Shown: piece by piece, positions 1-64,000 of the stretch
Layout: every line of letters begins with the position of its first letter
Numbering within the stretch: position 1 is the stretch's first letter
Source of the DNA: an uncultured virus (IMG/VR IMGVR_UViG_3300023179_000084)
Taxonomy: Duplodnaviria > Heunggongvirae > Uroviricota > Caudoviricetes
Direction: 5' to 3' (one strand)
Length of the DNA: 64,000 nucleotides
IMG/VR virus record: IMGVR_UViG_3300023179_000084
Made by a program: the position numbers and the translations under genes
The notes under the pieces: model-generated
Databases searched by the model: none
What the model was told of the DNA's origin: nothing
What the model saw: only the letters and a program-made list of their open reading frames with translations

Positions 1-1259
1 GGGTTAATGGTGCTACATCAGGTAGTTTTGTTGTTAGTAGTAATACAGCAACAATTAGTAGAACTTTACTTTTAGATTTTAACTCAGAAAGTACTGAAAC
101 TAGTATTTTAAATATTAGAACAGGCAGCACCAGTGGTACTATTATTGCTACAAGTGACACAGTAAATATTTTAAATAAAACAATAACAGTGTCAGTTACA
201 CCTTCTTCTACAACAGTCAATGAAGGCAATACAATTACATGGACTGTTACAACTACTAATATTTCAAATGGTACCACACTTTACTGGACTGATAGTGGTA
301 CTACTAATTCTAGTGATTGGATTGGTGGTGCTACATCAGGTAGTTTTGTTGTTAGTAATAATGCAGCAACAATTATTAGAACTGTGGATGTAGATTTAGA
401 CTCAGAAAGTACTGAAACAAGTGTATTACTTATTAGACTAAACAGCACCAGTGGTACTATTATTGCTACAAGTAATACGGTAAATATTAACTCCATACCT
501 ATCCCACCAGGTGGATTCCGTGGGCAAACAGCCTATACAACAGCCGGAACTTATTCATTTACAGTGCCTGGTGGTGTAACTAGTGTCTGTGTAGTTGCAG
601 TAGGCGGTGGTGCTAATGGCCCTTCTAATGGTACTAGTGGTGGTGGCGGTGGCCTAGGTTATAAAAATAATATTTCAGTAACGCCGGGATCTAGCTACAC
701 TGTGGTAGTTGGTGCAGCTGGCGCCAATAGCTACTTTATAAACACCAGTACAGTCAAAGGTGGCGGTGGTGGCAATGGCACTGGAGGTACCTACACTGGT
801 GACGGCGGTGGTAATGGCGGAGCCGGGTCAGCAGGTGCAGGGGGTGCAGGGGGCTATTCGGGCACAGGCGGTGCAGGTACCACTGGTTACGGTGTTCATG
901 GATCCAATGGTGCAGGCGGCGGTGCCGGGGGCGGTGATTTCTATGATTGGATTCAAAATGGTTGGTATGAAGCTGGAGCCGGTGGAGGCGGTGTAGGCCT
1001 ACTAGGTCAGGGTAGTAATGGAACCGGAGGAACTACGCGGGGCCAGGCCGGCACTGGAGGAAGTAACGGAATTAACGGACAGAATTGCCCAGCTGGCGAC
1101 TATGGAGGTAACGGTGGATTATATGGCGGCGGCGGTGGCCGAGGTGGTTGGGTAGCCAACAGAGATGGCCTAGGTGGATCCAGTGGAGCCAATGGTGCAG
1201 TAAGAATTATCTGGGGAGCTGGACGTAGCTTTCCATCAACTAATACCAGTGATGTGTAA
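1..1259 (+). CDS. Fibre/adhesin-like protein (5' truncated): tandem Ig/Calx-beta-like repeats plus glycine-rich C-terminal domain
   Basis: Frame is open from nt 3; 318-nt (106 aa) repeat at 9 vs 327; YTTAGTYSFTVPGGVTSVCVVAVGGG...GAVRIIWG Gly-rich domain. Confidence 0.75.
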   Translation, partial: VNGATSGSFVVSSNTATISRTLLLDFNSESTETSILNIRTGSTSGTIIATSDTVNILNKTITVSVTPSSTTVNEGNTITWTVTTTNISNGTTLYWTDSGTTNSSDWIGGATSGSFVVSNNAATIIRTVDVDLDSESTETSVLLIRLNSTSGTIIATSNTVNINSIPIPPGGFRGQTAYTTAGTYSFTVPGGVTSVCVVAVGGGANGPSNGTSGGGGGLGYKNNISVTPGSSYTVVVGAAGANSYFINTSTVKGGGGGNGTGGTYTGDGGGNGGAGSAGAGGAGGYSGTGGAGTTGYGVHGSNGAGGGAGGGDFYDWIQNGWYEAGAGGGGVGLLGQGSNGTGGTTRGQAGTGGSNGINGQNCPAGDYGGNGGLYGGGGGRGGWVANRDGLGGSSGANGAVRIIWGAGRSFPSTNTSDV

Positions 1260-1266
1260 ATAAATT

Positions 1267-1614
1267 ATGCCCATAACTTTTTCGTCATCGTCGACTGTAG
1301 GACAACTTCATTATACCTCTAACAAAATATATAGATGGTCTGGATCAGTCTGGCAGACTATCGCTACGAATGCCACAAGATCTGTAGTCGATTAAACATC
1401 TTCTTATACTTTAGGCATTGCCGGCGGCGGTGGAACCGGCGCAGCAGGATCGGTTAACACCGGTGGCGGTGGTGCGTCAGGCTATGCTGGTGGTTCGGGT
1501 ATTGTAATTCTAAGATACCCAGGCAGTCAGCGTGCCACTGGTGGTACAGTTACTTTGTCAGGTGGATATACTATTCACACGTTTACTACCAGTAAAATCT
1601 TTACTTTAACCTGA
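1267..1614 (+). pseudogene. Internally deleted glycine-rich fibre gene with in-frame TAA
   Basis: MPITFSSSSTVGQ...YRWSGSVW N-terminus, TAA at 1393-1395, then in-frame GGSGIVILRYP...GYTIHTFTTS C-terminus. Confidence 0.65.
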
Positions 1615-1651
1615 TTAATACAATAAATAGTCCATACAGGAAATCTATCAA

Positions 1652-2125
1652 ATGACAATGTTTATTAAATTAGAAAATGGAGAGCCAGTAGGTAACCCAT
1701 TGATTCAAGAAAATATGCAATATCTATTCCCAAATTTCAATTTTAATCAAGTAGTAACACCCTCAATGATTGAACCAATGGGTTACGGTATATACGAATT
1801 TAGTCAGCAGCCCACACTAGAAAGATATAAAAAACTCAGTGAAGGTACGCCCATAAAGAACCTTAACAACGGAATTTACTATCAAAATTGGCAGATAGTT
1901 GATAAAACTGCTGAAGAATGTGCGTTAGAAGATCAACAACAAGAAGAGTCAGTACGCAGACAGCGCAACGGACGCTTGTTTATGACAGACTGGACTCAGG
2001 TAGCTGATAGTCCTTTATCATCTGAAAAGAAACTTGAATATCAAACCTATAGAACTGTACTAAGAAACGTGCCATCGCAAGAAGGATTTCCTTGGTCTGT
2101 GATTTGGCCTGTTGAACCTACTTGA
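1652..2125 (+). CDS. Tail fibre assembly chaperone-like protein
   Basis: C-terminal RRQRNGRLFMTDWTQVADSPL...YRTVLRNVPSQEGFPWSVIWP motif. Confidence 0.75.
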   Translation: MTMFIKLENGEPVGNPLIQENMQYLFPNFNFNQVVTPSMIEPMGYGIYEFSQQPTLERYKKLSEGTPIKNLNNGIYYQNWQIVDKTAEECALEDQQQEESVRRQRNGRLFMTDWTQVADSPLSSEKKLEYQTYRTVLRNVPSQEGFPWSVIWPVEPT

Positions 2126-2177
2126 TTTTTAATTGATTGAAACTGCTAATAAATACCTTAATTAAGGAGGTATTTCA

Positions 2178-2429
2178 ATGGCACACTATGCTCAAATTGA
2201 TAATAATAATCAAGTAATTCAAGTTATTGTAGCGGAACAGGATTTTATAAATTCTGGTGCGGTAGGAGATACTGCACAATGGATTCAAACCAGTTATAAC
2301 ACCTACGGCGAAATACATCGAAATGGTGGTACACCTCTGCGTAAGAACTATGCAGGAAAAGGGTATATGTACGTGTCAATTAGTTTCCCATCAAATCTCA
2401 CAGTAGGGCAAACATGGCTATTACAGTAA
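2178..2429 (+). pseudogene. Truncated MAHYA-family fibre accessory gene fused to the start of another fibre gene
   Basis: Matches 5613..6005 up to RKNYAG.GY, then switches to SISFPSNLTVGQT; lacks the FIPPKPF...W C-terminus. Confidence 0.6.
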
Positions 2430-2695
2430 ACAACTTGCAAATTTCAGGCACTAGTAACAATCAAAACTACATTGAAGGCAACTGGACTCAAAATGATTCG
2501 GTTACCGCAATGAATTTTAGTTACCTAAGTGTTGCAAATAGTGCAGTTTCAGGAGGTGCATCCCCCGGATGGTATGCACTAACAACAAATGGTAATATAA
2601 ATTATGGCAGTAATAGTGGTTGGATATTTACTCAAGAAATTTCTTTAGATAACGGCTACTTTTTCTTATTCTTTGATATTAACACGTTGTTATAA
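2414..2695 (+). pseudogene. C-terminal remnant of a large beta-rich fibre protein
   Basis: Resembles the C-terminus of 11995..15117 (W...GN..W.F...FFL.F). Confidence 0.45.
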
Positions 2696-2759
2696 TATAA
2701 ATATAAAATAATTTAATGTTGTTCTATATATATTATTAAATTATAAAGCAAGGTAAACT

Positions 2760-3716
2760 ATGGGAATTTCAGCTAGTACATTATTAAAATCTAGTATATC
2801 TAGAGGTATACAAGGTATACAAGGCATACAGGGACAACAGGGTACTCAAGGTACGCAAGGTACTACTGGTATTCAGGGTCAGGAAGGTACTCAAGGCATA
2901 CAAGGACAACAGGGTACTCAAGGTACGCAAGGTACTCAAGGTATTCAGGGTCAGCAAGGTATACAAGGCATACAAGGTTTTGGATTTCAACAAAGCCAAG
3001 GTATTATTGGATCTACTGGACCTACTGGTAGTCAAGGTATTACTGGATCTACTGGACCTACTGGTAGTCAAGGTACCACTGGATCTACTGGTAGTCAAGG
3101 TATTCAAGGTATTCAAGGTCGTCAAGGTACTACCGGATCTACTGGTAGTCAAGGTACTACTGGATCTACTGGTAGTCAAGGATCCACAGGTGCTACAGGT
3201 ACCGCGGGATCTACTGGTAGTCAAGGTACTACTGGATCTACTGGTAGTCAAGGTACTACTGGATCTACTGGATCTACTGGTAGTCAAGGACCCACAGGTG
3301 CTACAGGTACCGCGGGATCTACTGGTAGTCAAGGTATTCAAGGTATTCAAGGTGCTAGTACTACTTTAAAAGTTGAAAATACTAATACAATAGTAAATGC
3401 TTCCGGTACAGTTACACATGATTATAATATTAGTGGATTATTTATACATACTAGTATTAGTAATAATTTTACTGCTAATTTTATAAATGTACCTAGTACT
3501 AATGATAATATTATTAATTTTACTTTAATACTATATCAAGGAGCAACGCCTTATTATCCCAGTGCAATTCAAATAAATAGTATTAATCAAACTATTAATT
3601 GGAGCGATAATGCAATTCCAGCTCCTATAGCAAATAAAACAGAGCTTTATACTTTTGTTTTAATTCGTACAAATAATACTTGGACTGTTTTAGCAGTTAA
3701 TTCTTCATTTGGATAA
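2760..3716 (+). CDS. Collagen-like fibre protein
   Basis: Long G-X-Q/G-S-T triplet run plus globular C-terminal domain. Confidence 0.8.
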
Positions 3717-3722
3717 TAAATA

Positions 3723-5594
3723 ATGCCATTAAATTCTTTATTAAGAAATTTTTTAGTAATAAAAAAATCTAATTCTAGTCGATTTCTAGAAGGAGAACAA
3801 ATATACACTACTCCAGGAACTTATAGTTGGACACCTCCAGCAGGAGTAACATCTGTACATGTAGTTTGTATTGGTGCGGGAGGTGGTGCTAGTGGTGATC
3901 ATACTAAGTATGGTGGTGGTGGTGGTGGCTTAGGTTGGAAAAATAATATACAAGTAATACCTGGTAATACCTATACAGTAGTTGTTGGCAATCAAGGAGA
4001 AGGTGGTCAAGGTCTAGACGGTGGAACTAGTTATTTTATTAATACTAGTACTGTAAGTGGTGGTGGAGGTGGCGGTGGAAATAGTAGTAATGGAGCTGCA
4101 GGTATATTTGTAGGAGATGGTGGTGCTATTGGTGGAAGAGGAGGTAGAATTTACCAAACTTCTGGAGGTGGTGGAGGTGGAGCTGGTGGTTATATTAGTG
4201 GTTCTCTTGAGTCTGGAACAGGAATAGATAACTATACTGCTAGTAAACAAGGACGAGGTGGTGCAGGAGCTGGTGGAGGTTCAGGTTTAGGAGGAGGTGG
4301 AGTTGGAATATATGGTAATGTATCCAATGGATTAAATATGGCTACTGGAGGAAGTGGAGGCACTGCTGGAACCTCTGCTGGAGGTGGTAGTTATGGTGGT
4401 GGTGGCACTGGTAATCAAAGCTATGCTCCTACTAATGGTGGAGGAGGTGCTGTTCGCATAATCTGGAATAGTAATCGTTTCTATCCATGGACAGCTGATA
4501 TTTCATCGTATTGTCAAGTTGAATATCTTGTAGTGGCTGGTGGCGGTGGTGGTGGCAGTGATTTTGGTGGCGGTGGTGGTGCTGGTGGTTTAAATACAGG
4601 TATATTTTTTGCATATAAAACTTATGCTTATAATATTGTTATAGGTGGTGGAGGCAGTAGAGGACCTAGTCAAGGTACATCTGGATATGCAGGTAATTAT
4701 TCTCAATTTGCAACCCAAGTTGTATATGGTGGAGGTGGTGGAGGTAGTTATAGTACTGGTAATGGAGGTAGTGGAGGTAGTGGAGGAGGTGGAGGAGGTC
4801 CAGGCGCTAGTGGGGGTGCTGGAAATCCAACGGGTTCATTTGGTGCTGGTGGTTCTTTTCCTATAGGTATTAATAATTTTATAGCTAGTTCTGATTCGGG
4901 AGTATATTTTTACTTAGGTAGTACTGCTAATATTAATATTCCATTAGGACAAGAAATTTTTTATAATAATCAAAGTTATGGAAAAATAAAGTTTAGTTTT
5001 CCTAATTGGGCTAATATAAACAATGCTCCTAATACATATATATTAGATACTATTACAAATCTTAATACCGGACTAATTACTATGACTAGTAGATGGACTA
5101 ATACTATACCAGGATCTCAAACTAGTGTACAAGGTTTTAATGGTGGATCTAGTGCAGGAGGAGGTGGTGGAGCTACTAGTATTGGTGTATCTGGTGAAGG
5201 CGGTAGAGGCGGAACAGCATTTGCATCTAAAATAAGTGGTACTAAAAAATTATATGGTGGTGGTGGAGGTGGCGGAGCTGGTGGGGGTGGTACATTAAAT
5301 AATGGTGGTAGTGGTATTGGTGGGTCTGGTGCAGGATATTCTGGAATCTCAAGTGGTGTTCCTACTTTAAGCACTTCTGGACTAATTTCTACAGGATCTG
5401 GAGGTGGAGGTGGAGCAGCTACAGGTGGAAATGTTTCTTTAGGTGCAAATGGAAGCGGCGGAATAGTAATATTAAAATATCCTAAAACTATAAATGCGTC
5501 TTTTACTGGTGGATTAGGTGTATCAACAATAACTTTAGGTGATTTTAAAATAAGTTCAATTACTAGTGGTACTGGCAAAGTTACTTTTACTTAA
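3723..5594 (+). CDS. Glycine-rich domain fibre/adhesin protein
   Basis: Two Gly-rich domains (YTTPGTYSWTPPAGVTSVHVVCIG; VEYLVVAGGGGG...GSGGIVILKYP). Confidence 0.75.
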   Translation: MPLNSLLRNFLVIKKSNSSRFLEGEQIYTTPGTYSWTPPAGVTSVHVVCIGAGGGASGDHTKYGGGGGGLGWKNNIQVIPGNTYTVVVGNQGEGGQGLDGGTSYFINTSTVSGGGGGGGNSSNGAAGIFVGDGGAIGGRGGRIYQTSGGGGGGAGGYISGSLESGTGIDNYTASKQGRGGAGAGGGSGLGGGGVGIYGNVSNGLNMATGGSGGTAGTSAGGGSYGGGGTGNQSYAPTNGGGGAVRIIWNSNRFYPWTADISSYCQVEYLVVAGGGGGGSDFGGGGGAGGLNTGIFFAYKTYAYNIVIGGGGSRGPSQGTSGYAGNYSQFATQVVYGGGGGGSYSTGNGGSGGSGGGGGGPGASGGAGNPTGSFGAGGSFPIGINNFIASSDSGVYFYLGSTANINIPLGQEIFYNNQSYGKIKFSFPNWANINNAPNTYILDTITNLNTGLITMTSRWTNTIPGSQTSVQGFNGGSSAGGGGGATSIGVSGEGGRGGTAFASKISGTKKLYGGGGGGGAGGGGTLNNGGSGIGGSGAGYSGISSGVPTLSTSGLISTGSGGGGGAATGGNVSLGANGSGGIVILKYPKTINASFTGGLGVSTITLGDFKISSITSGTGKVTFT

Positions 5595-5612
5595 GGATTA
5601 AATGTAAATTTT

Positions 5613-6005
5613 ATGGCACATTATGCAATTTTAGATAAAAATAATAAAGTTGTTCAAGTAATTGTTGGTAAGGATGAACTAGAAGAAGATTGTAATTGGG
5701 AAAATTTTTATGGTCAAGAATTACAATGTGTATGTAAACGTACTAGCTATAATACGTTTGGTGGTATACATTATAATACTAGTGGTATTCCTAGCACTGA
5801 TCAAACTAAAGCATTTAGAAAAAATTATGCTGGTATAGATTATACTTATGATTCAGAATTAGATGCATTTATACCACCTAAACCTTTTTCTAGCTGGACA
5901 CTTGATTTACAAAGTTGTTTATGGCAAGCACCACAACCTATGCCTCAAGATGGTAATAGATATATTTGGAATGAACTAAATATTTCCTGGGAACAAGTAT
6001 TTTAA
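5613..6005 (+). CDS. MAHYA-family fibre accessory/chaperone protein
   Basis: MAHYA...RTSYN...RKNYAG...FIPPKPFSSW; paralogs at 2178 and 17526. Confidence 0.7.
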   Translation: MAHYAILDKNNKVVQVIVGKDELEEDCNWENFYGQELQCVCKRTSYNTFGGIHYNTSGIPSTDQTKAFRKNYAGIDYTYDSELDAFIPPKPFSSWTLDLQSCLWQAPQPMPQDGNRYIWNELNISWEQVF

Positions 6006-6055
6006 TAATATTATTAGTTTAATGTTACACCAATAATTTTTTAAAGACAAATTAT

Positions 6056-9000
6056 ATGGCAACTAATCTATCAGCTTTACAAATTGTTAATGAACGATTA
6101 TATGGTACTGTATTAACTGGCCTTCAGGGTGTACAAGGCGTTCAAGGTCAACAAGGTGTACAGGGTCCACAAGGTGTACAAGGGCAACAAGGTGTACAAG
6201 GGCAACAAGGTGTACAAGGTCAACAAGGTATACAGGGTGTTCAAGGTCAACAAGGCGTTCAAGGTCAACAAGGCGTTCAAGGTCAACAAGGCGTTCAAGG
6301 TCAACAAGGCGTTCAAGGTCAACAAGGCGTTCAAGGCATCCAAGGTCAACAAGGCATCCAAGGTCAACAGGGTACTAGTGGCCAAGCTGTATTTAAAGGT
6401 GATCAGGGTTTACAAGGCATACAAGGTATTATAGGAAGTACTGGTTTAGGGTTTAGTATAGCTAAAGTATATACTACAGTTAGTAATTTATTAGCAGATA
6501 CAAATCCTAGTAATATAGTCTATGGTCAATTTGGTTTAATTAATACAGTAAACATTAGTGATCCAGATAATAGTAAAATATATTTATGGACAAATACTGG
6601 TTGGGTATTCACAGCTGATTTAAGTGGAGCAACAGGTCCACAAGGTCCACAAGGTCTACAAGGTCTACAAGGTCTACAAGGTCTACAAGGTCTACAAGGT
6701 CTACAAGGTTTACAAGGTTTACAAGGTATTCAGGGTATTCAGGGTATTCAGGGTATACAAGGCATACAGGGTCAACAAGGTATTCAGGGTATTCAAGGTA
6801 TTCAGGGTCAACAAGGTATTCAGGGTCTACAAGGTATTCAGGGTATACAAGGTCTACAAGGTACTAGCGGTCAAGCTGTATTTAAAGGCGATCAAGGTAT
6901 TCAAGGTGCTCAAGGAATCCAAGGATATAGTATAGTATGGAAAGGAATTTATAGTGGCAGTACTATATATTCTAAAAATGAAACTGTATTCTATAATGGT
7001 ACAAGTTGGATATTTGTAAATAATAATCCTACAGCAGGCCAATTACCAGATACAAATAATGCAAATTTTTGGGAGCCTTTATCTAGTCAGGGTATTCAAG
7101 GTCAGCAAGGCACCCAAGGTTGGATTGGTATTCAAGGTCTACAAGGTACTCAAGGTATACAAGGTTTTGATGGTCTACAAGGTCTACAGGGTATTCAAGG
7201 TCTACAAGGTATACAAGGATATGAAGGTATACAGGGTACCCAGGGTACTCAAGGTCAACAAGGTATTCAAGGTCAACAAGGTGTACAAGGCTTAACAGGT
7301 ATACAAGGTGATTTTGGTATACAAGGTTTTGATGGTCTACAAGGCGTACAGGGTACTCAAGGTGTACAAGGCTTAACAGGTATACAAGGTGATTTTGGTA
7401 TACAAGGTACTCAAGGTATTCAGGGAACTCAAGGCTTAGGTTTAATAACTAAACAGCAATGGGATCCACTAGCAACATACATTATAAATGATATAGTAAC
7501 CTATCAAGGTAGTTCTTGGATAGTAACTTATCCTGTACAAGGTACAGATATTCCCGGAGTTAGTTTAGCTTGGACATTATTTGCGGCTCAGGGTCTACAG
7601 GGTCTACAGGGTCTACAAGGTCCACAAGGTGTACAAGGTCAACAAGGCATCCAAGGTCAACAGGGTATTCAAGGATTTGAGGGCTTACAAGGCATACAAG
7701 GGTTGGATGGATTATTTGCTGGTCAAGGTATTCAAGGTTTAGAAGGTTTACAAGGTCTACAAGGTCTACAAGGTCTACAAGGTCTACAAGGTCTACAAGG
7801 TCTACAAGGTACACAAGGTATTCAAGGAAGTACAGGTACTGCCTTTACTATAGCTAAAGTATATAGTACAGTTAGTAATTTACTAGCAGATACAAATCCT
7901 AGTAATATACTATATGGTCAATTTGGTTTAATTAATACAGTAAACATTAATGATCCAGATAATAGTAAATTATATATTTGGACAAATACTGGTTGGATTT
8001 TTGTTTCTGATTTAAGTGGTAGTGCAGGTATACAAGGCGTACAAGGTTTACAAGGTATTCAGGGTATACAAGGTCTGCAAGGTAGACAGGGTACACAAGG
8101 CGTACAAGGTCTACATGGACAATTTGCAGGTCAAGGCGTACAAGGTCTTAGAGGAATACAAGGTGTATTAGGCAAATCACCATCATTTTTAGGATCATGG
8201 GATTCTAGTATACAATATACAACCAATGATATTGTATATTTTTCTGGAGGATCTTGGGCAGCAATAGAGAACAATTATGCTACTGTACCTGTAGATTATT
8301 CTGGAAAATGGATGCCATTAACTGCACAAGGTATTGAGGGTTTACAAGGTATACAGGGTGTACAAGGTGTACAAGGTGTACAAGGAATAGGTTTTAATTG
8401 GATAGGAATTTGGAATAATTCTACTATATATAATAAAAATGATTTAGTAGAATATAATGGCTCTAGTTGGATTAGTTTATATAGCTATAATCAAAATCAT
8501 GCTCCACAATATACTAATTATTGGAGTTTAGTATCATCACAAGGTACAAGTGTACAAGGTACACAGGGTATACAAGGTATACAAGGTCAACAAGGCGTAA
8601 CAGGTATACAAGGTGATTTTGGTATACAAGGTACTCAAGGTCTACAAGGTATTCAAGGTACTCAAGGTCTACAAGGTATTCAAGGTAGATCAATAAATTA
8701 TAGAGGTAATTGGGATCCTAATTTATCTTACTATAGAGATGATGTAGTATTTTATTATTATAATTTATATATAGCACTAGTTAATCCACTAACAGGTTTT
8801 AATTATACACCTAATATAAATAATGCAGAATGGCAATTATTAATTCCAGAAGGTATTCAGGGTCCACAAGGTATTCAAGGTATACAAGGTACACAGGGTT
8901 TAGATGGTATTCAAGGTAATTTAGGTTTACAAGGTACTAAAGGAGATACTGGTTTAGGGTTTAATATAGCTAAAACTTATATAAGTGTAGCTGCACTAAT

Positions 9001-10558
9001 AGCTGATACTAGTCCGGTAGATATAATACCAGGTGAATTTGCTATTATTGAAACAGGAAATACTAATGATACTGATAATAGTAGACTATATCTTTGGAAT
9101 GGAGTTAACTATATTTATACTACAGATCTTAGTGGTGCTGTAGGTATACAAGGTTTAGAGGGTATTCAAGGTCTAGATGGTATTCAAGGTCTACAGGGTA
9201 TTCAAGGTCTACAGGGTATTCAAGGTATTCAAGGTCTAGATGGTATTCAAGGTCTACAGGGTATTCAAGGCATACAGGGTATTCAAGGTCAACAAGGTAT
9301 TCAAGGCATACAGGGTATTCAAGGTCTACAGGGTCGTCAAGGCATACAAGGTATTCAAGGTCAACAGGGTGTACAAGGTATACAAGGTATACAAGGCGTA
9401 CAGGGCGTTCAAGGCATACAAGGTTTAGACGGCCTATTTGCTGGTCAAGGTATACAAGGTCTACAAGGTCTACAAGGCATACAAGGTCTACAAGGCATAC
9501 AAGGTCTACAAGGTTTACAAGGTTTACAAGGTTTACAAGGTTTAGACGGACTATTTGCGGCTCAAGGTACTCAAGGTACTCAAGGTACTCAAGGTACTCA
9601 AGGTACTCAAGGCCTACAGGGTATTCAAGGCCTGCAAGGTATCCAAGGTACTCAAGGCGTACAAGGTTTTGGCTATCAGCAAAATCAAGGTGTGCAAGGT
9701 ACTCAAGGTATACAAGGTACTCAAGGTATTAGTATTCAAGGTATTCAAGGTATTAGTATTCAAGGTCAACAGGGTATTCAAGGTCTACAGGGTACTCAAG
9801 GTTTTGGCTATCAACAGAATCAAGGTACTCAAGGTACTCAAGGTACTCAAGGTACTCAAGGTACTCAAGGTACTCAAGGTACTCAAGGTATACAGGGTTT
9901 TGGCTATCAACAGAATCAAGGTATTCAAGGTACTGCTGGTACAAATGGTAGTCAAGGAACTGCTGGTACAAATGGTGCTCAAGGAACTGCTGGTACAAAT
10001 GGTGCTCAAGGAACTGCTGGTACAAACGGTAGTCAAGGAACTGCTGGTACAAACGGTAGTCAAGGAACTGCTGGTACAAATGGTAGTCAAGGTACTGCTG
10101 GTACAGGATTTAATTGGAGATCAAATTGGTCTGCGTTTAATGAATATTATATAAATGATGTAGTTTTTTATAATGGTAGTTCATATATAGCAATAGAAAA
10201 CAATCTTGATCTTATACCTTCATTTAGTCCAACTCATTGGTCTATAATTTCTAGTCAAGGCACTCAAGGTACTGTAGGCACAAATGGTGCTCAAGGAACT
10301 GCTGGTACAAATGGTGCTCAAGGTGTACAAGGTCAACAAGGAATACAAGGTACTAGTGGTTATGTGGGCAGTGATGGTGCACAAGGTATCCAGGGTATTC
10401 AAGGTTATGGTATTCAAGGTATTCAAGGTTATGGTATTCAAGGTATTCAAGGCATTCAAGGCTCTGCAGGTAATCAAGTAGTATTAAATTTAGATGGTGG
10501 TATGGCCGATAGTATTTATGGTGGCATTGATCCTTTTGATGCTGGTGGCGTTATCTAA
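6056..10558 (+). CDS. 1500-aa collagen-like fibre with interspersed globular domains
   Basis: G-X-Q triplet runs; three FxIAKxY...DLSG domains and about five W...Y..ND.V.Y.GSSW (CBM5/12-like) domains. Confidence 0.8.
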
Positions 10559-10752
10559 TAAATGAAGAGAATTATATGCCGGTACAAATACAATTAAGAA
10601 GAGATACTTCTGCTCAATGGAATTCAATTAATCCTATTCTTGCACAAGCAGAAGTAGCCATAGAAACAGATACTAATAAATTTAAAATAGGAAATGGTAC
10701 TACAAACTGGATAAATCTACCCTATGGTGGGTTACAAGGAACTCAAGGTATT
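10546..10752 (+). repeat. ~207-nt direct repeat, second copy at 15281-15487
   Basis: About 7 mismatches by eye; offset 4735; covers a gene end, the intergenic spacer and the Mtd-N-like coding segment. Confidence 0.9.
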
Positions 10753-11979
10753 GCAGGAATAGCAGCTGCACAAGGTAGTCAAGGTACTGCAGGTACAAAT
10801 GGTAGTCAAGGCACTACAGGCACAAATGGTAGTCAAGGAACTCAAGGTTGTCAAGGAACTACTGGTACAGGATTTAATTGGAGATCAAATTGGTCTGCGT
10901 TTAATGAATATTATATAAATGATGTAGTTTTTTATAATGGTAGTTCATATATAGCAATAGAAAACAATCTTGATCTTATACCTTCATTTAGTCCAACTCA
11001 TTGGTCTATAATTTCTAGTCAAGGCATTACAGGTACAAACGGTACTCAAGGAACTCAAGGTCATCAAGGCACTACAGGCACAAATGGTAGTCAAGGAACT
11101 CAAGGTTGTCAAGGAACTACTGGTACAGGATTTAATTGGAGATCAAATTGGTCTGCGTTTAATGAATATTATATAAATGATGTAGTTTTTTATAATGGTA
11201 GTTCATATATAGCAATAGAAAACAATCTTGATCTTATACCTTCATTTAGTCCAACTCATTGGTCTATAATTTCTAGTCAAGGCACTACAGGTACAAACGG
11301 TACTCAAGGAACTCAAGGTCATCAAGGCACTACAGGCACAAACGGTAGTCAAGGAACTCAAGGTCGTCAAGGAACTACTGGTACAGGATTTAATTGGAGA
11401 TCAAATTGGTCTGCATTTAATCAATATTATATAAATGATGTAGTTTTTTATAATGGTAGTTCATATATAGCAATAGAAAACAATCTTGATCGTATACCTT
11501 CAATTAGTCCAACTCATTGGTCTATAATTTCTAGTCAAGGCACTACAGGTACAAACGGTACTCAAGGAACTCAAGGTCATCAAGGCATACAAGGTTTTGG
11601 ATTTCAACAAAGTCAAGGTATACAGGGATTACAAGGCAGTCAGGGTTTTAGTAATAATAGAACAACTTCTGTAAGTGATGGAAATAGTATTACGCCAAAT
11701 GCAACTATTAGTGATAATATTACTCAAATTAATACGCAAAGCGCAGGAACATTAACTATAGCTGCTCCAACTGGTACACCAACTGACGGACAAAAAATAA
11801 TTATTAGAATTAAATGTACAAATACACAAACATTTAGTTGGAACGCTATTTATAGAGGTTCAAGTGATTTATCACTACCTGCACAAACAACAGGAAATAG
11901 TAAAACTGATTATATAGGTTTTATATATAATAGTACAGACAGTAAATGGGATTTATTAGCACGTACATTTGGTTATTAA
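10576..11979 (+). CDS. Fibre protein: Mtd-N/hyaluronidase-like N-terminal anchor, collagen linkers, 3 tandem CBM-like domains
   Basis: IQLRRDTSAQW...[23 protein letters not shown] motif; 86-aa tandem repeats. Confidence 0.8.
   Translation: MPVQIQLRRDTSAQWNSINPILAQAEVAIETDTNKFKIGNGTTNWINLPYGGLQGTQGIAGIAAAQGSQGTAGTNGSQGTTGTNGSQGTQGCQGTTGTGFNWRSNWSAFNEYYINDVVFYNGSSYIAIENNLDLIPSFSPTHWSIISSQGITGTNGTQGTQGHQGTTGTNGSQGTQGCQGTTGTGFNWRSNWSAFNEYYINDVVFYNGSSYIAIENNLDLIPSFSPTHWSIISSQGTTGTNGTQGTQGHQGTTGTNGSQGTQGRQGTTGTGFNWRSNWSAFNQYYINDVVFYNGSSYIAIENNLDRIPSISPTHWSIISSQGTTGTNGTQGTQGHQGIQGFGFQQSQGIQGLQGSQGFSNNRTTSVSDGNSITPNATISDNITQINTQSAGTLTIAAPTGTPTDGQKIIIRIKCTNTQTFSWNAIYRGSSDLSLPAQTTGNSKTDYIGFIYNSTDSKWDLLARTFGY
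10861..11575 (+). repeat. Near-identical 258-nt tandem repeats (starts 10861, 11119, 11377); further copy of the domain at ~10098-10265
   Basis: Direct sequence comparison. Confidence 0.9.
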
Positions 11980-11994
11980 ATATAAGAGGTATTT

Positions 11995-14900
11995 ATGGTA
12001 GCACGAACATGGATAGGACCAAATGGTGGTGCTTGGAATACTGCTAGTAATTGGAACCCTACTAACGCCCCAAATAGTACTGATGAGGTAACTATTAGTG
12101 GATTTACTGGAACTATTATTGTTTATCGTGGTTTTGCGCGTCATATAACTATACAAGGAAGCTCCAATGTTACTTTTGAACAATCTTCAACGTGGCTAGA
12201 GATTACTGGAGACTTATTAGTTAGTACCGGTAGTACTTTAAATACAGACTTTGGTATAAGATTTACGGGAAGTGGACTGGTGAGTAACTGGACGCCTGGT
12301 AGTGGTACTTATAAGAATATTGACATAACTAAAGGTCCTAACAGTAGCCTTGATATTAGGGGTCCCGCAAATATTACAGGTCAATTTATATATGTAACTG
12401 GTACTATTAATCAATATGATAATATATCTATTGCTTATGTTAATAATATCGGTACAAGTGCTAGAACCTGGAATATGAATGGTAAGAATGTTAATGTTAC
12501 TGGTCTTCCTACAAGTGCTGGTAACACTAACTACAATCAAAATAATGGTACTTGTACTTTTGGTGGCACTAGAGGTTATTTTATTATGGCTGATGGAACT
12601 CAAGCACTTTGTGCTCAGCGAGCAAGTCAGGCCCCTAGTATATCTATTCCAACAGATGCTAACGTAGTTGTTCGTGGACATGTATGGGATTTAGAAGTAA
12701 AGGGAAACGTACTGGGAGTTGACACTACAACTTATACTATTACATTATGGAATAATTTTAGTGATAATGCTACATCAACTAGTACTATAGCTGCTACTAA
12801 AACTAACCTTATTTTGGTTCGTAGTAGTCCTGGTACATACACCTACAACTCATATTATAAATGGAAGACAATATTATTTGGACAACCAGGTGGTACAAAT
12901 GTAACTTGGAATATAACCAGATCGAGGGCTAATAGTATTACTTGTAGTGGTACTGAATTTACTTATAACCTTAGTGACTGCACTTTTTCTACTAATGATA
13001 CTAGTGGCTTACTAAATTTTAATTGTAGTTCTTCAACTATTAATCTTAATGATATATATAGTAGTCAAGGTACTAATACTCAGTTACAGTTTAGTGGATC
13101 AAATAATACTATTACTCTTGGAAATACTAATAATAATTCTACTCAAGTAATAAATGGTTCAATGTCATTTAGTGGTTCATCAAATACCTTAAATATTATA
13201 AATAATTTTAGTTGTAGAAGTATTACACATACTGCAGGTACTATTACTATTGCATCAGATAAAACAGTAAAAACAGGTTTATTTTCTCGTAGTGAAAAAA
13301 ACTCTGCTGGTTTAGTTTTAAATGGTAATTTAGAAATTATTTATAGTACAGATCAAAGTACTGTTAAATTTAATCTTCCAGATACTACAAATTATACAAT
13401 AAGTGGAGATGGTTGGGTAATATATCGCGCAAAAGGTCATTTTATTTATGGTGGACTAGATAATAGTGCTATAAATTTTACAACAGGTGCAAATACTTTT
13501 AATATAAAAATATTACAAAATTTAGATCAATCAAATGAGCAGCTGGGTGTATTAATAGTGGCAGCTGCAAAAAGTTTTACAAATCATGAAGGTACTTTCG
13601 ATCAAATGGGTCGTTGGGGAAATGTAGATCCAATAACTGTCTATATATTTAAAGACTTTAGTGTTTATGCGCCACCAAATGATGATGGTACTTATCGCAA
13701 CAAAGTTGGTTTACTTAATCCAATTTTTGCAGGTACAGATTCAAATAAAATACATAATTTTGGAACTATAGGTATAAATCCTGGATATAATGGAATGGAA
13801 CCAACTTTTAGTGGTATACGTATGGCTAGTTCTGGTACTTTAAAATGTTTGAACAATGTTAATTGTAATGGCTTACCTTTTAAACATAGTTCAGGCACAC
13901 TAGAATTAACTAGTAGTAATATTACTTGTAGTACTATATGGTTTGGATCAGATGGAATTAACAATAGTTTAGATACTGGAACAAGAACTTGGATATTTCC
14001 TGCTGCAAATACTCACATAATTTGTACAGATTTTTCACATCCAACAACAACTGGTTTAATATGTTCTGGAGATTACTATGATTCATCAGACCCTACACAA
14101 ATAAGTGGAATATATATTAATAATTCTAATGCTACAACTATTCTATCTGGTAATACTGCAAATACAAGTACACCACCTAATTTTATACTATCAAATTTAG
14201 CTACTAAATTAAATACTAGTTTTTATTGTAATAGTATACGACTTTATTCTGATAATGTAAATAGTAATTCTAATATATATGTAGATAATATGTGGGCACC
14301 TACTAATCAAAGTGAATCAAATATTGCTTGGCAAAATAATATAAATGTTTATATGACAGGTATAAAAAATGGGTATATAGATACTACTGGTAATGTTAGT
14401 TCTTGCCCCATTACTATAGTAGATCCAGGAGTAGGAAACACTAAAACTGTTTATACAAGTACTAAAATTTCTCAAACTACACGAATAGGTACAATAACTG
14501 TAAATAATAGAACTATTCTTAATGGTAATCCGATTCCTAATAGTTCTACTGCTAATAATGTAGTTATAGGTGGTTTGTTAAATTTATTAGGCTCATTAGT
14601 AATTAAATCTGGCCAAGGATGGGATTTTACCGGAAGTGGAACAGTTTTTTCAGCAGCTAGTGCTCAAAATATTACAGATAATGGAGGTATTTTTTATTTT
14701 TCAAATCCTGCAGCTACTCAAGCCATATTTCCAACAACTACTATAAATAATATTACTAGAAATACTACAAGTACCAATACTTTAACAATTACTAGTAATA
14801 ATACTACTATAGGTACTATTGCTAATCATATTAATGGTGGCGGTAGTTTTGCATTTATTGATGGTGGTCTTGGCGCACCAAAATTTAATGTTTTTAATAT

Positions 14901-15117
14901 TAATGGTACACCAAATGCAATATCATTGATTACTGGTCCAGTTATTAGTAGTGGAGCAATATTTTTAGTTGAGTATGCTACAGTAACTAATAGTACTGCA
15001 AATCTTAGTGGTAAATGGCTTGGTGGTAATGGTACTACTGATGGAGGAGGTAATATAAATTGGTTATTTGGTCAAGGTATTAACAATAATGATAATTTCT
15101 TTTTATTAATATTTTAG
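11995..15117 (+). CDS. Large Asn/Thr/Gly-rich beta-solenoid adhesin-like protein
   Basis: 1040 aa; RTWIG...WNTASNW...AP N-terminal motif; composition. Confidence 0.6.
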   Translation: MVARTWIGPNGGAWNTASNWNPTNAPNSTDEVTISGFTGTIIVYRGFARHITIQGSSNVTFEQSSTWLEITGDLLVSTGSTLNTDFGIRFTGSGLVSNWTPGSGTYKNIDITKGPNSSLDIRGPANITGQFIYVTGTINQYDNISIAYVNNIGTSARTWNMNGKNVNVTGLPTSAGNTNYNQNNGTCTFGGTRGYFIMADGTQALCAQRASQAPSISIPTDANVVVRGHVWDLEVKGNVLGVDTTTYTITLWNNFSDNATSTSTIAATKTNLILVRSSPGTYTYNSYYKWKTILFGQPGGTNVTWNITRSRANSITCSGTEFTYNLSDCTFSTNDTSGLLNFNCSSSTINLNDIYSSQGTNTQLQFSGSNNTITLGNTNNNSTQVINGSMSFSGSSNTLNIINNFSCRSITHTAGTITIASDKTVKTGLFSRSEKNSAGLVLNGNLEIIYSTDQSTVKFNLPDTTNYTISGDGWVIYRAKGHFIYGGLDNSAINFTTGANTFNIKILQNLDQSNEQLGVLIVAAAKSFTNHEGTFDQMGRWGNVDPITVYIFKDFSVYAPPNDDGTYRNKVGLLNPIFAGTDSNKIHNFGTIGINPGYNGMEPTFSGIRMASSGTLKCLNNVNCNGLPFKHSSGTLELTSSNITCSTIWFGSDGINNSLDTGTRTWIFPAANTHIICTDFSHPTTTGLICSGDYYDSSDPTQISGIYINNSNATTILSGNTANTSTPPNFILSNLATKLNTSFYCNSIRLYSDNVNSNSNIYVDNMWAPTNQSESNIAWQNNINVYMTGIKNGYIDTTGNVSSCPITIVDPGVGNTKTVYTSTKISQTTRIGTITVNNRTILNGNPIPNSSTANNVVIGGLLNLLGSLVIKSGQGWDFTGSGTVFSAASAQNITDNGGIFYFSNPAATQAIFPTTTINNITRNTTSTNTLTITSNNTTIGTIANHINGGGSFAFIDGGLGAPKFNVFNINGTPNAISLITGPVISSGAIFLVEYATVTNSTANLSGKWLGGNGTTDGGGNINWLFGQGINNNDNFFLLIF

Positions 15118-15129
15118 TAATGGTATATA

Positions 15130-15300
15130 ATGGTAACTTTAAGTTATAATTGGCAAAGAATATCAATAATAGATTCGCAAACTAATGATCATAATCTCGG
15201 ACTACGACATATAATTAAAAAATTATGGTTTGTTAAAGAAGGTATTGATAGTAGTAATAATAAGAATACTATACGACAAATGGCGTTATCTAATAAATAA
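15130..15300 (+). pseudogene. Small ORF (56 aa) whose 3' end is replaced by the duplicated segment
   Basis: MVTLSYNWQRI...; from 15281 it is identical to the 10546 repeat apart from the few mismatches. Confidence 0.4.
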
Positions 15301-15310
15301 AGAGAATTAT

Positions 15311-16033
15311 ATGCCGTTACAAATACAATTAAGAAGAGGTACTTCTGCTCAATGGAATTCAGTTAATCCTATTCTTGCACAAGCAGAAGTAGCCATAGAA
15401 ACAGATACTAATAAATTTAAAATAGGAAATGGTACTACAAACTGGATAAATCTACCATATGGTGGTTTACAAGGTACTCAAGGTATTCAAGGTATTACAG
15501 GTAGCGGAATTCAAGGTATTCAAGGTACTATAGGGGCTTCAATACAGGGCACACAAGGTACTACAGGTAGCGGAACTCAAGGTATTCAAGGTACTCAAGG
15601 TATTCAAGGTACTATAGGGGCTTCAATACAGGGCACACAAGGTACTACAGGTAGCGGAACTCAAGGCATTCAAGGCATTCAAGGCATTAATGCAGGTCAA
15701 TTATTACAAAATTCTCAAAGTGCTAGCTATACTGTAGAACTAGCAGATGCCGGAAAACATATATTTCATCCTGGCACAGATACAACAGCTAGAACTTGGA
15801 TTATACCCCAAACTGGCACAGGTGTAGGACAAGTAAATTGGCCTCTAGGAACTATTCTTACCTTTGTCAATCAACACGGGGCAGGAGCTATATCAATACA
15901 AATAACTAATGATACTATGCGACTAGCAGTAACAGGAGAAACTGGTACCAGAACTTTAGCAGCTAATGGTATAGCTAGTTGTATAAAAATTACTTCTACT
16001 GAGTGGTTAATAAGTGGAGTGGGTATATCTTAA
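15311..16033 (+). CDS. Fibre protein with Mtd-N-like anchor, short collagen stretch and C-terminal domain
   Basis: ATG at 15311 aligns with 10576; same N-terminal domain. Confidence 0.8.
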
Positions 16034-16045
16034 TGAGAGTAAACT

Positions 16046-17506
16046 ATGTCAATATTAAATCAAAGTTTATTAAGCAGTTATGCAAGAGTTCCTAATGCGC
16101 CAACCGCAGTATCGGCTTCTGCTATTGATTCAAGTTCTGCATCTATTAGTTTTACAGCTCCCACTAATAATGGTGGAAGAGTAATTACTAGCTATACTGC
16201 TGTTAGTAGTCCTGGAAACATAACTGCTACTATTTCTCAAGCAGGTAGTGGTTCTATAACAGTTACAGGATTAACAGGAAATACTACTTATACGTTTATT
16301 GTGTATGCAAGTAATGCTGTAGGAAATTCAATTAATAGTAGTAGTAGTAATCCTGTTACTATCAAACCTCAAGTTGTAACATATAACGCTTGGGCTGCTG
16401 CAATTGGTGGAGGTGGGGGTGGTGCTGCAGCTACGGAAATGGCTGGTGCTGGTGGAGGTGGTGGAGGAGTAAATACTTGTCAGTTTACTACAACTCCTGG
16501 AACACAATTTAGTATATCAATTGGTGCTGGAGGCAATGCAGGCCAAGGAAATATGTGGAATGCTTGGTATGGCCCTGAACTTGGTATTGACGCTGGCCCT
16601 GGTAGTAGTAGTGGTATATATGAAGTAAGTCCTCAACCTACAAGTATATCTATATCAGCTGATGGCGGTGGTATGGCTGGAGGTAAATATCGTTACGGAA
16701 GTGGTTATTGTTCTGCACTTAATACAACTAGCTTCTCTCTAGGAGGAAATGGTGGTGCTTCAGGAGGAGGCGGCGGATCTAGTAGATGTATAAATGCACC
16801 ATATCAATGTCAACCTATGGGCACTGCAGCAGCAGGAAATGGTGGTGGTATAGCAGGTAATGGTAACCGTACTAGCGGAGGAGGTGCTGGTGGCGGTGGC
16901 GGTGGTGCTGGAGGACCGGGCGAAATAGGATACTCATATAGTAGTATTACAGCTCCTATAGCTTGTAGATCTAATAATGGTGGTGGTAATGGTGGAGCAG
17001 GATGTAGTTTAACTGAACCCTATTCAGGTTATTATTACGGAAACGGATATGGTGGCGGTGGCGGTGGCGGTTTCATGATACAAGCACCTACATCAGCTGA
17101 TAGAACTAATAAAGGCAGATCTTTAGGTGGTGGTAATGGTGGAGGTGCTGGTGGTTATGCTGTGCATTGTTATTTCCCTCTACAGATTACGCTTGTTTCA
17201 AACACTGCTGGTAATGGGGTTGCTACAATGGGTGGTGGTGGTGGTGGTGGAGTTTCCGCAGCCTATCCTAGTCCTTATCCGGGTGTAGGTCTTCAACATG
17301 GTTATATTGGTAGTACCGAAGGACCTGTAGCTTATTGTTATGGTAGAAGATCTGGTAATGGGGGAAGCGGAACAGTATTCTTTAGCTATCCTTCTGAAAT
17401 GCCCGATTTAAGTTATGTTGCTCCTACTTTAGGCTATTGGTATCAATGTTATGGTGGAAGAAAAATATATCAATTTTGTAGTGGAACAGGTTCTATAACA
17501 ATTTAA
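16046..17506 (+). CDS. Fibronectin type III plus glycine-rich fibre tip protein
   Basis: PNAPT...FTAPTNNGG...GLTGNTTYTFIVYASNAVG Fn3 motif; Gly-rich C-terminal part. Confidence 0.75.
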   Translation: MSILNQSLLSSYARVPNAPTAVSASAIDSSSASISFTAPTNNGGRVITSYTAVSSPGNITATISQAGSGSITVTGLTGNTTYTFIVYASNAVGNSINSSSSNPVTIKPQVVTYNAWAAAIGGGGGGAAATEMAGAGGGGGGVNTCQFTTTPGTQFSISIGAGGNAGQGNMWNAWYGPELGIDAGPGSSSGIYEVSPQPTSISISADGGGMAGGKYRYGSGYCSALNTTSFSLGGNGGASGGGGGSSRCINAPYQCQPMGTAAAGNGGGIAGNGNRTSGGGAGGGGGGAGGPGEIGYSYSSITAPIACRSNNGGGNGGAGCSLTEPYSGYYYGNGYGGGGGGGFMIQAPTSADRTNKGRSLGGGNGGGAGGYAVHCYFPLQITLVSNTAGNGVATMGGGGGGGVSAAYPSPYPGVGLQHGYIGSTEGPVAYCYGRRSGNGGSGTVFFSYPSEMPDLSYVAPTLGYWYQCYGGRKIYQFCSGTGSITI

Positions 17507-17525
17507 TTATTAGTAAAATAAATAT

Positions 17526-17906
17526 ATGGCACATTATGCTTTTTTAAATGAAAATAATGTAGTAGTAGAAGTAATTAAAGGTAAAGATGAAGATGGAACT
17601 GACTGGGAAGAGGCATATTCTCAGGTCCGTGGTTTAAGATGTAAAAGAACCAGTTATAATACATGTCTAGGAAGCCATTTAACCGGTGGTATACCTTTTA
17701 GATATACTTTTGCTGGTATAGGTTGTGTATATATAGATGAATTAGATGAATTTATTCCTCCTAAGCCTTTCAATAGTTGGATTCTTGATATAAACAATAA
17801 ATCATGGAAAGCTCCTATAGACTATCCATCTGATGGAAAGAACTATGATTGGAATGAAGAAAATTTAACATGGATAGAAAATTTAGATGATTCCTCAACA
17901 CAATGA
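17526..17906 (+). CDS. MAHYA-family fibre accessory/chaperone protein
   Basis: Paralog of 5613..6005. Confidence 0.7.
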   Translation: MAHYAFLNENNVVVEVIKGKDEDGTDWEEAYSQVRGLRCKRTSYNTCLGSHLTGGIPFRYTFAGIGCVYIDELDEFIPPKPFNSWILDINNKSWKAPIDYPSDGKNYDWNEENLTWIENLDDSSTQ

Positions 17907-18462
17907 CAAATATGATTTACGCAACTATGTTTATAAAATAGATAATTTTATAGATCAGCCTACATGTAAACAATTAATTAAAAAAATTAGTAAATTAGAG
18001 TGGAAATCACATGGTTATTGGGATGAAAAAAATAATACTGTTCATACATATGATAATGAATTAAGCGTATTACAGACTGATATTCCTGAAGTAAAACAAT
18101 TAAATAGTAAAATAAAGTATGCAATAGAAGAATACATAAGTAAGTTTACTACTTTATTTTGGAGTTATAATGCTTATTCTTATATAAGACTTAACAGATA
18201 TAATAAAAATACTTATATGAGAACTCATTGTGATCATATATATTCATTATTTGATGGTACAAAAAAAGGAGTACCTGTGTTAAGCATTCTTGGTGCACTT
18301 AATAGTAATTATACAGGCGGGGATTTTATTATGTTTGAACAAGATGTAATAAAACTAGATCCTGGAAATTTATTAATCTTTCCAAGCAGTTTTTTATTTC
18401 CACATGAAGTTACTCCTGTTTTGTCTGGTACAAGATATACTTATATAAGTTGGTGTTGGTAA
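17887..18462 (+). CDS. 2OG-Fe(II) oxygenase (prolyl-4-hydroxylase-like)
   Basis: HCD...YTGGDF...FPHEVTPVLSGTRY: HxD/H/R motif. Confidence 0.85.
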   Translation: MIPQHNDKYDLRNYVYKIDNFIDQPTCKQLIKKISKLEWKSHGYWDEKNNTVHTYDNELSVLQTDIPEVKQLNSKIKYAIEEYISKFTTLFWSYNAYSYIRLNRYNKNTYMRTHCDHIYSLFDGTKKGVPVLSILGALNSNYTGGDFIMFEQDVIKLDPGNLLIFPSSFLFPHEVTPVLSGTRYTYISWCW

Positions 18463-19071
18463 ATGTCTATAACTATTAAAGCAATATTTCCAAAAGCTGT
18501 TGGCTTCAAAAGTTTTGAAGCAGGATTTACAGCAAAACAAAAAAATTTTATATTTGATCTTGAAAAACTTCCTAATGTAGGAAATAACACAAGTAGAGAT
18601 AGATATTTAACAAAACATAAAATTTTAAGTAATTTTACAGATTTTTGTTTAGACAGTATAAATTCTTACTTTTATGAAGTATATAAGCCAAAATATGATG
18701 TAAAGTTACGTATTACACAGATGTGGGCTAATTTTAATAATAAGAATCAATGGCATCATTCCCACGAACATCCAAATAGTTTTTTAAGTGCAGTTTATTA
18801 TATGCACTGTACAGAAAATGTTGATAAAATAATCTTTAGTAAAAAAGAATATCAACAATTACTTATACATAGTAGCAACAGTACTGAGTATAATAACAAT
18901 GATATTGAAATACCTATAAAAGAAAATTTACTAGTAATTTTTCCGTCTAGTTTAACACATCAGGTAAACAATAATCAAACAGATAAAACTAGGGTTAGTA
19001 TTAGTATGAACACTTTTCCGGTTGGAATTTTAGGTAATGGACAAGAATGTACTGAGTGTGTTTTAAAATGA
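18463..19071 (+). CDS. 2OG-Fe(II) oxygenase (TIGR02466-like)
   Basis: WANFN...HSHEHPNSFLSAVYY...FPSSLTHQV...RVSISMN. Confidence 0.85.
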   Translation: MSITIKAIFPKAVGFKSFEAGFTAKQKNFIFDLEKLPNVGNNTSRDRYLTKHKILSNFTDFCLDSINSYFYEVYKPKYDVKLRITQMWANFNNKNQWHHSHEHPNSFLSAVYYMHCTENVDKIIFSKKEYQQLLIHSSNSTEYNNNDIEIPIKENLLVIFPSSLTHQVNNNQTDKTRVSISMNTFPVGILGNGQECTECVLK

Positions 19072-19979
19072 CAAGAACTTTAATAATTGATGGTGGATTG
19101 GGAAGAGTAATTACAGCAATTCCTGCATTAGAAAAATATGTTGATAAGTATCCAGATACTATAATCTTAATACATATGTGGATTCCAATTTTATTTGGTA
19201 ATAAAAAGTTAATAAATAATGTATATGATCCTATGTCTAAAGGTATATTAAATAGAATAAAATATACTAAAATTTATAAACCAGAACCTTACTATAATAG
19301 TAATTATTTACAAGGTAAAATAAATTTAATTGATGCTTGGAATCAAGAAATAAATGGAGATACAGAAAGTTTAAACTTACCAAAAATATACTTAACTAGT
19401 TCAGAATTAACTAGTATGAAATTTATACGTAATAATTATTATAATAAAATAATTGCTTTTCAACCTTTTGGTAGTTCAGCAATTATTCAAGAAAATAATG
19501 TTATAGATAATAATTATAGGTCATTAAACATTAAAACTACTCAACATTTAGTAAAAATATTAAGAGATGAGGGATACGGTATATGGTTAATGGGAGATAA
19601 ACCAATACCTTTTTTAAGTAACGATAATTTTATTGGAGTTGGTTCTCAAAATATAAGAGAAGTAGTTGCGCTATTAGCACATTGTGATTATTTTTTAGGA
19701 ATAGATAGCAGCGGTCAACATATTGCTAGAATATTTAATATTCCTGGTTCTATTATTATGGGTGGTACTAATACTATAAATGTTACTTATCCCGATCATT
19801 TTAATATTTTAAATGATCGAAGTGATAAGACTTATATGCCATATAGAATAGCTGAATTTGATTCTTATTTAGCCGAATTAGATAATAGCGATATTATGGA
19901 ATTAAGCGATAAAGATCTTCATATAATGGGTAAAAATATTTTAAGACATATTAATAAATCTACTAAAATAAAATGTTAA
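19068..19979 (+). CDS. Glycosyltransferase, GT9 (heptosyltransferase)-like
   Basis: DGGLGRVI N-terminal motif; FLGIDSSGQHIA; ATGA overlap with upstream stop. Confidence 0.75.
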   Translation: MTRTLIIDGGLGRVITAIPALEKYVDKYPDTIILIHMWIPILFGNKKLINNVYDPMSKGILNRIKYTKIYKPEPYYNSNYLQGKINLIDAWNQEINGDTESLNLPKIYLTSSELTSMKFIRNNYYNKIIAFQPFGSSAIIQENNVIDNNYRSLNIKTTQHLVKILRDEGYGIWLMGDKPIPFLSNDNFIGVGSQNIREVVALLAHCDYFLGIDSSGQHIARIFNIPGSIIMGGTNTINVTYPDHFNILNDRSDKTYMPYRIAEFDSYLAELDNSDIMELSDKDLHIMGKNILRHINKSTKIKC

Positions 19980-20015
19980 ATAGTTAAAAGTATTTAACAT
20001 AAAGGAGTAGTTAAA

Positions 20016-20612
20016 ATGATTAGTTTAGATCTACTATTTAATTTTAAAGAAATATTGGTAGACACTCTGTCTTGGCTATTACCAGTAATTGCACTTGCAT
20101 GTATAATTTTATTTTTCTTAACAAGATTTTTACCTGGTATAATTCCTCAGGCTAAAATTATACACTATATGTGCATCCCTATTTTTTCGATTACGTTATT
20201 TTTTATGGGTGCTAATTGGAATCAAGGACGTTGGTTAGCAGAATTAAAAAATGAACAAAATAAAGTAGAACAAGCCAAACAAGAACAAGCAAAACTTAAT
20301 CAAGAATTATTAGATGAACGTAAAAAAGTAACAGAAGTACTTACAAAGAGCAGTAAAGATTTGCGCGATGCTAATGCTAAATTTATACAAGAGTTACAGA
20401 AAAAAGACGCCAGTGTTGCAGGATTATTAGGTACATTAGATCAAGTAACTCGCGAAAAGTATGCCGCACTAGACAAAAATGCACAGCTTGAATATCAAAC
20501 ACAATTACAATCAGTAATTGATTTTGAAAAACGTTGTCCAACTATACCAGAATTATATATAAATAAATTAAATGATCGTGCAAAAAATCCAAGTAAGGAT
20601 ATAAAGCGATGA
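20016..20612 (+). CDS. Putative inner-membrane spanin (Rz-like)
   Basis: N-terminal TM helices plus coiled coil, overlapping a lipoprotein gene. Confidence 0.6.
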   Translation: MISLDLLFNFKEILVDTLSWLLPVIALACIILFFLTRFLPGIIPQAKIIHYMCIPIFSITLFFMGANWNQGRWLAELKNEQNKVEQAKQEQAKLNQELLDERKKVTEVLTKSSKDLRDANAKFIQELQKKDASVAGLLGTLDQVTREKYAALDKNAQLEYQTQLQSVIDFEKRCPTIPELYINKLNDRAKNPSKDIKR

Positions 20613-20866
20613 AATATATAATAATTTTTGCATTATTATTATCCGGTTGCACAACAATTAGTGTTGGCAAACCTTGGCCTTTACAAGAAGATGCTTATTT
20701 ATTACAACCTTGTCAACAATTGTTAACTATAGAAAAACCACGTGAGAGTAGTATGAGCACTGTAGTAGATATAGTAGAAGCTAATTATGGACTATGGCAT
20801 GATTGTAAAACTAAAACCGATGCTTGGATTAAATGGTATAATACTCACTGGAAGGAGACTAAGTAA
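20609..20866 (+). CDS. Putative outer-membrane spanin lipoprotein (Rz1-like)
   Basis: Signal peptide with LSGC lipobox. Confidence 0.65.
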   Translation: MKYIIIFALLLSGCTTISVGKPWPLQEDAYLLQPCQQLLTIEKPRESSMSTVVDIVEANYGLWHDCKTKTDAWIKWYNTHWKETK

Positions 20867-21483
20867 TGGAATTAACATTAGATCAATTTAAACAAGTTAT
20901 ACCTAAAAATCAGTATGTTAATCAATGGTATAGTGCACTAGAACAATTACTACCAAAATATGAGATAAATACTACAGATCGTATAGCAGCTTTTTTAGCA
21001 CAGTGTGCACACGAGTCAGGTGGTTTTGTTTTTATTAAAGAGAATTTGAACTACAAATGGGCAAGTTTACGGAAAGTTTTTCCTAAGTACTTTTCTACAG
21101 ATGCATTGGCGCAGCAATATGAAAAGCAACCTGAATGTATTGCTAATCGTGTTTATGCTAATCGGATGGGTAATGGTCCTGAGGAATCCGGCGATGGTTG
21201 GCGTTTTTGTGGACGTGGTCTTATACAACTAACTGGTCGTGATAACTATACTAAATTTGGTAATAGCTTAGGTATAACAGCAGAAGAAGCTTCACAATTT
21301 ATGGAAACTTTTGAAGGTGCTACAGAAAGTGCTTGCTGGTTTTGGCAAATAAATAATCTAAATAAGTGGGCTGATTGTGGTGATATACTTACACTTACAA
21401 AACGTATAAATGGTGGTACAAATGGCTTAGAGGATAGATCTAATCACTATACACACATAATTAATATATTACAAGGTTATTAA
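20866..21483 (+). CDS. Endolysin, glycoside hydrolase family 19
   Basis: AFLAQCAHES, GRGLIQLTGRDNY, TKRINGGTNGLEDR. Confidence 0.9.
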   Translation: MELTLDQFKQVIPKNQYVNQWYSALEQLLPKYEINTTDRIAAFLAQCAHESGGFVFIKENLNYKWASLRKVFPKYFSTDALAQQYEKQPECIANRVYANRMGNGPEESGDGWRFCGRGLIQLTGRDNYTKFGNSLGITAEEASQFMETFEGATESACWFWQINNLNKWADCGDILTLTKRINGGTNGLEDRSNHYTHIINILQGY

Positions 21484-21484
21484 T

Positions 21485-21757
21485 ATGAGTTTTCTAAAAA
21501 GCATGCTACAAGATGGTGAAAATAATAGCTGGAGTAGTAAAAGAATTATTACACTTATTGCTTTTTTACTATGTGCATTAGCTTTTTGTTGTAATTTATT
21601 TTTTAAATATACTGTTGAAGAGTATATGTTTCAAGGAATGATGATGGTTGTTGTAGCTGGTTTAGGTGTTACTGTAACAGAAAAATTTGCTACTAGAAAC
21701 TATTCTAAAACTAGTAGTGTTACGCCACTGCCTAAACAATTTGATCGTGAATTATAA
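21485..21757 (+). CDS. Putative holin
   Basis: Two TM segments, directly after the endolysin. Confidence 0.55.
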   Translation: MSFLKSMLQDGENNSWSSKRIITLIAFLLCALAFCCNLFFKYTVEEYMFQGMMMVVVAGLGVTVTEKFATRNYSKTSSVTPLPKQFDREL

Positions 21758-21819
21758 TCTAGCAAGGATAAAATTATTAAGTGTAGTAGTAAAATTTTAT
21801 TAACCTAGTAAGGATTAAT

Positions 21820-22491
21820 ATGGGCAAAAGCAGCGCTAAAAAAGAACGCAGTATAATACCCGTAGAATTTAATTTTAAGGAAATAACACCACTAAATTAT
21901 ATTCAAGAAACATATTTACGTGCTATATGTGAAAATAATATAATTTTTGGCATAGGCAGTGCAGGAACTGGTAAAACTTATATTGCAGCTACTTATGCTG
22001 CTCGTGAATTATTTTATCGACGCATAAATAAAATTATACTTACTAGACCTAACATAGAAACCGGTCGTGGTCTAGGATTTTTACCCGGCACACTAGATGA
22101 AAAATATGCGCCTTATCTAGAACCTTTTAATGATATTTTTACTCGTAGTTTAGGTACCGGATTCTATCAATATGCACTTAATAAAGGAGATATAGAACCT
22201 AAGCCATTGGGATTTATGCGCGGAGTTACTTTTGATGATTGCATAGTACTACTAGACGAAGCACAAAACGCTACTCGTGATGAAATGAAAATGATCTTGA
22301 GTCGCATTGGTAAAAACTGTAAAATAATAGTTAGTGGTGATCATGATCAAAGTGATATTACTAATAGTGGACTAGAAGATGCTGCTAAAAGACTGGAACA
22401 TATTCAAGGTATTGAAGTAGTAAGATTTATGGATCAAGATATTGTTCGTAGTAAATTGTGTAAAGATATTATAATGGCTTATAGGAACTAG
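21820..22491 (+). CDS. phoH: PhoH-like ATPase
   Basis: GSAGTGKT, LGFLPG, FMRG.TF, DEAQN, GDHDQSD. Confidence 0.95.
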   Translation: MGKSSAKKERSIIPVEFNFKEITPLNYIQETYLRAICENNIIFGIGSAGTGKTYIAATYAARELFYRRINKIILTRPNIETGRGLGFLPGTLDEKYAPYLEPFNDIFTRSLGTGFYQYALNKGDIEPKPLGFMRGVTFDDCIVLLDEAQNATRDEMKMILSRIGKNCKIIVSGDHDQSDITNSGLEDAAKRLEHIQGIEVVRFMDQDIVRSKLCKDIIMAYRN

Positions 22492-22496
22492 TAATT

Positions 22497-22682
22497 ATGG
22501 AAACAGTTACAGAAGCAGTAAGTAAATTGTGGTTTTTAGGAGCTGGCTTAGTTGCCATAGCTGCTTATGCAGTTACAATTAAAGTAAGATTAGATTATCT
22601 AGAAAAAAATTATGACAAACAAATTACTGCTCTCTGGGATCAAGTAAATAGATTACTTAAAGATGCAAAACATGGAAACTAA
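22497..22682 (+). CDS. Small membrane protein
   Basis: One TM segment plus coiled coil. Confidence 0.55.
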   Translation: METVTEAVSKLWFLGAGLVAIAAYAVTIKVRLDYLEKNYDKQITALWDQVNRLLKDAKHGN

Positions 22683-23904
22683 ATTAGCAACTATTATATG
22701 TGGTGATGTTATTGGTTATAGTAGCTTAATGCAAAAAGATGAAATAGGCACACTACAAAAATTAGATAAGTGTCGTAGTATAATTGATCCACTAATTAAT
22801 AAATATCGTGGCAGACTATTTAATACTGGCGGTGATAGTGTATTTGTAGAGTTTGCCAGTGCTGTTGATGCTGTTAAATTTAGTATTAACATGCAAGATG
22901 AAATGTACAAATTAAATAATAGTATGCGTTGGCGTATAGGTATGCATATAGGAGAAGTTTGGATATATGGTACTAACTTAATGGGTGATGCTGTTAATCT
23001 AGCTGCTCGTACAGAAAGTCTAGCTGATTATGGTGGTGTTACTATGACACAATCAGTTTATGATTTAGTAAAAGGTAAGTTAAAAGAATACAAATACATT
23101 AGCCGTGGTAAACAAGAATTTAAAAATGTTGATCCAATGGAAATATGGAGTATAGTACTTTCATATGCAGAGCCTAATCCACACTTAAACAAAGCACCAA
23201 AAGTTAAAAATAACACACTAACTAAAAGTCATAGAGAACTTATAGCTGCTATAGTAAATGATCAAGCAGCTAGAAATAAAACTATAGCAGATGCTCAAAA
23301 TTTTAAACGTAATAAAAATTTTAATGCAGCTACTAGAATATTGATGTGGCGTATTAGTAAACAAGATAGTGAAGCACTAAATGAGTTAATTGATATGTTT
23401 CAAAAAAATCTAGTTACACAAGAACTAAAGCCTTATGTTTTAGCAGTATTTGGTGAATTTTGTCAAAATACCAAGAGCGAAACAGCAATAAAAATAGCTG
23501 ATCTAGTGTTACAAGATAGCGAAACTTTAAGTATTAAACTTTTACAACAAGCTGCAATAGTTAATGAAGAAGCTAGTTATAAATTAGCTATGTTAATATT
23601 TAATAATTCTAATAGTAGTACTAGTGAAATTAACAGTGTTATAGCAGATCTACAAGAAAGTGCTATGAAACGTAAAGTACCAGCTATGCTTAGTTTAGGT
23701 AAGTATTATTTAAAGTTACAAGATAATAAAAATGCTTTTCGTTGGCTCTATGCTGCTCGTGCAGAACATAGTGCTGAAGCACAAAAACTACTAGAAGCAT
23801 TAAACAAAAATATTAGCAAAGCTGAGTTTAATAATTTTAAAACAGATGCTGATGCACTAGTAGATCAAATTAAATTTATGGATGATAACAGGATGAAACA
23901 ATGA
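22672..23904 (+). CDS. Class III adenylate/guanylate cyclase domain with helical (Sel1/TPR-like) C-terminus
   Basis: GDVIGYS, GGDS, RIGMHIGEV, GDAVNLAAR. Confidence 0.85.
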   Translation: METKLATIICGDVIGYSSLMQKDEIGTLQKLDKCRSIIDPLINKYRGRLFNTGGDSVFVEFASAVDAVKFSINMQDEMYKLNNSMRWRIGMHIGEVWIYGTNLMGDAVNLAARTESLADYGGVTMTQSVYDLVKGKLKEYKYISRGKQEFKNVDPMEIWSIVLSYAEPNPHLNKAPKVKNNTLTKSHRELIAAIVNDQAARNKTIADAQNFKRNKNFNAATRILMWRISKQDSEALNELIDMFQKNLVTQELKPYVLAVFGEFCQNTKSETAIKIADLVLQDSETLSIKLLQQAAIVNEEASYKLAMLIFNNSNSSTSEINSVIADLQESAMKRKVPAMLSLGKYYLKLQDNKNAFRWLYAARAEHSAEAQKLLEALNKNISKAEFNNFKTDADALVDQIKFMDDNRMKQ

Positions 23905-24347
23905 GTACAGATTCACTACCAGTATGTTTAACTTATCAAGAGTTAAATTTTAAAAATCATTTAACTTGTATAGAATATGCTGAATTAGGGCCAGCAGATC
24001 CTAGAGAGTCAAGTACTAGTTATTGGCAGAATAAAGCATTATTATGGGCAGTACCAGATGGAGTAGCACGCACAAGATTGTGCATGAATTGTGCACACTA
24101 TAATAATGATCCAGAAATAGTAGCGCTAATACCTTCTAGTCCTGGCGGACAGTTAAAAGCTAGTGATCTTCCAGTTATGCCAAAATGGGCAGATATACAA
24201 GGTATGCCTACTGCTGTATGTACTAGATGGTCTATTACTTGTTCAGCGTTACGTACTTGTAATGATTGGGAAGACCCTAATTTAGATCCTAATAATGCAA
24301 ATATAAAATTTGTAACACCAGATAAAAATGAGGTATCAGATGGCTAA
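23901..24347 (+). CDS. Cys-rich hypothetical protein
   Basis: CMNC...C...C...C pattern. Confidence 0.55.
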   Translation: MSTDSLPVCLTYQELNFKNHLTCIEYAELGPADPRESSTSYWQNKALLWAVPDGVARTRLCMNCAHYNNDPEIVALIPSSPGGQLKASDLPVMPKWADIQGMPTAVCTRWSITCSALRTCNDWEDPNLDPNNANIKFVTPDKNEVSDG

Positions 24348-24972
24348 AACTTATAAACCAACTACTGGCATGGCTAGTGCTGCTCGCAGAGCGCTTAAAT
24401 GGAAAGAGGAAGGTAGGGCAGGCGGTACTCTAGTAGGTTTAGCCAGAGCTAATCAACTAAAAGATCGTGATCCACTAAGTGCAAGTACTGTATTACGTAT
24501 GTATAGCTTTTTTAGCCGTCATGAAGTAGATAAACGTGCAACTGGATTTAATAGTGGAGAAGAAGGTTTTCCTAGTAAAGGCCGTGTAGCCTGGGATCTT
24601 TGGGGCGGCGATGGTGGTTATACATGGAGTAGCGCAAAACGAGATCAAATTATGCGTGAACGAGAATCAAAAGCACTACAGCTAGTAAAATTAGCAAATA
24701 AAGGTATAATTCCGTATACAGATAGAATAGTTATTGCACAAGTTCTAGAAGATTATGCTAATAATAATATTAGTCAAGAATTAGAAGCATTTGGACAATT
24801 TATGTATCATGCTGAACTACTTAGAAATGATCATTTAGATGTATACTTATTTGATTTACATATGGTAGATCAACCTTATCGTGATATATTAATTGATGTA
24901 TTTAGTCAACTTCATAACATGGGTGATATGACTATAGACGAAGAAGATAGTATACTAGATACACCACTATAA
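24340..24972 (+). CDS. Conserved phage protein (RMYSFFSRH / AWDLWGG family)
   Basis: ORF with recognisable phage motif; GAGG RBS. Confidence 0.6.
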   Translation: MAKTYKPTTGMASAARRALKWKEEGRAGGTLVGLARANQLKDRDPLSASTVLRMYSFFSRHEVDKRATGFNSGEEGFPSKGRVAWDLWGGDGGYTWSSAKRDQIMRERESKALQLVKLANKGIIPYTDRIVIAQVLEDYANNNISQELEAFGQFMYHAELLRNDHLDVYLFDLHMVDQPYRDILIDVFSQLHNMGDMTIDEEDSILDTPL

Positions 24973-25013
24973 AATAAAAAACCCAGTAGATTTATTCTAC
25001 TGGGTTTTTTATT
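24973..25013. terminator. Bidirectional rho-independent terminator between convergent arms
   Basis: A-tract CCCAGTAGA...TCTACTGGG T-tract. Confidence 0.9.
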
Positions 25014-25192
25014 TATTGTACTACTTCTAAATTAGGTGTTACTTTATCCTGTTTATTTAATTGTTCTTGAGCTTGTTGCTGAAGTTTAGCGGTTAGTGGA
25101 TTAGAGATTTTAGCAGGTAATTCTTGTAATCCAGCTAAAATTATATTTGCTTCTTCATAAGTTATTTTAAAATTAAACTCTATATTATTCAT
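25013..25192 (-). CDS. Small hypothetical protein
   Basis: ORF coupled to the nrdJ stop. Confidence 0.55.
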   Translation of the reverse strand: MNNIEFNFKITYEEANIILAGLQELPAKISNPLTAKLQQQAQEQLNKQDKVTPNLEVVQ

Positions 25193-27153
25193 TTTACGGG
25201 GCAAACTCCTGATATGCATTCATCATCTAATAATTCGTCAAAACTGTTAGCACTTTCAATATCAATTGATTTTAAATTGTAAACATAGTCTTTATAAGTT
25301 TTTTCATCTACAACTTCTTGTGGAAGGTAAAGATAACCTAAATCTTGAGCAGTTTTAGTAGGATCTGTTCTATAAATAAAACTAACCCCTACATAACAAT
25401 CCCAGTTATTTAACAACCAGTCAATAATCTCTGTAACCTCACTAGGATCATAACTAATAGTTACCGATGTGTTTTGTTGTGCCCAACTAGTTTGTAGTAA
25501 TTTATAGCGTTCTAGTTGATAAACAGCACTTTCAAGATTAACTTCTTTACCGTTTTCCTTATGAAAAGGTACATCTTTCCACTCTACTGGAAATGTTACT
25601 AGTACACCGGTTGGATCTGTAGGGTGATTAATTACTTTATAGCCACTATCTCGTAGTAGTGGAATCATAGGATCATAAGTACTAAATTGTACATTGTTAA
25701 AAATATACTTTCCTAGGGGCTTATGTACGCCTTCAGTACAATCCATAATTTTTGACAGTGTTCCACTAGGTTTAATACAAGTAACATTCTTAGGACTAGG
25801 TAAACCTAGTTCATCAGCCATTGAAATGGCACTTGATGTAGCAGTGCGCTTTAAATATTCATAGTCATAACTAGTCATATCTGGGCGCATAGCAATACCT
25901 GTTAATCCTACTCCACAGAGACGTAAGAAATAGTTGTTAAGGTGCCAAGCTTCTTGTAAGATCCCGTCTTTAAGATTAACACAGGTTTGACGATAATTTG
26001 CCCTGGCAGCCAATCTGATCGCATCGTGTAATCCTGCGGTATTACCTTTAAACTTGGAGATATCCGTTTCTGTAAGGTTACAGAAGCTTTTGTTTCCCAA
26101 CAAGATTTCAACACAAGGATTTGCTCCTTTAAACCACGGAGCACGTCTAAGAGCTTCTTGTTCATTAATAAATCCTGGTTCACTACCACCAGCCTCTAGC
26201 ATAAGATTAAAAATTTCTTTTAACTCTTGGCGTGTTGGCTTTTCTTTGAATACTAGGCTGTTATTTGATTGTTGACGATGTTCTCGATTATACAGCCAAA
26301 AATCTTTTTTAGCTACTGCAAATTCTTGCCATTCCGGTTGACCATAGTCAAAAAGAGCAATTTCAGCACTTCTACGACTGGATAAGATCGTTCCAAGATG
26401 ATTAATAATATCAAGAATATCCATCCTAGTAAGAAGGCTATCAGCCCGACCATTAAGAATGTTGGCAATTGCAACATAAGCTTTTGAGATAGCACTATCA
26501 CCGCTTGAAATCCACCCATATCCTTTTAATCTTTCACCGGCAGGTCTTAATTGACTAAAATCAAGTATAAGAGTATTAGCAGGATACTTGCCCGCAAGAA
26601 GCTTTCCAATAGATTTGGCCCACGCTTCAGCACTGTCTCCAATTTGTATAGTCCAAGTTTTTGTTGCTGCATCCCAGGTTTCAACATTGTATTCAAGTCC
26701 ACCCTTAGCTGTTCGTTGACTTTTAACAACTTGAATATTTTTAATTGGTTTTGAGAATCCATTTAGTGTACCTACAATAGGTTTAAATCCTACTCCGCAT
26801 CCTTGAAGTAATAACCATAATACATCAACTACATCATATACTGTTTCTACATGAGTAAAACTACAATTAAATTGACTAGCTTCTCTAGTTTTAGCTACTG
26901 TTGTACCACCTAACCAAAGTGTACGCCCAGCCATTAATACTTTACGTTCCAGCATTAATTTTTCTAGTTCATCTAATTCTTCTACCTCATGAAAGTAGAG
27001 CTGACGACCAACTGCTCGCTCCCATAGCCAATGTTGATGATCCTTAACTCGCCTAACAGTTTGCTGCCAGTTTTCAAACTGTTTACCATCATCACTAGTT
27101 GGCCTATTATAAGTTCGTCTAGTAATTACTTGTGCGCGTGTGCTTACTTGCAT
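25189..27153 (-). CDS. nrdJ: Class II (adenosylcobalamin-dependent) ribonucleotide reductase, monomeric type
   Basis: RRTYNR, GRTLW, FNC, NPCVE, KPSGT, C-terminal C...CPVK. Confidence 0.9.
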   Translation of the reverse strand: MQVSTRAQVITRRTYNRPTSDDGKQFENWQQTVRRVKDHQHWLWERAVGRQLYFHEVEELDELEKLMLERKVLMAGRTLWLGGTTVAKTREASQFNCSFTHVETVYDVVDVLWLLLQGCGVGFKPIVGTLNGFSKPIKNIQVVKSQRTAKGGLEYNVETWDAATKTWTIQIGDSAEAWAKSIGKLLAGKYPANTLILDFSQLRPAGERLKGYGWISSGDSAISKAYVAIANILNGRADSLLTRMDILDIINHLGTILSSRRSAEIALFDYGQPEWQEFAVAKKDFWLYNREHRQQSNNSLVFKEKPTRQELKEIFNLMLEAGGSEPGFINEQEALRRAPWFKGANPCVEILLGNKSFCNLTETDISKFKGNTAGLHDAIRLAARANYRQTCVNLKDGILQEAWHLNNYFLRLCGVGLTGIAMRPDMTSYDYEYLKRTATSSAISMADELGLPSPKNVTCIKPSGTLSKIMDCTEGVHKPLGKYIFNNVQFSTYDPMIPLLRDSGYKVINHPTDPTGVLVTFPVEWKDVPFHKENGKEVNLESAVYQLERYKLLQTSWAQQNTSVTISYDPSEVTEIIDWLLNNWDCYVGVSFIYRTDPTKTAQDLGYLYLPQEVVDEKTYKDYVYNLKSIDIESANSFDELLDDECISGVCPVK

Positions 27154-27161
27154 AATATCTC

Positions 27162-27590
27162 CTATTTTCCAGTACTGCCAAATCCTCCAGTACCACGTTT
27201 TGTATCATTCCAGCTATCAACAAAATCACAAATAATTATGGGAATAATTACTAGTTGTGCAATTCTGTCACCTATATTAATTTCATACTTATCTTCGCCA
27301 ATATTTTTTAGTGCTATTTTTATATTTCCACGATAGTCACTATCAATAACGCCTACGGAGTTAAGTAGTATAATTCCCTTTTTGCCTTGTCCCGATCTAT
27401 TAAATACTAACCCAGCAAAGCCCTCTGGAATTTTTACAGCTACACCAGTATCAACAAGTTTTGTTTCACCAGGATAAATATCTAAAGTTTCGGTGCTGCG
27501 TAAATCTGCTCCTGCGTCAGTAGGATTGGATCGTTTTGGTAAGTAGGCTGCGTTGTCTACTCTACACTCAATTTCTTTTATTTTAAACAT
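27162..27590 (-). CDS. dut: dUTPase (trimeric)
   Basis: AGADL, RSG, GVIDSDYRG, RIAQL, RGTGGFGSTG. Confidence 0.95.
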   Translation of the reverse strand: MFKIKEIECRVDNAAYLPKRSNPTDAGADLRSTETLDIYPGETKLVDTGVAVKIPEGFAGLVFNRSGQGKKGIILLNSVGVIDSDYRGNIKIALKNIGEDKYEINIGDRIAQLVIIPIIICDFVDSWNDTKRGTGGFGSTGK

Positions 27591-28414
27591 AGTTTTAGTG
27601 TTTCATCAATTTGTTTACAATTTTCAGTACCTATTGCATCACTACAATAGGTTACTAAATCCATTAGTTGATAATTAAGCATTAATTGTGTTTTTGATTG
27701 ATTAATGGCTTCAATATATTTGTATTTACCACTGATTGGAATACTGTTAATAATATCCCAAGTAGTACCATATTCTTCGATTAATTGTTGTGCACGTTTA
27801 GGTCCAACTCCAGCTACACCAGGAACATTGTCGCCACTATCACCTATAAGGCATTTAATATGAATATATTGTTCTGGTTCAAATGTATAGTGATCTGTCC
27901 AGTTTTCCCAAGTAATTTCTTTTCTGGTAATATAGCTAAATCTTGATGTATTAGGTTTAATTAATAAATCCCAATCTTTATCGCTTGAAATTAGCCATAT
28001 TTGATCAATTTGTAGTCGATGTTGTTTGGCCACAATATAAGCAGCAATATCATCAGCTTCTACACCTTGAAATTTTAATACTGGATAATATTCCGTTAAT
28101 AATTCTAATGTTTTACTAAAATCTTCAAAAAATAATTCAAATTCTAATTTTTCAGCTTCTGTTTGTTGTTCATATTTATCTTTACGATTTTGCTTGTAAT
28201 TAGCATAAATAGTTTTACGATAACTACTAGATCCTTGATCTGCAGCTATAATTACATTTTGTGCACGATAGCTTTTTGCTAAACTTTCTACAGTATGTAA
28301 ATAATCTTCTGCAAAATCTTTAGCTTTACTATGTTTATAGCGAAATGCAAGATTAAGTGCATCAACTATCATTAGTGTTTTATTTGTAAGTTCAAACTGT
28401 TTAAATGTTTTCAT
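27578..28414 (-). CDS. D15: 5'-3' exonuclease / flap endonuclease (T5 D15-like)
   Basis: YKQNR, EADD, SSDKD, GDSGDNVPGVAGVGPK. Confidence 0.9.
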   Translation of the reverse strand: MKTFKQFELTNKTLMIVDALNLAFRYKHSKAKDFAEDYLHTVESLAKSYRAQNVIIAADQGSSSYRKTIYANYKQNRKDKYEQQTEAEKLEFELFFEDFSKTLELLTEYYPVLKFQGVEADDIAAYIVAKQHRLQIDQIWLISSDKDWDLLIKPNTSRFSYITRKEITWENWTDHYTFEPEQYIHIKCLIGDSGDNVPGVAGVGPKRAQQLIEEYGTTWDIINSIPISGKYKYIEAINQSKTQLMLNYQLMDLVTYCSDAIGTENCKQIDETLKLCLK

Positions 28415-28437
28415 ATTATTTTAATGTGTAATTTATT

Positions 28438-28466
28438 ATTATAACACTATTGATAACAAAAGTCAA
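28438..28466 (-). promoter_or_regulatory. sigma70-type promoter
   Basis: TTGACT-17-TATAAT. Confidence 0.75.
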
Positions 28467-28921
28467 TCTATAAATTTAGTTTTGCTATTCTGAAGCCAAT
28501 CTTCTAGTAAAAACATATAGAATTCATAATTTTGTGAATAAAATAATAACCACCGTTTTTCCATCATATTATCACAAACAATACTTGTAGCACCAAATAA
28601 TTTGCTGCGATCATATTTAAATATTAATAGCGGCATTTTATCTACTTGATGTGCTTGACGTTGTGTTTGCTGCCACCACTCCAAAATTTGTGGAGTTTTA
28701 TGTGTTAGTAATCCACTGTTAATATGATCTTCTGCATAACCTTTTACTTCAACACAATATAAATTATTTTTACTAGGTATATATAAATCTCCTTTTAATC
28801 CATGTTTAGGATCTAGTGCGCCACTACTAGGAACTCGTTCCCAGGGTAAACCAGTATATTTACGAAGCATATCTCGCGCTAATATCTCTGTTCTATTGCC
28901 TTTAGCCCTACTATCTACCAC
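28463..28921 (-). CDS. D14: T5 D14-like nuclease (Holliday junction resolvase fold)
   Basis: DSRAKG...ERVPSSGA...GD...VEVK; synteny. Confidence 0.8.
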   Translation of the reverse strand: MVDSRAKGNRTEILARDMLRKYTGLPWERVPSSGALDPKHGLKGDLYIPSKNNLYCVEVKGYAEDHINSGLLTHKTPQILEWWQQTQRQAHQVDKMPLLIFKYDRSKLFGATSIVCDNMMEKRWLLFYSQNYEFYMFLLEDWLQNSKTKFID

Positions 28922-29081
28922 TTGTAGCCTCATTAACATGTTTAGCCAACTTAGTCCAATCTATATATCCTTTACTATCTGTATATAAACTAGTTATTTC
29001 AAGTTGTTCTATTTTTTCGGTTTCTAATTCATGCTTTTTATTGTATTTATTTAATACTTTTTCATAATATTTAGCACGCAT
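28911..29081 (-). CDS. Hypothetical protein
   Basis: ORF within the operon. Confidence 0.5.
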   Translation of the reverse strand: MRAKYYEKVLNKYNKKHELETEKIEQLEITSLYTDSKGYIDWTKLAKHVNEATSGR

Positions 29082-29085
29082 GATA

Positions 29086-30888
29086 TTATCTTTCAATGCG
29101 AGATATATTAGCATGTTTAATAACATTTACTTTCTCTAAAAGTGGGTGACTAAATCCATGCGACACTAAAAATGTATTAAGATGTTCTTCTTCTAGTAAT
29201 ACTTCTACAAGTTTTTCTTTACCATCTATATCTAGTGCTTCTACTGTTTCATCTAAAATTAATAAATTAATTCTGCTACTTGATAATGTTTGCATTAATT
29301 TGCGTATAGCTAGTAATGTGGCTACATTTACACGGGCTTTTTCACCGCCACTAAGTGCATTAATATCAATATCTTTTCCATTATCAGTAATTACTACTAA
29401 TAATTTATCGCTGCTATTTACTTTAAAACTAATTTGAAATCTTCCATCACTAAGATCAACTAAATATCCATTAGTAATTAATTCTAGATCTTTAACTAAA
29501 CATTCAATTTTATATGCTACTAATCCTGTTGTTGAAAATGTTTTTGTAAGTACTTGAAGTATACTCATACGTTCTGTCATTAAATGTAGCTGAAAGCTAT
29601 ATTCTTCTAATTCTTCTTTCATTTCTTCAAGCTGTTGACGAATAGTATCTATTTTACTATTGTGTGCTTGTATTCGAATATTTTCATCCTCAGCTAATTT
29701 AATACGCTGTTTAGTTTCTTGTATAGTTCTAGCTAAATTATCATATTGATTTTCTAATTCATTTTTATCTAGTGTTTTTGTTGGTAATATATTGTCAATT
29801 AATTGATGCAGTCTTTCAAAATCTTGTTGTGCTTTTAAAGTTTCTTTATATTGTTTATCTAATTTTTCTAGTTCATTACGTTTAATTAATGCAGCAGCAG
29901 CACTAGCTCTAGCCATTTCAACTTCATAATCTTTAGTTTTAATTAATTCTTGAGTTTTTGTACTGTCAATGTGACTAAAACAAGTAGGACATATACCACT
30001 TAAATTTTTTAGTTTCTTTATAAATAATTCACCGTCTTTTACGGTTTTCATATTTTCTGTTTGTTCTTCTTGTAGTTTATTAATTTCTTTTAAATCTACA
30101 GTTTTACAACTAGAAAAATCTAAATTAATTATACTAAGTTGTTGTTTATAAGTATTATTTTGTATAATTTTACGATTTGTTTTATCTAGATTAGCAATTT
30201 CTAGACCAATTTCAGCACATTTAGTTTCTAGTTTACTATCTAAAGTTTCTACTAAATTAAGATTTTTTGGTGTTAAATCAGTTTTTTCATACTTATCTAG
30301 CCAGCTCCTAACAGTATTAACTTTAGCTTGTGTACTACTAATTTCTTTACCTAGTTCTAAGGAAATATCTTTAAATACTTCGCTAGCTTTAGTATACTTA
30401 CTAAGATTTAATATTTCTATAAGAAATTTTTTGCGGGCCGTATCTGCACTTGTTAAAAATTCTAAACTCATAGCATTACTTTGATATACTATTTGTGCAA
30501 AACTTTTATGATCAATGCCTATTATATCTTCAATAATTTTATAAGTTTGTGTAGCGGTATGTGCACTAATATCTTTACCATTTTTTAATAATTTAACAGT
30601 TTGAGTTGTTCCACGAGTAGTTTTTATACTATACTCATTTTCATCACGATTTAAATCAAGTTCAATAGTATATGTTTTATCTTTAACATATCTATTAAGA
30701 ATATCACTTTTTTTAATATTTTTACTATTTTTATTAAACAATACTTCTTCTAATATAAGTGCAATACTACTTTTACCATGACCATTTTTACCTACAAGCT
30801 GTGTTAGTGGAGATTTTAAAAAATTTATAGTATTATTACTACCATAACTAAAACAATTACTCCAGCGCAATTCTTTAATTGTTATCAT
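29086..30888 (-). CDS. D13: SbcC/Rad50-like recombination ATPase (T5 D13-like)
   Basis: GKNGHGKS, CPTC zinc hook, LSGGE, LILDE. Confidence 0.9.
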   Translation of the reverse strand: MITIKELRWSNCFSYGSNNTINFLKSPLTQLVGKNGHGKSSIALILEEVLFNKNSKNIKKSDILNRYVKDKTYTIELDLNRDENEYSIKTTRGTTQTVKLLKNGKDISAHTATQTYKIIEDIIGIDHKSFAQIVYQSNAMSLEFLTSADTARKKFLIEILNLSKYTKASEVFKDISLELGKEISSTQAKVNTVRSWLDKYEKTDLTPKNLNLVETLDSKLETKCAEIGLEIANLDKTNRKIIQNNTYKQQLSIINLDFSSCKTVDLKEINKLQEEQTENMKTVKDGELFIKKLKNLSGICPTCFSHIDSTKTQELIKTKDYEVEMARASAAAALIKRNELEKLDKQYKETLKAQQDFERLHQLIDNILPTKTLDKNELENQYDNLARTIQETKQRIKLAEDENIRIQAHNSKIDTIRQQLEEMKEELEEYSFQLHLMTERMSILQVLTKTFSTTGLVAYKIECLVKDLELITNGYLVDLSDGRFQISFKVNSSDKLLVVITDNGKDIDINALSGGEKARVNVATLLAIRKLMQTLSSSRINLLILDETVEALDIDGKEKLVEVLLEEEHLNTFLVSHGFSHPLLEKVNVIKHANISRIER

Positions 30889-31054
30889 TGCTCCAAAACT
30901 TCCGTTTATTTAAATAACCTAATTGTTCTATTAACAGTATTATATCAACAGCATTTTCAAATTCTAGCTGCCAACAGTCTTGCGAACCATGTTTACGTTC
31001 AGCAAGTATTTTAGCAACATAGTAAAAATTAGGATGATAATCTGTGTTAATCAT
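30875..31054 (-). CDS. Small hypothetical protein (59 aa)
   Basis: MINTDYHPNFYY... fills the gap and overlaps both neighbours. Confidence 0.5.
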   Translation of the reverse strand: MINTDYHPNFYYVAKILAERKHGSQDCWQLEFENAVDIILLIEQLGYLNKRKFWSNDNN

Positions 31055-32012
31055 GCTCTATTTTATCCAGTTGATTTTGTACTTCTAGTACAGCTTTATC
31101 AATAGTTACAGCTGGAAGTTGTAGTATATATTGTAAATATTCTCTAACTTCTTCAACTAATGTCATATCATTATCCAACATAAGCTGTACATCACTGTTA
31201 CGTTTAATGACTTTTTTATCTATTAGATCACTATCTTCTAATTCGCCTAGTTCTTGTAAATCACCTTCAACTTGATAAATTGTATGATGATAAGGTGTAG
31301 GCGGTTTAGGGTCTCCAACACCTATAGTTTTTCTTATTAATTGTGGTAATTCTAGTTTAATCCAGTTATGTTCTAATGTTTCAGTATCTAAAAGTATTAT
31401 ACCAGTTTGTACAAAATCTCTGTGAAAACTGGTAGTAATAGGACTACCAGGATATAATATATTACGCTGACAATTTTCATAGCTATGTAAATCACCTGCT
31501 AATACAACGCTCCAATTATTAAAAATATCAAGATTAACTTCTGCGGTAACGTGTGGCGGTATTTCTCCACGAACATGCGTACATAATACATTACCACCTT
31601 CAGGCCAAGGATTATTTTGTTCAAAATCTTTTAGTTTATTATAAGGAACAAATTCTATTCCATAATCACTATAGTAATCGTCAATAACTATAACATTACG
31701 TTTATTACTCATTAAATTAGTGGCTTTGGCTAAATTCGTCATAAATGTAGTAGATTTTTTAACTGCTTCATGATTACCACTATATATAATAGTAGGTATT
31801 GTACAATGACTTATTAGATCAAAATAAACTTCTAATTCTTCCATATTAGGCAATTTATCAAATACATCTCCGCCTATAATAAATAAATCTGCTTTAACTT
31901 GTTGTTCAAGCAATGCTTTCCATAACAAATTATATCTATTTTTAGCCCATTCTACAGGAACATTTTTTTGACCTAATTTTATATGTATATCAGCCGTAAA
32001 AAGTATTTTCAT
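31047..32012 (-). CDS. D12: SbcD/Mre11-like nuclease (T5 D12-like)
   Basis: ADIH, GGDVFD, GNHE, GDLH. Confidence 0.9.
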   Translation of the reverse strand: MKILFTADIHIKLGQKNVPVEWAKNRYNLLWKALLEQQVKADLFIIGGDVFDKLPNMEELEVYFDLISHCTIPTIIYSGNHEAVKKSTTFMTNLAKATNLMSNKRNVIVIDDYYSDYGIEFVPYNKLKDFEQNNPWPEGGNVLCTHVRGEIPPHVTAEVNLDIFNNWSVVLAGDLHSYENCQRNILYPGSPITTSFHRDFVQTGIILLDTETLEHNWIKLELPQLIRKTIGVGDPKPPTPYHHTIYQVEGDLQELGELEDSDLIDKKVIKRNSDVQLMLDNDMTLVEEVREYLQYILQLPAVTIDKAVLEVQNQLDKIEHD

Positions 32013-32063
32013 TATTTTTCCTGTGATGAAAAAGCCCAGTAACTTTCATTACTGGGCCACTAT

Positions 32064-32702
32064 TTAACCTAATTCTTTAACAGCTTCTTGTTCGCTATCA
32101 CTACCACTATCATCATCACCCTGTTCGGCAATTTTATCTAGTAGAGCTTTAACTTCTTCTGCTGTTGGTCTAGGAAATTTTTCATCAATACTTTGTGCAG
32201 AATCAGCTAATTTTCGTTCTTCGGCACTAAGTGGTCGTGGTTTGCAGCGCAGAACTTGTAGTGTATATTCAACATTAAATGGAAGTGGGCCAGTTTTTAC
32301 ACGTTTAAATACTACATCCCAACCTGTATCATAGTCCGTAGGATCATTTAAATCTTCTGCGGCTGTAACTATTTGTTCAAATAGTTTCTTTTTAAGATTT
32401 AAGGCTTTAACCTTTCCATCCTTAGGATCTAGACAATTAATAGAATAACTCCAAGTGCAACGTAAATCCGGATAATAGTCTGGTACATAATCCTTTTCTA
32501 GATTATCAAATTTTTCCTTATCTCTACTAAATGCCAAACACTCAACCGGAATATCTTTATTGTTAGTACCCTTTAACCAGTAAATATATCTAGGAAGAAC
32601 TCCGCCAATTAATCTAACTATATTTTCGCCATCTTTATATTCATAGGTTTCTACTTTATTTGATAATGCTTTACCTTTTGTTTGTTTAAAACTAAGTGCC
32701 AT
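32064..32702 (-). CDS. D11: Single-stranded DNA-binding protein (T5 D11-like)
   Basis: Synteny; DPTDYDTGWD...KTGP motif; acidic tail. Confidence 0.8.
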   Translation of the reverse strand: MALSFKQTKGKALSNKVETYEYKDGENIVRLIGGVLPRYIYWLKGTNNKDIPVECLAFSRDKEKFDNLEKDYVPDYYPDLRCTWSYSINCLDPKDGKVKALNLKKKLFEQIVTAAEDLNDPTDYDTGWDVVFKRVKTGPLPFNVEYTLQVLRCKPRPLSAEERKLADSAQSIDEKFPRPTAEEVKALLDKIAEQGDDDSGSDSEQEAVKELG

Positions 32703-33059
32703 TTATTCCTCGTATTTGAAGTATATTTTGTTGTTTTCTGTTATTAATAGCGGATTATATTTTATTGCTTGTAAATTTAGGTCTGGAAAATAACTTAAAT
32801 CTAGATGTTTATATCCTAAATCTTTATATTGCTGATAACTTCTTCGACCCGCTAATCGTATATACTGTGCTTTAAATAGTATATCTATATTACGATCAAA
32901 GAAAAGCTGGCCAGGATTTATTAAATAACTACTTCCTGATAATTTATATTTAAATCCTTTATAATAATCTTCTAATAATTCTACTAGCTGAACTTGGCTA
33001 GAATTAGCCATAGATTCTAATTTTGCTAGATTAAATGTAAAAACATTTCTTTGATTCAT
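32703..33059 (-). CDS. Conserved T5-like hypothetical protein
   Basis: Synteny between D10 and D11. Confidence 0.6.
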   Translation of the reverse strand: MNQRNVFTFNLAKLESMANSSQVQLVELLEDYYKGFKYKLSGSSYLINPGQLFFDRNIDILFKAQYIRLAGRRSYQQYKDLGYKHLDLSYFPDLNLQAIKYNPLLITENNKIYFKYEE

Positions 33060-33064
33060 ATTAT

Positions 33065-33093
33065 ATTATATCATGACTAGATAATGATAACAA
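33065..33093 (-). promoter_or_regulatory. sigma70-type promoter
   Basis: TTGTTA-17-TATAAT. Confidence 0.65.
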
Positions 33094-33103
33094 GTTAAAA
33101 TTT

Positions 33104-34396
33104 TTAGACCAATTGTACTTCCCAGCCTTTTTTGATATATAGTCCTAACCTATCATTATTTTGTTTTTTATCTGCCCATCCACTAAATTGAATATCAACT
33201 ACTATTGGTTGTAATTTATTTGGATATTCGCGCATAATTCTACCAATAATTTGTTCTAATAAACTATCATTACTCATTGGTACTGCTAAGATAACGCAAC
33301 TAAGCGCATTGATAGAGATTCCTTCACTAAAGATTTGTCTACTACCAGCAATGCACATTTTTTGTTTGGATAAGATTTGCTCTTTAGCATATTGTCTTTC
33401 TTCATAGCTGGTGTCGCCAGTAACCAGCAAACAGGTTTCTCCAACATAATTTTTGACTGCCTCTAAAAATTCTACTCTATCCGCTACTATAAGAACACTA
33501 TGTCCTTTATTTATATGGTAGTTTGCTATTGCACTAATAAATTGTCTGTAATAATCGCTTTGGGTTAAATTATTAATTTTTTCAACCCAAGTTACACCAG
33601 TTTTAAGACTTATATTACTTTTTACTATATGTATAATAGGATTAAGAGTGTTTGCCTGTTTTGGACGAAATATAGTATTACCAAAATAATCACTAAAAAA
33701 TACATGTTTACCGTCTTTACGTTCCATAGTACCACTAAGAGCTAGCCTATATCTAGCATGAAAACTATCTATAGTTGTACTAAAAGTAGTTGCTGGACAG
33801 TGATGTGCTTCATCTAGTATAATTGTACCAAATTCTTTATTTATTTTATCAAGATATTTAACAATACTTTGTACATTTCCTACAACTATACAATGATCTT
33901 CTATATCATATTGACCGCTTCCTATAATTCCTGGGTCAATTCCAAATAATACTTTAATTTCATCACACCATTGATCTCTAAGAGCTGTTGTATGTGTAAT
34001 TATTAATGTTTTTTGACCCCATTTATGGGCAATGTGTAATGCCGTAAATGTTTTACCCCAACCTACTAGTGCGTTGATAAAACAAGTATCATTAGCTTCA
34101 TTATAAACAGCTAATTGATCTTCACGTAATAAATATTTAGGTTTTGGAAATGGTACTAAATTTATTACGCGTTTATCTACTATTTCATATCCTTCAGGTA
34201 TTAAATCTAATCTACCTTGTGGTATACTTAATATACCTTTTGATAATAGTTTATAATTTCTAATTGTTTCTATTAAATTAAATTTTTTACTGCCGGTATT
34301 TTTCTTAAATTTATACGTAAGATTATCTGTAATAAATTTACTTTTTAATTTTCCAGGATCATCCATATAGATTCTATTAGTTATAATAGCTTTCAT
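33104..34396 (-). CDS. D10: SF2 helicase (T5 D10-like)
   Basis: GWGKT, DEAHH, SGT, QIIGRIMR. Confidence 0.9.
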   Translation of the reverse strand: MKAIITNRIYMDDPGKLKSKFITDNLTYKFKKNTGSKKFNLIETIRNYKLLSKGILSIPQGRLDLIPEGYEIVDKRVINLVPFPKPKYLLREDQLAVYNEANDTCFINALVGWGKTFTALHIAHKWGQKTLIITHTTALRDQWCDEIKVLFGIDPGIIGSGQYDIEDHCIVVGNVQSIVKYLDKINKEFGTIILDEAHHCPATTFSTTIDSFHARYRLALSGTMERKDGKHVFFSDYFGNTIFRPKQANTLNPIIHIVKSNISLKTGVTWVEKINNLTQSDYYRQFISAIANYHINKGHSVLIVADRVEFLEAVKNYVGETCLLVTGDTSYEERQYAKEQILSKQKMCIAGSRQIFSEGISINALSCVILAVPMSNDSLLEQIIGRIMREYPNKLQPIVVDIQFSGWADKKQNNDRLGLYIKKGWEVQLV

Positions 34397-34959
34397 ACTA
34401 ATCTCCATGTTGGATGAATAGATTCAGAATAATATCCATATAACAGATTACAATTATTATATTGTAGTATACCTGCATATAGTTCGTACTCTTTAGGTAT
34501 TTGTAAACTTTTAAATCTTTCACTTAAACCTTCAACTTCTAAAACACAGCCTATTCCTGTAGCAGGTAAAATTTGACGAATTTTATATGTTTTTAGTTTA
34601 GCGCGCACAAGTTTTTTATGTTGAAATATTTGTCCTTGCGTATCAATAAACCAAGTTGTTGATTTAGCTAATTTAATAATATCTTGTAAAAAATATATTG
34701 CTGAACCAATAGGAAATAATTTAACTTTTTGTTGTTTAAGAACAAGCCTACGCAGCCCTAGTGTAGGCTTGTCAATATTTTTATCATCTACAATTCTATA
34801 GCGATTAAACAATTTAGGGTCATCTAAGTCAATATATTCACTAGTATAAAAAGTTAATTTATTGCTAGTATACGGCTCCTTTTCTCCTAATCTAAATACG
34901 GGCCAAACCAGTGCCGCTAATCCTATAGGTTTTCTCAAAACTTCCAAAGCTATAGTCAT
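34393..34959 (-). CDS. Conserved T5-like hypothetical protein
   Basis: Synteny between pol and D10. Confidence 0.6.
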   Translation of the reverse strand: MTIALEVLRKPIGLAALVWPVFRLGEKEPYTSNKLTFYTSEYIDLDDPKLFNRYRIVDDKNIDKPTLGLRRLVLKQQKVKLFPIGSAIYFLQDIIKLAKSTTWFIDTQGQIFQHKKLVRAKLKTYKIRQILPATGIGCVLEVEGLSERFKSLQIPKEYELYAGILQYNNCNLLYGYYSESIHPTWRLV

Positions 34960-37171
34960 CTCCTATATCCTGATCAACGCCAATAGGAAATCCACTAATA
35001 TTACAACCCCAGTCATATTGTGTACATTCGCGTAGTATACTACAGTATTCATCTACGTCATTGTCCTTAACAAGTGCCACGATTGAGTCATGGACAAGCA
35101 TGAAGATTCTTGCGTCAAGTTTACGTTCTCTAACTGTTCTAGCAGTTTTAATAGCTCCGAGTAAGTTAACGTCACTTGCAAGGGATTGGATTTCCGAATT
35201 AATTCCACTACGTACTTCGTGGGCTGCGATTCCTCGGTCACTGCTGAATACATTAGGTAAGCGTCTTTTTCTGCCAAAAAAGCTGTAAGTATATCCATTT
35301 TGTTCAATAAATTGTTTTCTACTATCAAGCCATTGCTTTAGTTTTTTAAATGTTGTAAAATACTGCTTAATATCTTCACGGGCACGTTCTACTGGATAGT
35401 GTTGGCCTGTTGCTTTAGTAACTGTTACACTAACTTTATCTGCTCCTGATCCATATAAAATACCAAAACTAATAGCCTTAGCACTTTGACGCATATCTGG
35501 ATATAGCTTTTTTACCTGATCAACTTCACAGGGTAGGTCAAATACCATTTTAGCTATTGAACTATGAAAGTCGCCACCATCAGTAAATACTTTTTGTAAG
35601 TTTTTATCCCCACTTAATACAGCAGCATAATACATCTCAGCAGTTCTTAAATCTTGCGAAACAATCTTATAGCCTTCTGAAGCTTTAATACAACCTTTGA
35701 TAATAGGATCATCTCTAGGAATTTGCTGTGCATTAAACTTTCCACTACTAGATAAACGACCACTAGTGGTAAAGATAAGATTAAAATTAGTACGTATCCT
35801 ATCATCACGATCCAACTCTGGAAGAATTTTATGTATATAAGTATTTTGGATTTTTGATAATTTTCTAACCTGTAATATTGCTTTAGGAAGTTCATGTTCT
35901 TCGCTTAATTGTTCTAAGACTTCTGCGTCTGTTGAAATAGCGCCTGTAGCCGTTTTCTTTCCAGTTGGTGTTAATCCTAAATAGTCAAATAAGATTGTTC
36001 TTAGCTGCATAACACTATTAGGATTAAAAATTTTGCTTTCATTCTTTTCAAAAAGCTTTACTTCATCAAATGTATAAATATATTCTTTAGCTTTTTGAAT
36101 TTCTTCGCTAAGATATTTATCGGCTAATTGCATACGTTCACGACTAATAGGAATACCTATTTCTTCCATATCCATTAAGAATAGTGTTCCTGGAATTAAT
36201 ATTTCTGTATATACATAATGTAATTTATCATTTTTTTGAATAATCGGCCAAAATTTATTATAAAGTTCTAGTGTAACTGCTGTGTCTATTGCGGCATATT
36301 CACTGATAATATCAAATGGTATAAGATCATAAGTAAAATTTTCATTGAGTATACCATGCTGACGACAATACTCACGCTTAAATTCATCTAGTTTAGAGTC
36401 ATAATCCCCATAGTCCGTATATTTTAATGCTAGTTCTTTTAAGCCATGACCATCTGTTTCATCTAGTACGTAGTGCATAACCATGGTATCATGTACACGA
36501 TTACGATCAAATTCTATGTCTAAATGAAATTTTAGCATTTTATAATCAAACTTCATGTTATGAAAAACTACAGTAAATTGTTTGCAAATTTGCTGTAATA
36601 GTTCTGCATTAGTTTCACTTAAGCAATCACAACTAATATATCTGCCATGATTAGGTTTATAACTAATACTAATACCAAGTACATATCCATCTCTGGGATA
36701 TAATCCTGTAGTTTCTGTATCTATGGCAACTACGCCCTGAGCATTTTCTAAAACTTCTTGTAAAAATTCCTGTGCTTCTTGTTCACTATTGATGCCGCAA
36801 AAATTACCAGTTTTATTTACTTTACTTTCTCCACTAATATATTTATGGATTTTGTCTATACTACGCTCAAAATCTGGTTTACCTTCAGGTTTAAATGCTA
36901 ACATTGCTGGGTTACTAATTGGTATAAATTTATTGTTTATTAGTTGACCAGCATAATTAGTTACACTGGTAACTTTAGCATATTCTTTAGCCGCCTCAGC
37001 ACCCACCAAGATTACTAAATCATAGAGATCAGTATCAATATCTAAATCTACATCTTTTTTTAGTAATTTAGTAACTGGTTGCGAACTCATATGAAATAAT
37101 TCAAATTCAAACTCAAAATAATTTTCATATTTTGTGCGACTAGGTGCTTTATCAATTACAGCAATTTTCAT
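34892..37171 (-). CDS. polA: Family A DNA polymerase with 3'-5' exonuclease
   Basis: DTETTG, HNMKFD, SGRLSS, RQSAKAISFGILYG, VHDS. Confidence 0.95.
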   Translation of the reverse strand: MKIAVIDKAPSRTKYENYFEFEFELFHMSSQPVTKLLKKDVDLDIDTDLYDLVILVGAEAAKEYAKVTSVTNYAGQLINNKFIPISNPAMLAFKPEGKPDFERSIDKIHKYISGESKVNKTGNFCGINSEQEAQEFLQEVLENAQGVVAIDTETTGLYPRDGYVLGISISYKPNHGRYISCDCLSETNAELLQQICKQFTVVFHNMKFDYKMLKFHLDIEFDRNRVHDTMVMHYVLDETDGHGLKELALKYTDYGDYDSKLDEFKREYCRQHGILNENFTYDLIPFDIISEYAAIDTAVTLELYNKFWPIIQKNDKLHYVYTEILIPGTLFLMDMEEIGIPISRERMQLADKYLSEEIQKAKEYIYTFDEVKLFEKNESKIFNPNSVMQLRTILFDYLGLTPTGKKTATGAISTDAEVLEQLSEEHELPKAILQVRKLSKIQNTYIHKILPELDRDDRIRTNFNLIFTTSGRLSSSGKFNAQQIPRDDPIIKGCIKASEGYKIVSQDLRTAEMYYAAVLSGDKNLQKVFTDGGDFHSSIAKMVFDLPCEVDQVKKLYPDMRQSAKAISFGILYGSGADKVSVTVTKATGQHYPVERAREDIKQYFTTFKKLKQWLDSRKQFIEQNGYTYSFFGRKRRLPNVFSSDRGIAAHEVRSGINSEIQSLASDVNLLGAIKTARTVRERKLDARIFMLVHDSIVALVKDNDVDEYCSILRECTQYDWGCNISGFPIGVDQDIGDDYSFGSFEKTYRISGTGLARI

Positions 37172-38019
37172 TTTGTTATATACTCTCTTATACTATCTAC
37201 ATCTTCTTTAGAAAGTTCACCAGGATCAGTACCTTCTGGTAATTTAATTATCTCTACAATAAATTCATCTTGTTCTAGTGTTGGCTTAAGTTGTTTTGCT
37301 GCTTTTTCTCCTGCTTCATCGCCATCAAATAATATATATACATGCGTAACACCTTGTGCTTTAAATGGTAGTAATTTTTGTTTTGTTGAATTTTGTAGTG
37401 TATTTGTTCCAAAGCAGCATATTGCATTTTTAATTCCTTTATCATAAAGGTTTAACATATCAAAAATACCTTCTACTAGAATCAAACTTTTTTGTGGTTT
37501 TTCTAAAAAACTAGGATATACCGGTAGTTCCACACCGCTAGGATAATTTAAATATCTAGGATTTCCATTACTTAGAGTATGTCGTCCAACAAATACTTTT
37601 ATTTTATTTGTAATATCTTTGACTGGAAATATTATTCTATCTTGTAGTTTTTCTACTTGATTTGTATAAAATGCACCAAAATGCTTAAGTGTTTGTGCAG
37701 TGATTCCACGAAATGGTTTAGTCCAAGGAGTATAACCTGGTGGAAGTTCTTGTTCTGGATTTATTCTAAGTTCGGCAAGTTTCTTTTTAAGATTTAGTAT
37801 TTTAAGTGGTACTGGATTAGTAAAAATACCAAAATATTTAAAAATATTAGTTTTAAAACCACAGCTAAAACAGTGAGCAATACCAGTAACACGATCAATT
37901 CTAAAACTAGGATTAGTATCTTCGTGTTCTGGATTTAAACATTTTATTAAATAGTCTCTGCCGCTAACTTTAAAACTTAAATTATTTTTATTTAATATCT
38001 CTAATACTGGATCTGACAT
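37168..38019 (-). CDS. DNA primase
   Basis: CLNPEH...CFSC zinc finger; VEGIFD and FDGD TOPRIM motifs. Confidence 0.9.
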   Translation of the reverse strand: MSDPVLEILNKNNLSFKVSGRDYLIKCLNPEHEDTNPSFRIDRVTGIAHCFSCGFKTNIFKYFGIFTNPVPLKILNLKKKLAELRINPEQELPPGYTPWTKPFRGITAQTLKHFGAFYTNQVEKLQDRIIFPVKDITNKIKVFVGRHTLSNGNPRYLNYPSGVELPVYPSFLEKPQKSLILVEGIFDMLNLYDKGIKNAICCFGTNTLQNSTKQKLLPFKAQGVTHVYILFDGDEAGEKAAKQLKPTLEQDEFIVEIIKLPEGTDPGELSKEDVDSIREYITK

Positions 38020-38021
38020 AT

Positions 38022-39392
38022 TTATGCATTCCAGGGTAAGTCTGCACTAGAATCATCTTTCTTTTTTGTTGCTCTTTTAACTGTTTCTTTATGCTCTGGC
38101 TTATCTATAGATTGCGGACTAATTCTTAATGTTTCCCAATCAATCGGGCAGGTAAATCTCATTTCTTTACCACCACGAATTTTAGTAGTTTCAAACGTAA
38201 TTGCACCAGTAGTTTTATCATGTGCTTCCATTACTAGTGCAATATCAGCAGCATCAAGAATACCTTTAGCAAATCTAGCTTCGCCGCTTGCATCTATTTG
38301 ATAAGGACTTACTAAAACAATTTCATATTTTCTAGCTAAATTTTTTAATTTTTTGCTAACTTCTATTTGTGGTTTCCAGTCATACATATCACTGCCTTCA
38401 ATTACGATTTGATTTAGATAATCTACAACAACTACTTGTAGTTTTTCTCCAAATTTAGCTTTTGCTTTACCTATATGTAAATCAATGCTACTAATTGTTA
38501 AATCTCTATCATCAACTATAATCATCTGATTATCAATTTTTAATTCATGATTTCTTACTAAATTTTCTTCAAATTTAAATCTATCACGATGACGTAAAAA
38601 ATCCATTACTGTTTGATCTGAGTTTTCAAACATACTTGCACGACTTTTTACTACTTTTAATACTTCTTCATCAGTTAGCTTATTTTGTTTTAATCTTTGC
38701 AAATCAACACCAGCTAATATTGATAAATTGCGTTCCATAACTTCATAAGCAGTCATTTCTATAGAAAAATAAATACTTGAAAAACCATTTTCATACTGAT
38801 TAACAAAAATATTACTACTAGTAATAGATTTACCACTGCCTCGCTTACCACCAATAAGTATAAGTTCTTGTCTGGCAACACCTCCAAGAACAGCATCAAA
38901 AGTATTATTAAGGCCTAAATAAACACGTTCTTTTTCTAGTTCATTAGGATGCCTGAATAACATCATATCGGCCATAGTAAATACTTTTTCACTAGTGTGA
39001 GTTTTTTCTTCTATAGTCATAGCTATTGTAGCTAAACTTTCTTTTATTTCATTGCTATCATATAGTGGTAGTTTGTCAACAAATTTATCTAATAATTTTA
39101 CGGTTTCATTTTGTGTATATTGGTCTATTAATGCATCTAGCGCTATTTCAGCACTAACATCAGGAACTTCCGTTAAACGGAGAGTTGCTAACGCTTTAGA
39201 CGCTGGTCCCTCCCTTAACGTAAGTGTTAAATCATCAAATGAAGGTACACTATTGTACTTTTCGTAATGTTTATTGATTACACTATAAAGAGAGCTATAC
39301 GCAGGGTCTAAAAATACTAGCTTTAGTCTTGCCCATAATTCAAGATTTTGCTCAGCTAGTAGTTTATGTAAGACTACTGCACTTGTATCCAA
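38022..39392 (-). CDS. Replicative DnaB-like helicase
   Basis: GKRGSGKS, SIEM, VVDY. Confidence 0.85.
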   Translation of the reverse strand: MDTSAVVLHKLLAEQNLELWARLKLVFLDPAYSSLYSVINKHYEKYNSVPSFDDLTLTLREGPASKALATLRLTEVPDVSAEIALDALIDQYTQNETVKLLDKFVDKLPLYDSNEIKESLATIAMTIEEKTHTSEKVFTMADMMLFRHPNELEKERVYLGLNNTFDAVLGGVARQELILIGGKRGSGKSITSSNIFVNQYENGFSSIYFSIEMTAYEVMERNLSILAGVDLQRLKQNKLTDEEVLKVVKSRASMFENSDQTVMDFLRHRDRFKFEENLVRNHELKIDNQMIIVDDRDLTISSIDLHIGKAKAKFGEKLQVVVVDYLNQIVIEGSDMYDWKPQIEVSKKLKNLARKYEIVLVSPYQIDASGEARFAKGILDAADIALVMEAHDKTTGAITFETTKIRGGKEMRFTCPIDWETLRISPQSIDKPEHKETVKRATKKKDDSSADLPWNA

Positions 39393-39394
39393 CT

Positions 39395-39694
39395 TTAGCC
39401 TACTTTCGCTTCATTATCAATTATTACTTGATCTATAATTTCTGTTACTTTATATAATATTTCTTGTCGTAGTCGTTTAATATCTTGTTGATATTTAGAA
39501 TCTTTTTCAAATAATAGGCTAAGCTGTTCATGGGTTATTAATTGTTGCAAACCAAAATAAATATAATCATATGCTAGTGTAGACTCTGGCATTATTTCTA
39601 TTTTAGCACATTTACCATAATTATGAATAGCTTGTTTTACAATTTCTTCTACAGTAAAACTTTGATTATCATGATAAGTAATTGTAACCTTCAT
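39395..39694 (-). CDS. Hypothetical protein
   Basis: ORF. Confidence 0.55.
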   Translation of the reverse strand: MKVTITYHDNQSFTVEEIVKQAIHNYGKCAKIEIMPESTLAYDYIYFGLQQLITHEQLSLLFEKDSKYQQDIKRLRQEILYKVTEIIDQVIIDNEAKVG

Positions 39695-39777
39695 TTATAT
39701 ACCTAAAAAGTAGAAAAGGCTGGGAGCAAAATAGAACTCCCAGCCCATCAATTATATTGCTACATTAGTATAGTAAA

Positions 39778-40527
39778 CTAGGCTGCTTTAGCCTCTGCTT
39801 TAGCACGCTTAGCAGCACCATCATAATCTGCAACTTTAATTCCACGACGTGTTAAAAGCGTTTTAAGACCGCGTTCAGTTTTATCAATAGCAGCTGCAAT
39901 TTCTGCAACCGTCATACTATGAATTTTATTTCCTAGTGCATTAACAGGATCAACTGTTTCTTTAGCGTAACTATTTTTCTGAGTAGGAATTTTAGCAATT
40001 TGACCCTTACGAGTTAAGCTAAGCGCTTTACCACGAACGCTTGCAACTGTTTTATTGAGTGCGGCAGCAATATCTTCGATATATGCACCACGTTCTGCCA
40101 TTTGAATAAACTTAGCTTCTTCACTATCAGTGTAAGTACGAGCTACTTCTACTTTTTCAGCAGGTTTAACACTACCTGTAAGTTCTAGTGCAAGCAATTT
40201 GCCTTGAATTTGTTTTGCTGTAAATTTACCTTCCATAAATTGCTCAGCAATTTGCTTGTAAGTAAATTTGCTATTATTACTAATAACAAATTCTGCAAGT
40301 TCAGCGCCTTCATCTTCAGTAAATGCACTTACTTTTTCTTTGGCCATGCTAGAAACTTCTACTTCAAGTTGACGAAGTTTACTTGCAACACTACGAGCTG
40401 TAAATCCTTCACCAAGTTGATCTACAACATATTCAACAGTGTTCACACTTACAGGACGCTGTGTTCCAATAAGTTTCATAAGTTTATCAACTGTAGCGTC
40501 AGACCATTTTTTTGTTTTTTCAGTCAT
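39778..40527 (-). CDS. D5: T5 D5-like DNA-binding protein
   Basis: RSVASKLR repeats; synteny next to ligase B. Confidence 0.8.
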   Translation of the reverse strand: MTEKTKKWSDATVDKLMKLIGTQRPVSVNTVEYVVDQLGEGFTARSVASKLRQLEVEVSSMAKEKVSAFTEDEGAELAEFVISNNSKFTYKQIAEQFMEGKFTAKQIQGKLLALELTGSVKPAEKVEVARTYTDSEEAKFIQMAERGAYIEDIAAALNKTVASVRGKALSLTRKGQIAKIPTQKNSYAKETVDPVNALGNKIHSMTVAEIAAAIDKTERGLKTLLTRRGIKVADYDGAAKRAKAEAKAA

Positions 40528-41284
40528 TTTTTAGTTCTCTTAAAAAGTTATTTAAGTTTGTAATAATTTTAATGCCGAGTTCGTCGGCCTTTTTACGTTT
40601 TGTACTACTATTACCTTCCTCATCAACTAAATAGTCCGTAGTTTTTGTTACAGATTCTGTTATATTAAATCCATTATTAACTAATATTTTATATGCTTCG
40701 GCTTTTGTTTTAAAGGACGATAATTTACCTGTAATACACACATTTTTATTATTAGTGTTTACTATAGGTATTTCACTTTGAAATGAAAAAGGTAAAAATT
40801 CTTTCATTTCTGGAAATTCTGTCTCTAACCAATTTAATAGATTTTGTGTTACTTTATCACCTAATCCAGCTTTTTTACAGGTTTCTATATTGATTTCACT
40901 AATATGATTAACTACACTACAAATTTTTATACTTGCTGTATTTCCTACTAGTGGTATACTCATACTAGCTAATACTTGTTGTAAGTTAGCACTACGACTA
41001 CGATCTAATTCACTAATTAATTTTTCAGCAATTTTTTGACTACCTAATTGTTTAGCTAACTGATCTACATCTAGATAATACAGTTCTGTAATATCAGCTA
41101 ATTCTAGCTTTTCAATAGTTTTAGTGCCCATACCCTTAATGCCCATAGTTTTACAAAAATGTTCAACTCTTTTTAGTAACTGAGCATCACAAGCCTGGTT
41201 GCGGCAAAACAATTGAGAATTTATTAATTCCAGAGGATAATTGCAACAAGGACAATGTGTTGGTATTTGTATCTTCATATTCAT
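40520..41284 (-). CDS. NAD-dependent DNA ligase subunit B (Zn finger, HhH, BRCT)
   Basis: CPCC...CRNQAC, HhH, VCITGKL BRCT. Confidence 0.85.
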   Translation of the reverse strand: MNMKIQIPTHCPCCNYPLELINSQLFCRNQACDAQLLKRVEHFCKTMGIKGMGTKTIEKLELADITELYYLDVDQLAKQLGSQKIAEKLISELDRSRSANLQQVLASMSIPLVGNTASIKICSVVNHISEINIETCKKAGLGDKVTQNLLNWLETEFPEMKEFLPFSFQSEIPIVNTNNKNVCITGKLSSFKTKAEAYKILVNNGFNITESVTKTTDYLVDEEGNSSTKRKKADELGIKIITNLNNFLRELKND

Positions 41285-41302
41285 TTATCAACTTAAGATA
41301 TT

Positions 41303-41331
41303 ATTATACAGTAATTAGTTTTCTGTTACAA
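41303..41331 (-). promoter_or_regulatory. sigma70-type promoter
   Basis: TTGTAA-17-TATAAT. Confidence 0.65.
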
Positions 41332-41363
41332 GCTAAAATTTTATCTACCCCTAAGCTGTAAAA

Positions 41364-42317
41364 TTATGCATCAACCTTATGCAGTATGCATGGTATGATT
41401 TCGCCACTACGTGCTACAGCTACAGTATCGCCAATCTTGAGATCTAGGGCTTCGATAAATCCAGGATTGTTGAGTGTGGCTCGGCTAACCAGTGCATCGC
41501 CAATATATACTGGTTCTAGTAAAGCTGTTGGAGTTACCTTGCCAGTTTTACCAACATTCCACTCTACTCCAATAAGTTTGGTTTCTACATGTTTAGCGCG
41601 CTCTTTAACTGCATAAGCGCCACGAGGATGTTTACTAGTATAACCCAATTGTTCAAATCTATTATTATCTACTACACGTACTACTAGTCCATCTGTAGGA
41701 TAGATTTTGTCTAAGTCTGGTTCTAAAACAGTATTAAACCCATTACTTTTTAGCCAAAGCATATCATCAACCCAACTTTTATTTACCAGTGGACTTATTT
41801 GATAAGCAAAAAACTGTATGGCACGAGTCCGAAATTCTGCTAAATCTTTTAAGTTTAGTGAGCCTGCAGCATAGTTACGGGCATTTTCAATATGTTTTGG
41901 TGCGGCGATTTCACCAGTAATTTGTAGTTTATGATTGCTGTTTATTTTTAGTGGAACTAAGTTACCGAACTCATACATTTTGTCTGTGATTAGTTGACCC
42001 TCAACTCCATCACCACGAGTAATAGCCATAGCTAAATTACCGTGTAGATATAGTAAACTAATGGCAGCCCCATCTAATTTAATACTAGTAGTAACTTGTT
42101 CATCTTTAAGTGGATTTTCACGGCCTTCATCAGAATACCACTTCTGCAAACTATACATTTGATAGGCGTGTTTGGCCTTGCGGCCATGTATTTGTGCACC
42201 TACTTTGTTATAGCCACAACTATCTGCTAATATATCAAATACTAAGTCATTAATAATTGGATTGCCTTGATAATAGGCTTTACTTGCTTCGTCTAGGTAT
42301 TTGTGTAATTTATTCAT
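41364..42317 (-). CDS. ligA: NAD-dependent DNA ligase subunit A (adenylation plus OB domains)
   Basis: KLDG, TRGDG, RNYAAGSL, DGLV, SGEIIP. Confidence 0.9.
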   Translation of the reverse strand: MNKLHKYLDEASKAYYQGNPIINDLVFDILADSCGYNKVGAQIHGRKAKHAYQMYSLQKWYSDEGRENPLKDEQVTTSIKLDGAAISLLYLHGNLAMAITRGDGVEGQLITDKMYEFGNLVPLKINSNHKLQITGEIAAPKHIENARNYAAGSLNLKDLAEFRTRAIQFFAYQISPLVNKSWVDDMLWLKSNGFNTVLEPDLDKIYPTDGLVVRVVDNNRFEQLGYTSKHPRGAYAVKERAKHVETKLIGVEWNVGKTGKVTPTALLEPVYIGDALVSRATLNNPGFIEALDLKIGDTVAVARSGEIIPCILHKVDA

Positions 42318-42324
42318 AAATTAT

Positions 42325-42353
42325 ATTATAACAGTTTATAACATATAGTTCAA
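42325..42353 (-). promoter_or_regulatory. sigma70-type promoter
   Basis: TTGAAC-17-TATAAT. Confidence 0.7.
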
Positions 42354-42354
42354 G

Positions 42355-42636
42355 TTATTTTTTTATTATCTTATCGTGAAAAAATTTAATTACTTGTTCG
42401 CCCTCTGCACTAGCGCAGATGTCTAATAATCCGTATAGTAGTTGATGTATATTTTCTATACTAGCAGGTATACTAACTCCTTCGCGACTAGGAAGCCATT
42501 CACCTTCATAGCTTAAAAAATATTTTCGTAATTGTATATAAGTAATATCTCTAAAATCATTAACTACTAGTTTAACCTGAAAGCCTTTTTCTAAATTTTC
42601 TTCTATTAGTCTTTCATATAATATATTACTGTCCAT
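42355..42636 (-). CDS. PC4-like ssDNA-binding protein
   Basis: FRDITYIQLRKYF...EWLPSREGVSI. Confidence 0.8.
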   Translation of the reverse strand: MDSNILYERLIEENLEKGFQVKLVVNDFRDITYIQLRKYFLSYEGEWLPSREGVSIPASIENIHQLLYGLLDICASAEGEQVIKFFHDKIIKK

Positions 42637-43870
42637 ACATATAGTGTTTTATATTTTTTATTTTTGATAAGTCATTGTCAATCATAGTTTCTAATATTTC
42701 TTGATTTATCAAATCAGGATGAATCCACCAATCTTCAAAACTACATTTACCTTCTGGAGAAATATCATTAACAATTAATAAATAGCCCTTACTAGTTAAA
42801 AATTCTCTAGATTTTTTTCTATATTGTCTAGTAGCATCTATATAATGATCGTGCTCATAAGTTATTACAGCAAACTTATATTTATCAAAAGGTATTTTAG
42901 TCATTATTTTATAAGTTGTTTCAGGAGGCTCACAATCTAATTGTAAATAATCTATATTATTAGTTGAAGTAATACTAGATAATAGTTCTTCATAATCTAT
43001 TTCTAGTGCATTTTTACATAAAACTTCATTTTTTCTAGAACTGTGTTTATCACACAATTCTTTTTGAATTTCTATGCCCTTGCCTGTCCAATCAAATACA
43101 CTTTCTAGTAGATATGTATTATTTAAATGATAGGGATCTCCACTACCTATTTCTAAATAAGTTCCATTATATTTACCATCTAACATGCTAAGTACAAATA
43201 TATCTTGTAAAACTTGAGAATAATTTTTATCTATAATATTCCAATTTTTAAAATTAAATCTAAGATTGTTTTCGTTTTTAATATAAGGTACATTACATAC
43301 ACCCATAGGACCAATACCTAAACTAGTAGCATTTTTAATAACTAAATCTCTATGAACTTGATCTAATTTATCAAAATATTCGTGTATTAGTACCTGTAGC
43401 AAATTTCTAGATTCTTGTCCTCTGCCTATATGCCAAGCAGCTATAGCTTTTTGAAAAATAAATAAATATTTGCCAGTAAAATTCAATTTTTTACTATAAT
43501 TATCTAATATAAATTCTTTTTGTAGCCCTAAATTAGCAAAGGTATATGCGTCATACCAATCTTTATATAATTCATAAGATTGACTTATACAGTAGTATGC
43601 CTCTGGTCTTTCTGGTAAAATATTTACTGCATGTTTATAAAGTGTAGTAACACTATGTTTTCTATTACCTGGAATTTCCAAACACTTTGCACATTTTATT
43701 AAACAATAATATTGTAGATTTTTATCGTCTGTAGATTCAGCAGTTTTTAGAAAAAATGAAAGAGCAGCTGCATACTGTTGTTGTAAAAAATATTCTTCTG
43801 CTAATAAAAGTTTATTGTTCGTACTAGGATTATAAATATAACTGTATAAAAAATCTCTTATTCTAGACAT
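42626..43870 (-). CDS. TPR-repeat protein fused to an FkbM-like methyltransferase
   Basis: PERPEAYY TPR; YSQVLQD, YLEIGSGDP, IDYLQLD, EHD. Confidence 0.7.
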   Translation of the reverse strand: MSRIRDFLYSYIYNPSTNNKLLLAEEYFLQQQYAAALSFFLKTAESTDDKNLQYYCLIKCAKCLEIPGNRKHSVTTLYKHAVNILPERPEAYYCISQSYELYKDWYDAYTFANLGLQKEFILDNYSKKLNFTGKYLFIFQKAIAAWHIGRGQESRNLLQVLIHEYFDKLDQVHRDLVIKNATSLGIGPMGVCNVPYIKNENNLRFNFKNWNIIDKNYSQVLQDIFVLSMLDGKYNGTYLEIGSGDPYHLNNTYLLESVFDWTGKGIEIQKELCDKHSSRKNEVLCKNALEIDYEELLSSITSTNNIDYLQLDCEPPETTYKIMTKIPFDKYKFAVITYEHDHYIDATRQYRKKSREFLTSKGYLLIVNDISPEGKCSFEDWWIHPDLINQEILETMIDNDLSKIKNIKHYMYGQ

Positions 43871-44838
43871 ATTGTTTCCATTATTTTTTCTGGTATAGTT
43901 ATTAGATATGAGCTATTATCCTGCATACCAAATGTCAATATAAATTTATCTTTATATTTTGTCATACCAGCACAAAATTCTATTTTAGCATCTAAAAATG
44001 TAAATTCTGGTGTATACTTAATTAAGTTCCATTCTTTATCCCAAACAATAAAACAATGCCTATATATAGCATTTTTTCTTCCTTGTTCAGAATTAAAAAG
44101 ATTTACCGTATGTACACAACAAAATCTATAATTATCATTTAGATTAATTACTTGTGAACCTCCACGAAAATCTCTAGGATACCAAAAACTTTTTCCTAAA
44201 AAGATTTGATTAGCTTTATTTACATTTAAATCTACTTTTACAACCTCTGTAGGATTACACCACTTTACATATTCTAAAGGTTTATCAATTACTGGCATCC
44301 AATTTTTTTCACAATAGCTACTTTCATTGGGTGGTTGCAATCTGTTTCTAGATATTTCTTTTACAATATTATTCTCAATATTTAGCTCAGATAATTCTAT
44401 TCTGCCTTGACCGTTTGTTGTAGTATCTCTGCGTACACCACTTACATATATTTTATCATTCCATTTAACTATTCTGCAATCTTCTAACCCTACAAAATCC
44501 CAAATAGGTTTAGTATCTAATAAACTAGTATCTACTTTAGATATAAATTTATATTCAAACGTACTAGGATCTAATTCTCCAAAATAATTAGTAGTTGTTA
44601 GTGTAATGTCGTTTTCTGGATGACCATAGTGTAGTGGTCCCCAATAACTTTCAAATATGCCTTCTTCCGAGTGATAGAGTGTAACTTGACAATGTCTAAT
44701 GTTTATATATAATTTATCAGTATCTTTATCATAGAATACACTAGGATTAAATATTCCTGTACCATTAGTTAAATTAAATGGTAGAGTTATTGGGTGTATA
44801 GTACCACCAGATTCTAAAATTTTTTTACAAAATGTCAT
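43858..44838 (-). CDS. Five-bladed beta-propeller glycoside hydrolase-like protein
   Basis: FNPSV, GLEDCR, EKNWMP, RGGS, IEFCAG, FGMQD. Confidence 0.65.
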   Translation of the reverse strand: MTFCKKILESGGTIHPITLPFNLTNGTGIFNPSVFYDKDTDKLYINIRHCQVTLYHSEEGIFESYWGPLHYGHPENDITLTTTNYFGELDPSTFEYKFISKVDTSLLDTKPIWDFVGLEDCRIVKWNDKIYVSGVRRDTTTNGQGRIELSELNIENNIVKEISRNRLQPPNESSYCEKNWMPVIDKPLEYVKWCNPTEVVKVDLNVNKANQIFLGKSFWYPRDFRGGSQVINLNDNYRFCCVHTVNLFNSEQGRKNAIYRHCFIVWDKEWNLIKYTPEFTFLDAKIEFCAGMTKYKDKFILTFGMQDNSSYLITIPEKIMETICLE

Positions 44839-44860
44839 TTATTTCCTATAAATTAATTAA

Positions 44861-45481
44861 CTATACTGCTATACCAATTTTTCTTAAGTGTTCTAAACTT
44901 GCGAGTTCATACGCTGGTTGCCAACACCACTGCAACCAGCGTTCACTTAATAGCCATAAAGAGTATATATACCCATGTTTAGGGTCTAACTTTTCGCTTC
45001 TAATTTTAGCCATGCTATCATAGCGCGCACTATAAACTATTTCATCTAGTTGAAATCTATCACGTATAGCGCCGTCGGGTATTAGCTGCGGAGTAAAATA
45101 GTTGTGCCCTGTTTGACGTATGGGTACACTATTATCCTCTAATACTTGCTTAATAAGATGTGAACCACGATAAGTCATTTTACTAATACTTTCAACAGTT
45201 GCACCACTTAAGTATTCTTGAATAATATTAATTCGTTCACTGTTAGTAATAGGCTTACCACGTAATTTAGCTTTTTGTTCGGCTATACGTAGCTGTTTTT
45301 GTTTAAATTCTTCAATAATACTAGCTAGTCTAGTTGTATTATAAGACATACCTAATATTTGACAAGCATCTTTTTTAGTTATAGGTTTACCATCTTGTGG
45401 TTCTAATAATTTGATAACCTTAGCAATATTTGCATCAGTCATCTTTTCTAGCTCAAGATCAGTTTTACGACGCTTTGCCAT
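44861..45481 (-). CDS. Conserved T5-like hypothetical protein
   Basis: TKKDACQILGMSYNTTRL; synteny next to D3. Confidence 0.65.
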   Translation of the reverse strand: MAKRRKTDLELEKMTDANIAKVIKLLEPQDGKPITKKDACQILGMSYNTTRLASIIEEFKQKQLRIAEQKAKLRGKPITNSERINIIQEYLSGATVESISKMTYRGSHLIKQVLEDNSVPIRQTGHNYFTPQLIPDGAIRDRFQLDEIVYSARYDSMAKIRSEKLDPKHGYIYSLWLLSERWLQWCWQPAYELASLEHLRKIGIAV

Positions 45482-45522
45482 CAATTTCTCCAATAATAAA
45501 AGGCGGCACTAGGCCGCCAATA

Positions 45523-45897
45523 TTAATTTGCTTTTAATACTTGGGTAAAATATACTGCTGCTTTACCAGTGAGTTTGCCCAAGATGTCATCATCAATAGA
45601 CCCGCCTTTTGCGGTAATCGCTGCTTTGAGTTCAGCAATGCTAGTTTCTTTTGAGACTCGCTTACTACCGCCTTCTGTCGCAGTTTTAGTTGTCTTAGTT
45701 GAACCGGCACTGGGGTCTTTTTTAACGTAGACTCCAGCTTGTACCAAAACCATGCGTACGCCATTAGGTGACATTTCAATTTCCTCTGCGATATCTTTGC
45801 AGATTTCAGTTGAATTTTCAGGTGTTGGATCTGCTTGTTCATACATTTCAATAACTTTAGCTTTGAGTTCATCTGTCCACGCTGTTTGAGTTGCCAT
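45523..45897 (-). CDS. D3: T5 D3-like DNA-binding protein
   Basis: WTDE...SPNGVRMVLVQAGVYVKK...KLTGKAA. Confidence 0.75.
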   Translation of the reverse strand: MATQTAWTDELKAKVIEMYEQADPTPENSTEICKDIAEEIEMSPNGVRMVLVQAGVYVKKDPSAGSTKTTKTATEGGSKRVSKETSIAELKAAITAKGGSIDDDILGKLTGKAAVYFTQVLKAN

Positions 45898-45906
45898 ACT
45901 TTTCCT

Positions 45907-46158
45907 TTAGTGTAAATTTATATTATTAATTGGATTTAAGGTTTTTAAAAGATCTTGTTCTAGTAGTTTATTGTACATTGCTTCATTACTAGCTACAATC
46001 ATATATAATAAATCTGAAGGTACTAAACTGTCTGGCAATTGATGTAATTGTTTTTCGTTTTCTATACATAGTTGCTCTAGTTTAAATCTGAATTGCATAC
46101 AGTTTTTTACTGTTTCATGAAGTTGAATACTGTCCCATATTCTAAATTGTTTAGACAT
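45907..46158 (-). CDS. Hypothetical protein
   Basis: ORF. Confidence 0.5.
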   Translation of the reverse strand: MSKQFRIWDSIQLHETVKNCMQFRFKLEQLCIENEKQLHQLPDSLVPSDLLYMIVASNEAMYNKLLEQDLLKTLNPINNINLH

Positions 46159-46423
46159 ATTCTACTTGAACATCTGTCATAGCTTCTGGCTTGAATCGCC
46201 TATAGTTATGTTTAAGATCAAAATTAACAAGAAGTTGCATAGTTTCTTCATGTTGACGACGACGTAGTTCGCCCATTGTTTCGGCAAATTTAGCAAAACT
46301 ATCACTATCAAGTTCACTAACATCCCAGCCTTCTACAAACTTGTTGGGAGTTACAAGCTCAATAACTGCGCGTTTGCTAACCGAACCATCTTGTTTAGTA
46401 TAAGTAAATTCAAGTAGTTTCAC
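46151..46423 (-). CDS. Hypothetical protein (WYL-like N-terminus)
   Basis: FTYTKQDGSVSKR; RBS AAGGA. Confidence 0.55.
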   Translation of the reverse strand: MKLLEFTYTKQDGSVSKRAVIELVTPNKFVEGWDVSELDSDSFAKFAETMGELRRRQHEETMQLLVNFDLKHNYRRFKPEAMTDVQVEYV

Positions 46424-46453
46424 TGTTTATTTTTCCTTGTTGACTAAAATAAT

Positions 46454-46482
46454 ATTATATATGATAAAACATATATAATCAA
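46454..46482 (-). promoter_or_regulatory. sigma70-type promoter
   Basis: TTGATT-17-TATAAT. Confidence 0.65.
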
Positions 46483-46492
46483 TAAAAAATTT

Positions 46493-46753
46493 TTAGTCTT
46501 GCTTTAAGATTTCATTACGTAATGCTTCATAAAATAGTTTGCTATGTTGATTGCTAAAAAGTGCTACAAAAATTGTAGGAGCAATAAATGTACTAATAAT
46601 AATATATACTAGTGAACTTAATACAGGACTTCTAGTAAAACTATTAACTATGCCTTTTTGTTTAGCTTCTCTAACGGCTGGCATATAATAAAATAACCAA
46701 GCACATATACTAGTTGCTATTGCAAATACTAAGTATATGATTAACCAATCCAT
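46493..46753 (-). CDS. Membrane protein
   Basis: Two TM segments. Confidence 0.55.
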   Translation of the reverse strand: MDWLIIYLVFAIATSICAWLFYYMPAVREAKQKGIVNSFTRSPVLSSLVYIIISTFIAPTIFVALFSNQHSKLFYEALRNEILKQD

Positions 46754-47148
46754 GTAGGTCTACCCTTACCATCATGTGCTCTAGTACCAATACTAAAACT
46801 AACACGACTAGTTTGATTGACCTTGATGAGACCAGTTGACTTATTATAACCACTTAGTGCTTCTTGTTGAATCTTGTGATTACTATTAAACATATCCATA
46901 TTAACCTTTCCGGCAAACTGTTTAAATAGTTTTGCCACTCTAATATTGCCGCTAGTCCAAACAGGAGTTTTAGGAGTTTTACGACGATATTTAATTGATG
47001 ATAGCGCTTGTCTTGCACAACTATCATTAGTATGAGTTTTTAAATGACGATTTAATTTTCGTTTACGATTTGTTTCCCATACTTTATTACTTTGATATCT
47101 AGACCAATAATTTTGATCACTTTTACTACTGGTTTTGCCCTTTGCCAT
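46741..47148 (-). CDS. Basic hypothetical protein
   Basis: ORF. Confidence 0.55.
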   Translation of the reverse strand: MAKGKTSSKSDQNYWSRYQSNKVWETNRKRKLNRHLKTHTNDSCARQALSSIKYRRKTPKTPVWTSGNIRVAKLFKQFAGKVNMDMFNSNHKIQQEALSGYNKSTGLIKVNQTSRVSFSIGTRAHDGKGRPTWIG

Positions 47149-47367
47149 CTATACCTCAATATAATTGATATGTGCGCTCCAATTATCCCAAACCCAGTCT
47201 TGTACTTCTTCTGGCATTGACCAAGTAAGGTTTTCTGTTTCAGGATCATCTAAAAAGTATAACATAGCTTCTATTTCATCTTTAGCATAAACAATTTCTA
47301 GCTGAATACCATCACTACTAATATCTTCTTGATAAGCAATAACAAATTTTCTATCCTGTGTTTCCAT
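47149..47367 (-). CDS. Hypothetical protein
   Basis: ORF with RBS. Confidence 0.55.
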   Translation of the reverse strand: METQDRKFVIAYQEDISSDGIQLEIVYAKDEIEAMLYFLDDPETENLTWSMPEEVQDWVWDNWSAHINYIEV

Positions 47368-47393
47368 AGTTTTTCCTTTACTAAAGAATATAT

Positions 47394-47422
47394 ATTATAT
47401 CAATTTACAAACAACTTGTCAA
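47394..47422 (-). promoter_or_regulatory. sigma70 consensus promoter
   Basis: TTGACA-17-TATAAT. Confidence 0.85.
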
Positions 47423-47471
47423 CAAAATATTTTTACAACAAAAAACCCAGCCTAAGCTGGGCTATGGTATT

Positions 47472-47550
<79 letters not shown>

Positions 47551-47551
47551 A

Positions 47552-47627
47552 TGGAGCGGGAAACGAGTCTCGAACTCGCGACCTCAACCTTGGCAAGGTT
47601 GCGCTCTACCAACTGAGCTATTCCCGC
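47552..47627 (-). tRNA. tRNA-Gly (GCC)
   Basis: GCGGGAATAGCTCAGTTGGTAGAGC...CTTGCCAAG...TTCCCGCTCCA. Confidence 0.97.
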
Positions 47628-47715
47628 ACTTTTATTAATTCTACTTTTAAGAATTTATACTGATCTAAGTACCAACGTAAAAAATATTGTGATTTTTTAC
47701 TAAGATCAATGTAGT

Positions 47716-47925
47716 CTAGTCTTTCCACTGATCTACATCATCAGCATCATCATCTTGTTTTGCACTAGTAATTACTAGGTCAACATTGGTATGATTATCT
47801 AATTCATCAATTATTTCAGCTAATTTTTTTAGTAGATTAGTATGTTCATAGTAATCTTCGTTATCACAAGTAAAGCTAATTTCTAAGTTATGTGTAGTTA
47901 ATTGTAGGTGCATAATAATTTCCAT
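47716..47925 (-). CDS. Hypothetical acidic protein
   Basis: ORF. Confidence 0.5.
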   Translation of the reverse strand: MEIIMHLQLTTHNLEISFTCDNEDYYEHTNLLKKLAEIIDELDNHTNVDLVITSAKQDDDADDVDQWKD

Positions 47926-47931
47926 ATGTTA

Positions 47932-48100
47932 GCGGCGGTTGATTGGTTAATAAGGCCAACCGCCAAAACCCCACTTAGCTTATGCAGCTAAGGCGTAAAC
48001 CTCATCATTTGCGTTTACTTTAGTTTGCTAGAATTACGCTCTTCGCCTAGCGAGTTGTCCACTTTAGTACTCTTCACCATGTCGAATCTAAGTCGGGCCC
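47932..48100 (-). ncRNA. ssrA: Two-piece tmRNA, coding piece (tag ANDEVYALAA* at 48012-47980)
   Basis: 5' GGGCCCGACTTAGATTCGAC; pk1-like element; tag ORF; terminal GGCGGTTG/CAACCGCC hairpin. Confidence 0.92.
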
Positions 48101-48648
48101 ATCAATAAATGTTCTAGCCTATGGCAATTTGGACATAGTAGTATACATTTATTAAGTTCTGGAATAATAGTAGAGATAAAAGTTTCTAATGAAGCCGATC
48201 TACTGACTCTGCTAATTTCAAATTCTTTATCGAAGTCATCTAGGTGATGAAAATCTAAAGATCCCGGAACATTTGTATAACTACAGTTACTACATTCATA
48301 TTTTTTATTTAAACTATTAAGATAGTCTAATATATACGAATGAAATTTGTCTTTTCTAGAAGAATTTTCGCAAGATTTGCAACTTGGTTTATATTTTATT
48401 TTACCTGTATTAGTTTTGCCATTAGAATAAAATTCTGTTAAAGGTAAATTTTTATTACAATTATTGCAAGTTTTTATACCAGATTCTCTATCTAATTTTT
48501 TAGAATTAGGAGATAAACCAACTAAACCATTTTTTCGTTTAAAATCTGTTATAGTTGTTCTACTACAACTATATATTTCTTGCAATTCTTTTATTGTTTT
48601 ACCTTGTAAAACTAATCTAGTAAATTCTTCTATGTCTATGTCTGCCAT
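48088..48648 (-). mobile_element. HNH homing-type endonuclease gene inside the tmRNA intervening segment
   Basis: CNNC/CKSC zinc finger; CSNC...LDFHH...CPNCHRLEH; RBS AGGAG. Confidence 0.85.
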
Positions 48649-48681
48649 AATTAACTCCTACGTTAATTCTAAAATACTTAT

Positions 48682-48746
48682 TGGTGGACCCGGCGAGGAA
48701 CTGCCCCTCGCGTCCACAATGTTTTTCCCTCTATATCATACAACTA
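48682..48746 (-). ncRNA. ssrA: Two-piece tmRNA, acceptor piece
   Basis: GGAC GCGAGG GGCAGTT CCTCGC CGGGTCC A CCA; pairs with GGGCCCG giving G3.U70. Confidence 0.9.
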
Positions 48747-49181
48747 TAAAGTTTGTACTATTTCACGAATACGTTCTTCTAAAACGCTGATAGCAGTATT
48801 ATAGTGACCACCATCATGATCCATAGATTTATACTTCTTTTTTAATCTTTCTACTTCACGAGTAAGTACATCAATCTTAACGTGATCATCAGGACTTTGA
48901 CCTGGATAAATACTATTGTGAATTGCTAAGTAGCCTGCACACTGTGCTTGTAGATAGCTGCTTTCATCAAATCCAAAAATTTGATAGAGTACATAGCGAT
49001 AACTACCTTGCTGTTCAATCTCGCCACGATAGATTCTACGACTCACAGCGCAAAAAGCATCAAGTTGCTGCTCTTTGGTTAGTGAATTCCAGTACTGTTC
49101 ACTCTTATCTTCAAATTCTTTGATCATTTGATCAAAAACTTCGCTAGTTTTGTCAAGGTTTTCTAGTAGTTCACTACTCAT
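48744..49181 (-). CDS. Hypothetical phage protein
   Basis: ORF. Confidence 0.55.
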   Translation of the reverse strand: MSSELLENLDKTSEVFDQMIKEFEDKSEQYWNSLTKEQQLDAFCAVSRRIYRGEIEQQGSYRYVLYQIFGFDESSYLQAQCAGYLAIHNSIYPGQSPDDHVKIDVLTREVERLKKKYKSMDHDGGHYNTAISVLEERIREIVQTL

Positions 49182-49399
49182 GACGTAATTTTTCCTTGTT
49201 GTGTTATTGATTCAAAACAATCCCACAATTTATTAAATTTTAACTCATAAATAGTTTCTAAGCCAAGTAAATAATTTGCGATCTTGTCACGAGTATATGT
49301 ATCATCTTCTAGTACTTTTTCGTAAAGATGTTTAATCTCTGTAGTAATTTCCCAGTTTTTTAATATAAGTTGTTCTAGGTCAAATCGAGTATAGTTCAT
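49178..49399 (-). CDS. Hypothetical phage protein
   Basis: ORF with coupled overlaps. Confidence 0.55.
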   Translation of the reverse strand: MNYTRFDLEQLILKNWEITTEIKHLYEKVLEDDTYTRDKIANYLLGLETIYELKFNKLWDCFESITQQGKITS

Positions 49400-49863
49400 T
49401 TTAGTATAAATTTTAGTCTATCAGCTGCATATGTAGCAGCAAATGCCTTAGGTTTAATTAATGCGTCTAGGTTGCAGGTTCCGCGTATATATCCTATAGC
49501 TTGTTGCACTACTTGATTACTAGCATGTTTTACACTAGCATTAATATCAAGATGTACTTCTACCAATCTATCTTCAATAACATCTTTTAATTGTAAATAT
49601 ATTTCACTAACTTTATAAACTTCTGTCATTAGTCTAATATTAGGTTTATCTTTACGTTGATCGTAATCGCGTTCACGTTGATAGTAACCAAATATTTTAC
49701 AACCATGTTTACCATCTATGTGTACTACAATAGCAACAGTATAATCTGCATACCATATACTATCTAAGCGATTACGTTCGCTATCAGCTCCTAGGTATAT
49801 TTTAGTTTCTTGACTGCTATTTAAAATATAGTCTTTAACTTCTTCTATATTAAATGGCTTCAT
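49396..49863 (-). CDS. RNase H-like YkuK (DUF458) family protein
   Basis: IYLGADS...RLMTEV...EVHLDIN...KP.AFAATYAAD. Confidence 0.8.
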   Translation of the reverse strand: MKPFNIEEVKDYILNSSQETKIYLGADSERNRLDSIWYADYTVAIVVHIDGKHGCKIFGYYQRERDYDQRKDKPNIRLMTEVYKVSEIYLQLKDVIEDRLVEVHLDINASVKHASNQVVQQAIGYIRGTCNLDALIKPKAFAATYAADRLKFILK

Positions 49864-49919
49864 TGTAGTCTCCTAGTAGTGCTAGAGTATAGCCCTGTAA
49901 GCAGGGCTATAGTGTAATA

Positions 49920-50126
49920 CTACTCTACATATCTATAATTTTTACTTATTTCTACAAGTTTATTTTTAAAATTATCTCTGGCTGTTATAAATTGTGAATA
50001 ACCTTGAGCACCACTTGTTACTAGTGCTAAACTAGCTGCTCCTAAGTCATCTACAGCTGTCATTATCATATCGTGATCTTCTTGCTGTTTTTTACACCAC
50101 GGTTCATATATTTTTATAGCTGCCAC
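49920..50126 (-). CDS. Small hypothetical protein
   Basis: ORF with GAGG RBS. Confidence 0.55.
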   Translation of the reverse strand: MAAIKIYEPWCKKQQEDHDMIMTAVDDLGAASLALVTSGAQGYSQFITARDNFKNKLVEISKNYRYVE

Positions 50127-50127
50127 T

Positions 50128-50682
50128 TTATACCTCTGATTGTCCTGTTATATGCCAATTATCATTAAAAATTAGTGTTATTGATTCGTAAGGTGACTGT
50201 AATACAATTTGATCACTATTGTCTATTTTATCACCATTTTGTGTGATTATATAAATTTTTTTATTTTCTAGTTGTTTTTGCTGTGCTTTAATAATAATCA
50301 TTCTACCTTTTTCAGGCTTTAGTGGTAAAATAATATCTATCTTTTTTTCGTTTAAAACTCCTATATAGCAGTCGTCTGGTTGTACATAGTAAGTATCTTT
50401 AACAATTATTGTGTTTAATATACAGGCTTGATTAATGGGTGCAGGTGGTCCTGGTGGACCTGGATCACCTTGAGGTCCTTGTGCTCCCATAGGGCCTTGT
50501 ATGCCCTGTGGTCCTGGCGGACCCTGTACGCCTTGTGGCCCTTGTGGACCTGGAGGCCCTTGACCAGTACTAGTATTAATAATTAAATCGTTATCACTAA
50601 TTGATTGTTTAGGCGGTAAACTATACTGAGGCGGTGCTTGAAAAAACCACGGTGGTGGTAAAAAATATTGTGTTTGATACAT
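50128..50682 (-). CDS. Collagen-like (G-P-X) protein with fibre-type C-terminal domain
   Basis: [10 protein letters not shown] repeats; DDCYIGV...IILP...YESITL...WHI. Confidence 0.7.
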
Positions 50683-50740
50683 TATAATCTCCAATAAGAG
50701 CCCTACAACTTTAGGTTGTAGGGCAAATAGCTATTAAAGA

Positions 50741-51499
50741 TTATCTAATATTTGTGTTTGTATTTGCTGGATTAGCAGTTAGTGTGCCATTACCAACGTT
50801 AATTGCTGAATTAGTAGATTGAATTTGTTGAGCTAAGCCCCAAATAGCATTGTAGAGTTGACCCCACTGTTGCTGCTGCTGAGCTTGCTGTTGCATTTGA
50901 TTGATGTTATTGGTTGTAGTAACTTCAACGCCACGAGCTGTTGATTGAGTATCTATTTTAGCTTGTAGTGCTATAACAGCTGCATTAGCATCTGATAGTT
51001 GGCGATTTAGTGTAGCTTCATACTGTTGTACTAATAGTGCACGAGTTTTTTCTCCATCGTTACTAATATCTTTTGATAGTTCATAACGATTTTCCATTAC
51101 TTGCTGCTGTAAACCATTAAGCTGTTGCGCTAAAACCATAGTGCCAGCATTAACGGCTTCTTTAACACCCTCAACTCGTGATGCAAGAGATGCTGTTGTA
51201 TTATTAAACTGCGATGTAATACCAATAGTTTGATTAGCCTGACTTGCTTCCATAGCCGCTGTACTAACTGCAACATCTTTAGCAACACCACCAATAGCAG
51301 CCATTAAATCCATATTGGCTTGTGCTTGCTCTGGTGGACTACGTAAAGCAGCTCCAACTCCAGCACCATCATTGCCAAATAGATTACCATTATTGCGTAG
51401 TAATGAACCTAGGATAAGACCGCCAATAAGGCCGCTACCACCAAATAGTCCATCGCCGCCACTCATCATCATACCAGCTGGTGTAATACTTTCTGCCAT
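50741..51499 (-). CDS. Gly-rich N-terminus plus coiled-coil protein
   Basis: RBS AAGGAG before MAESI; GGLILGSLL hydrophobic segment; DGEKTRALL. Confidence 0.7.
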   Translation of the reverse strand: MAESITPAGMMMSGGDGLFGGSGLIGGLILGSLLRNNGNLFGNDGAGVGAALRSPPEQAQANMDLMAAIGGVAKDVAVSTAAMEASQANQTIGITSQFNNTTASLASRVEGVKEAVNAGTMVLAQQLNGLQQQVMENRYELSKDISNDGEKTRALLVQQYEATLNRQLSDANAAVIALQAKIDTQSTARGVEVTTTNNINQMQQQAQQQQQWGQLYNAIWGLAQQIQSTNSAINVGNGTLTANPANTNTNIR

Positions 51500-51587
51500 T
51501 TTAAACTCCTTGTTTTTATTATAATTATAATGGAGAATAGGCACAAATTACTGGCAGGTAATTTGTGCCAGTTATAAGCTACTTAGC

Positions 51588-51800
51588 TTAAGTAGCCATT
51601 GATTCTTTATGTGGAATTATTCCACTATACTGATTCATAGTCATTTTTACGCCATCGAGTGCAAGTTCTTGCATACGTTCGGCCATAAAATGTAAATCTT
51701 CATCACTAAGAGTTTGTTCTCGAACAAACTCAAATAGTCTTATTAATAGGGGGACGCTTAACATTAAAAAGCGTTCCTCTGTAGTATGTGTTTTGGTCAT
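51588..51800 (-). CDS. Hypothetical phage protein
   Basis: VPLLIRLFEFVRE...DLH motif. Confidence 0.55.
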   Translation of the reverse strand: MTKTHTTEERFLMLSVPLLIRLFEFVREQTLSDEDLHFMAERMQELALDGVKMTMNQYSGIIPHKESMAT

Positions 51801-51863
51801 TGGTTGCCTTTATTATTTTTATTATTAACCATAGTAAAATGCTTTTTGTAAAGCATTTTAGTA

Positions 51864-51941
51864 TGGCGATGCGTATGGGATTTGAACCCATGATCTCTAG
51901 CGTGACAGGCTAGCGCATTAGGCCAACTATGCTAACGCATC
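51864..51941 (-). tRNA. tRNA-Asp (GTC)
   Basis: GATGCGT...CTAGCCTGTCACGCTAG...ACGCATCGCCA. Confidence 0.9.
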
Positions 51942-52132
51942 TAATGTGGAGGCTCCATTTGATCTAATAAGTAGCTATATACACGATTTCGTCCACTAGT
52001 AGTATGCCATAAATCATCTGGTATTTCATAATCAAATGCACGATTCGGGCTAAGCCACCATTTTTCTACTAAGCTACTACTACCTAGCAGTGACATCAAT
52101 ATTATATTTGCTTTTTCATCAATACTTGTCAT
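51941..52132 (-). CDS. Small protein resembling the MbcA/ParS/Xre antitoxin C-terminal domain
   Basis: LLG....KWWLSPNRAF...P pattern. Confidence 0.45.
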   Translation of the reverse strand: MTSIDEKANIILMSLLGSSSLVEKWWLSPNRAFDYEIPDDLWHTTSGRNRVYSYLLDQMEPPH

Positions 52133-52140
52133 ATTATTCC

Positions 52141-52225
52141 TGGTAGGACTGGCCGGACTCGAACCGGCACGCTCGAAAGCGAGAGATTTTAAGTCTCTTG
52201 CGGCTACCTGTTACGCCACAGTCCC
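52141..52225 (-). tRNA. tRNA-Leu (TAA)
   Basis: AGAGACTTAAAATCTCT anticodon arm; long variable arm; CCA. Confidence 0.92.
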
Positions 52226-52227
52226 AG

Positions 52228-52446
52228 TTAAACTTCTATAGTTCCATTACTATAAACTATAAAAATTCTGTTAAAATCGCTACGCATATACTGTAAATCG
52301 CGAATACTGCAATAAGGGCCATCTATGATCTTAAAATCTTTGCCATCTAGCCAATCACTAATAATTTCTTTACGAGATTGTAGAGATTTACGCCAGGGAG
52401 CGGGTTGTAAATATAAGTTTGTATTATTAATACTAAAAACACTCAT
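52228..52446 (-). CDS. Hypothetical protein
   Basis: Start MSVFS with AGGA RBS, downstream of a promoter. Confidence 0.55.
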   Translation of the reverse strand: MSVFSINNTNLYLQPAPWRKSLQSRKEIISDWLDGKDFKIIDGPYCSIRDLQYMRSDFNRIFIVYSNGTIEV

Positions 52447-52471
52447 TGCTATTCCTAGTAAATAAAATATT

Positions 52472-52500
52472 ATTATACTAGATTTAACAATGAGTGTCAA
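52472..52500 (-). promoter_or_regulatory. sigma70 consensus promoter
   Basis: TTGACA-17-TATAAT. Confidence 0.85.
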
Positions 52501-52510
52501 ACTAAGATTT

Positions 52511-52741
52511 TTATTTGTTATTGCCCATAACATACATTTCCATAGCTCTAGCTAGTTCAATAGCCTCTTGCGGAGCATACATTTGTGGCATAAAATTTGT
52601 ATAATTATCTATAGAAATACCTTGTGTAAGTTTATGTTTAAAAAACATTTTAGCAAAACATTTTTGCGTTTGATGTCTTTCATCTAGGTAATCCATAGCA
52701 TTTTCTAATAATTCTTCTCGTAATTCTTTAATATCCAACAT
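52511..52741 (-). CDS. Small protein, paralog of 52915..53139
   Basis: ELREELLE..MDYLD...FMPQMY...A. Confidence 0.6.
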   Translation of the reverse strand: MLDIKELREELLENAMDYLDERHQTQKCFAKMFFKHKLTQGISIDNYTNFMPQMYAPQEAIELARAMEMYVMGNNK

Positions 52742-52778
52742 ATTTTGCCTCTTTATTATTTTTATTATTGGCTAGTTA

Positions 52779-52937
52779 TTACCAGTTGTTGGTGTGGTAA
52801 TACCACTGTTTTTCTAAATATTCTACTTCAGCCATTGATTGTGGATTATGATCTTCTATAAACTTTTGTAGTGAGTAAGGCTGGCTGAAATATTCCTCTA
52901 CTCGCTGCCAAAGTTCACTTACTGTTAACGAAACCAT
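52779..52937 (-). CDS. Small protein (52 aa)
   Basis: MVSLTVSELWQRVEEYF...NPQSMAEVEYLEKQW. Confidence 0.5.
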   Translation of the reverse strand: MVSLTVSELWQRVEEYFSQPYSLQKFIEDHNPQSMAEVEYLEKQWYYHTNNW

Positions 52938-53139
52938 AAAGCTTTTTAGCCTGTTCTACTACTTCATCCATAGTATACATTTTAGGCATAAATTCTTTAT
53001 ATTGTTCTTGAGCTTTTAAGCCATTTTTAAGAGCAGTATCAAAAGCTTGTCTAGCAAACTCTGTGTTGATTTCAAACTGCTTGTCTAAGTAATTTTTGCT
53101 CATCTCTAAAAGTTGAGCACGAATTTCGAAAGGATTCAT
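52915..53139 (-). CDS. Small conserved phage protein
   Basis: MNPFEIRAQLLEMSKNYL...PKMY...AKKLYGFV; RBS GGAG. Confidence 0.65.
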   Translation of the reverse strand: MNPFEIRAQLLEMSKNYLDKQFEINTEFARQAFDTALKNGLKAQEQYKEFMPKMYTMDEVVEQAKKLYGFVNSK

Positions 53140-53564
53140 TTTTGTCTCCGTGTGTGTATGTCATCAATAAATACAATTAAAAGAGCAGCTGCTAAAAGTA
53201 ATAAACATGTACCAATATTCATTTTAGCATTAACTGTTGAGCTTTGCGCCAATTACCACTGCAAGTCAATTGACTAGCTAGTAATGCTTGACAAACTATT
53301 GTAAACCAATTCATTGTAAACTCCTGTGTGTTATACCAGTTTTTGACTAGACTGGTAACTAGTATACTTACATTTTACCTGGTTTAGGTTTTTTAGCTGG
53401 TTTTGCTGGCTCTTTGTAAGGTTTTGTTGCCATAGTTTGCTCCTTATTATTTTCTCTAGCATGTATAGCGCGTTCAGCAGCTTGACAACTTTCTAGTGTA
53501 TCAAACTGACAGTTACCGCGTTGTCCATATTTATACTTACCATTACTACATTTATAGCAAGGCA

Positions 53565-53879
53565 TTATAATGCCTCAATTTTAGTTAATATACTTACTTT
53601 ATGCCCTACAATAGTATCTGTAGGTTTATATACACCACTACTATTTGGTCTATATACACGAATAAGTGCACCAGGATCATCTTTGGTACCAGTAATTTTA
53701 AAACTACTGCCTGGTATTTGCTCTTCACCACTAGTAATTATTCTAGTAACTTTACCACGTGCTGTACCACCACTACTTGACCAACTTACACTATCACCAC
53801 GTTTTATGGTTCCAGCCTTAGCTTTTTCAAGTTGATTTATAAGCATATTATAGAATTCTAGTTCATATAGTTTATTCAT
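53565..53879 (-). CDS. DUF2945/Tudor-like domain protein
   Basis: GDSVSWSSSGGTARGKV...GHK. Confidence 0.6.
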   Translation of the reverse strand: MNKLYELEFYNMLINQLEKAKAGTIKRGDSVSWSSSGGTARGKVTRIITSGEEQIPGSSFKITGTKDDPGALIRVYRPNSSGVYKPTDTIVGHKVSILTKIEAL

Positions 53880-53893
53880 AATGATACTTCCTA

Positions 53894-54904
53894 CTATAGA
53901 ATAGATTTAACAAACTTTTCACTAGCTAGATTTTTTTGTTTTGATTCACACATAATATCAGCCCAGTCATTATGAGTTGCTGCCCAATGATTTACTATGT
54001 TATTCCAGTAGTAATCACTATGTGCTCGCAATTTAGTTGCAGTAAAACCCAGGCTTGTAAGTAATTTGTAATCGGGTCGTTGGTCTGGGTCGTGTTCAAC
54101 CAAGACATCTTCTCTGGATACTGAATAGTGGATAACAGGTCTAACACCTCGCCACGAATCTTTAACCACTCTAATTCGTTTGTCATCTGGCTCAATGTAT
54201 TCTCCTTTACTATATATCCAATGATGGTGTATATCTAAGACTAGTGCACAGTGATCTACAAGTTCTAGGCTGTGTTCTAGTCCCCAGGTAAATTCTGCAT
54301 TTTCTATTGTTAAGATATTACGCGCTTCTTTACTTAGCTTTCTAATGGCATCAATAATCCCTTTCGGACCGCGCTTTCCTCCAATATGAACATTACACTT
54401 AAAATCTTGAAATTTATTACCATAACCCATATAGCGGGCGATGTCAGTATGATACTCAAACTCAGTAATGCTGTTATCAACAATTCCATTATTATCACTT
54501 GCTAGTACACAAAATTGTCCTGGGTGAAAACTAAGACGTACATCTTTACCTCTAGCAATATCACCCACTTTGCTAAGGTGTTTGTCTAAATAGTTAATTA
54601 CATCTGGTTGAAAATAAAACCACATCCAGTCTATATGAGTATATACTGGAAATAAATCACTGCTTATACGAAATTGACGTTGATTTTTTGGTAAATTACC
54701 TATCCACTCTATTTGTCGCTTTAGTACTTCACAGTTGTTATGTATAATTGTCCAGAGTTTTTCTACGGCTTTGTCTTTAGTTTGATTGTTTAAATAGGTT
54801 AATGTAGTTGTAGTTGTATTTAATTTTTTATCTGCTTTATCGTGACTAGTTTGAATTTTACAAGCAAATCCAATTCTTTTTATATTTTGATCAAATGTGT
54901 GCAT
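53894..54904 (-). CDS. uvsE: UV damage endonuclease
   Basis: RIGFACK, FRISSD, RLSFHPGQF, IEN, DIHHH, AHSDY, MCESK. Confidence 0.9.
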   Translation of the reverse strand: MHTFDQNIKRIGFACKIQTSHDKADKKLNTTTTTLTYLNNQTKDKAVEKLWTIIHNNCEVLKRQIEWIGNLPKNQRQFRISSDLFPVYTHIDWMWFYFQPDVINYLDKHLSKVGDIARGKDVRLSFHPGQFCVLASDNNGIVDNSITEFEYHTDIARYMGYGNKFQDFKCNVHIGGKRGPKGIIDAIRKLSKEARNILTIENAEFTWGLEHSLELVDHCALVLDIHHHWIYSKGEYIEPDDKRIRVVKDSWRGVRPVIHYSVSREDVLVEHDPDQRPDYKLLTSLGFTATKLRAHSDYYWNNIVNHWAATHNDWADIMCESKQKNLASEKFVKSIL

Positions 54905-55077
54905 TATTGCGGCCAACGATTGATTGGACACACATTATTTAATTTTTTAGCATAAATCATTATTAATTTTTCTGTTTGTTGACAAGTATCCATTATTTTA
55001 TTATAGCTAGTACAAAAACTACAAATTTTTGTACGAACTTCAAATAGTGAAGGTTGTTGTGGTTGATTAATATTCAT
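54904..55077 (-). CDS. Small Cys protein (DUF6171-like)
   Basis: R..IC..C...C...K...CPINRW. Confidence 0.55.
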   Translation of the reverse strand: MNINQPQQPSLFEVRTKICSFCTSYNKIMDTCQQTEKLIMIYAKKLNNVCPINRWPQ

Positions 55078-55083
55078 AGTATG

Positions 55084-55166
55084 TGGTACCCCAAGCGAGA
55101 CTCGAACTCGCATGCTAAAGCACTGGAACCTAAATCCAGCGTGTCTACCAATTCCACCATCGGGGC
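55084..55166 (-). tRNA. tRNA-Leu (TAG)
   Basis: CTGGATTTAGGTTCCAG anticodon arm; variable arm; CCA. Confidence 0.92.
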
Positions 55167-55167
55167 A

Positions 55168-55362
55168 CTATTTTAGTGATTCTTTATATCGTTTAATATA
55201 TTCACTATCTAAACTAGCATATTGACGAAATTTTTCTTTACCATACTTGTCGTAGTCGTGGTAGGCATCTTGTTCTAGTTTAACTAATTTTTCTATACTA
55301 AGAGCTTTAAGAAATCGCCATAAGTAAGCGTCTACTAAAAATTCACGTGTATATCCAGCCAT
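55168..55362 (-). CDS. Hypothetical protein
   Basis: ORF with AGGAG RBS. Confidence 0.6.
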   Translation of the reverse strand: MAGYTREFLVDAYLWRFLKALSIEKLVKLEQDAYHDYDKYGKEKFRQYASLDSEYIKRYKESLK

Positions 55363-55386
55363 GTCAAACTCCTATAATAATTATAT

Positions 55387-55415
55387 ATTATACTACTATT
55401 ATAGTTATTTGTCAA
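55387..55415 (-). promoter_or_regulatory. sigma70 consensus promoter
   Basis: TTGACA-17-TATAAT. Confidence 0.85.
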
Positions 55416-55417
55416 GT

Positions 55418-55597
55418 TTATAATTCTTTGTTCCATTTATGAATAGGACAATGCACTTGACGTAATTTTACTTTTAATGGCATAAAACATCCACATTTAG
55501 TACATATCAATGCTTTATAGTGCTCACACTCTTTGCAAATATTTATTCTTTTTATAGAGAATGTTTCTAAGTCTTTATCTTCTGATGATATATTCAT
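55418..55597 (-). CDS. Small Cys protein (DUF6171-like), paralog of 54904..55077
   Basis: RINICKECEH...CTKCGCFMPLK...CPIHKW. Confidence 0.6.
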   Translation of the reverse strand: MNISSEDKDLETFSIKRINICKECEHYKALICTKCGCFMPLKVKLRQVHCPIHKWNKEL

Positions 55598-55607
55598 AGT
55601 ATATTAT

Positions 55608-55823
55608 CTATAATCCTATTAGTTTTGCACAAGTAGTACAAATAGGATTTTCATCTAAATCAGGTATAAGCTTAGTAGACCATATGCCACAGTGTGTACA
55701 TTGATCTATATGTTTTGTTAATTGTTCTAAATCTAAGCCATTTATATCTATATCAAGCTCATTGCAAACTTCATATAGTGATTTATAGGTTTTATTTAGA
55801 TTTGTTTTTAGTTGTTGATACAT
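55608..55823 (-). CDS. Small zinc-finger protein
   Basis: CTHC...CTTC. Confidence 0.55.
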   Translation of the reverse strand: MYQQLKTNLNKTYKSLYEVCNELDIDINGLDLEQLTKHIDQCTHCGIWSTKLIPDLDENPICTTCAKLIGL

Positions 55824-56463
55824 CTACTTTATAACGATCATCTAACTCTTTATGAGTTTTTTCAAATTCTAGTAAAAACATAATGCAACACATAGCATGT
55901 GCTAGATGACTTAATCCTGACTCAGGATCTTTATCTTCACCATCATTAAATGCCATAATATGTCGCATTGCTGCAGCTAAGGGTCTACTCCAAGCAAATC
56001 CACTACGCCAGTTATGTTCTGAATATTTATCAGCACCAAATTTCATTACTGCTGCTGTTTGTAGTAATGCTTCACTACTTAATAAATTAACTGGTAACTT
56101 ATCACTATCAAATTTTAATGCACTATTTGTGTTTTTTAATGTATCACTAGTGCTACTATTGAAAAAACTATTCCAAGTACCATTTATATTATAAGTTGGA
56201 TCTGTATTTGTTATCATAGTAGGTTGTGCACCATAATTATTTAAATCAATACTATTGGTAGTATTGATTGATATACTACTAATTGTATTTATATCTTGAG
56301 TAGTTAGTGTGGGAATTGTAATTGTTTCAAATACTGCACATTCATATCCAGGATGATAAGGAGCTTCTTCAACTAAGCGCTTACCTTCTGGACTATTAGC
56401 TGCTGGTACGGTTTGATTAAAAAATAAATTTAATTCTTGTTGCTCTGGTTCTAGTTTGGGCAT
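55792..56463 (-). CDS. dATP/dGTP diphosphohydrolase domain (DUF5664-like) protein
   Basis: KFDSDK...FGADKY...NW..G...DPESGLSHLAHA. Confidence 0.75.
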   Translation of the reverse strand: MPKLEPEQQELNLFFNQTVPAANSPEGKRLVEEAPYHPGYECAVFETITIPTLTTQDINTISSISINTTNSIDLNNYGAQPTMITNTDPTYNINGTWNSFFNSSTSDTLKNTNSALKFDSDKLPVNLLSSEALLQTAAVMKFGADKYSEHNWRSGFAWSRPLAAAMRHIMAFNDGEDKDPESGLSHLAHAMCCIMFLLEFEKTHKELDDRYKVDVSTTKNKSK

Positions 56464-56493
56464 AGTAGTAAAAGGGGGCACTAGCCCCCTGGT

Positions 56494-56895
56494 TTAGTTG
56501 ATTGTAATTTGTTTAGGTTTTTTACTTTCAGGTAATTGATGCTCTAAGTAAATATTAAGCATACCATCCTTATAGTCTGCATATTTAATTTTAATATGAT
56601 CTTGTAAATACAAGCTCTTCTCAAAATTACGCATTGCTAATCCTCTATAGAGATAATACTTATCTCCCTGTTCCTGTTTACGGCCACGGATTGTCAATGT
56701 GTTCTCGTGAAGTTCTACAGTTAACTCGTCCCTGCTAAATCCAGCAGCGGCTAACTCTACAAGCCAGTTACTTTCATCAATTTTTACAATATTGTGTGGA
56801 GGATAAGTTTTTGTTGTTGCGCGAACATTATCCAGTTGATTAAAGATTCTGTCGAATCCAATTAATGCATGATTAACTAAATCTAATTGTGTCAT
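56494..56895 (-). CDS. Small heat shock protein (Hsp20/IbpA-like)
   Basis: YPPHNI, ELAAAGF, YLYRGLAMRNF, DGML. Confidence 0.92.
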   Translation of the reverse strand: MTQLDLVNHALIGFDRIFNQLDNVRATTKTYPPHNIVKIDESNWLVELAAAGFSRDELTVELHENTLTIRGRKQEQGDKYYLYRGLAMRNFEKSLYLQDHIKIKYADYKDGMLNIYLEHQLPESKKPKQITIN

Positions 56896-56902
56896 AAAAT
56901 TT

Positions 56903-56922
56903 CTCCTTAAGTTTCAAGCGAG
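56903..56922 (-). promoter_or_regulatory. ROSE-like RNA thermometer hairpin
   Basis: CUCGCUUGA-AAC-UUAAGGAG pairs the SD with a bulged G. Confidence 0.65.
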
Positions 56923-57114
56923 TTGTTATAGAGGTGTTTTACTAGCTTACCTCCTAGCTAGCCTCTGATTTTTGGGCAACCTGCAGTAACAGGGTTTTTA
57001 ATCCCGGCATCTAGTTGTCCCGATGTTATTACTGTAACCATCTTTGATACTAGATTTAGGCTTGTTGAGTTGTTTTATTATGCGTAGTCAACGGCCAAAC
57101 ACTACGTATTTAAT

Positions 57115-57143
57115 ATTATAACCTTAATAACAAAATTTTTCAA
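57115..57143 (-). promoter_or_regulatory. sigma70-type promoter
   Basis: TTGAAA-17-TATAAT. Confidence 0.75.
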
Positions 57144-57337
57144 GATAAGTTTTTTCTAGGTTTTAAAAGTGCGCCGCAGTCTTTGTTGTGTTTAATTTCT
57201 CTAACTATATCACTATTAATTGGTCCTTTTGCTAATGGACTAAAAGGATATCTACGGCAATAATCTTCGTATGCAGGTAAAAGTGTATTTACCACTAATT
57301 GTTCTAGTTCTGCTGTATAATTAATAATTTTAGACAT
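57140..57337 (-). CDS. Hypothetical protein
   Basis: GGAGG RBS. Confidence 0.55.
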   Translation of the reverse strand: MSKIINYTAELEQLVVNTLLPAYEDYCRRYPFSPLAKGPINSDIVREIKHNKDCGALLKPRKNLS

Positions 57338-57356
57338 AATATCCTCCATTTCACAT

Positions 57357-57458
57357 ATTATAACAGCTTAATCATCTATTTACAAGTGTATTTTTTTATA
57401 GTTTGGCGCAACGTTGACTATAATTTAACTTGAAAAAATTTTGCCTAAGTGATAAAAT
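57357..57458. promoter_or_regulatory. Divergent promoter pair at the strand switch
   Basis: - strand TTGTAA-17-TATAAT (57385-57357); + strand TTGAAA-17-TAAAAT (57430-57458). Confidence 0.7.
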
Positions 57459-57492
57459 TAAATTATTACAATTTTATTACAAAGGAATTTAA

Positions 57493-57972
57493 TTGAAACT
57501 ATCTAGTACAATATTATTATTGTTACTGGTGCTTAGTTTATCTTTTCCTAATATATTATTAAATCCAACAAAACCTATAAACAATAACTATAAAATAAAA
57601 CATGATATAACACAATTAAATTGTTTAGCTAAAAATATATATTATGAAGCTTTAGGAGAAGGTTTACTTGGTAAAATTGCTGTAGCACAAGTAACCCTAA
57701 ATCGCGTAATTCACCAGCAGGAGTTTAATAAAACTATTTGTGGTGTAGTATACCAAAAAGACCAATTTAGTTGGACTAGTAGTAAGCATAGAATTATTAA
57801 AGACTACAAACAGTGGGAGGAAGCAAAATATATTGCTATTGGTGTTTTACAAGGTAAGCTATTTTTAGAAAACTTTGAAGCACTATATTTTCATGCTAAT
57901 TATATTAAACCGCCGTGGAGAAATAGTAAACAATATATAACTACTATAGGTAAACACATATTTTATTTGTAA
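57493..57972 (+). CDS. Cell wall hydrolase (SleB / Hydrolase_2)
   Basis: CLAKNIYYEA.GE, AVAQVTLNRV, QFSW, ALYFHA, IGKHIFY; signal peptide. Confidence 0.9.
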   Translation: MKLSSTILLLLLVLSLSFPNILLNPTKPINNNYKIKHDITQLNCLAKNIYYEALGEGLLGKIAVAQVTLNRVIHQQEFNKTICGVVYQKDQFSWTSSKHRIIKDYKQWEEAKYIAIGVLQGKLFLENFEALYFHANYIKPPWRNSKQYITTIGKHIFYL

Positions 57973-58057
57973 GTTTGGGGTAGCAACTTAATTTTACAGT
58001 TGCTACCCTTTTGCATTTATGATATAATTAATACTATTAATAACTTATTTAACCAAT

Positions 58058-58723
58058 ATGAATTCAGCACAAATTTGGTGGTCAACACCATACATAGATA
58101 AAACTATAGCACAAATTGCTCGTGTAAGTAATCCGCAAAATCAATTAAATAGTGAATATAAAAAGCTTCTAGAATACATGCTACGTTGCGGTCATGTTAG
58201 TCCATTTGAAATGGCTAATGTTTGCATGGAAATTAATACTACTAGAGATATTGCTCGCCAAATCTTACGACATCGTTCATTTAGTTTTCAAGAATTTTCT
58301 CAACGCTATCAAACTATTGAAGTATTAGGTAGTTTAGATACTAATCGTGAGCCACGACTACAAGATACGCGTAATAGACAAAATAGTATTAAACTAGACT
58401 ATACCAATGATAGTGATTGCGTACTAGCCGCACAGTGGGAATATAGACTAAAGTCTATAGCAGAAGATATACAACGGCACTATGACTGGGCCATTAGTAG
58501 TGGTATAGCTAAGGAACAAGCACGCGCTATTTTACCAGAAGGTTTAACTCCTAGTCGTATGTATATGAATGGCACCATACGTAGTTGGATTTTTTATTTA
58601 AAACAACGACTAGATCCTAGTACACAGTTTGAACATCGTCAAGTTGCTGAAAGTGCCTTAGAACAATTAAAACTAGTAGCCCCTGTAACTATGGCTGCAT
58701 TTTTTCCAGAGGAATCTACATGA
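58058..58723 (+). CDS. thyX: Flavin-dependent thymidylate synthase
   Basis: GHVSPFE, RHRSFSFQEFSQRY, KEQARAILP. Confidence 0.95.
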   Translation: MNSAQIWWSTPYIDKTIAQIARVSNPQNQLNSEYKKLLEYMLRCGHVSPFEMANVCMEINTTRDIARQILRHRSFSFQEFSQRYQTIEVLGSLDTNREPRLQDTRNRQNSIKLDYTNDSDCVLAAQWEYRLKSIAEDIQRHYDWAISSGIAKEQARAILPEGLTPSRMYMNGTIRSWIFYLKQRLDPSTQFEHRQVAESALEQLKLVAPVTMAAFFPEEST

Positions 58724-59103
58724 ATGTAATCTTATACACTCTAGATTTTGAACCAATTATAGTAGTTGATTTACCAATGTGGATGCTTGATCATGTTGAT
58801 AGATATGGTGGCTGTATGGTATCTGTTAAACGCCCAATTACTAAAAATTTTGTTGAACAAGTAGCAATTGGTACGGTTAAGGGTCCTGAGTGTGTAACTA
58901 TTAGACAAGCTAAATTAAAGTGGCACGATGGTAGTATTAAAACTATACTAGTTACAGAAGATGAAGAATTAGCACTATCACTTAAGCCAGAGTGGTTACC
59001 TGGACAAAGATTACAGGTACAAAATTATGAAACAGCTATTGATTTTTTAGGTAAAGCTCTTAAAAAAGAATTAAAGAAAAATAATCTTGACGATAATCTA
59101 TAA
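58720..59103 (+). CDS. Hypothetical protein
   Basis: ORF. Confidence 0.55.
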   Translation: MNVILYTLDFEPIIVVDLPMWMLDHVDRYGGCMVSVKRPITKNFVEQVAIGTVKGPECVTIRQAKLKWHDGSIKTILVTEDEELALSLKPEWLPGQRLQVQNYETAIDFLGKALKKELKKNNLDDNL

Positions 59104-59115
59104 ATCAGTTATAAT
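59087..59115 (+). promoter_or_regulatory. sigma70-type promoter
   Basis: TTGACG-17-TATAAT. Confidence 0.75.
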
Positions 59116-59139
59116 ATATCTTTATTTATTGGATATATA

Positions 59140-59367
59140 ATGGCTAAACCTCGTAGCATACTAAAACTTAACTTACCAAAAATTCCAGTAAATCGTGATA
59201 CTAAGCATATTCCTAGTCGCGATAGTGGTAGTGGTATAGGTGCTCGTAAGAATACTCCTATTTATACAGGGGGTAATATTATTGGTATTGGTACACTACA
59301 TAAATCAAATGCTATACCTATTTTTAGTGAACAAGAAGCCAAAGATATTTCAGCAATGCGGAGATAA
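59140..59367 (+). CDS. Small conserved phage protein
   Basis: YTG..IIGIGTLHKSNAIPIF motif. Confidence 0.65.
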   Translation: MAKPRSILKLNLPKIPVNRDTKHIPSRDSGSGIGARKNTPIYTGGNIIGIGTLHKSNAIPIFSEQEAKDISAMRR

Positions 59368-59368
59368 C

Positions 59369-59554
59369 ATGAAACTAACTAGAAAACAGATTGAGCAGCT
59401 ATGTGAGATTGCAGATCACTTTCAAGATATAGAATTATTTGAACTTGAAGAAAGCATACTATCAGGTATAGGCCCAATGATAAGTGTTAAGTTTAGTTTA
59501 TTTGGTAAAAAACCAGATACTAGTGTAGATATAACGGATGTTGGGAGTTGGTAG
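59369..59554 (+). CDS. Hypothetical protein
   Basis: GGAG RBS; DITDVGSW. Confidence 0.55.
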   Translation: MKLTRKQIEQLCEIADHFQDIELFELEESILSGIGPMISVKFSLFGKKPDTSVDITDVGSW

Positions 59555-59756
59555 TGAACATTAAAATTCAACAAGAGTTTATAAAATGGTACTTTCATAA
59601 ACCATTTCCTAACTATGATAGCAGCAATAATCGCAATAGTTTTTTAAATCAATTTTTAGATAATAATGTTAATTTTAATAGTGATACACTAAGATATTGG
59701 CTAGAACTAGCATTTCACGAAGGTGCTAAAGCGCAACAAAATCTTGAGAAATAAAA

Positions 59757-60029
59757 ATGTGGAAAACTAATTTAGCAAACGATCACCTAGAAGAAATTAA
59801 TCAGCGACTTAAATTATTAGAGGAAGCTGTTATGGAAATTAAAAATACACTTAGAGTACAGCCTATACAACCAGTAAAACCTGTAAATAATCTACCTAAA
59901 ACTTGTACTAGTTGTGGTATGGCACTAGATAAAATTACAGGATTTATTTGTAATATTTATCCGTGTCCATCAGGACTAGGATACGGCGAAAAATTACCGG
60001 AATATAAATTTAACAGAGAACAAGCATGA
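59757..60029 (+). CDS. Hypothetical zinc-ribbon protein
   Basis: CTSC...C...CP. Confidence 0.55.
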   Translation: MWKTNLANDHLEEINQRLKLLEEAVMEIKNTLRVQPIQPVKPVNNLPKTCTSCGMALDKITGFICNIYPCPSGLGYGEKLPEYKFNREQA

Positions 60030-60661
60030 AAGTAATTATTGGCCCTTACAAAAGTTGGTTTGGCCCCTATCAGCTAGCAGATGCACTCATCTTTTGGCAA
60101 AAGGATAGTGACGAGTGTGTATGGGCTAATCGTGCACAAAAATTAGGCGACTTTTTTGCACATGGTTTTAGTGGTGAAAATCACGAAACTTGGTTTTATA
60201 AATTGTGCAATTGGATTGATAAGCGTCGTAGCAGACACATCTATGTTAGAATTGATAAGTGGGATACTTGGTCAATGGATCATACACTAGCCCATATCAT
60301 TTTACCAATGCTTAAACAGCTTAATGCAACTAAGCATGGTGCTCCGCTGATAGATGATAGTGATGTGCCTGTGGAATTGCAGAGTATTAGTGCCGAACCT
60401 AAACAGGATGAAAATGATGTTGACAGCAATCACTTTAAGCGCTGGGATTGGGTTCTTGGTGAGATGATCTGGGCGTTTGAACAGCAGGTTAAGGATGACG
60501 ATACTGATGAGTTCTATACTCATCCTACTGAGCGTTTTAGTAGCTTGCAAGAAATGATTGATAATATCAAAGTTGATCGTACTGGTCTTGAACAACATCA
60601 AGCTCGCAAAGCAAATGGCTTTCGTTTATTTGGTAAATACTATCAAGCATTGTGGGATTAA
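60026..60661 (+). CDS. Conserved phage protein
   Basis: WDTWSMDHTLA...RWDWVLGEMIWAFE...FGKYYQALWD. Confidence 0.65.
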   Translation: MKVIIGPYKSWFGPYQLADALIFWQKDSDECVWANRAQKLGDFFAHGFSGENHETWFYKLCNWIDKRRSRHIYVRIDKWDTWSMDHTLAHIILPMLKQLNATKHGAPLIDDSDVPVELQSISAEPKQDENDVDSNHFKRWDWVLGEMIWAFEQQVKDDDTDEFYTHPTERFSSLQEMIDNIKVDRTGLEQHQARKANGFRLFGKYYQALWD

Positions 60662-60836
60662 TTATGAACTTAATAACACTACTTATAATCTTTTTTTCAC
60701 TAGTAGTAATTATTGTTAGGCGAATAAACGCTACACAACAAGAACAACGAAGTTGGATTGATGCGGCATATACAAAACCTAATCTACACCAATATGCAGG
60801 TTATTGGCAGTGGCCTAAAAGCTAAAAAGTTTATAC

Positions 60837-60865
60837 TTGACATATAATCCTAGTCATAGTACAAT
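60837..60865 (+). promoter_or_regulatory. sigma70-type promoter
   Basis: TTGACA-17-TACAAT. Confidence 0.75.
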
Positions 60866-60890
60866 ATTATATTGATTAGGAAAACAAACC

Positions 60891-61508
60891 ATGAAAACTG
60901 TAAAAATTTTCGTACATGATCCCATTATAGAACTAGACTGTGCACACGCACTTGCATCAGCACTTAAGCCAACCTTTAAGGTACAAATGCTTACCTTAGA
61001 CACTTTACAAGACGGCATTTGGGATGCAGATATATTTGCCATAGGCGGTGGTATTGGTGATAGTGATATGTTTGACCAACTATTTACACAAGAACATAAA
61101 GATACTATCAAACAGTATATGCATGATGGTGGTAAATACCTAGGCATTTGCATGGGTGCTTACTGGGCCGATAAACTTTACTTTGATCTGACCACTATGT
61201 GTGTTAGACAGTATATTACTAGTAAAAATGCTGACATAAGTCATGAAAATCCTACTAGTGTTAAAGTTAACTGGTTAGGCGAAAAACATAAAATGTACTT
61301 TTATGACGGCTGCACATTTTATAACCTACCCAAAGATGCAGATGTATATGCTAGGTATTCAGCTAACGATATGCCTATGGCAGTTATTGATGGTGATGTT
61401 GGCTTGATTGGCTGTCATCCTGAATCAGAGTTTTGGTGGTTTGAAAATTTTAATCATCGTCATAATGAACTGCTACACAACTTTGCACTAAGTTTGCTCT
61501 ATAACTAA
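60891..61508 (+). CDS. BPL_N / class I glutamine amidotransferase-like protein
   Basis: GGKYLGICMGAY nucleophile elbow; HPE. Confidence 0.8.
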   Translation: MKTVKIFVHDPIIELDCAHALASALKPTFKVQMLTLDTLQDGIWDADIFAIGGGIGDSDMFDQLFTQEHKDTIKQYMHDGGKYLGICMGAYWADKLYFDLTTMCVRQYITSKNADISHENPTSVKVNWLGEKHKMYFYDGCTFYNLPKDADVYARYSANDMPMAVIDGDVGLIGCHPESEFWWFENFNHRHNELLHNFALSLLYN

Positions 61509-61509
61509 C

Positions 61510-61587
61510 ATGGGGGTGGCTGAGTGGTTCAAAGCAACGGCTTGCAAAACCGTACAATCACGGGTTCAAATCCCGTCCCCTATTCCA
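61510..61587 (+). tRNA. tRNA-Cys (GCA)
   Basis: ATGGGGG/CCCCTAT acceptor, TTGCAAA loop, U73-CCA. Confidence 0.85.
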
Positions 61588-61936
61588 GAGCTAATAGATA
61601 TGTTATACTAGAGTCACTAAGCATTGAAACACTAGTAGTAGAAGTTAATGCACTGTTACGTTTAGGCTGGCAACCACAAGGTGGTGTTGCTAAAAATGAA
61701 ACACACTATCTACAAGCAATGATACATACAGGAACACTATGAATAAGATGTGGATTGATCCGCCCTATGGATGGAGGTATGGATTTCCTAAACTATATGA
61801 TAGTGGCAAACCGCTAGATATATGGTTAATTGAAAATGGTTATCCACAGGAAGATGTAAACTTTGCACTAAATTACTTACGTACCTGGCCACAAGCTACA
61901 GATAAAGTACCTGTTTAAACCTTAAAAATTATTTAT

Positions 61937-61965
61937 TTGACTAATAACTGGGTTGTGTGTATAAT
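61937..61965 (+). promoter_or_regulatory. sigma70-type promoter
   Basis: TTGACT-17-TATAAT. Confidence 0.8.
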
Positions 61966-62003
61966 ATATATATTGATTGATACACAACCCACAAGGAAAA
62001 CAA

Positions 62004-62309
62004 ATGGAAAACAAAGCACAAAACTATACACCAGAACAAACCAAAATGATTGTTGAACAGTATCAAAGTGGAACTCCTGTTGAGCAAATTGCCGAAATGC
62101 TTGGTAAAAGTACTCGTTCAATTGTAGCTAAACTTAGCCGCGAAGGTGTTTATGTGGCTAAAAGCAAACAAGCACAGCCGCGTGTTAAGAAGTCAGAGCT
62201 TGTTGAGCGTATTGCGGCCGCAGTAGGTGTTCCTAGCGAACTCTTTGAAAGTTTAGAGAAAGCTAACTTTGAGGTTCTTGAGCATCTTGCTAACAAGCTG
62301 GGTGTTTAA
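62004..62309 (+). CDS. T5 A2-like DNA-binding protein
   Basis: RSIVAKLSREGVY...KSELVERIA...ESLEKA. Confidence 0.6.
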   Translation: MENKAQNYTPEQTKMIVEQYQSGTPVEQIAEMLGKSTRSIVAKLSREGVYVAKSKQAQPRVKKSELVERIAAAVGVPSELFESLEKANFEVLEHLANKLGV

Positions 62310-62660
62310 ATGAAAGTAGTCATTAATAGTGACTATGGTGGTTTCGGCCTTAGTAGCGAAGCAATGGAGTTTATTGCCACCCGCAAAGGCTGGAACTATC
62401 AAATAAGCGATTACTACGAGCGTTGGTGGGAGCCTCAATCAGATAGTATTGAGTATAATGTATTTGGTGCTCAAATCTGGGACGTAGACCTACCACGCAC
62501 TGATAGAGACCTTGTTGACTGCGTAGAACTACTAAGTGACAGATCATGGGGTAGAAATGCGGCACTTAAGGTTGTTGAAGTTCCTGATGAAGTTGAGTGG
62601 CATATTCAAGAGCATGACGGACGTGAGTGGATAGCAGAAGATCATAGGACATGGATGTAA
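62310..62660 (+). CDS. Conserved phage protein
   Basis: MKVVIN..GGFGLS...LKVVEVPD...EHDGREWIAE. Confidence 0.65.
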   Translation: MKVVINSDYGGFGLSSEAMEFIATRKGWNYQISDYYERWWEPQSDSIEYNVFGAQIWDVDLPRTDRDLVDCVELLSDRSWGRNAALKVVEVPDEVEWHIQEHDGREWIAEDHRTWM

Positions 62661-63488
62661 TGGAAACAATTGAACTAGATCTAACCGATAGTGAATTTTT
62701 AGAGCTAGCAAAACTAGCACACAATCAAGACGTTACCTTTAACCAATTGGTAAATAATATGCTAGCAGATGCTGTAAGCTTAGACCTAGCACACAATCGC
62801 TTTGAAAAGATTGTTAATCAAATTATACTAGCAACATGAATAAACAATTAGCTAAAGAATTTTATACTAAATCATTTAGTCGCTGGGCTAAAGCTGAACC
62901 TATTTTGCCAGAAGTATTTATGCAGTTGGTTGTAGAAGAGTGTATTAGGGTAATTGAAAATACTAAAGGGCCTAGTAAAATTATGGCCATACAAAATATC
63001 AAGCAACATTTTGGACTAACTCAAGATCAAAATGAGAATATTTAAGTATAATGAGTATGAGGATCAAGAACCTACCCTAGTTACTGAGCAAGAAATTCGT
63101 GCTAACTACTGGCCTTACTGGTATAACGAAATGTGTGCTAAGCACGGTAAAGAACTAGTAGATACTAAATTTACCTTTGATGACTGTATCTATGCCTGGA
63201 TTATTGAGAACTGGGCCTGGGAGGTTAAATAGTGAATATTAAATTTAAGGCACTAGCAGATGAGTGTGGTTTTTGTCTCTGGACAGATGAATCGTGGAGA
63301 CCCAAAGATCAGATTATCGACTGGTCTACCAACTATGACAAAGAGTTTGAAAAGTATAGCGAAGAGCTAGTTCGTTGGGTTATTCTATGCTGTGAAAGCA
63401 ATCAGCTTGCACAGCAAAGTGGTAACCTTAAACAAAACTGGACTACTAAAACTTTGCAAGACTTTGGTTTAGCGAAAAAAATTTAGTC

Positions 63489-63517
63489 TTGAACTAATAA
63501 CCTAAACACTGTATAAT
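63489..63517 (+). promoter_or_regulatory. sigma70-type promoter driving the ncRNA cluster
   Basis: TTGAAC-17-TATAAT. Confidence 0.75.
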
Positions 63518-63522
63518 ATATA

Positions 63523-63644
63523 TTATGGCTAGTGAGGAACACAAGATCCGCAAGGATTGACAGCTTTAAATGACATTTTGCCCTACCAAATAAATAATTA
63601 TTTATCCTATACAAAATGTGCATTGTAGCGACCACCTGCCATAA
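63523..63644 (+). ncRNA. Putative structured ncRNA (unknown)
   Basis: TTATGGC/GCCATAA closing stem; GATCC-GCAA-GGATT hairpin; ACATTTTG/CAAAATGT stem. Confidence 0.5.
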
Positions 63645-63648
63645 CCAA

Positions 63649-63747
63649 ATCCTCTGATGAGCTGTTGCAATACAGTGAAACCCTAAACCCACTAAGCAGT
63701 TGCTGTGTATTTCAATCTACACACCTGCTGCGGTTTAGGGTAAGGAT
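63649..63747 (+). ncRNA. Type I hammerhead ribozyme
   Basis: ATCCT-CTGATGA-GCTGT/ACAGT-GAAA-CCCTAAACC/GGTTTAGGG-TA-AGGAT. Confidence 0.88.
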
Positions 63748-63750
63748 ACA

Positions 63751-63775
63751 AGCCAGCTAAGCTGGCTATTTTTTT
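63751..63775 (+). terminator. Rho-independent terminator
   Basis: AGCCAGC-TAA-GCTGGCT followed by A and T7. Confidence 0.8.
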
Positions 63776-63779
63776 CTAG

Positions 63780-63933
63780 TAAAATAATTTTTATGGCTCT
63801 GTGCAAAATGTTTGACTAACAGCCCGACTACTAGGGTAAAACAGAATCCGTGATGTAGCCTAGTCAACTGCAACCAAGCACGGAGAGACATTAGTCTCTT
63901 AAACAGGTAGTAGTAGCCATAAAAATTATTTTA
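63780..63933 (+). ncRNA. Putative structured ncRNA closed by a 19-bp perfect inverted repeat
   Basis: TAAAATAATTTTTATGGCT / AGCCATAAAAATTATTTTA plus internal stems. Confidence 0.55.
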
Positions 63934-63934
63934 T

Positions 63935-64000
63935 CTCGGGGTAGTTCCAATTGGTAGAACACTGGTCTCCAAAACCATATGTTGGCGGTTCGAATCCGTC
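63935..64000 (+). tRNA. tRNA-Trp (CCA), truncated by the window end
   Basis: GTAGTTCCAATTGGTAGAAC...TGGTCTCCAAAACCA...GGTTCGAATCC. Confidence 0.88.

Follow-up and report, generated by a model that had tools for sequence, protein, structure and literature searches.

We propose that the locus described here is a working permuted tmRNA gene whose intervening sequence (IVS) has been colonised by the free-standing gene of an HNH homing-type endonuclease, a reading to which we give a probability of about 0.8. On the minus strand the order is tmRNA acceptor piece, IVS of 581 nt and coding piece. The observations that carry this reading are the anatomy of the locus, the presence/absence polymorphism of the nuclease gene and its recurrence at one site in diverged tmRNA genes, flanks that are mosaic, and RNA stems that are retained and covary.

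The window is a stretch of 64,000 nucleotides from an uncultured virus (IMG/VR record IMGVR_UViG_3300023179_000084), and the features within it are collected in Table 1. The source of the split tmRNA locus is a freshwater phage. The acceptor stem GGGCCCG/CGGGTCC is paired at 7/7 positions and includes the G3.U70 alanine identity pair, and the tag frame begins with an alanine resume codon and runs through a hydrophobic, Ala-rich tail to a stop. Two further helices join the pieces, P2a with 6/7 and the distal helix with 6/6 positions paired in the window allele. A prior sequence-only reading had described a two-piece permuted phage tmRNA here, and its coordinates, tag and 7-bp acceptor stem with G3.U70 all check out, as do the Helix 2 pairings that it named (CATGGTG/CATTGTG and ACAACT/AGTTGT), both of which are present and covary in relatives. 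The tRNA-Gly(GCC) and tRNA-Met(CAT) genes are probably in one transcription unit with the tmRNA locus. Sigma-70-like promoter matches near the locus show no excess over chance (8 found versus 8.8 expected), and hence no separate promoter can be named for the HNH gene.

Table 1. Features of the split tmRNA locus and its surroundings in the window.
Feature	Positions	Strand	Basis or remark
tmRNA acceptor piece, ~64 nt	48682..48745	-	sequence and comparison with L004 and L003; 5' end not fixed
Distal-helix strand AGTTGT	48745-48740	-	acceptor piece
P2a strand ACATTGT	48722-48716	-	acceptor piece
GGAC	48715-48712	-	acceptor piece
T-arm	48711-48693	-	acceptor piece
Acceptor 3' strand CGGGTCC	48692-48686	-	
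ACCA	48685-48682	-	end of acceptor piece; CCA ends at 48682
IVS, 581 nt	48101..48681	-	comparison with relatives; removal from precursor by tRNA-type processing expected
5' arm of IVS closing stem, ATAAGTATTTTAG	48669..48681	-	pairs with 48117-48105
Invariant 19-mer AATTAACGTAGGAGTTAAT	48650..48668	-	small hairpin with the HNH gene's Shine-Dalgarno
HNH endonuclease gene, 186 aa	48088..48648	-	ORF and PHROG 2255
3' arm of IVS closing stem, CTAGAACATTTAT	48105..48117	-	also codes the HNH motif end E-H-L-L
Linker TGAT before G1 (RNase P leader)	48101..48104	-	part of the HNH Leu-Met codons
tmRNA coding piece, ~170 nt	47930..48100	-	3' end approximate
Acceptor 5' strand GGGCCCG	48100-48094	-	G1 = 48100
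HNH stop TAG	48090-48088	-	nt 11-13 of coding piece
P2a strand ATGGTGA	48080-48074	-	coding piece
Distal-helix strand ACAACT	48058-48053	-	coding piece
Tag frame GCA AAT GAT GAG GTT TAC GCC TTA GCT GCA TAA	47980..48012	-	ANDEVYALAA, stop
3' hairpin of coding piece	about 47964-47934		
tRNA-Gly(GCC) and tRNA-Met(CAT)	47472..47627	-	downstream of tmRNA
Terminator-like hairpin	47463-47444		after tRNA-Gly/tRNA-Met

The check by ARAGORN or Rfam models that the sequence-only reading had suggested succeeded in part. ARAGORN calls no tmRNA in the window. Among the Rfam families of permuted two-piece tmRNA (RF04321, RF01850 and RF01849), RF04321 reaches 55.6 bits against a threshold of 47, with a match confined to the coding piece (47980-48129), and the acceptor piece gives only a 15-bit alpha_tmRNA match. 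The presence of a nuclease gene in the IVS explains why gene finders miss such tmRNAs. In the HNH-free relative L004, ARAGORN does recognise a permuted tmRNA, whose tag is identical to that of the window; RF04321 scores 110-139 bits in L001 and L003-L006, RF01850 scores 122-132 bits in L004-L006, and matches that span a long IVS in full are obtained in L059 (53.2 bits) and L002 (94.2 bits). Because both pieces of the window locus are homologous to those of relatives with full RF04321 scores, the locus is, as judged by sequence comparison, a permuted tmRNA, and the doubt left by the models is removed. The permuted order, with the 3' tRNA half first, is common to 40 unique related alleles. Among 33 HNH-free alleles, compensatory changes are seen in 21/37 predicted pairs, among them pairs of P2a, of the T-arm, of the acceptor stem and of the stem that closes the IVS. 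The G.U column of the acceptor stem is invariant in all 33 with the adjoining pairs covarying, P2a occurs in 22 sequence variants across relatives with 4-7 of its 7 positions paired, and the distal helix shows compensatory changes in L002 and L060.

The HNH reading frame has AGGAG 6 nt upstream of its ATG and ends in ATG GGC CCG ACT TAG, such that its last four sense codons straddle or follow G1 and its stop falls within the coding piece, with no in-frame stop before G1; this is the 186-residue ORF, with its own ribosome-binding site and a stop within the coding piece, that had been read from the sequence. The protein matches PHROG 2255 (E=1.1e-27), while Pfam gives only weak HTH matches, and in the family the Pfam HNH cutoff is reached only by the L060 protein (21.8 vs 21.4 bits). 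Residues D132, H134, H135, C172, C175, H176 and H180 are invariant in 40 sequences. The domain layout is an N-terminal HTH (residues 1-51), an Hpy99I-like zinc beta4-alpha2 domain and a C-terminal HNH core, and in the structure model (pLDDT 88) the C-terminal helix extends to residue 183. The best structural match of the model is the beta-beta-alpha-Me enzyme Hpy99I (PDB 3fc3; Z 7.6, rmsd 1.6 A over 48 residues), with which the window protein shares both the zinc domain and the HNH core. A Foldseek search of the PDB returned nothing at E<=0.001, and the best hit of a PDB sequence search with the protein was a short McrA HNH motif at E=0.38. A PacI-like fold was also considered but not reproduced, PacI being absent among the structural matches listed, where Hpy99I comes first. 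Proteins of T5-like phages named 'HNH endonuclease' (e.g., of Salmonella phage NR01) are 42-47% identical to the window protein, with the match limited to about residues 59-180; unlike these and Hpy99I, the window protein has an extra N-terminal HTH and a C-terminal tail encoded by tmRNA sequence.

The two ends of the IVS form a closing stem in which 12/13 positions are paired (48681-48669 with 48117-48105), in a register that is conserved in 35/36 alleles. The pairing of the spacer ends was thus recognised from the sequence alone, but the count of 14 of 15 positions given at that time takes in the C and A of the CCA end and two G.U pairs. Position +1:-5 of the stem covaries among HNH alleles (A-T, C-G, G-C), and the stem is kept and covaries even with one of its arms coding for the nuclease C-terminus, the codon of the last metal-binding His lying inside the 3' arm 9-11 nt before G1. 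The linker is TGAT or TAAT in 32/36 unique alleles, and its TGA or TAA is out of the HNH frame in every case. The 19-mer AATTAACGTAGGAGTTAAT is identical in the window and in L059, L060, L061 and L062, whose proteins are 53-67% identical to that of the window, and forms a hairpin with a stem of 6-7 bp and the 6-nt loop GUAGGA.

These details bear on whether the insertion might have killed the tmRNA gene and left the pieces as decaying remnants, a reading that the silence of ARAGORN, the single piece above the Rfam threshold and the hindrance that a 581-nt loop might pose to precursor folding could be taken to favor. The acceptor stem is nevertheless complete with its G3.U70 pair, the tag frame is intact and the same as that of L004, P2a and the distal helix remain paired, both tmRNA pieces are kept in all four diverged HNH alleles, among which the closing stem covaries, and nt 21-170 of the coding piece are identical to HNH-free L004 at 144/150 positions, which makes a dead gene very improbable. 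Even less probable, to the point of being nearly negligible, is that the spacer is an ordinary self-splicing intron with its homing endonuclease. Group I introns, some with LAGLIDADG genes, do occur in tmRNA T-loops according to one survey (PMC11915505), and a distant relative of the HNH protein (31% identity) adjoins a group I intron in L064. However, group I and II intron covariance models found no match at E<=10 on either strand of 47700-49000, the gene order is permuted with the 3' tRNA half first, HNH-free relatives have the same order with spacers of 38-167 nt, and nothing would be spliced together, two separate RNAs being expected. The absence of an intron, also claimed from the sequence alone, thus holds.

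The HNH-free, short-spacer alleles that had been expected in related phages are plentiful. Nuclease-free IVSs of 38-167 nt are found in 35 of the 40 unique related alleles, four others carry the HNH family at the same spot (IVS 574-582 nt), and the remaining one has an IVS of 453 nt with a LAGLIDADG-like ORF on the opposite strand. The HNH homologues of L059-L062 occupy the same IVS position as that of the window, and in L059-L061, where the 3' end is covered, the ORF likewise continues through G1. Searching IMG/VR with a coding-piece motif returned 51 loci, of which the 45 measurable ones all have an IVS of <=167 nt; the HNH gene is rare in the window's own tmRNA subfamily, occurring in one truncated locus among the 51. 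No HNH remnant was detected in HNH-free alleles by tblastn of six family proteins against L001-L065 (E<=1). The phages of L005 and L006 have inserts of 1.0-1.8 kb upstream of the tmRNA, and the first two ORFs of the L005 insert resemble Fe-S cluster assembly proteins as judged by eye. A general nuclease hot spot upstream of the tmRNA was considered and set aside, since no ORF with a nuclease motif was seen in these two inserts.

The flanks of the IVS are mosaic. The closest HNH-free relative, L004, has an IVS of 70 nt versus 581 and flanks that are 97% identical, with 633/650 positions shared upstream and 44/45 in the acceptor piece before the T-arm. By contrast, the segment from the T-arm to CCA is 23/30 identical to L004 and 29/30 to L003, and nt 1-20 of the coding piece are 15/20 identical to L004 and 20/20 to L003, so that the 50 nt bordering the IVS are of L003 type (49/50, vs 38/50 to L004) inside an L004-type background. 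In contigs from other lake samples, the block of HNH gene, tRNA-like domain and acceptor piece shows 0 differences over 48024-48935, and the tag region beside this identical block differs by 9 substitutions and 1 deletion in 29 nt. Both the L003-type segment and the linkage of one block to a different tag region fit co-conversion without constituting proof, and ordinary recombination unrelated to the nuclease could also have produced such flanks.

Beyond these alleles, the HNH family comprises ~60 sequence clusters, all of them unnamed or misnamed in public data. The tail [LIV]xxG follows the CxxCHxxxH motif in 61/73 database homologues, 14 of the 73 continue in frame past the UUCGAC of the tmRNA, and in some family proteins a miscalled N-terminus is a translated acceptor piece; taken together, these traits place the entire family in tmRNA genes, and it appears to be specialised for, or confined to, the split-tmRNA spacer niche. 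A blastn search with 47400-49400 against 50,697 phage records matched tRNA genes alone, and the same records hold no full-length, high-identity copy of the HNH protein. A profile search with the family alignment in one genome from each of 185,579 prokaryote species likewise found no full-length member, its 19 loci being partial HNH-core matches, mostly in DPANN archaea.

That the family is so strictly linked to tmRNA genes could also mean that the protein serves the phage and is not purely selfish. It might, for example, act by binding at its own tmRNA locus, or by attacking the permuted ssrA of the host or that of a competitor while the phage tmRNA takes over ribosome rescue. The N-terminal HTH domain, absent from the homologues of T5-like phages, would suit such a role, and since the phage tmRNA belongs to the two-piece type of beta-proteobacteria (RF01850 in L004-L006), a host ssrA could share the target sequence. 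We nonetheless regard service to the phage as improbable, given that the gene is patchy among near-identical phages, that 35/40 unique alleles lack any nuclease and that the prokaryote genomes searched have no full-length member. Such patchiness is characteristic of homing genes rather than of genes that are useful to their carrier.

According to the interpretation that we favor, a working tmRNA gene with a colonised IVS, precursor processing, nuclease action and homing would proceed as follows. The acceptor stem and the conserved closing stem would fold the precursor such that both processing sites lie close to each other. RNase P cleavage would then create the 5' end at G1 (48100), 3' maturation would leave CCA (48682) as the terminus of the acceptor piece, and the IVS, including the HNH message, would be discarded. 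As everything between the pieces is discarded, we propose that the insertion costs the tmRNA nothing. The HNH nuclease presumably cleaves HNH-free tmRNA alleles of co-infecting relatives, and during repair the cassette would be copied along with some tens of bases from the flanking tRNA-like domain. In two RNA libraries there are contigs that cover the acceptor piece, the whole IVS and the coding piece at flank-like depth, but as assembled contigs they are silent on transcription, RNA ends and strand, and they may derive from DNA carry-over. No joint that skips the IVS is among those listed for four sequencing runs.

An addition to this scheme, already suggested by the sequence-only reading and in our view rather unlikely, is that the arrangement limits nuclease expression. 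RNase P cleavage at G1 would turn the HNH message into a non-stop mRNA, ribosomes would stall on it, host or phage tmRNA would tag the nuclease with ANDEVYALAA for degradation, and output would be confined to the short-lived unprocessed precursor. The HNH family would then be adapted to the excised spacer, with a frame built so that RNase P strips its stop, and the product would normally come from unprocessed precursor only or otherwise become a substrate of the very tmRNA that hosts the gene; as an account of the family this is equally doubtful. The idea follows logically from the anatomy of the locus, where the HNH frame has no stop before G1 and the stop codons of the conserved linker are never in frame. 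At least four residues follow the last His in 62/63 full-length family proteins, and hence in these the frame crosses the RNase P site. The case of arfA is reported to offer a precedent for control through a non-stop message (PMC10107115). Against this, translation and stability of the excised IVS are assumptions, and the overlap is also explained if the gene is simply packed tightly against the conserved stem of the IVS, as the position of the last metal-binding His codon in that stem and a helix that runs to residue 183 leave little room for an earlier stop. The position of the stop also varies among family members: in the coding piece it ranges from nt 5-7 to beyond nt 80, a spread that speaks against selection for any one end point.

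Permuted tmRNA in bacteria was reportedly first shown in Caulobacter, by Keiler, Shapiro and Williams in 2000. A phage example is Methylophilales phage Melnitz (PMC9004378). As in known two-piece tmRNAs, the acceptor piece of the window locus precedes the coding piece on one strand, CCA is encoded, the 7-bp stem has G3.U70, helices join the pieces and the tag is alanine-rich, and as with those of phages the setting is an aquatic phage with adjoining tRNA genes. What sets it apart is an IVS of 581 nt instead of tens of nt, holding a protein-coding gene with a frame that extends over the mature 5' end; in the accessible parts of a 2025 survey, a tRNA-Ala or a repetitive element are the only contents noted for permuted tmRNA IVSs (PMC11915505). 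The same source reports LAGLIDADG homing endonuclease genes in 36/883 tmRNA T-loop group I introns, which resemble the present case in that a homing-type nuclease gene is carried within a tmRNA gene, on RNA that is not expected to remain in the functional molecule. They differ in that removal here is proposed to depend on tRNA-processing enzymes acting on a permuted precursor rather than on a ribozyme, and in that the window has no intron fold and its nuclease is of the HNH type with a frame end supplied by tmRNA sequence. Like T4-type free-standing homing endonucleases such as SegB, located in the T4 tRNA gene cluster (PMC2330249), the HNH gene has no intron or intein, lies among tRNA-like genes, is patchy among relatives and may be co-inherited with flanking markers. 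Seg and Mob genes are intergenic, whereas the window HNH gene lies inside an RNA gene, in a spacer that would be transcribed and processed, and its family is apparently confined to that site. In a full-text literature search and in passages of PMC11915505, PMC9004378, PMC4383926 and PMC4131195, no description turned up of a permuted tmRNA whose IVS contains a nuclease gene.

The two-piece tmRNA spacer thus tolerates at least 0.5 kb of foreign coding RNA with its closing stem kept. Homing endonuclease genes are known to persist between genes, or within inteins and self-splicing introns, which remove them from the final product. At the present locus this removal is apparently carried out by ordinary tRNA-processing enzymes acting on a permuted RNA gene and, if so, this would be a third kind of harmless lodging, one without a ribozyme or protein splicing. 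The locus offers a natural setting where RNA processing, translation and trans-translation would come together on one transcript, and the ~60 clusters of the family could be annotated at once. If the self-limiting reading were true, the dose of a selfish gene would be set by the processing and function of the very RNA that hosts it.

An HNH endonuclease gene occupies the intervening sequence (IVS) of a permuted two-piece tmRNA gene on the minus strand of the window. The acceptor piece lies upstream of the coding piece and the two form an acceptor stem of 7/7 pairs with G3.U70, which bears out the sequence-only reading, and the HNH frame does end inside the coding piece as that reading had it (ATG GGC CCG ACT TAG, the stop being coding-piece nucleotides 11-13). 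The spacer was likewise expected to be free of a group I or II intron fold, and Rfam yields no intron-family match there at E<=10. The anticipated recognition by tmRNA models was obtained in part: the Rfam permuted-tmRNA model exceeds its threshold (55.6 vs 47 bits) on the coding piece only, the acceptor piece gives a weak alpha_tmRNA match (15 bits), and ARAGORN called no tmRNA gene in the window.

Features of the tmRNA locus and other observations in the window
Feature	Position	Strand	Basis
Stop codon of 145-aa ORF	48746-48744	-	reading of 47800-48900
Acceptor piece, AGTTGT	48745-40	-	reading of 47800-48900
Acceptor piece, ACATTGT, then GGAC	48722-16 (ACATTGT)	-	reading of 47800-48900
Acceptor piece, T-arm (6-bp stem, 7-nt loop)	after GGAC	-	reading of 47800-48900
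Acceptor piece, CGGGTCC + ACCA	ACCA end at 48682	-	reading of 47800-48900
IVS, 581 nt	between acceptor and coding pieces	-	reading of 47800-48900
Coding piece, first bases GGGCCCG	from 48100	-	reading of 47800-48900
Tag frame GCA AAT GAT GAG GTT TAC GCC TTA GCT GCA TAA (ANDEVYALAA, stop)	48012-47980	-	within coding piece
HNH frame, 186 aa, AGGAG 6 nt 5' of ATG	48648-48088	-	ORF list
NAD-dependent DNA ligase ORF	41364-42317	-	PHROG 3359
NAD-dependent DNA ligase ORF	40520-41284	-	PHROG 3498
Tail-fibre-like protein, 1500 aa, mostly collagen-type repeats	6056-10558	+	PHROG 5073, 13 matched stretches
Second collagen-repeat ORF	50128-50694

The window is phage DNA, encoding collagen-repeat tail fibres, ribonucleotide reductase, SbcCD-like proteins, a family-A DNA polymerase, primase, DnaB, NAD ligase and ThyX together with seven tRNA genes, and near-identical sequence is present in lake and freshwater metagenomes from several studies. 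The NAD-dependent DNA ligase (40520-42317) consists of two adjoining ORFs about 80 nt apart, which may represent a split gene, an intervening element or a frameshift.

The HNH protein matches PHROG 2255 ('HNH endonuclease', E=1.1e-27), and Pfam returns weak HTH matches only. In an AlphaFold model built from 40 family sequences (mean pLDDT 88), residues 1-51 resemble many HTH DNA-binding domains (Z 4-5.6) and residues 52-99 the zinc beta4-alpha2 domain of Hpy99I (Z 7.6, rmsd 1.6 A, 48 residues), while the C-terminal part carries an invariant DxHH...CPxCHRxxH.

The nuclease family is faithful to this one site. Related HNH genes are 53, 63, 58 and 67% identical to that of the window in loci L059, L060, L061 and L062, respectively, the last with a contig end inside the gene, as in L012/L058, where the C-terminus is identical; L059 has a different tag, AANDAYFGEERLAA and stop by our own reading. 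Wherever the gene end is present among these loci the frame crosses G1, the first base of the coding piece, and in all of them 12-15 nt follow the CCA before an invariant 19-mer, AATTAACGTAGGAGTTAAT (window 48650-48668, minus strand). This 19-mer is unchanged in five alleles whose proteins are just 53-67% identical to the window's, and it folds as a small hairpin in which GGAG sits where loop and stem meet. A search of the protein database at E<=1e-5 yields 73 homologues, none with a meaningful name, of which 63 are full-length (45-99% identity). A tail [LIV]xxG follows CxxCHxxxH in 61/73 ([LIV]xMG in 48), 14 run on as ...GFD/RFD, which is in-frame UUCGAC, and several over-long N-termini are translated acceptor piece (e.g., WTRGAVPRRVHQ). 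At least four residues beyond the last His, and hence across the RNase P site, are found in 62 of the 63 full-length members. Because the protein ends translate tmRNA sequence, the family is located in tmRNA genes. Among 50,697 phage records we found no full-length member, the T5-like phages having relatives of residues 59-180 only (42-47% identity), nor was one found among 185,579 prokaryote species represented by a single genome each, where matches were partial and confined to the HNH core. Classic intron settings also harbour the nuclease core: a distant relative (31% identity; L064:252-799) adjoins a group I intron (RF00028, 70 bits).

The gene is present or absent at this site in near-identical phages. 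Six related IMG/VR loci were obtained through a 19-nt acceptor-piece stretch (three) or the upstream 145-aa protein (three), and 51 more (L007-L057) through a coding-piece motif; the CCA-to-G1 distance is <=167 nt in all 45 measurable loci of the latter, the other six being truncated by a contig end. After duplicate removal, the HNH-free alleles with a short spacer that had been foreseen account for 35 of 40 unique alleles (IVS 38-167 nt), with the HNH gene in four (window, L059, L060, L061; IVS 574-582 nt) and a 453-nt IVS in one (L002). The relatives score 94-139 bits with RF04321, and ARAGORN calls L004, the closest HNH-free relative, as a permuted tmRNA with tag ANDEVYALAA and stop. The permuted allele L038 (minus strand, about 1190-1275) lacks an encoded CCA, and its acceptor 3' strand lies just a few bases from G1 (CATCTCC-A-AATCAG-GGGGGATG). 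Two ORFs in L005 (761-1504), between the conserved upstream gene and the tmRNA, resemble Fe-S cluster assembly proteins, with IscA/IscU-like motifs seen by eye only, and may be auxiliary metabolic genes.

The L002 IVS contains, antisense to the tmRNA, a 131-aa ORF (L002:2522-2917, minus strand of the locus; first residues MNIQYLAGLFDGEG) that matches PHROG 5046 (E=3e-22) and LAGLIDADG_1 at 22.5 bits, below the cutoff of 23.1; this LAGLIDADG-like ORF is a putative second nuclease class in the same IVS niche. The ends of that IVS form 5/13 pairs in the usual closing-stem register, i.e., they are not paired there. A GIY-YIG gene (L059:1789-2484; Pfam 27 bits; PHROG 314 'homing endonuclease') lies directly 3' of the L059 coding piece, and thus with the HNH gene two nuclease genes share one tmRNA locus.

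The RNA stems are kept and covary. From 33 of the 35 HNH-free alleles, L013 and L025 with the two longest IVSs being excluded, RNAalifold predicts the distal helix and P2a, which join the two pieces, the T-arm, the acceptor stem with its invariant G.U and a closing stem between the IVS ends, with both-side changes in 21/37 pairs. With +1 as the first base past CCA and -1 as the last before G1, +i pairs with -(i+4), and in this register 35/36 unique alleles form 7-13 of 13 pairs (window, 12). In HNH alleles the 3' arm doubles as codons for E-H-L-L/V, the His being the final metal ligand of the HNH motif, and the conserved linker TGAT/TAAT with G1 reads Leu/Val-Met. The +1:-5 pair is A-T in the window and L061, C-G in L059 and G-C in L060, so pairing is maintained against the coding constraint. 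The sequence evidence thus points to a long precursor that must still fold, and hence to a tmRNA gene that remains in use with HNH in its IVS. Since no in-frame stop precedes G1, an IVS released by RNase P would be a non-stop message, and if it is translated its product might be tagged, the basis on which self-limited nuclease expression had been suggested; the overlap may equally well result from fitting the end of the gene into the closing stem.

The flanks of the IVS are mosaic.

Identity of the window to two HNH-free alleles, L004 (closest relative) and L003 (other allele type)
Segment	vs L004	vs L003
650 nt upstream	633/650	399/717
45 nt before T-arm	44/45	32/47
T-arm to CCA	23/30	29/30
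Coding piece nt 1-20	15/20	20/20
Coding piece nt 21-170	144/150	102/164

Thus the 50 nt that adjoin the IVS belong to one allele type and the remainder of the locus to another, and because both strands of the acceptor stem flank the IVS, its change (A-T to C-G) is compensatory. Among assembled contigs, X5 record 21 (47941-48935) has nine substitutions and one deletion, all in 47995-48023, and no difference from the window over 48024-48935 (HNH and acceptor block). X4 record 13 has the same nine differences and four more further downstream, and X9 record 29 and X2 record 6 are identical to the window across the HNH gene. Contigs from other lake samples thus join an identical cassette to differing neighbouring tmRNA sequence, and the allele with the variant tag region is, judged by its sequence, a recombinant. 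The variant tag (47995-48023; X4, X5, X9) would read ANDEVFALAA, as in L005/L006. An identical cassette in differing surroundings is what a homing gene spreading with short co-conversion tracts should leave, though ordinary recombination might produce it as well.

Two-piece tmRNAs have been described in aquatic phages (PMC9004378), as have nuclease genes in group I introns of tmRNA T-loops (PMC11915505) and free-standing nucleases in T4 tRNA clusters (PMC2330249). The article text of a 2025 database paper gives tRNA-Ala and a repetitive element as the only permuted-tmRNA IVS contents (PMC11915505), and in the full-text literature searched no nuclease gene in such an IVS was found.

We propose a homing cycle in which the HNH protein would cut nuclease-free alleles and repair would copy the gene in, as homing-endonuclease biology suggests. 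RNase P acts at the tmRNA 5' end, and Keiler and colleagues are said to have described, in 2000, tRNA-type 3' maturation of permuted tmRNA precursors. By analogy, these two activities would cut out the whole IVS, nuclease message included, and with the IVS excised whole the insertion would be neutral for the tmRNA.

Follow-up and report, generated by a model that had tools for sequence, protein, structure and literature searches.

To judge from sequence and covariation, a small non-coding RNA gene in an uncultured phage closes with a type I hammerhead motif that has a 62-nt stem III arm. This motif likely cuts the transcript after position 63742 and thereby sets the RNA 3' end, a reading to which we assign a probability of roughly 55%. 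The DNA analyzed here (the window) comprises bases 1–64000 of a 73,723-base virus record with an estimated completeness of 70%. The gene set of this contig includes a family A polymerase, a primase, helicases, a split NAD ligase, SbcCD-like nucleases, a 5'-3' exonuclease, a dUTPase and D5-like DNA-binding proteins, and we take it, by comparison with the T5 gene order, to be T5-like. One of the D5-like genes, which served as marker gene and may also be A2-like (its PHROG matches being 323, D5-like, and 1725), lies upstream of a cluster of non-coding RNAs that holds the hammerhead. The marker protein had no match in any cultured phage of the collection, and in a DNA search for cultured-phage relatives only the tRNA-Trp matched, among the best 20 of 95 records. 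A strain about 97% alike was found in freshwater metatranscriptome assemblies of one study. The features on which the following analysis is based are:

62001..62309, + strand: D5-like DNA-binding protein gene (PHROG 323, E 4e-10; PHROG 1725, E 4e-7)
63489..63517, + strand: sigma-70-type promoter (TTGAAC, 17 nt, TATAAT, A-tract upstream), start predicted at about 63524-63525
63523..63644, + strand: RNA A, a ~120-nt three-way-junction RNA (fold z -3.55)
63649..63653, + strand: hammerhead stem I, 5' strand ATCCT, pairs retained in 35/35 subgroup sequences
63654..63660, + strand: core CUGAUGA (C3-A9), read directly, invariant in 42 sequences except for N7
63661..63676, + strand: stem II, 5 bp (63661-63665 / 63672-63676) with a 6-nt loop and a G-U at 10.1-11.1, beside the core
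63677..63680, + strand: core GAAA (G12-A15.1), read directly, invariant
63680..63741, + strand: stem III arm, 62 nt, with basal, middle and distal stems, internal loop, bulge and loop
63740..63743, + strand: GUA triplet (63740-63742) and predicted cut between 63742 and 63743, from hammerhead geometry
63743..63747, + strand: stem I, 3' strand AGGAT, from direct reading, fold and subgroup alignment
63751..63775, + strand: intrinsic-terminator-like hairpin (7 bp) and run of 7 T, retained with altered loops in 9/10 closest loci
63788..63926, + strand: RNA B, a separate structured element (fold z -3.65) with 3 homologs only, outside the conserved unit
63935..64000, + strand: tRNA-Trp (CCA), continuing to 64011 in the contig and followed by tRNA-Glu and tRNA-Thr

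The position of the predicted cut follows from hammerhead geometry. Using the core criteria written in Perreault et al. 2011 (PMC3088659, cited here from extracts), we located all 13 core bases (C3 U4 G5 A6 N7 G8 A9, G12 A13 A14 A15, U16 H17) at 63654-63660, 63677-63680 and 63741-63742, flanked by an A-U at 1.1-2.1, a G-U wobble at 10.1-11.1 and an A-U at 15.1-16.1. By these criteria the element is a type I hammerhead on the sequence level. When folded alone, the minimum free energy (MFE) structure, the centroid and the hammerhead fold coincided (z -4.44, 0/200 shuffles), and within the 259-nt unit the hammerhead was again the MFE and centroid structure (z -4.75); the reverse strand also folded well (z -3.27), as expected for long hairpins. 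A hammerhead descriptor matched once in the 73.7 kb contig, while 40 Markov-resampled genomes gave 0.05 loose matches each and none equally strong. An earlier note, made from the letters of the window, had described a complete core and its stems at these positions and a type I hammerhead with extended stem III cutting after 63742; the core and stems agree base for base and form the MFE fold, and sequence and covariation both support the assignment to type I, the extended stem III and the predicted cut.

The same note had proposed a search with the Rfam hammerhead models, and this search did not recover the element: no hammerhead family (clan CL00010) was found at gathering score, the element scoring below every hammerhead threshold of the clan, and the best score was 15.4 bits (E 2.9) for Hammerhead_3 in the wrong register, against a threshold of 48.5 bits for RF00008. 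Presumably, the models are defeated by the long stem III. An entire family of phage hammerheads is missed by Rfam. A conserved UGNAA in loop II and, six bases ahead of the core, an invariant A hint at a tertiary contact between stem I and loop II; a Watson-Crick pseudoknot between the stem I region and loop II was sought and not found.

To define the family, we searched for relatives with the marker gene, taking the best 79 of 706 stretches as loci. The hammerhead descriptor matched 63 of the 86 loci examined (duplicates included), and several of the misses are cut-off or more distant loci. Forty-two non-redundant copies were aligned, with duplicates, three false regex matches and versions with an inserted stem II excluded. 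Across the 18 named core pairs of these homologs, 89.3% of cells were paired, compared to 76.9% after shuffling, and two-sided changes occurred in 11 of the 18 pairs; 0/500 shuffles came as high, and slid controls stayed at or below 46%; these counts rest on related sequences, and relatedness inflates the shuffle test. Within stem II, four of the five pairs showed two-sided changes and 95% of cells were paired, while stem I varied little (3 A-U for U-A and 3 C-G among 42). Two loci (L051:6705-6865 and L014:6825-6934) carry a long stem II insertion that holds the complement of a repeated motif.

An alignment-based model placed the hammerhead in 21 of 28 records, including 12 of the 14 with a completeness of 90% or more. 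Each record had a single copy, except for one record with copies at both ends and one unrelated phage with two short hammerheads. A long-form pattern matched 39 stretches in viral contigs (mostly contigs already known via the marker gene), at least 119 stretches in metagenomes (estimated total about 130) and, in prokaryote genomes, 1 short contig. The family is represented by 135 distinct hammerhead versions. As far as these records go, the element is a single-copy feature of a T5-like phage family. H17 is C in 99/135 versions and A in 36/135, the latter forming the GUA subgroup to which the present copy belongs. In 35 sequences of this subgroup, the 13 core bases and stem I were all invariant, and the 10.1-11.1 pair, as read from the alignment, was G-C in 22, G-U in 6 (present copy included) and U-U in 7; among the 42 aligned copies it was G-C in 39, such that the G-U wobble is a minority state.

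Stem III of hammerheads is usually regarded as a variable spacer. In the present copy, its basal part consists of A15.1-U16.1 plus 9 bp (63681-63689 / 63732-63740), followed by two inner stems (63695-63699 / 63725-63729 and 63704-63709 / 63718-63723) and an 8-nt pyrimidine-rich loop at the tip (63710-63717). The arm folded as a single hairpin in 42/42 aligned copies, always in the order basal stem, 5'-side loop, middle stem, bulge, distal stem and pyrimidine-rich loop. It measured 62-64 nt in 31 of these 42 copies and 61-64 nt in 114 of the 135 distinct versions, within the length range of roughly 46-80 nt that the search patterns let through. Five distal pairs were never broken in 35/35 GUA-type versions (35 of 36, L050 being omitted as a different lineage) and showed two-sided changes in 6, 10, 20, 18 and 19 sequences, respectively. 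Fixed bases were also found in the bulge and the loop. The conserved length together with the covariation at the tip argues that the long stem III is a selected domain, as stem III evidently can be, and it likely serves as a binding or docking surface as well. A pairing between loop II and the arm bulge was considered and not supported: a complement, sought anywhere in a 19-nt stretch, was present in 52/80 versions with loop base C, 15/19 with A and 0/19 with U, and such a pairing is also geometrically improbable. An ungapped column scan over the arms yielded noise.

As depicted in the feature list, the hammerhead is embedded in a short transcription unit. The same promoter style recurs elsewhere in the contig and at the equivalent place in close relatives. 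RNA A, with 26 homologs and two-sided changes in 10 of 27 pairs, ends 4 bases before the hammerhead, and the terminator stem begins at 63751, 8 nt beyond the predicted cut, just as the earlier note had it. The four-part unit of promoter, RNA A, hammerhead and terminator was retained in 9/10 closest loci (those with RNA A directly before the hammerhead), while the content downstream of the terminator varied: RNA B in the present contig and L175, tRNA-Trp directly in L190, an apparent ORF and then RNA B in L150 and L194, the same ORF start in L144, tRNA-Ser in L193 and apparent ORFs in L186 and L201 (apparent ORFs were judged by eye). The conserved unit therefore ends at the terminator.

Elsewhere in the family the module is found in other company. 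Other relatives have RNA A about 200 nt farther upstream, with another RNA in between, or have different RNAs or tRNAs in front of the hammerhead, and another conserved RNA behind it. A terminator stands behind the hammerhead in 11 of 128 distinct versions having enough flank, in three different upstream contexts; in the two contexts other than the present one (the L030 group and L152), only the terminator hairpin lies 3' of the cut. The element more often stands between two non-coding RNAs, without a terminator. In L017, L019, L036 and L068, hammerhead stem I starts at or shortly after the end of a tRNA or tRNA-like gene, so the module also follows tRNAs. L229 lacks a terminator; 5 bases separate its stem I AGGA from the start codon (ATG) of an apparent ORF, and cleavage there could therefore free a ribosome-binding site.

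Regarding the neighbouring RNAs, no Rfam family matched RNA A or RNA B, and on 14 loci Rfam matched tRNAs alone. A reading of RNA A as a Y RNA was discarded, with no Rfam match and no TROVE (Ro60) domain in 89 ORFs of the 70% complete contig, and Pistol-, twister-, SRP-, 6S- and Y-like readings of the neighbouring RNAs, made by eye, were without Rfam support. Partial TROVE-domain matches occur in 4 of 16 relatives (G004, G006, G012 and G013). RNA B precedes tRNA-Trp in L175, L150 and L194 and is cleanly absent from the nearly identical L190, between short AT-rich repeats; from this sequence pattern, it is a module gained or lost.

These observations suggest the following course of events. Host RNA polymerase would start at about 63525 and stop at about 63775, yielding a ~250-nt RNA, in which the ribozyme would fold and cleave in cis after A63742. 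The 5-bp stem I would allow the ~33-nt terminator piece to leave, and the remaining ~218-nt RNA, composed of RNA A, core and arm, would end in a long hairpin bearing a 2',3'-cyclic phosphate, an end expected to protect it from 3' exonucleases. In most relatives, the equivalent cut would part two adjacent non-coding RNAs. The chemistry, including the 2',3'-cyclic phosphate, is that described in extracts of PMC6765202, and hammerheads near phage genes cleave in vitro and in vivo according to extracts of PMC3088659. With nothing but a terminator 3' of the cut, cleavage can have a function only via the upstream RNA or via read-through; as the arm moreover remains attached to the 5' product irrespective of the upstream sequence, this product is likely the functional one. 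As the unit recurs while the DNA after the terminator varies, 3'-end formation of the upstream RNA is favoured over a role for tRNA-Trp. The earlier note had offered both, and its proposal of self-cleavage as 3' end of an upstream ~220-nt RNA is the one backed by the four-part unit of the closest loci.

The RNA-library data for this region consist of assembled contigs, which cannot show RNA ends. Contig X2 (758 bases) spans promoter, cut site and terminator and continues to the tRNA, so uncut RNA or DNA was present in that library. X1 contigs end at 63676 and X3 at 63655, and X4 has none there; these are low-depth holes in one study that carry no weight, and the libraries may contain DNA. In the near strain from an RNA library, 4/4 changes in RNA A and the hammerhead fall at unpaired positions, a weak point in favour.

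The benefit of the cut is not obvious, as the terminator already yields a protected 3' end, and this redundancy of trimming opens the possibility, which we consider somewhat unlikely, that the module owes its conservation to the fold of arm and core, acting as a structural or protein-binding domain, the cut being slow or irrelevant in the terminator-linked subgroup and a relic of the longer multi-RNA transcripts of relatives. Relaxation at 10.1-11.1, where 13/35 subgroup members are without G-C, and the GUA triplet of all subgroup members (most of the family having GUC) suggest that the fold may be kept and the cut slow. A strictly paired distal arm and a contig (X2) that crosses the predicted cut are also as this explanation would have it. 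However, no change affects the 13 core bases or stem I in any of the 35 subgroup sequences, G-U at 10.1-11.1 remains a pair and stem II covaries, all of which speaks against this explanation.

Starting from 3'-end formation by the hammerhead, a more far-reaching proposal, which we regard as unlikely, is that an undescribed class of phage RNA matures through the cut; the spent hammerhead would then act as a fixed-length, cyclic-phosphate-capped 3' arm binding a host or phage protein (e.g. as a decoy in host takeover or counter-defence) and would be fused to different upstream modules, the 250-nt gene being the minimal version.

It is very unlikely that the cut serves the downstream product instead, with read-through RNA (RNA B, tRNA-Trp, -Glu and -Thr) gaining a 5'-hydroxyl end behind a protective hairpin. 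We found no consensus promoter between the terminator and tRNA-Trp, so RNA B and the tRNAs may depend on read-through; X2 spans this interval, and in most relatives another conserved RNA comes directly after the cut. However, the closest loci differ in downstream content, and the tRNA lies 192 nt from the cut and would owe its 5' end to RNase P, which generates tRNA 5' ends. The earlier note's second suggestion, that the cut defines the 5' end of a read-through transcript running into the next ncRNA and tRNA-Trp, is weakened by the same variation and distance.

Very doubtful, too, is a regulated ribozyme, in which a phage or host protein on the fixed-length arm would switch cleavage, and hence RNA lifetime, during infection. 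The conserved arm length, bulge and loop do suggest a ligand, and a stem I this short together with a weak pair at 10.1-11.1 leaves scope for assistance, but no candidate protein was found, nothing links the state of the arm to the core fold and the MFE structure is already the active topology. Finally, a scheme in which the 5' product, carrying catalytic core and cyclic phosphate, joins RNAs starting with 5'-OH-AGGA, or is ligated or circularised, is highly improbable: type I is the sole topology in which the core and the cyclic phosphate remain on one product (extracts of PMC3088659) and the short sequence forming the stem III 3' strand recurs in the region, but there is one ribozyme per genome and so no second cut for making a circle, stem I has merely 3-5 bp, no RtcB was found in the contig or 16 relatives, and no joint at the predicted cut appeared in four RNA assemblies. 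The searches covered RtcB, RNA_ligase and T4 Rnl1 in the contig and RtcB and Rnl1 in the 16 relatives, none being found (the Rnl1 searches ran without a positive control). The contig does encode a polynucleotide kinase-like protein (PHROG match, E 3e-9, to part of the profile; L002:11176-11685, - strand) and a metallophosphoesterase (L002:3381-3938, + strand), which by their sequence could in principle process cyclic-phosphate ends.

Compared to the bacterial, phage and prophage type I hammerheads described in extracts of Perreault et al. 2011 and to Rfam clan CL00010, the present element shares the 13-base core, the three stems, the open stem I and the intergenic phage setting. It differs from the former in that stem III is a 62-nt arm conserved in length and shape, with covariation of its own, and in that it stands among non-coding RNAs, not mRNAs, and adjoins a terminator. 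Short type I hammerheads at gene ends of an unrelated phage (L001) have the same core and first stem III pairs, but are present in two copies behind protein genes, with a short stem III hairpin and no arm. The hammerheads reported in extracts of PMC10085705 are rearranged, whereas the present one has the classical order. The role proposed for phage and prophage hammerheads in extracts of PMC3088659 and PMC6765202 is the cutting of long transcripts, and the latter describes the biological function of self-cleaving ribozymes in bacteria and phages as largely open.

By analogy, the nearest functional parallel is provided by the theta ribozymes of gut phages (bioRxiv 10.1101/2023.06.13.544163, cited from extracts), self-cleaving phage RNAs near tRNA genes with a proposed role in forming the 3' end of a stable RNA; for the present element, cleavage is predicted. 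The theta ribozymes belong to the HDV-like type, with a cut at the 5' edge of the ribozyme, which is the tRNA 3' end, whereas the predicted cut of the hammerhead lies near its own 3' edge, so that the ribozyme stays on the upstream RNA, and the element lies upstream of the tRNAs. A theta or HDV-like identity was rejected, as the element has a hammerhead core and no HDV-like Rfam match and lies 192 nt upstream of the tRNA.

No description of this T5-like phage hammerhead family was found in the literature searched. In a study of 8,495 anonymous IMG/VR RNAs (PMC10690425), the word 'hammerhead' is absent from the main text, and six supplements gave no match to three contig numbers or the RNA A motif; an anonymous prior listing is possible. 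The element represents no new chemistry; the present copy adds a gene of minimal form, closed by a terminator, and evidence that the arm covaries, and at 250 nt the locus offers a compact test case.

Several further observations were made in the vicinity. Beyond the window, at contig 64.9-66.85 kb (L002:3900-5850), there is a run of promoter-led, mostly ORF-free structured stretches with no Rfam match, including two tandem copies of an element found just before the hammerhead in relatives. Within it, a degenerate tRNA-like fold ending in CCA (L002:5609-5676, contig 66.6 kb; 18.0 bits) was missed by ARAGORN, and a weak twister-sister match overlapping this fold (18.8 bits) was rejected, having no counterpart in other loci. 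Of 16 copies of the motif TTAGGGT(C/A) in the contig, 12 lie between 62.9 and 68.8 kb (window 62945 and 63735; contig 66350-68760), and two stand immediately ahead of promoter-like sites; the same sequence makes up the stem III 3' strand plus cut triplet, and the motif may be a DNA site for D5-like proteins. Lastly, a permuted (two-piece) tmRNA was matched by Rfam at window 47980-48129 on the - strand (55.6 bits, cut-off 47), with a tag frame ending in ALAA.
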